Of a stretch of DNA of 64,000 nucleotides, positions 1 through 64,000 are shown in pieces. Numbering within the stretch: the stretch's first letter is position 1; the number at the start of each line of letters is the position of its first letter. Source of the stretch: Escherichia coli (GTDB taxonomy: Bacteria > Pseudomonadota > Gammaproteobacteria > Enterobacterales > Enterobacteriaceae). The notes beneath the pieces are model-generated. The model saw only the letters and a program-made list of their open reading frames with translations, ran no database searches and had not been told where the DNA came from. Location of the stretch: assembly GCF_030013205.1 (NCBI RefSeq), contig NZ_CP122648.1. The stretch is one strand, 5' to 3'. Made by a program: the position numbers and the translations under genes.

Positions 1-10710: not shown

Positions 10711-12006
10711 TTAATCGCTGTTTTTGGCAATTAAACGTTCCGGGATAACAAAACTGAAACGTGTTCCTTTTCCTACTGTACTCTCAATATTCAGGCGACT
10801 TTCGTGATGATTCACCGCATGTTTCACGATCGCTAACCCTAATCCGCTACCGCCGGTTTGCCGGGAACGCGCTTTATCAACGCGATAAAAACGCTCGGTC
10901 AGGCGCGGAATATGCTCCGGTGCAATGCCCGGTCCGTTATCTTCAACGCTAAATTCGGCACCGTGCGGCACTCGCTGCCAGCGTACGGTGATATGCGTGC
11001 CTTCCGGCGTATGATTTACGGCGTTATAGACCAGGTTCGAAATCGCACTGCGTAGCTGATCTTCGTTGCCAGACACCTTGAGGCCGTTATCTATCTCAAA
11101 GGTAAATGTCTGTTTTTTCTGACTCAGAGTCTGAGCCTCGCGCTCAACAACGCGCAGCATCATTGGCACATCAACCTTTTCATTGAGCAAATGCGTCGGT
11201 GCGGCTTCTATTTTCGACAGCGTCAGCAACTGCTTCACCAGCCCTTCCATCCGCTGGGTCTGCTCGCGCATGGTGTGCAACGCTTTTTCACGTACCGCGC
11301 CTTCCAGCGGTTGCTCATCCATCATCTCCAGGTAACCCTGTAACACGGTCAATGGCGTACGTAACTCATGGCTCACGTTGGCAAAAAAGTTACGCCGCGC
11401 CCCTTCCAATTGATGCATTTGCGTGACATCACGCGCCACCATCAGCAACTGTTTGTGGGTATAAGGCATGACGCGAATTTCCAGATGCCGCCCGGTGTTG
11501 AGCACCAGATTAAGCGGGCGAGAAAAATCACGCGTTTTCAGATATTGCGTAAACTCCGGGTAACGCAGCAAGTTAAGGATGTTCTGCCCGTTATCTTCCG
11601 GCCAGCGCAAGCCAAGAATCTGTTGCGCCAGACCGTTGCACCAGAAAATACCGCCCTCTTCCGTGGTCAGCACCACCGCGTCGGGCAGCGACTCCGCGCC
11701 GCTACGAAAGCGTTTAATCAGATTGCCCAGTTCGCGGCGGCGTTTTTTATTTCGCAACTGCATCTGGTGTAATCCGTATAGCAGCGGTTCCCAGCTACCA
11801 CGTCCCGGTGGCGGGGTCATACTACGATCCACCCACAGCCACCATGAAAGGCGCAATAAATTCCAGAAATGCCAGATAAGCAGTCCTGTTACCGATGCCA
11901 GCAAAAACCAGGGCAGGTAACCAAAAAATGCACCCAGGATGAAAGCCGGGAGGCAGCAAAGTAGCAGCTCCAGCACCAGCCTTTTCCACGACAGCCGTTC
12001 CAGCAC
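10711..12006 (-). CDS. phoR: phosphate regulon sensor histidine kinase
   Basis: 431-aa match to E. coli PhoR with histidine kinase motifs ([17 protein letters not shown]); immediately downstream of phoB. Confidence 0.95.
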
Positions 12007-12063
12007 GTAAGATACTCCAGTTAAGAATTCATAAGCCCTGCTCTGCGTCCGATGAGCAAGGCG

Positions 12064-12753
12064 TTAAAAGCGGGTTGAAAAACGATATCCTGTACCGCGC
12101 ACGGTCTGCACCATGCGGTCATGCCCGCCGGGCTCCAGTGCTTTACGCAGGCGACGAATGTGGACATCGACTGTACGATCTTCCACATACACGTTGGTTC
12201 CCCAGACGTGGTTTAACAGCTGCTCGCGGCTGTACACGCGCTCAGGATGCGTCATAAAAAAGTGCAGCAGTTTAAATTCTGTCGGCCCCATCTCCAGTGG
12301 CTCTTCGCCCGCCATCACCCGGTGAGATGTCGGGTCGAGGCTTAGCCCCTGCATCTCGATCACCTCTTCCACCGCCATTGGCGAAATACGGCGCATTACC
12401 GCTTTGATTCGCGCCACCAGCTCCTTCGGCGAAAACGGCTTGGTGATATAGTCATCCGCGCCGGTTTCAAGGCCGCGCACGCGATCTTCTTCTTCCCCTC
12501 TGGCGGTCAACATCACCACTGGAATATCCCGGGTCATCGACTCGCGCTTGAGGTGTTTGATGAACTGGATACCGGAGCCGCCAGGTAACATCCAGTCAAG
12601 GAGAATTAAATCCGGCCAGGGTTCATTCAGTTGATTCACAGCACTGTCATAATCTTCCGCTTCGACCGGCTGAAAGCCATTTTGTTCGAGCACGAAGCAG
12701 ACCATTTCGCGAATTGGAGCTTCATCTTCTACGACCAGAATACGTCTCGCCAT
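12064..12753 (-). CDS. phoB: phosphate regulon response regulator
   Basis: 229-aa match to E. coli PhoB (receiver domain plus winged-helix domain). Confidence 0.95.
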
Positions 12754-12790
12754 GATTTGCCCTGTTGTAATAAATAGGTTGCGATCATTA

Positions 12791-12836
12791 ATGCGACGTC
12801 ATTATGCGTCAGATTTATGACAGATTTATGAAAAGC
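12791..12836 (-). promoter_or_regulatory. Pho box (PhoB binding site) of the phoBR promoter
   Basis: Minus-strand reading ttttcat-aaat-ctgtcat-aaat-ctgacgc-ataa-tgacgtc shows tandem 7-bp direct repeats spaced by 4 bp, as in the known phoB Pho box. Confidence 0.8.
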
Positions 12837-12942
12837 TCGTCGCACATATCTTCAGGTTATTGATTTCCGTGGCGCAGAAAAAAGCAAATGGCACATCTGT
12901 TTGGGTATAATCGCGCCCATGCTTTTTCGCCAGGGAACCGTT

Positions 12943-14145
12943 ATGCGCATCCTTCACACCTCAGACTGGCATCTCGGCCAGAACTTCTACAGTAAAAGCC
13001 GCGAAGCTGAACATCAGGCTTTTCTTGACTGGCTGCTGGAGACAGCACAAACCCATCAGGTGGATGCGATTATTGTTGCCGGTGATGTTTTCGATACCGG
13101 CTCGCCCCCCAGTTACGCCCGCACGTTATACAACCGTTTTGTTGTCAATTTACAGCAAACTGGCTGTCATCTGGTGGTACTGGCAGGAAACCATGACTCG
13201 GTCGCCACGCTAAATGAATCGCGCGATATCATGGCGTTCCTCAATACTACCGTGGTCGCCAGCGCCGGACATGCGCCGCAAATCTTGCCTCGTCGCGACG
13301 GGACGCCAGGCGCAGTGCTGTGCCCCATTCCGTTTTTACGCCCACGTGACATTATTACCAGCCAGGCGGGGCTTAACGGTATTGAAAAACAGCAGCATTT
13401 GCTGGCGGCTATTACTGATTATTATCAACAACACTATGCCGATGCCTGCAAACTGCGCGGCGATCAGCCTCTACCCATCATCGCCACGGGACATTTAACA
13501 ACTGTGGGTGCCAGTAAAAGTGATGCTGTGCGTGACATCTATATTGGCACGCTGGACGCGTTTCCGGCACAAAACTTTCCACCAGCCGACTACATCGCGC
13601 TCGGGCATATTCACCGCGCGCAGATTATTGGCGGCATGGAACATGTTCGCTATTGCGGTTCCCCCATACCACTGAGTTTTGATGAATGCGGTAAGAGTAA
13701 ATATGTCCATCTGGTGACATTTTCAAACGGTAAATTAGAGAGCGTGGAAAACCTGAACGTACCGGTAACGCAACCCATGGCGGTGCTGAAAGGCGATCTG
13801 GCGTCGATTACCGCACAGCTGGAACAGTGGCGCGATGTATCACAGGAGCCGCCTGTCTGGCTGGATATCGAAATCACTACTGATGAGTATCTGCATGATA
13901 TTCAGCGCAAAATCCAGGCATTAACCGAATCATTGCCTGTCGAAGTATTGCTGGTACGCCGGAGTCGTGAACAGCGCGAGCGAGTGTTAGCCAGCCAACA
14001 GCGTGAAACCCTCAGCGAACTCAGCGTCGAAGAGGTGTTCAATCGCCGTCTGGCACTGGAAGAACTGGATGAATCGCAGCAGCAACGTCTGCAGCATCTT
14101 TTCACCACGACGTTGCATACCCTCGCCGGAGAACACGAAGCATGA
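12943..14145 (+). CDS. sbcD: SbcCD nuclease subunit D (Mre11-like phosphoesterase)
   Basis: ATG at 12943 gives 400 aa beginning [12 protein letters not shown], the calcineurin-like phosphoesterase motif; overlaps sbcC start by 4 bp. Confidence 0.93.
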
Positions 14146-17100
14146 AAATTCTCAGCCTGCGCCTGAAAAACCTGAACTCATTAAAAGGCGAATGGAAGAT
14201 TGATTTCACCCGCGAGCCGTTCGCCAGCAACGGGCTGTTTGCCATTACCGGCCCAACCGGTGCGGGGAAAACCACCCTGCTGGACGCCATTTGTCTGGCG
14301 CTGTATCACGAAACTCCGCGCCTTTCTAACGTTTCACAATCGCAAAATGATCTCATGACCCGCGATACCGCCGAATGTCTGGCGGAGGTGGAGTTTGAAG
14401 TGAAAGGTGAAGCGTATCGCGCGTTCTGGAGCCAGAATCGGGCGCGTAACCAGCCGGACGGTAATTTGCAGGTGCCACGCGTAGAGCTGGCGCGCTGCGC
14501 CGATGGCAAAATTCTCGCCGACAAAGTGAAAGATAAGCTGGAACTGACGGCGACGTTAACCGGACTGGATTACGGGCGCTTCACCCGTTCGATGCTGCTT
14601 TCGCAGGGGCAATTTGCTGCCTTCCTGAATGCCAAACCCAAAGAACGCGCGGAATTGCTCGAGGAGTTAACCGGCACTGAAATCTACGGACAAATCTCGT
14701 CGATGGTGTTTGAGCAGCACAAATCGGCCCGCACAGAGCTGGAGAAGCTGCAAGCGCAGGCCAGCGGCGTCGCGTTGCTCATGCCAGAACAAGTGCAATC
14801 GCTGACAGAAAGTTTGCAGGTACTCACTGACGAAGAAAAACAGTTACTTACCGCGCAGCAGCAAGAACAACAATCGCTAAACTGGTTAACGCGTCTGGAC
14901 GAATTGCAGCAAGAAGCCAGCCGCCGTCAACAGGCCTTGCAACAGGCGTTAGCCGAAGAAGAAAAAGCGCAACCTCAACTGGCGGCGCTCAGTCTGGCCC
15001 AACCGGCACGAAATCTTCGTCCGCACTGGGAACGCATCGCAGAACACAGCGCGGCGCTGGCGCATACTCGCCAGCAGATTAAAGAAGTAAATACTCGCTT
15101 ACAGAGCACAATGGCGCTTCGCGCGAGCATTCGCCACCACGCGGCGAAGCAGTCAGCAGAATTACAGCAGCAGCAACAAAGCCTGAATGCCTGGCTACAG
15201 GAACACGACCGCTTCCGTCAGTGGAACAACGAACTGGCGGGTTGGCGTGCGCAGTTCTCCCAACAAACCAGCGATCGCGAGCATCTGCGGCAATGGCAGC
15301 AACAGTTAACCCATGCTGAGCAAAAACTTAATGCGCTTGCGGCGATCACATTGACGTTATCCGCCGATGAAGTTGCTAGCGCCCTGGCGCAACATGCTGA
15401 GCAACGCACGCTGCGTCAGCGCCTGGTCGCGCTGCATGGACAGATTGTTCCCCAACAAAAACGCCTGGCGCAATTACAGGTCGCTATCCAGAATGTCACG
15501 CAAGAACAGACGCAACGTAACGCCGCACTTAACGAAATGCGCCAGCGTTATAAAGAAAAGACGCAGCAACTTGCCGATGTCAAAACCATTTGCGAGCAGG
15601 AAGCGCGTATTAAAACGCTGGAAGCCCAGCGCGCGCAGTTACAGGCGGGTCAGCCTTGTCCACTTTGTGGTTCCACCAGCCACCCGGCGGTCGAGGCGTA
15701 TCAGGCGCTGGAACCGGGCGTTAATCAGGCCCGGCTATTAACGCTGGAAAAAGAAGTGAAAAAGCTCGGCGAAGAAGGTGCGGCGCTACGTGGGCAACTG
15801 GATGCATTAACGAAGCAGCTTCAGCGCGATGAAAACGAAGCGCAAAGCCTCCGACAAGATGAGCAAGCACTTACTCAACAATGGCAAGCCGTCACGGCCA
15901 GCCTCAATATCACCCTGCAGCCACAGGACGATATTCAACCGTGGCTAGATGAACAAGATGAGCACGAACGCCAGCTGCGGTTACTCAACCAACGGCATGA
16001 ATTACAAGGGCAGATTGCCGCGCATAATCAGCAAATTATCCAGTATCAACAGCAAATTGAACAACGCCAGCAGCAACTCTTAACGGCATTGGCGGGTTAT
16101 GCACTGACATTGCCACAGGAAGGTGAAGAAGAGAGCTGGTTGGCGACGCGTCAGCAAGAAGCGCAGAGCTGGCAGCAACGCCAGAACGAATTAACCGCGC
16201 TGCAAAACCGTATGCAGCAGCTGACGCCGATTCTGGAAACGTTGCCGCAAAGTGATGAACTCCCACACAGCGAAGAAACTGTGGCGCTGGAAAACTGGCG
16301 GCAGGTTCATGAACAATGTCTCGCATTACACAGCCAGCAGCAGACGTTACAGCAACAGGATGTTCTGGCGGCGCAAAGTCTGCAAAAAGCCCAGGCGCAG
16401 TTTGACACCGCGCTACAGGCCAGCGTCTTTGACGATCAGCAGGCGTTCCTTGCGGCGCTAATGAATGAACAAACACTAACCCAACTGGAACAGCTCAAGC
16501 AGAATCTGGAAAACCAGCGCCGTCAGGCGCAAACGCTGGTCACTCAGACAGCTGAAACGCTGGCACAGCATCAGCAACACCGACCTGACGGGTTGGCTCT
16601 CACTGTAACGGTGGAGCAGATTCAGCAAGAGTTAGCGCAAACTCACCAAAAGTTGCGTGAAAACACCACCAGTCAGGGCGAGATTCGCCAGCAGCTGAAG
16701 CAGGATGCAGATAACCGTCAGCAACAACAGACCTTAATGCAGCAAATTGCTCAAATGACGCAGCAGGTTGAGGACTGGGGATATCTGAATTCGCTAATAG
16801 GTTCCAAAGAGGGCGATAAATTCCGCAAGTTTGCCCAAGGACTGACGCTGGATAATTTAGTCCATCTCGCTAATCAGCAACTTACCCGGCTGCACGGGCG
16901 CTATCTGTTACAGCGCAAAGCCAGCGAGGCGCTGGAAGTCGAGGTTGTTGATACCTGGCAGGCAGATGCGGTACGCGATACCCGTACCCTTTCCGGTGGC
17001 GAGAGTTTCCTCGTCAGTCTGGCGCTGGCACTGGCGCTTTCAGATCTGGTCAGCCATAAAACGCGTATTGACTCGCTGTTCCTTGATGAAGGTTTTGGCA

Positions 17101-17285
17101 CGCTGGATAGCGAAACGCTGGATACCGCCCTTGATGCGCTGGATGCCCTGAACGCCAGTGGCAAAACCATTGGTGTGATTAGCCACGTAGAAGCGATGAA
17201 AGAGCGTATTCCGGTGCAGATCAAAGTGAAAAAGATCAACGGCCTGGGCTACAGCAAACTGGAAAGTACGTTTGCAGTGAAATAA
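14142..17285 (+). CDS. sbcC: SbcCD nuclease ATPase subunit C (Rad50-like SMC ATPase)
   Basis: 1047 aa with N-terminal Walker A (GPTGAGKTT), long Gln-rich coiled coil, zinc-hook CPLCGS and C-terminal signature/Walker B ([17 protein letters not shown]...[11 protein letters not shown]). Confidence 0.95.
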
Positions 17286-17410
17286 CTATTCAGCAGGATA
17301 ATGAATACAGAGGGGCGAATTATCTCTTGGCCTTGCTGGTCGTTATCCTGCAAGCTATCACTTTATTGGCTACGGTGATTGGTAGCCGTTCTGGTGGTTG
17401 TGATGGTGGT

Positions 17411-18595
17411 ATGAAAAAAGTCATTTTATCTTTGGCTCTGGGCACGTTTGGTTTGGGGATGGCCGAATTTGGCATTATGGGCGTGCTCACGGAGCTGGCG
17501 CATAACGTAGGAATTTCGATTCCTGCTGCCGGGCATATGATCTCGTATTATGCGCTGGGGGTGGTGGTCGGTGCGCCAATCATCGCCCTCTTTTCCAGTC
17601 GCTACTCGCTCAAACATATCTTGTTGTTTCTGGTGGCGTTGTGCGTCATTGGCAACGCCATGTTCACGCTCTCTTCGTCTTACCTGATGCTCGCCATTAG
17701 TCGGCTGGTTTCCGGCTTTCCGCATGGCGCATTTTTTGGCGTCGGCGCGATCGTGTTATCAAAAATTATCAAACCCGGCAAAGTCACCGCCGCCGTGGCG
17801 GGGATGGTTTCCGGGATGACAGTCGCCAATTTGCTGGGCATTCCGCTGGGAACGTATTTAAGTCAGGAATTTAGCTGGCGTTACACCTTTTTATTGATCG
17901 CTGTTTTTAATATTGCGGTGATGGCATCGGTCTATTTTTGGGTGCCGGATATTCGCGACGAAGCGAAAGGAAAGCTACGCGAACAATTTCACTTTTTACA
18001 CAGCCCGGCCCCGTGGTTAATTTTCGCCGCCACCATGTTTGGCAACGCAGGTGTATTTGCCTGGTTCAGCTACGTAAAGCCATACATGATGTTTATTTCC
18101 GGTTTTTCGGAAACGGCGATGACCTTTATTATGATGTTAGTGGGGCTAGGGATGGTGCTGGGGAATGTGCTAAGTGGCCGGATTTCAGGACGTTATTCAC
18201 CACTGCGCATTGCAGCAGTGACTGACTTTATCATTGTACTGGCACTGCTGATGCTCTTTTTCTGCGGCGGCATGAAAATAACGTCGCTTATTTTTGCTTT
18301 TATTTGTTGCGCGGGATTATTTGCCCTTTCAGCACCTCTGCAAATATTGTTACTGCAAAACGCCAAAGGCGGAGAGTTATTAGGTGCCGCAGGTGGGCAA
18401 ATAGCGTTTAACCTCGGTAGCGCCGTCGGCGCATATTGCGGTGGTATGATGCTGACGCTGGGGCTGGCATATAATTACGTGGCGCTGCCTGCCGCCCTGC
18501 TTTCGTTTGCTGCGATGTCGTCGTTGCTGCTGTATGGTCGCTATAAGCGCCAGCAAGCGGCGGATGGTCCGGTGCTGGCGAAACCACTGGGGTAG
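17411..18595 (+). CDS. araJ: MFS transporter AraJ
   Basis: ATG at 17411 gives 394 aa beginning MKKVILSLALGTFGLGMAEFG, matching E. coli AraJ; the ORF-track start at 17327 is an upstream extension. Confidence 0.9.
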   Translation: MKKVILSLALGTFGLGMAEFGIMGVLTELAHNVGISIPAAGHMISYYALGVVVGAPIIALFSSRYSLKHILLFLVALCVIGNAMFTLSSSYLMLAISRLVSGFPHGAFFGVGAIVLSKIIKPGKVTAAVAGMVSGMTVANLLGIPLGTYLSQEFSWRYTFLLIAVFNIAVMASVYFWVPDIRDEAKGKLREQFHFLHSPAPWLIFAATMFGNAGVFAWFSYVKPYMMFISGFSETAMTFIMMLVGLGMVLGNVLSGRISGRYSPLRIAAVTDFIIVLALLMLFFCGGMKITSLIFAFICCAGLFALSAPLQILLLQNAKGGELLGAAGGQIAFNLGSAVGAYCGGMMLTLGLAYNYVALPAALLSFAAMSSLLLYGRYKRQQAADGPVLAKPLG

Positions 18596-18626
18596 ATTGC
18601 GGTCACGTTGCGCGTTGCTTATTGCT

Positions 18627-18722
18627 GGATACGGCATGAACGCCTTATCCGCCCTACGCGGTTCTGGCACATTTTGTAGGCCTGATAAAACGCGGCAAGC
18701 GTCGCATCAGGCATGATGCGCC
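18627..18722. repeat. REP/BIME palindromic unit pair
   Basis: Two REP-like units in opposite orientation: ggatacggcatgaacgccttatccgccctac and tgtaggcctgataaaacgcggcaagcgtcgcatcaggcat. Confidence 0.7.
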
Positions 18723-18737
18723 AATTGCCTACGTTTT

Positions 18738-19646
18738 TTACTCTTGTGGCCATAACCACGCAGCGCCGCGTACGCCGCTGGAATCACCGTGCTTCGCCTT
18801 ACGCACCGGCGTTTCACATTCGCCGCCGAAGACAAATTGTTTAATCAACTGCGGAACCGTTTGATATAAACGGTCTACATTGCTCATCCCGCCCCCCAGG
18901 ACAATCACATCCGGATCGAGAATATTCACGACATGTGCCAGCGATTTCGCCAGCCGCAGCTCGTAGCGACGCAATGCCAGTTCCGCTACCGGATCGCTTT
19001 CTTCAACCAGGCGGATAATTTCACTGCCTTTCAGCGCATGTCCGCTCAAACGACGATAATCCGTAGCGAATCCCGTGCCCGAAATAAAGGTTTCAATACA
19101 ACCTTGTTTACCGCAATAACAAGGGACTTCCTCGCGATAACGCAGTTCGTCTTCGTCCATCCACGGTAGCGGATTGTGTCCCCACTCACCTGCCGTGCCA
19201 TTGCCGCCGATATGCGCCCGCCCATTGAATGCCACGCCCGCGCCGCATCCCGTGCCGATAATCACGGCAAATACCGTCTGCGCTCCCGCTGCCGCGCCAT
19301 CTACCGCTTCTGAAACCGCCAGACAGTTGGCGTCATTTGCCAGCCGCACTTCCCGCTGCAACCGCGCGCTTAAGTCTTTATCGAATGGCTGACCGTTGAG
19401 CCAGGTTGAATTGGCATTCTTCACCACGCCGGTGTAAGGCGAAATTGAGCCAGGAATGCCCATACCTACCGTTCCGCGCAGCCCTGTCGCCTGCTCCGCC
19501 ATATCAACCAACGTGGCGATCGTTTCAATAGTCTGCCGGTAATCATCACGCGGCGTGGGCAGACGATGGCGGTACAACTGCTCCCCTGCATCGCCCAGTG
19601 CAATCACTTCAGTTTTGGTGCCGCCTAAATCGATACCTATACGCAC
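18738..19646 (-). CDS. mak: fructokinase/manno(fructo)kinase (ROK family)
   Basis: 302-aa match to E. coli Mak from an internal GTG start ([14 protein letters not shown]); the ORF-track start at 19784 is an upstream extension. Confidence 0.88.
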
Positions 19647-19770
19647 GGTACTCTCCTTATTTTTTTCAATATCAATAGCGTAGAGACGGACAACTGGATT
19701 GGCAATGCAAGGCCGCCGACAATTCGTTATCATGCCCGCTAAATTTAACGACAAGGCCGTGGAAATTATC

Positions 19771-20682
19771 ATGCTGTGGTTCAAAAATTTAATGGTTTAC
19801 CGTCTTAGCCGCGAGATTTCGTTGCGTGCAGAAGAGATGGAAAAACAGCTAGCCTCGATGGCATTTACCCCATGCGGCAGCCAGGACATGGCGAAGATGG
19901 GCTGGGTTCCTCCGATGGGATCGCACAGCGATGCGTTAACGCACGTTGCCAATGGTCAAATTGTTATCTGCGCGCGCAAAGAAGAAAAAATCCTCCCGTC
20001 TCCGGTGATTAAACAGGCGCTGGAAGCGAAAATCGCCAAACTGGAAGCGGAACAGGCGCGTAAGCTGAAGAAAACCGAAAAAGATTCGCTGAAAGACGAA
20101 GTGCTGCACTCTCTGCTGCCACGTGCTTTCAGCCGTTTTAGCCAGACAATGATGTGGATCGACACGGTTAATGGTTTGATTATGGTGGACTGCGCCAGTG
20201 CCAAAAAAGCGGAAGATACGCTGGCATTACTGCGTAAAAGCCTGGGGTCGTTACCGGTTGTACCATTGAGCATGGAAAACCCGATTGAACTGACGCTGAC
20301 CGAATGGGTACGCTCCGGCAGCACAGCACAGGGCTTCCAGCTGCTTGATGAAGCCGAGCTGAAATCACTGCTGGAAGATGGCGGCGTGATCCGCGCGAAG
20401 AAACAAGATCTGACCAGCGAAGAGATCACCAACCACATTGAAGCCGGAAAAGTGGTGACTAAACTGGCGCTCGACTGGCAGCAGCGCATTCAGTTTGTGA
20501 TGTGCGACGATGGTTCGCTCAAGCGTCTGAAGTTCTGCGACGAGCTGCGCGATCAAAACGAAGATATCGACCGTGAAGATTTCGCCCAGCGTTTTGATGC
20601 CGATTTCATCCTGATGACTGGTGAACTGGCAGCGTTAATTCAAAACCTGATTGAAGGATTAGGTGGCGAAGCACAACGTTAA
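19771..20682 (+). CDS. rdgC: recombination-associated protein RdgC
   Basis: ATG at 19771 gives 303 aa beginning [12 protein letters not shown], matching E. coli RdgC. Confidence 0.93.
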
Positions 20683-20700
20683 TTGCTGATTTACCTTTAA

Positions 20701-20737
20701 TGCCGGATGCGACGCCTGCCGCGTCTTATCCGGCGTA
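20701..20737. repeat. REP element
   Basis: tgccggatgcgacgcctgccgcgtcttatccggcgtac, the canonical REP palindrome, immediately downstream of rdgC. Confidence 0.7.
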
Positions 20738-20839
20738 CGAAGCTACACCAGGCATATAATTATTCGCTACGGCGGGCAATAATTTTTAGCGCAGCAATAT
20801 TATGCGTTTTACGCTGTAACTTGATCCAGGGGCGTTGTG

Positions 20840-21118
20840 TCATTGTTTTTCCTCAAGCCGGTGACGCGCTTCACTGCGAATTTTCCGCGTTGCCCCGGTT
20901 TTCACTAAATCCCGTAACTGCGAAAGAGCGGGTTGATCGACAAATAAAAGTAATGATGGCTCCTCTTTTAGCCACACCGTTTTCACATCGGCAGCCAGCT
21001 GTGGATTATTAATAGCCAGCGACCGATCCTGAGACTCCGTCAATGTCGTTAACAACATCGGGGTATGTGCGTTGCGCAATGCCGTTTGGCGCAAATGATC
21101 ATTGCGACTTTGCAGCAA
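20840..21118 (-). CDS. small hypothetical ORF (possibly ykiA-like)
   Basis: 92-aa ORF in the rdgC-ppnP interval where K-12 has a small poorly characterised ORF; no functional motif seen, so coding status is uncertain. Confidence 0.3.
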   Translation of the reverse strand: MLQSRNDHLRQTALRNAHTPMLLTTLTESQDRSLAINNPQLAADVKTVWLKEEPSLLLFVDQPALSQLRDLVKTGATRKIRSEARHRLEEKQ

Positions 21119-21325
21119 TGCACGCCACCATTCATCATCTGATTTATCTTTTATCGTCGCCAGTTCCGCAACAATATCTGGAGATCTTCACTGATATTTA
21201 TATCAACCTTGATGAATTATGAATATATCGGAAATCGAAAAAATCGCAGCAAAGGAAATATTATTATGGGTTTATGAGAGGACATTTCAGAAAAATGCCC
21301 TCCCGTTCATGGGGAAGGCGAGGAA

Positions 21326-21610
21326 TTACAGATAGCGGCACAGATAAGAGGTGGGTTCGGCAACTTGCAGATGAAACTCGCTGTGACCGGGAACATTAAA
21401 CACCGAACCGGCTTCATACACTTGCCAGTCGGTCGCGTCAGGCAGTAACACATTCAGCGCACCACTGATTACCGTCATCTCTTCAGGCTCAGCGGTGCTG
21501 AAGGTGTATTCACCTTCAACCATAACACCCACGCTGGCGCGACCAGTGCTGCTGCTGGAAAAGCCGATCGATTTCACTTTGCCGGAAAAGTACTCATTAC
21601 TTTGAAGCAT
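21326..21610 (-). CDS. ppnP: pyrimidine/purine nucleoside phosphorylase (YaiE)
   Basis: 94-aa match to E. coli PpnP/YaiE. Confidence 0.9.
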
Positions 21611-21681
21611 AAACTGGCCCTGTCTGGTAGTTGAACATCTACTTCACTATAGGGGCCAGAGGCGCTGGCTGTCACGCAAAA

Positions 21682-22359
21682 TTACACCAGTAATTCCGCA
21701 GCCAGCCGTGCAATCAATACGTTAGAGAGCAAGACAGGAACATCGAGCTGTTTTTGCAGTAAATCGCGATGACGCTGGTTAAATCCCAAACAATCCAGCA
21801 TGATGACATCAGCCCCTTTTGCCAGTAATTCTTTCCCGGCATCAATGATTTTTTGTTCCGAATCATGAATGGGGTTACCCAATGAAAATACTGGCGGTTT
21901 CTGCAAAATTTGCCATTTTTGCGCCTGAACGGTCAGCAACTCCTCAACCGGTACGATAACCCCCACCTGATGATCTTCAACAATAGAGGAAACCAGCGGT
22001 GGCAATATCCGCGACGGCTCAAGAAAGATCGTATTACGCGCGGTCATACTACTAATGTTTGCTGTACTCATTAATATAATGACGTCGTAACCCTGATTAT
22101 CGAGCACTTCAACCACACCTTGCAGGTCTCGTTCCACTTTACGACGCGAAACATGGGCCAGCTGGTTGTCATTTAATAATGTGAGAATGGTGTCTTCGCC
22201 TGCTTCTGGCGCGTACTCCGCCATCACTTCTTCGCGGCTTAACTTCCCCAGCAGGCTATGATGGGAAATATTATCTTCGTCAATGTATTCTGTCAGGAGT
22301 GGCAAAACTTCCTGCATAGGTACAATGCCGATGGTCAGGATCGCCAACGACGCACTCAT
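21682..22359 (-). CDS. aroM: AroM family protein
   Basis: 225-aa match to E. coli AroM; downstream of aroL-yaiA in the known operon order. Confidence 0.9.
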
Positions 22360-22616
22360 TGTTCTTCCACCTTACTTTTATTTCGTCGTTAATTACCGGG
22401 CAAGCGCTAAGCACCACTGCTGACACTTACCTGTGCTACAAATGACAAAAAGCGTAGCAGCAGACCTGCACGGCATAATGTAAAGATTCCAAATGATTCC
22501 AGTAATGGATTGTTATTGTTTAATATTCTAATTATTTGAAAAACATGAATTGTGAAAAATGTGACGCAGATCCCTTGTGGTGGTACTCAGAATCCCTTCC
22601 GAGCAGTCTGATGCGG

Positions 22617-22817
<201 letters not shown>

Positions 22818-22857
22818 TTATTTCACGGGATGAACGTTAAGTATAGGCGCTCGAAAA

Positions 22858-23382
22858 TCAACAATTGATCGTCTGTGCCAGGGCACTGCTAATTTCAGAA
22901 ATCACCTGGCTGGGTTCGTTTGTTGCGTCGATGATAATATGCGCAACTTCGCGATATAGCGCATCGCGTTCTTCCAGCACTTCCTGAACTTCTTCGCTCA
23001 GCGGTTTCCCCGTTAAGGTTGGCCGTAAATCTTCTTCCGGTGCAGCTTGCAGTCGGTTAACCAGGACTGATACTGGCGCACACAAATAAACCACGATCCC
23101 GTTATTTTGCATAAAGTGACGATTAAATTCCGTCAGAATAATGCCGCCGCCCGTGGCGATAACGGTGGATGGCGCAGTTACCGCTTCCAGCGCCGCCGTT
23201 TCTCTGGCGCGGAATCCCGCCCACTCTTCCCTTTCGACGATCTCCGCAACCGTCATCTTGAGCTGTGATTGCAACCACTGATCGGTATCAACAAACCGAC
23301 GGTTAAGCGAATCGGCAAGGGCCATTCCGACCGTTGTTTTACCACAGCCCCGAGGCCCGATCAGAAAAAGAGGTTGTGTCAT
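22858..23382 (-). CDS. aroL: shikimate kinase II
   Basis: 174-aa match to E. coli AroL with P-loop GPRGCGKTT. Confidence 0.95.
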
Positions 23383-23468
23383 CGTGGGTTTTCCCCAATA
23401 GGTCGCAATGCGGCGAAAGCCGGTGTCATGAGAATAGCGATCATACCATCAAACTAGTACAATTTCGA

Positions 23469-23563
23469 TTGTAAAGAAGAAATTCCACTTAAAGTGAAAA
23501 TTTTAATACATCCCTTACTATACCAATAAATTTTCAAGAATGAAGTGTAAATAATAAATTACA
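23469..23563 (-). promoter_or_regulatory. aroL regulatory region with TyrR-box-like palindromes
   Basis: tgtaaataataaattaca (~23546-23563) and tgtaaagaagaaattcca (~23469-23486) resemble the TyrR box consensus TGTAAA-N6-TTTACA; aroL is a known TyrR target. Confidence 0.5.
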
Positions 23564-23564
23564 T

Positions 23565-24023
23565 TTAGCCATGACTACGTTGCACTTCCAGCCACCACTT
23601 CTCCAGCTCCGCGGCAAAGGCCTGGCGGTCACGTTGTGAAAGACTATCTGGTCCTCCGGTCTGGATCCCACTGGCGCGTAAGGTATCCATAAAATCGCGC
23701 ATCGTCAGACGCTCACGAATGGTCGCTGGAGTGTAACGTTCGCCGCGTGGATTAAGCGCCGCCGCGCCTTTCTCGATGGCTTCAGCAGCCAAAGGAATAT
23801 CTGCGGTGATCACCAAATCGCCCGCTTCACACTGCCGGACAATTTCGTTATCGGCAACGTCGAAACCTGCCGCGACGCGCAGCGTACGAATAAATCGCGA
23901 TGGCGGCACGCGTAAACTCTGGTTTGCTACCAGTACCAGCGGCAACTGCATACGTTCAGCCGCGCGATACAAAATCTCTTTAATTACATTGGGACACGCG
24001 TCGGCATCCACCCAAATTGTCAT
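23565..24023 (-). CDS. yaiI: UPF0178 family protein YaiI
   Basis: 152 aa from internal start [12 protein letters not shown], matching E. coli YaiI; the ORF-track start at 24143 is an upstream extension. Confidence 0.85.
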
Positions 24024-24142
24024 AAAGTCATCCTTTGTTGGGTAATCCTCTATTGTGTCGCGCTTTTGCCTTCCGGCATAGTTCTGTTTATGCTTCTGCC
24101 AGCGATTATCAAAACAATGAATTTCACGGCAGGAGTGAGGCA

Positions 24143-24952
24143 ATGGAAAAGAAAATCGGTTTTATTGGCTGCGGCAATATGGGAAAAGCCATTCTCGGCG
24201 GTCTGATTGCCAGCGGTCAGGTGCTTCCAGGGCAAATCTGGGTATATACCCCCTCCCCGGATAAAGTCGCCGCCCTGCATGACCAGTTCGGCATCAACGC
24301 CGCAGAATCGGCGCAAGAAGTGGCGCAAATCGCCGACATCATTTTTGCCGCCGTTAAACCTGGCATCATGATTAAAGTGCTTAGCGAAATCACCTCCAGC
24401 CTGAATAAAGACTCTCTGGTCGTTTCTATTGCTGCAGGTATCACACTCGACCAGCTTGCCCGCGCGCTGGGCCATGACCGGAAAATTATCCGCGCCATGC
24501 CGAACACTCCCGCGCTGGTTAATGCCGGGATGACCTCCGTAACGCCAAACGCGCTGGTAACCCCAGAAGATACCGCTGATGTGCTGAATATTTTCCGCTG
24601 CTTTGGCGAAGCGGAAGTAATTGCCGAGCCGATGATCCACCCGGTGGTCGGTGTGAGCGGTTCTTCGCCAGCCTACGTCTTTATGTTTATCGAAGCGATG
24701 GCCGACGCTGCCGTGCTGGGCGGGATGCCACGCGCCCAGGCGTATAAATTTGCCGCTCAGGCGGTAATGGGTTCCGCAAAAATGGTGCTGGAAACGGGAG
24801 AACATCCGGGGGCACTGAAAGATATGGTCTGCTCACCGGGAGGCACCACCATTGAGGCGGTACGCGTACTGGAAGAGAAAGGCTTCCGTGCCGCAGTGAT
24901 CGAAGCGATGACGAAGTGTATGGAAAAATCAGAAAAACTCAGTAAATCCTGA
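24143..24952 (+). CDS. proC: pyrroline-5-carboxylate reductase
   Basis: 269 aa from [14 protein letters not shown] (Rossmann motif), matching E. coli ProC; the ORF-track start at 24035 is an upstream extension. Confidence 0.93.
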
Positions 24953-24968
24953 TGACTTTTGCCGGACG

Positions 24969-26084
24969 TCAGGCCGCCACTTCGGTGCGGTTACGTCCGG
25001 CTTTCTTTGCTTTGTAAAGCGCCAAATCTGCCGATTTCAACCACTCACGATAGTGACTCATTTGTGGGTTCAGCGGCGCAACCCCCACACTAATCCGTAA
25101 AGTTACCTGTGGCGTATTCGGCAGACGTAATGTATTTAGCCCTTCATGCACTCGTAACATGGCGGTAATGGCGCTCTCAGCTGGCGTACCGGACATGATT
25201 ACCGCAAACTCATCGCCGCCAAACCGACCAATCACATCGCTACCGCGCAGGGTTATTTGTAATTGTCGGGTAAGCGCCACAATCGCTTCATCGCCCACAT
25301 CATGGCCCCAGGTATCGTTGATGCTCTTGAAATGGTCGATATCGATAATCAGTAATGTCGCATCGCGGTTATGCCGCCGACAGTTATCAAATTCATTGCG
25401 TAACATAGTTTCCCAATGACGTCGGTTATACACGCCCGTCATACCGTCGCGGGTACTCATGACCTGCAACCTGCGTTTATGTTCCGCCAGTTTAGTCGCC
25501 GTCTGGTAGCTGACCCAGCCAAACAGCAGAGGATAAATGACGATAATGGGAAGGGAGAGCCACCATTCCAGCGGCGCACTATTGAACGACACGGTGATGC
25601 CCGTCAGTTCAAGGGTGACAAGACAGGAAACCACCATCAACACCAGACCCGCGACAAACAGACGGGGGCCGCCTGCCCCCATCAAATTCAGACACATAAT
25701 CATCAACATCGCGGTGGAAGGCAGCACGTTTACGCCCATTACGCCTACCCACATTCCCGCTAATACTGCATCGGTTTTTAAGTTGTAAATTTCCCGGCTA
25801 AGCGGATCGACGGCCCTGCTCGCTATCTGCCAGGCTAAATGCGGCCAGACGAACGCCCAGCCGACCAACACCAGCCACCACCAGCCCGGCGGCGGGTGCG
25901 AAACCAGCGTTGAAGCAATCGGTAAGAACATGCCAGCCAGGCCAACCGCGCGGGGTAGTCTGACGCGACGGGCGAAGCGCAGTCCGGATCGCTGATGTTC
26001 GTTTTGAGGAGTTAAAGGAGGTTCCTCCCCATGCGCCGCCGCTTTTTTGAAAAAGTTTTCATCATTCATTATTTTTGGGAACAT
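24969..26084 (-). CDS. dgcC: diguanylate cyclase (GGDEF domain, membrane-anchored)
   Basis: 371 aa with N-terminal membrane segments and C-terminal GGDEF motif (RFGGDEF); matches E. coli AdrA/YaiC. Confidence 0.93.
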   Translation of the reverse strand: MFPKIMNDENFFKKAAAHGEEPPLTPQNEHQRSGLRFARRVRLPRAVGLAGMFLPIASTLVSHPPPGWWWLVLVGWAFVWPHLAWQIASRAVDPLSREIYNLKTDAVLAGMWVGVMGVNVLPSTAMLMIMCLNLMGAGGPRLFVAGLVLMVVSCLVTLELTGITVSFNSAPLEWWLSLPIIVIYPLLFGWVSYQTATKLAEHKRRLQVMSTRDGMTGVYNRRHWETMLRNEFDNCRRHNRDATLLIIDIDHFKSINDTWGHDVGDEAIVALTRQLQITLRGSDVIGRFGGDEFAVIMSGTPAESAITAMLRVHEGLNTLRLPNTPQVTLRISVGVAPLNPQMSHYREWLKSADLALYKAKKAGRNRTEVAA

Positions 26085-26185
26085 TCAGAAACAATTTTCC
26101 CAAATTATAGAGACGGGGCTAAAGGCAGAAGTATGAAATTTCGGGTGAGCCATTTTCGTAGCTCACCCGTTAGCACTATCAGGTA

Positions 26186-26506
26186 TCAGGCGGCTTTCTT
26201 GAGGCAGGCGCTCATAAACTTATTACGATCATCACCTTTCAGAGATTGTTGCGTTGCTTGATTATTACATTCGCGCATCTTTTGCTGCTGTGGCGTCAAA
26301 CTTTTTTCACCAGGCGCAGACTTGCTGTTCTTCAGGCAATCACTCATGTAGGTCTTACGAGCATCCCCTTTCAACGCCTGCGCCGTCGCCTGCTGATTAC
26401 AGGAGGTCATACGCTGTTGTTGCGGGGTTAAGGTTCTCTCGGCAGCGCCGACGGTGGTTAAAAAAACCAGACCGAAAAGCAAGGTAACCAGTAATGTTAT
26501 TTTCAT
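26186..26506 (-). CDS. psiF: phosphate starvation-inducible protein PsiF
   Basis: 106 aa from MKITLLVTLLFGLVFLT (signal peptide), matching E. coli PsiF; immediately downstream of phoA. Confidence 0.88.
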   Translation of the reverse strand: MKITLLVTLLFGLVFLTTVGAAERTLTPQQQRMTSCNQQATAQALKGDARKTYMSDCLKNSKSAPGEKSLTPQQQKMRECNNQATQQSLKGDDRNKFMSACLKKAA

Positions 26507-26581
26507 AGCACCATCCCTCTTCATGTTTTAACCATGAGCGTGTGCGCCCGTGATCTGCCATTAAGTCTGGTTGCTAACAGC

Positions 26582-26620
26582 AAAAAAACCACCCGGCAGC
26601 GAAAATTCACTGCCGGGCAC
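26582..26620 (-). terminator. putative rho-independent terminator after phoA
   Basis: Minus-strand hairpin cccggcagtgaattttcgctgccggg followed by a T-run (tggttttttt), directly 3' of the phoA stop. Confidence 0.6.
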
Positions 26621-26624
26621 GGTT

Positions 26625-28040
26625 TTATTTCAGCCCCAGGGCGGCTTTCATGGTGTAGAAGAGATCGGTCTGGTCGGTCAGTCCAACGACATTGGCGGCA
26701 TGTGGGCCATACGCTGCAATACGCAACTGACTGCCGGTATGTTCTTGTGAATCCTCTTCGGAGTTCCCGTAACTCATCACCATCACTGCGCCATCTTTGG
26801 TATTTAGTGCCTGGGTGAGGCCCGGCGCTTTGGTGTCCGGCGCGACAATCTGGCTGGCGTGGGCGTGATCAGCGGTGACTATGACCAGCGTGTTGCCATC
26901 CTTTTTAGCGAATTCCAGCGCACGTTGTACGGCTTCATCGAGATCGACCGTCTCGCCAATTTGCCCACAAGGATTCGCAGCGTGATCCTGTTTATCGATG
27001 GATGCACCTTCAACTTGCAGGAAAAAGCCTTTCTCATTTTTACTCAACAATTCAATGGCTTTGTCGGTCATCTGCGCCAGGGTCGGTACGCTGTCATTAC
27101 GTTGCGGATTAGGCGTACAGGTAACTGCGGGCTTGTCGATATTGCCGTGGTACGTTGCTTTCGGTCCTTGCCAGCGCACTGGCATATTGCCGTCAGCAAA
27201 CAGTCCTAGCAGGGGTTTTTGCTGGTTCGCTTCCGTCACCGCATTCAGTGAGGCAGCATCGCTCACCAACTGATAACCACGCGCCTGTGCCTGTTCACGC
27301 AGCGTTTTTCCCTGCCATTCACCGGCGGTTACCGTTTCAGCAAAGGTTTTTGCGCCGCCGCCAAGCGTAACATCGGCACGAGCGTTAAGCAGTTGTTCGG
27401 TAATCGATCCTCTCCCGCCTTTTTCTAGCGCGTTACCCGGACATTTTTCACTGGTCGCGCTGGGACCGTAGCATTTGCGCGAGGTCACATGCGCCACCAG
27501 CGCAGCGGGCGTGGCATCCTGCAACTCTGCGGTAGAAACGTTACCGGTCGCCAGACCTGCGGCTTTTGCCATTTCCAGAATCGTTGGGTGATCTTTTTCG
27601 TGAATATCGACGCCCAGCGCGCCGTTATAGGTTTTGACACCAGTTGACCAGGCGGTTGCTGATGCAGCCGAGTCGGTGACGTAGTCCGGTTTACCGGTTT
27701 TTTTATTCAGCGCATAGTGAGTGTATTGCCCGGTAAGCGGTAATGCATCGATACCTTTAAAAAAGCCGCCCGCACCTTCGGCATAATTGCGTGCAGCAGT
27801 AATTTCCGAGTCCCCCATCCCATCGCCAATCAGCAAAATAATATTTTTGGCGGGTTTATCGCTAAGAGAATCACGCAGAGCGGCGGTCTGATCACCCGTT
27901 AAGCGGCGAGCACCGCCGGGTGCAGTAATATCTCCCTGAGCAGCCCGGTTTTCCAGAACAGGCATTTCTGGTGTCCGGGCTTTTGTCACAGGGGTAAACA
28001 GTAACGGTAAGAGTGCCAGTGCAATAGTGCTTTGTTTCAC
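26625..28040 (-). CDS. phoA: alkaline phosphatase
   Basis: 471-aa precursor from GTG start ([21 protein letters not shown] signal peptide) with active-site region DSAASATAW; the ORF-track start at 28082 is an upstream extension. Confidence 0.95.
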
Positions 28041-28102
28041 TTTATTTTCTCCATGTACAAATACATTAAAAAATAAAAACAAAGCGACTATAAGTCTGGG
28101 CC

Positions 28103-28120
28103 GTGACAGCTTTATGACAG
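28103..28120 (-). promoter_or_regulatory. Pho box of the phoA promoter
   Basis: Minus-strand ctgtcataaagctgtcac matches the Pho box consensus CTGTCATA(A/T)A(T/A)CTGTCA(C/T), ~65-80 bp upstream of the phoA start. Confidence 0.8.
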
Positions 28121-28140
28121 CTGTTGAAAAGATTAACTTT

Positions 28141-28401
28141 TTACTGACGAGGATGCTTCAATAACTTCTTTACATAATTGCGCAGCAGCTCCGTATCGTC
28201 GTCAGGAATGCTGGCATCGGGCTTTACCTCGTACAGCGCCCCCTCTACCTGATCAATCAACCTTTGTTGGTCATTTTGCGCCATATTGCGAAGCATTGCA
28301 GTGACGATAATCTCCAAAGCTTCTACCTGCGCGCACAGTTCTTTCGACTCTTCTTCTTTTTGGGCAAGCTTAAATAACAACTCAGCAATGAGATTTTTCA
28401 T
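28141..28401 (-). CDS. iraP: anti-adaptor protein IraP (RpoS stabiliser)
   Basis: 86-aa match to E. coli IraP/YaiB, directly upstream of phoA. Confidence 0.88.
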
Positions 28402-28863
28402 GTCTGTATTTCCTTATCCAAAGTATGGAGAAGTTAACATTATGTTTCACAACTTCATAGTGTCTGGAAGTATTATTTTTATGACAAAGGAAATACTTTG
28501 CGCAAATATTTTTTGTTTGATTACCAGCGAAACGTTTCTCTTATTTTAATAATTACCCACACAAAATATAGGCTTTTAATTATCAACCTTTATTATAAAT
28601 AAAAGTTATGAAATATATTCTCTTCGTTAACTTATAATTAAGAGAAAAAAACTCACTGCATGGCCATACAAGCCAGGAATAAATTAGCTTCCCGTTCATC
28701 ATTTTTGTGATCTTGCGCACATCATTGAGATAACGCACTTTCTTCACCAGTACGTTGCACGCTTTGTCAGCAGAAGATTGCAACATTCTGTCAGAAGGCC
28801 GCGAATCCCCCGTTTTGTCGTGGTAATGTATGCACTTTGTGTTAGACGGGATAGGTTTTTAAG

Positions 28864-29958
28864 ATGGAAAAACTGCGGGTAGGAATCGTTTTTGGTGGTA
28901 AATCAGCGGAACATGAAGTGTCTCTGCAATCGGCAAAAAACATTGTCGATGCCATTGATAAAAGTCGCTTCGACGTTGTGCTGCTGGGCATTGATAAACA
29001 AGGGCAATGGCACGTCAGCGATGCCAGCAATTATCTGCTAAATGCAGACGATCCTGCCCATATTGCGTTGCGCCCTTCGGCGACCAGCCTTGCGCAGGTG
29101 CCTGGTAAACATGAACATCAGCTTATCGACGCGCAAAACGGTCAGCCGTTGCCGACGGTGGATGTCATTTTCCCGATTGTCCACGGTACGCTGGGCGAAG
29201 ATGGTTCCTTGCAGGGAATGCTGCGGGTCGCCAATTTACCGTTTGTAGGTTCTGATGTTCTGGCTTCAGCGGCCTGTATGGATAAAGATGTCACCAAACG
29301 TCTGCTGCGCGATGCCGGGCTGAACATTGCGCCATTTATTACCCTGACGCGCGCTAATCGTCACAACATCAGTTTTGCCGAAGTGGAGTCTAAACTGGGG
29401 TTACCGCTGTTTGTAAAACCGGCTAATCAGGGCTCTTCTGTTGGTGTCAGCAAAGTAACCAGTGAAGAACAGTACGCAATTGCCGTCGATCTGGCGTTCG
29501 AGTTCGACCATAAAGTGATCGTTGAGCAAAGGATCAAAGGTCGTGAGATCGAATGCGCAGTTCTGGGCAACGACAATCCGCAAGCCAGCACCTGTGGCGA
29601 GATCGTACTCACCAGCGATTTTTATGCCTACGACACCAAGTACATTGACGAAGATGGCACGAAAGTGGTAGTTCCGGCAGCCATTGCGCCAGAAATCAAC
29701 GATAAGATCCGGGCGATTGCCGTTCAGGCTTATCAGACGTTGGGATGCGCAGGCATGGCGCGTGTAGACGTGTTTTTAACCCCAGAGAACGAAGTGGTGA
29801 TCAACGAGATCAACACACTGCCTGGCTTCACCAACATCAGTATGTATCCGAAGCTGTGGCAAGCCAGCGGTCTGGGTTACACCGACCTGATCACCCGTTT
29901 GATTGAGCTGGCGCTGGAGCGTCACGCTGCGGATAACGCATTGAAAACCACAATGTAA
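28864..29958 (+). CDS. ddlA: D-alanine--D-alanine ligase A
   Basis: 364-aa match to E. coli DdlA (ATP-grasp fold). Confidence 0.95.
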
Positions 29959-30014
29959 TTTTTAAATGCCTGATAACTTTTATTGGGCATTTAAGACTGA
30001 TGGCAAACGTAAGA

Positions 30015-30125
30015 TTGCCTGATGCGCTTTGCTTATCAGGCCTACCAGATAATTGCAATATACTGATTTTGCATGATTTTGTAGGCAGGGTAAGGCGTTC
30101 GCGCCGCATCCGGCAAAAACAACGA
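30015..30125. repeat. REP/BIME palindromic units
   Basis: attgcctgatgcgctttgcttatcaggcctac and tgtaggcagggtaaggcgttcgcgccgcatccggca in opposite orientation between ddlA and yaiZ. Confidence 0.65.
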
Positions 30126-30160
30126 GCACTTTGTCAGCCCCCAGAACGCCCAATCCTCTG

Positions 30161-30373
30161 TTATTGGGCGTTTTCAGTTTCTTCATCGCGACGACGAATA
30201 ATCAGCCCCGCCAGCCAGAAACTAATCACCCACGTCACCAGACCGACGGCATAGGTCTGCCAACCTTTTGCTTCAAATCCCAGTAACCCCACCACGCCAT
30301 TAAGAATGAATATAAGGCCAATGGCGAACGCATAGTAGTGCCAGTCACGGCGGATTTTTACAGGCAAGTTCAT
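30161..30373 (-). CDS. yaiZ: small membrane protein YaiZ
   Basis: 70 aa from MNLPVKIRRDWHYYAFAIGLIFIL, matching E. coli YaiZ; the ORF-track start at 30505 is an upstream extension. Confidence 0.8.
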   Translation of the reverse strand: MNLPVKIRRDWHYYAFAIGLIFILNGVVGLLGFEAKGWQTYAVGLVTWVISFWLAGLIIRRRDEETENAQ

Positions 30374-30632
30374 GGCAGCTCCGTTAACGAAAAACAACAT
30401 CCTTGCATATTCTGCAACATCCGTCTGTGGCGTAGACAACATTTCCGTAATTGTTAATAAATTTAACTTAAGGTTGTCATTTTGTGACTTATGACGAAGA
30501 TTCACGCTTCGGGAATATTCCCAACATCAATTTACCATGATTCTGATATTGACAATCTTAATGACCTGTCAGACTTGCCATAAGCCGCTGGTATCACACC
30601 AGAAGAGAAGCAGATGACTTCCGGAGGTTTTT

Positions 30633-30941
30633 ATGGCTGATTTCACCCTGTCAAAATCGCTGTTTAGCGGAAAATATCGCAATGCCTCTTCAACGCCTGG
30701 CAATATTGCCTATGCGTTGTTTGTGCTGTTTTGCTTTTGGGCTGGGGCGCAATTGCTGAACCTGCTAGTGCATGCGCCCGGCGTCTATGAGCGTTTAATG
30801 CAGGTCCAGGAAACAGGTCGCCCACGGGTGGAAATTGGTTTAGGTGTCGGCACCATTTTCGGGCTGATCCCGTTTTTAGTTGGCTGCCTCATTTTTGCAG
30901 TAGTGGCGCTATGGCTGCACTGGCGACATCGCCGCCAGTAA
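30633..30941 (+). CDS. yaiY: inner membrane protein YaiY
   Basis: 102-aa ORF with two hydrophobic segments, matching E. coli YaiY. Confidence 0.85.
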
Positions 30942-30998
30942 GATTTGCTTGCCAGATAGGACCTAAAACGCTTTATCTGGCATGACATTCCTGTTTGA

Positions 30999-32093
30999 TC
31001 ACTGTTTCATACAACGCGCCCGCCGTTCGTCTACGCGCTTCGCAAACCAGGCCGTAGTCAGGTTGCGGGTGATTTTCGGGCTTTCCAGTTGAATGCCAGG
31101 CAACATTTCGCGGGGTAGTGATTTACCCGTTTTCGCTTCGGCAAGTTGATAAACTTTCTTGTACAGCGCCGTCTCCTCAAAAGAGAAGCTGTCGCCTTTC
31201 TCTAACTGGCGGCGAATTTCACTGTCACTCATCCCCAGTTTTCCCGCCAGTTTGCGCGTTGCCAGTTCGGTTTTCCCGGGCTCTTTACTGTCGTAACGAA
31301 TTAAATCACCGTCCAGTGCCAGCTTCACGCCGCTGGCTTTACTGACCGCGTTCTGAAACGCGGCATTACGGCTGGCGTACCAGCCAGCGTTAAAATCAGC
31401 AAAACGGTATATCGGCGCGCTATAGCTGGCGGGATAATTCAGTAAATGGTAAGTACCAAACCACAACCCGCCGCGACGACTGAAGACTTCCTGACGGACT
31501 GTACCGTCCATTTTCCACGGATACCCTTTGGTATGCTGTTCGGCAAAGGCAATGCTGACCTGCATCGGCCCACCGGTGCGCACCGGATTAAGCGAACCAA
31601 ACAACGTCTGCCCCATTGGCACCATGCTGATCAGATCGTCAAAAATCGCGCTCAATTGCTTTTCTGTACGCACCGAATCTAACCGTTCGCTATAGCTTTT
31701 GCCGTTTGGCGATTTGATTTTTAGCGCGGTATGCACCAGAAAAGCAGGAATGTGCATCCGTTCAGCACGACGGTCAATCTCTTGCCAGGCGATCTTGCTT
31801 AAGCCCGGAACGGCCGGATCTGCCTGATAATTTGACTCCTGCTGCGCCACCGCCAGCACCGAGCAGACGTTTTCCAGCGTCGGTGCCAGCCCCTGACTTT
31901 CAAACGTGGTGGCGAGATCTTTCGCCCAGGCATCGCGGTCTTTCACGCTCGCAGGCATCTTCTGCCGCACGACGCTCGCCACATCTATCGCTTTTTCGCC
32001 CTTTTTCAACGGTTGCGGAGCCTGACTACTACACCCCGCTAAAACCAGAACCGCCAACAATGACAGCGAAGATAGATGATTGACGCGCGACAT
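30999..32093 (-). CDS. yaiW: surface-exposed outer membrane lipoprotein YaiW
   Basis: 364 aa with lipoprotein signal and lipobox (LAGCSS); matches E. coli YaiW and lies in an operon with sbmA. Confidence 0.9.
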   Translation of the reverse strand: MSRVNHLSSLSLLAVLVLAGCSSQAPQPLKKGEKAIDVASVVRQKMPASVKDRDAWAKDLATTFESQGLAPTLENVCSVLAVAQQESNYQADPAVPGLSKIAWQEIDRRAERMHIPAFLVHTALKIKSPNGKSYSERLDSVRTEKQLSAIFDDLISMVPMGQTLFGSLNPVRTGGPMQVSIAFAEQHTKGYPWKMDGTVRQEVFSRRGGLWFGTYHLLNYPASYSAPIYRFADFNAGWYASRNAAFQNAVSKASGVKLALDGDLIRYDSKEPGKTELATRKLAGKLGMSDSEIRRQLEKGDSFSFEETALYKKVYQLAEAKTGKSLPREMLPGIQLESPKITRNLTTAWFAKRVDERRARCMKQ

Positions 32094-32105
32094 TACTTCT
32101 CCTTT

Positions 32106-33326
32106 TTAGCTCAAGGTATGGGTTACTTCCTGAATTTTGTCACCATCCAGCTCATGTTCAAAGCTGCGCAGACGTTTGTAGATAGACATCAACTCAACCA
32201 GTGTGGTCCATGAGTTAATCAGGTACTGGAAAGCTCCGCGAACCTGACCAAAAACGTTGGTAATCTGCGTCATCAGGCCGAGCGTAATCGTACCGGCAAC
32301 AATTGACGGAAACAGCAAGAACAAACCGAAAACGTTATCGACCTGCAAATAGAGAATGCGGGCGATGTTGAAATACATATAGTGAAAATAGAGGCGGAAA
32401 TAGTTTTTCCGTACGGCGCTAAACAGCTCGCGTACCGTAGGCGGCGTCGCGCGCGTGGCATCGTCTTCACCATAAACCAGCTCTTTACGGTAGGCAGCCT
32501 CTACACGCTGGTTTTTAAACTCCAGCCCCGGCAGTTTGATCCCTACCACTGCCAGTAATCCGGTCCCCATCAGCGACCAGACGATAGCGGCAATCACCAG
32601 ACCATACGGAATGTGCCCGACAATCGGCAGCTCCGGCACATGCGCGGAGAGCGTGACCAGCACCGGCAGGAAGGCGATCAACGTCATGATGGCGTTGATA
32701 AAACTGACGCCCATATTCTCCAGCGTTGAAGCAAAACGCATGGTGTCTTCCTGCACACGTTGGGCGGCACCTTCGATATGACGAAGTTGTTGCCAGTTCG
32801 CCATGTAATATTCGTTCATCGCTGTACGCCAGCGGAACACGTAGTGACTGACAAAGAAGTTGTTCAGCACACTGATCACCACCGCGATCAGCGCAATCCC
32901 CAGAAAGACGCCCACTTCGCGGTAAAATTGTTCGATGGTGACTTTATGCGGCGAACTTAGCGCAGTTTGAATCAGATCATAGAACGGCGCATACCAGGCG
33001 TTGACGGCGACCCCGACTTCCACCAAAAACCAGGTGACGAAGATGATCAGTGCAGTACCGAGTATTGACCAGTATTGCCAACGATGCGGGCTGTAGATAA
33101 ACCAGAACAATGCAAAAAGTCCTACGCAAACAATGTAGTAAGCGTAAAAAACCAGGAAATCCAACGACCAGAAACGCGCGGCGCTAATCGGGATCTGCCC
33201 GGAAGCTCCGGTGATACGCGCCACCCAGTCCCCCCCACCGGCTTGCCAGAAGATAACGGCAATCAATGCCCAAACAAAGGCCGAGAGAAAAAACGGTCCC
33301 GGCTTTGGGAAAAAAGACTTAAACAT
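32106..33326 (-). CDS. sbmA: peptide antibiotic/microcin transporter SbmA
   Basis: 406 aa from [17 protein letters not shown], matching E. coli SbmA; the ORF-track start at 33332 is two codons upstream. Confidence 0.93.
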
Positions 33327-33677
33327 ATGCACTCCTGCTAACTTCTTATCGTTTTAACAACTGCTGTGTATTAACCGCATGACCGCTACAAAGCGTCAGC
33401 CAAATGAAACCGACCATTGTGACCCATAGCAAGGCGCTTAGTTCGCCAGCCTGAGCATAAGAATTGTTTCGACGGATTTCACAAACCAAAGATTGTTTAC
33501 ATAAGCGGATTAACACGCGCAGGATCACAAATGCAGGCATTAGTGAGCAGGAAAAAGATCGTGTTTACGCGCCGTTACGTTTTTAACACTATTATTGCAC
33601 TAATTCGCCCTTTGCAATCCATCAATGAGTAGTATAAATACGCTCAGTTACCTTCATTCAATCTATGGACACCACCG

Positions 33678-34835
33678 TTGAAACGTTGTCTGCTTTTTTC
33701 TGCCGTGCTGTGTGCGGCGTCATTGACCTCCGTCCATGCGGCGCAGCCGATCACTGAACCGGAGTTCGCCTCTGATATTGTCGATCGTTATGCCGATCAT
33801 ATTTTTTACGGCAGCGGTGCCACGGGGATGGCGCTGGTTGTTATCGACGGTAACCAGCGCGTCTTTCGCAGTTATGGCGAAACGCGACCTGGTAATAACG
33901 TTCGCCCGCAGCTGGATTCGGTCATACGTATTGCTTCCCTCACCAAGCTAATGACCAGTGAGATGCTGGTGAAATTGCTCGACCAGGGAACCGTGAAGTT
34001 AAACGATCCGCTAAGTAAATATGCTCCGCCAGGCGCACGCGTACCGACTTACAATGGGACGCCCATTACGCTGGTGAATCTGGCAACCCATACCAGCGCC
34101 CTGCCCCGTGAACAGCCCGGTGGCGCGGCACATCGTCCGGTATTTGTCTGGCCAACGCGCGAGCAACGCTGGAAATACCTTTCTACGGCGAAGCTGAAAG
34201 CCGCGCCAGGCAGTCAGGCGGCGTACTCTAACCTTGCGTTCGACCTGCTGGCAGATGCACTGGCGAATGCGTCCGGCAAGCCTTATACCCAGTTGTTTGA
34301 AGAGCAGATTACCCGTCCATTGGGGATGAAAGACACCACCTACACTCCCTCACCGGATCAGTGCCGCCGTTTAATGGTTGCTGAGCGCGGTGCCAGTCCG
34401 TGCAATAACACGCTGGCGGCAATTGGCAGCGGCGGCGTCTATTCCACGCCTGGCGATATGATGCGCTGGATGCAGCAGTATTTGTCATCTGATTTTTATC
34501 AGCGCAGTAACCAGGCTGATCGCATGCAGACGTTGATTTATCAGCGTGCGCAGTTTACAAAAGTGATTGGCATGGATGTCCCCGGCAAAGCGGATGCGCT
34601 TGGTTTAGGCTGGGTATATATGGCCCCGAAAGAGGGTCGTCCGGGGATTATTCAGAAGACAGGTGGTGGTGGCGGTTTCATTACCTATATGGCGATGATC
34701 CCGCAGAAGAATATTGGCGCGTTTGTGGTGGTCACTCGTTCGCCGTTGACGCGCTTTAAAAATATGAGCGATGGCATCAATGACCTGGTGACCGAGCTAA
34801 GCGGGAATAAACCGTTGGTTATCCCCGCATCCTGA
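33678..34835 (+). CDS. ampH: D-alanyl-D-alanine carboxypeptidase/endopeptidase AmpH
   Basis: 385 aa with signal peptide and serine beta-lactamase-like motif SLTK; matches E. coli AmpH. Confidence 0.93.
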   Translation: MKRCLLFSAVLCAASLTSVHAAQPITEPEFASDIVDRYADHIFYGSGATGMALVVIDGNQRVFRSYGETRPGNNVRPQLDSVIRIASLTKLMTSEMLVKLLDQGTVKLNDPLSKYAPPGARVPTYNGTPITLVNLATHTSALPREQPGGAAHRPVFVWPTREQRWKYLSTAKLKAAPGSQAAYSNLAFDLLADALANASGKPYTQLFEEQITRPLGMKDTTYTPSPDQCRRLMVAERGASPCNNTLAAIGSGGVYSTPGDMMRWMQQYLSSDFYQRSNQADRMQTLIYQRAQFTKVIGMDVPGKADALGLGWVYMAPKEGRPGIIQKTGGGGGFITYMAMIPQKNIGAFVVVTRSPLTRFKNMSDGINDLVTELSGNKPLVIPAS

Positions 34836-35518
<683 letters not shown>

Positions 35519-35532
35519 AACCTATTTCTTCA

Positions 35533-38493
<2,961 letters not shown>

Positions 38494-39018
38494 TTGTCAT
38501 CCCTCCTCAGGGACGTAATAAGTTGATCCATCAATTATCAATGCATAGAAAACATATTATGTTTCGCGTTGACGATTATGCGGCGTTATAGAGGAATGGT
38601 TCAATTATTCTTTCCCCTAAGTCCGATTGCGGACATATATAAAGCACGTGAACACACACACAGAAAGAAATAACAAAAACACAATATTTCAATACGTTAA
38701 TGAAAGCGTTAATTTTAAAACATAGACCATGAAAATATAAAACAACTAAAACAGACAAATAATGTATCAATAAACAATGAACTTTAAGTTATTCACTTTT
38801 TGAAAATGTCACCAAATCCCCAAAAACAATAATCTATGGATATAAATAAAAATTAAAAATATTTTCAGTGAATATAAAATTATTGCTGTTTCTATTACAA
38901 AGATGTTCTGGCCTCTCTTTCATTCTCTTCTTGTCAACATCGCGACAACTTTCGTAAAACATCCCCACCCTGCTTCAGGTATACTATGCCCCTCGATTCC
39001 ACAAACATCAGGCAGACC

Positions 39019-64000: not shown

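What the first reader, a model, noticed from the sequence alone, without database searches (positions are those of the whole stretch)
21119..21325. AT-rich interval and small ORF between rdgC and ppnP
A 92-aa minus-strand ORF (20840..21118) with no recognisable motif is followed by ~200 bp of AT-rich sequence upstream of ppnP. It could be a small-protein gene or a pseudogene remnant. The ORF has no obvious ribosome-binding site that I can see, so its coding status is uncertain.
Basis: seen in the sequence. Interest (0 to 1): 0.15.

Follow-up and report, generated by a model that had tools for sequence, protein, structure and literature searches.

The report
ykiA pseudogene remnant and its promoter
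The small ORF is the already-annotated E. coli pseudogene ykiA, the last 112 codons of a 759-codon gene that is still whole in O157:H7, and the AT-rich stretch next to it is that gene's old promoter region, so the finding is ordinary and already known.

Summary
The window is E. coli (araJ-mak-rdgC-ykiD-ykiA-ppnP-aroM).

- **The ORF.** The 92-aa ORF (20840..21118, minus strand) is the part after the first TTG of a 112-codon open frame (20840..21178). That frame matches Pfam DUF2773 at E=2.7e-38. RefSeq annotates it as a pseudogene missing its N-terminus (ykiA).
- **Its origin.** In O157:H7 the same slot holds an intact 759-aa gene plus a 149-aa SF0329-family gene. The intact protein has a predicted signal peptide, a beta-helix and a helical-repeat solenoid.
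- **Two deletions.** A 1939-bp deletion removed the start codon and codons 1-646. YkiD was detected by epitope tagging in K-12.
- **The AT-rich interval.** It is the original intergenic region. It holds the ppnP terminator and the ykiA promoter, which published work shows is activated by BglJ-RcsB.
- **Distribution.** About 84% of 5,426 complete E. coli genomes carry the double remnant, and about 8% keep the intact large gene.

Verdict: already known, low interest.

The parts
20840..21178 (-). ykiA pseudogene. It is 112 codons plus a stop, homologous to codons 647-759 of the intact 759-aa DUF2773 protein.
   Evidence: PGAP pseudogene in the 100%-identical strain CFSAN018748 and in a K-12-like strain. 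Pfam DUF2773 at E=2.7e-38. Alignment to the O157:H7 gene at 96.8% identity.
21179..21183 (-). 5-bp filler (CTCCA) at the junction of the 1939-bp deletion that removed the start codon and codons 1-646.
   Evidence: Junction views against O157:H7. The same GAAGAT|CTCCA|GATATT junction is present in all 8 remnant alleles examined, including K-12-like strains and EC958.
21184..21325 (-). Original ppnP / DUF2773-gene intergenic region, AT-rich. It holds the terminator, the activator site, the promoter and the leader listed below.
   Evidence: 97.9% identical to the stretch of O157:H7 that runs from ppnP to the intact gene's start codon. Conserved in Escherichia sp. E4930 upstream of the intact gene. 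GC is 31-35%.
21291..21319 (-). ppnP intrinsic terminator: an 8-bp G+C-rich stem followed by a T-run.
   Evidence: Terminator scan. RNA fold of -15 kcal/mol, z=-2.5.
21287..21294 (-). Candidate BglJ-RcsB box TTTTCTGA, matching wwTTCykA (inferred).
   Evidence: Motif match. Its centre lies about 80 nt upstream of the predicted transcription start, and PMC3950696 reports 79 nt for ykiA. The box is conserved in E4930. The motif alone carries little information: 33 matches in the window against 29 expected.
21216..21221 (-). Candidate -10 hexamer CATAAT of the ykiA promoter, with no good -35. The predicted transcription start is near 21210 (inferred).
   Evidence: Read directly from the sequence. 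GATATATTCATAAT is fully conserved in E4930. A second wwTTCykA match at 21228..21235 overlaps this core promoter, which fits the non-functional 'motif overlapping the core promoter' described in PMC3950696.
20760..20843 (-). ykiD, 27 aa (MTQRPWIKLQRKTHNIAALKIIARRSE). It is an in-frame 372-bp deletion derivative of the SF0329-family gene and keeps that gene's GAGGA Shine-Dalgarno sequence and its ATG, which overlaps the ykiA stop codon (ATGA).
   Evidence: PGAP CDS. Junction and translations. 26 of 27 residues identical to K-12 YkiD, which was detected by SPA tagging (PMC6001520 Table 1).
20693..20737 (.). REP-type palindromic element between the convergent rdgC and ykiD genes.
   Evidence: Sub-threshold Rfam naRNA4 (REP-derived) matches at 20699..20734 (+ strand, E=0.012) and 20688..20735 (- strand, E=0.58). 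The palindrome is visible in the sequence.

Best explanation
The ORF and the AT-rich interval together are the decayed remains of a two-gene accessory insert between ppnP and rdgC.

**Ancestral state.** This state is still present in O157:H7 and about 8% of complete E. coli genomes. A promoter just after the ppnP terminator drove two genes. The first was a 759-aa gene for a protein with a predicted signal peptide, an N-terminal beta-helix and a long leucine-rich-repeat-variant/HEAT-like helical solenoid. The second was a 149-151-aa SF0329-family gene, with its start overlapping the first gene's stop.

**What happened.** One ancient 1939-bp deletion removed the large gene's start codon and its first 646 codons. 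A second deletion of 372 bp, in frame, fell between imperfect direct repeats CA(A)GTTAC(A/G)GCG. It collapsed SF0329 into the 27-aa ykiD.

**What still works.**
- The promoter is still active. Published work shows it is activated by the BglJ-RcsB heterodimer.
- ykiD keeps its own ribosome-binding site and start codon. Its product was detected in K-12.
- The ykiA frame itself has no start codon, no ribosome-binding site and no signal peptide. It is most likely an untranslated or non-functional relic.

**Shown here:** homology, deletion junctions, distribution across genomes and family membership. **Taken from the literature:** promoter activity, BglJ-RcsB dependence and YkiD detection. **Inferred:** the exact positions of the box, the -10 hexamer and the transcription start, and the lack of function.
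For: **Annotation.** RefSeq annotates 21178..20840 as 'DUF2773 domain-containing protein, incomplete, missing N-terminus' and the next ORF as YkiD or hypothetical protein.

**Intact form.** The intact 759-aa gene plus SF0329 occupies the same ppnP-rdgC slot in O157:H7, EC42405 and another E. coli assembly. Escherichia sp. E4930 has the intact large gene in that slot.

**Deletions.** BLAST and junction views define both deletions. The junction is identical in 8 alleles from different lineages.

**Family.** Pfam DUF2773 at E=2.7e-38.

**Distribution.**
- 4543 of 5426 genomes match the double-remnant arrangement over at least 80% of its length.
- 447 hold the deleted N-terminal 1.9 kb.
- 921 hold the SF0329 core.

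**Further decay.**
- PK12 has an internal stop in the remnant.
- MS1665 has lost the remnant.
- STO_Bone1B has IS1 at the site.
- This window has an in-frame 3-bp deletion.
- dN/dS among remnants is 0.33-0.9, and 0.21 between two intact alleles.

**Literature.** The promoter was mapped by 5'-RACE and lacZ fusions and is activated by BglJ-RcsB (PMC3950696). YkiD appears in 'SPs detected in this study' (PMC6001520).

**Ancestral protein.** AlphaFold2 model with pLDDT 91: beta-helix at residues 65-176, then an all-helical solenoid. The family profile matches the leucine-rich repeat variant structure 1LRV at E=7e-13.
Against: - The frame is still open in 7 of 8 remnant alleles, and dN/dS is below 1. 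Some residual constraint or translation cannot be excluded, though the counts are small (2-21 substitutions per class).
- The region is transcribed, and the ATGA overlap with ykiD could in principle reflect coupled translation.
- The source of the 5-bp filler CTCCA is unexplained.
- The transcription start and box coordinates given here are my inference. Figure 2 of PMC3950696, which shows them, could not be read.
Confidence: 0.93

Rival explanations
1. The ORF is a real small-protein gene. A cytoplasmic helical-repeat protein of about 92-112 aa would be translated from the TTG at 21118 or from a non-canonical start, and kept under BglJ-RcsB control after the deletion.
For: - The promoter is active when BglJ is present (PMC3950696).
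- The frame is open in most alleles, and dN/dS is 0.33-0.9 rather than 1 or more.
- The downstream ykiD is translated.
- About 84% of genomes retain the remnant.
Against: - The ancestral ATG was deleted, and there is no convincing Shine-Dalgarno sequence.
- The TTG is an internal codon of the ancestral protein.
- The signal peptide and 85% of the protein are gone.
- There is a premature stop in PK12, complete loss in MS1665 and an IS1 at the site in another strain.
- PGAP calls it a pseudogene in every genome inspected.
- Retention can be explained by the age of the deletion and by neutrality.
Confidence: 0.05
2. The AT-rich interval encodes something of its own, independent of ykiA, such as a small RNA or the antisense 38-aa ORF at 21219..21335 (+).
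For: - The antisense ORF is open in six of the seven other Escherichia alleles checked.
- A plus-strand promoter-like match lies at 21235..21264.
Against: - No Rfam family matches within 21119..21325.
- The antisense ORF is interrupted by a stop in Escherichia sp. E4930, has no match to its start in one E. coli allele, and shows scattered substitutions in the others.
- The number of promoter-like matches is within chance: 3 found against 1.7±1.2 expected.
- The interval is fully accounted for by the terminator, the activator site, the promoter and the leader.
Confidence: 0.02

Closest known systems
E. coli K-12 ykiA (b0392) / RefSeq 'DUF2773 domain-containing protein' pseudogene
   Same: Same locus between ppnP and rdgC, same deletion junction, same frame. 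The 643-bp ppnP-rdgC interval is 95.4% identical to the K-12-like strain 1FA and 100% identical to strain CFSAN018748.
   Different: This allele has an in-frame 3-bp deletion, giving 112 codons instead of 113, and a few substitutions.
Intact 759-aa DUF2773 protein of E. coli O157:H7 (WP_120795310.1)
   Same: The remnant aligns with codons 647-759 at 96.8% nucleotide identity, and the upstream intergenic region is the same.
   Different: The window lacks the start codon, the predicted signal peptide, the beta-helix domain and most of the solenoid, which is codons 1-646.
YkiD small protein of E. coli K-12 (VanOrsdel et al. 2018, PMC6001520)
   Same: Same position, same length (27 aa), 26 of 27 residues identical (S7I), and the same ATGA overlap with the ykiA stop codon.
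   Different: Translation was shown in K-12 only. Here I also show that it is an in-frame internal-deletion derivative of the SF0329-family gene: 11 N-terminal plus 16 C-terminal residues.
BglJ-RcsB-activated promoters (Salscheider et al. 2014, PMC3950696)
   Same: ykiA is one of the ten loci shown there to be activated. The window keeps the intergenic region, with a wwTTCykA match about 80 nt upstream of a CATAAT-based predicted transcription start.
   Different: The exact published site and transcription start could not be read because they are in a figure, so the coordinates given here are inferred.
Leucine-rich repeat variant (LRV) protein of Azotobacter vinelandii (PDB 1LRV)
   Same: The family profile of the intact protein matches 1LRV at E=7e-13. 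The model is an alpha-solenoid.
   Different: The match lies at profile positions 330-435, outside the remnant. The intact E. coli protein also has a signal peptide and a beta-helix domain.

Membership tests
Pfam PF10971 (DUF2773) | HMM score above the curated gathering cut-off (25 bits) | tested here: met
   130.4 bits, E=2.7e-38, remnant residues 33-112 matching profile positions 1-81 of 81.
Intact DUF2773-containing beta-helix/solenoid protein (about 750-810 aa) | Full-length architecture: signal peptide, N-terminal beta-helix, helical-repeat solenoid | tested here: not met
   Only codons 647-759 are present. The start codon and codons 1-646 are deleted. The architecture comes from the AlphaFold2 model of the O157:H7 protein and 40 full-length relatives.
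Pseudogene (ykiA) | An intact orthologue at the same locus in relatives, with truncation that removes the start codon | tested here: met
   The intact gene lies between ppnP and rdgC in O157:H7, EC42405, another E. coli assembly and Escherichia sp. E4930. Deletion junction. PGAP flags it 'incomplete, missing N-terminus'.
Pseudogene (ykiA) | Relaxed selection and secondary lesions | tested here: inconclusive
   dN/dS is 0.33-0.9 among remnants and 0.21 between intact alleles, but counts are small. Secondary lesions do exist: a stop in PK12, loss in MS1665, IS1 in STO_Bone1B and a 3-bp deletion here.
Pseudogene (ykiA) | No translation of the frame | not testable with these tools
   Needs ribosome profiling or epitope tagging.
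Pfam PF25753 / NCBIfam NF049912 (SF0329 family), for ykiD | HMM score above the cut-off | tested here: not met
   The 27-aa product has no hit. Descent from an SF0329 gene is shown instead by DNA and protein alignment of both ends.
YkiD small protein | Same locus and near-identical sequence to K-12 YkiD | tested here: met
   26 of 27 residues identical, same position and same overlap.
YkiD small protein | Protein is synthesised | not testable with these tools
   Shown for K-12 by SPA tagging in rich medium (PMC6001520 Table 1). Not tested in this strain.
BglJ-RcsB-activated promoter | BglJ-RcsB box (core wwTTCykA) upstream of the transcription start | tested here: inconclusive
   Two matches lie in the 142-bp interval, one at the published spacing, but the motif occurs at chance frequency in the window as a whole.
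BglJ-RcsB-activated promoter | Activation by BglJ-RcsB in vivo | not testable with these tools
   Shown for K-12 ykiA by lacZ fusions, 5'-RACE and site mutagenesis (PMC3950696).

The most novel reading that the evidence does not exclude
The remnant operon may have been co-opted. After the two deletions, the BglJ-RcsB-controlled promoter would express a 27-aa chimeric peptide, YkiD, made of the N- and C-termini of SF0329. It might also express a cytoplasmic helical-repeat fragment. One or both would have gained a function of their own in envelope-stress or H-NS-antagonised regulons. That would explain why about 84% of E. coli keep the arrangement intact.
Probability: 0.05. Interest if true: 0.35.

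Novelty: already known. Interest (0 to 1): 0.1.

Why it matters
It matters little for biology at large. The locus is an annotated pseudogene with a characterised promoter and a catalogued small protein. Three modest points come out of the work:

- **How a detected small protein can arise.** YkiD is an in-frame deletion relic that inherited a working ribosome-binding site and promoter. Detection of a small protein is therefore not evidence of function.
- **A family defined on a fragment.** The Pfam DUF2773 model covers only the last 81 residues of a 759-aa protein with a predicted signal peptide and a beta-helix/solenoid architecture. The remnant's hit to it says nothing about that whole protein.
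- **A regulon member that is a dead gene.** One BglJ-RcsB 'target gene' in K-12 is in fact a pseudogene. This affects how that regulon is interpreted.

Tried and rejected
- **Defence system.** PADLOC models gave no hit for either intact protein.
- **Toxin-immunity or conserved two-gene module.** Rejected as a conserved module. Relatives of the large protein in other taxa stand alone, with no SF0329 neighbour. SF0329 relatives occur without it.
- **Function of the 759-aa protein from structure.** Foldseek returned only generic ARM/HEAT solenoids such as the PP2A A subunit and importins, at TM-scores of 0.37 or less.
- **Known RNA in the AT-rich interval.** Rfam found none. The only matches were sub-threshold REP-related hits outside the interval.
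- **Literature.** Searches for SF0329 and DUF2773 returned nothing relevant. The supplements of PMC3950696 are not held, so the published transcription-start coordinate could not be read.
- **Antisense 38-aa ORF.** Not supported.

Full report
**1. Observation**

The window is E. coli chromosome in the order araJ, mak, rdgC (19771..20682, +), ppnP (21326..21610, -), aroM, yaiA, aroL.

- The 92-aa minus-strand ORF at 20840..21118 exists and starts at TTG.
- GC falls to 31-35% at 21150-21299, against 51% for the window.
- The ORF limit is only the first-TTG convention. The same frame is open back to 21187, with the preceding stop codon at 21190..21188.
- Because ppnP is on the minus strand, the AT-rich stretch lies after ppnP's stop codon and before the small ORF. 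It is not upstream of ppnP in the transcriptional sense.

**2. What it is**

A megablast of 20683..21325 against 5,426 complete E. coli genomes matched 5,424 of them. One strain, CFSAN018748, is 100% identical. RefSeq annotates two features under the match:

- a 'DUF2773 domain-containing protein' pseudogene ('incomplete; missing N-terminus') at window 21178..20840, which is ykiA;
- a 27-aa CDS, 'protein YkiD' or hypothetical protein, at 20843..20760.

The 112-codon frame matches Pfam PF10971 at E=2.7e-38, so 'no recognisable motif' does not hold.

**3. The intact ancestor**

In O157:H7 strain H6437 the ppnP-rdgC gap holds two genes whose stop and start overlap: a 2280-bp gene for a 759-aa DUF2773 protein and a 450-bp gene for an SF0329-family protein. 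Both have lower GC (42% and 45%) than the window. BLAST and junction inspection show the window differs by two deletions.

*Deletion 1*
- It removes 1939 bp, from one base before the ATG through codon 646.
- Five bases (CTCCA, 21183..21179) sit at the junction.
- The remnant starts exactly at codon 647.

*Deletion 2*
- It removes 372 bp, measured against the 151-aa alleles.
- It lies between the imperfect direct repeats CAAGTTACAGCG and TCAGTTACGGCG.
- It is in frame. YkiD is therefore SF0329 residues 1-11 fused to its last 16 residues.

The same two junctions occur in all eight remnant alleles examined, including K-12-like strains and ST131 strain EC958. Each deletion therefore happened once and is old.

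Escherichia sp. E4930 carries the intact large gene, 73% identical, at the same locus. It also has a different, independent SF0329 deletion relic, MRLRRKTHNIAALKIIIRRSE. The pair therefore predates E. coli, and SF0329 has been lost more than once.

**4. Distribution and decay**

| State | Genomes (of 5,426) |
|---|---|
| Match the double-remnant arrangement over at least 80% | 4,543 (84%) |
| Retain the deleted 1.9-kb N-terminal part (mostly O157:H7, O55:H7, O145:H28) | 447 (8%) |
| Retain the SF0329 core | 921 (17%) |

Further lesions are seen in individual strains:
- PK12 has an internal stop in the remnant.
- MS1665 has lost the remnant and has a frameshifted SF0329.
- STO_Bone1B has an IS1 at the site and has lost both remnants.
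- This window has an in-frame 3-bp deletion.

Nei-Gojobori dN/dS over 105 codons is 0.33-0.9 among remnants and 0.21 between the two intact alleles. This is consistent with relaxed constraint, but it rests on few substitutions.

**5. The AT-rich interval**

Positions 21184..21325 are the original intergenic region. The stretch from ppnP to the intact gene's start codon is 97.9% identical to O157:H7, and the region is recognisably conserved in E4930.

The interval contains the ppnP terminator: stem at 21319..21297 plus a T-run, -15 kcal/mol.

Published work on K-12 mapped the ykiA promoter by 5'-RACE. lacZ fusions and site mutagenesis showed that the BglJ-RcsB heterodimer activates it. [quoted passage not shown]

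In the window, the core motif wwTTCykA occurs twice in this interval:
- TTTTCTGA at 21294..21287;
- ATTTCCGA at 21235..21228.

A CATAAT hexamer at 21221..21216 predicts a transcription start near 21210. That places the first box about 80 nt upstream and the second box inside the core promoter, which matches both published statements. This assignment is my inference. The motif alone occurs at chance frequency (33 matches against 29 expected in the window), and the figure showing the published sites could not be read.

**6. Is anything still made?**

YkiD is listed among the small proteins detected by chromosomal SPA tagging in K-12 grown in rich medium (PMC6001520 Table 1). The window's allele differs from it by S7I. 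ykiD keeps the SF0329 gene's GAGGA Shine-Dalgarno sequence six bases before its ATG, so it needs only the upstream promoter.

The ykiA frame has lost its ATG, has no convincing ribosome-binding site, and lacks the predicted signal peptide of a protein that was probably exported. I consider it a non-functional relic (confidence 0.93). Translation of the frame has not been excluded experimentally.

**7. What the ancestral genes were (side investigation)**

*The 759-aa protein*
- It has about 40 full-length relatives at 18-35% identity in metagenomes and genomes.
- A confident AlphaFold2 model (pLDDT 91) shows an N-terminal helix that looks like a signal peptide, a beta-helix at residues 65-176, and then an all-helical solenoid.
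- Foldseek finds only generic ARM/HEAT solenoids.
- The family profile matches the leucine-rich repeat variant protein 1LRV at E=7e-13.
- Its relatives elsewhere have no SF0329 neighbour.

*SF0329*
- It is unusually conserved, at 55-68% identity across Bacteroidota, Firmicutes, Proteobacteria and Bradymonadia.
- It has no PADLOC match.

The functions of both genes remain unknown. The pairing appears specific to this Escherichia locus.

**8. Verdict**

It comprises the ykiA pseudogene, its retained BglJ-RcsB-responsive promoter region, and the relic small-protein gene ykiD. Novelty: already known. Interest: low.

Noticed in passing
window 20760..20843 (-): The annotated small protein YkiD is an in-frame internal-deletion relic of a 151-aa SF0329-family gene, made of its first 11 and last 16 residues. 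It is not a small gene that arose on its own.
   Followed up: yes
[not shown]
   Followed up: partly
L004 vs L020 (intact DUF2773 alleles of O157:H7 and EC42405): Two intact alleles within E. coli are only 93.5% identical over 1.9 kb, with dS of about 0.28 in the last 105 codons. That looked high to me for two genes from the same species (no core-genome comparison was run). It suggests old allelic lineages or introgression from other Escherichia clades.
   Followed up: no
L021:6270-6345 (Escherichia sp. E4930): There is an independent SF0329 deletion relic (MRLRRKTHNIAALKIIIRRSE) with a different left breakpoint. Its right edge lies at the same GTTACGGCG sequence as in E. coli, so this may be a recurrent deletion hotspot.
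   Followed up: partly
L004:2357-2400 and L006 (O157:H7 and MS1665 SF0329 3' ends): The O157:H7 SF0329 allele ends ...ALKNYCPP* instead of the family-typical ...ALKIIARRSE*. This is a small frameshift at the 3' end, and the same change is seen in the MS1665 sequence. Even the 'intact' O157 copy is therefore slightly altered.
   Followed up: no
window 20693..20737: A REP-type palindromic element lies between the convergent rdgC and ykiD genes. It gives sub-threshold matches to Rfam naRNA4 (REP-derived) at 20699..20734 (+ strand, E=0.012) and 20688..20735 (- strand, E=0.58).
   Followed up: partly
window 21219..21335 (+): An antisense 38-aa ORF ([38 protein letters not shown]) runs through the promoter region and the ppnP terminator. 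It is open in five of the six other E. coli alleles checked (one has no match to its start) and is broken by a stop in Escherichia sp. E4930. It is probably spurious.
   Followed up: partly
Pfam PF10971 vs L004:2803-5082: The Pfam DUF2773 model (81 positions) covers only residues 679-759 of the 759-aa protein, a stretch that lies inside the ykiA remnant. The family name and its 'domain' therefore describe the tail of a helical-repeat solenoid, not a separate domain.
   Followed up: partly
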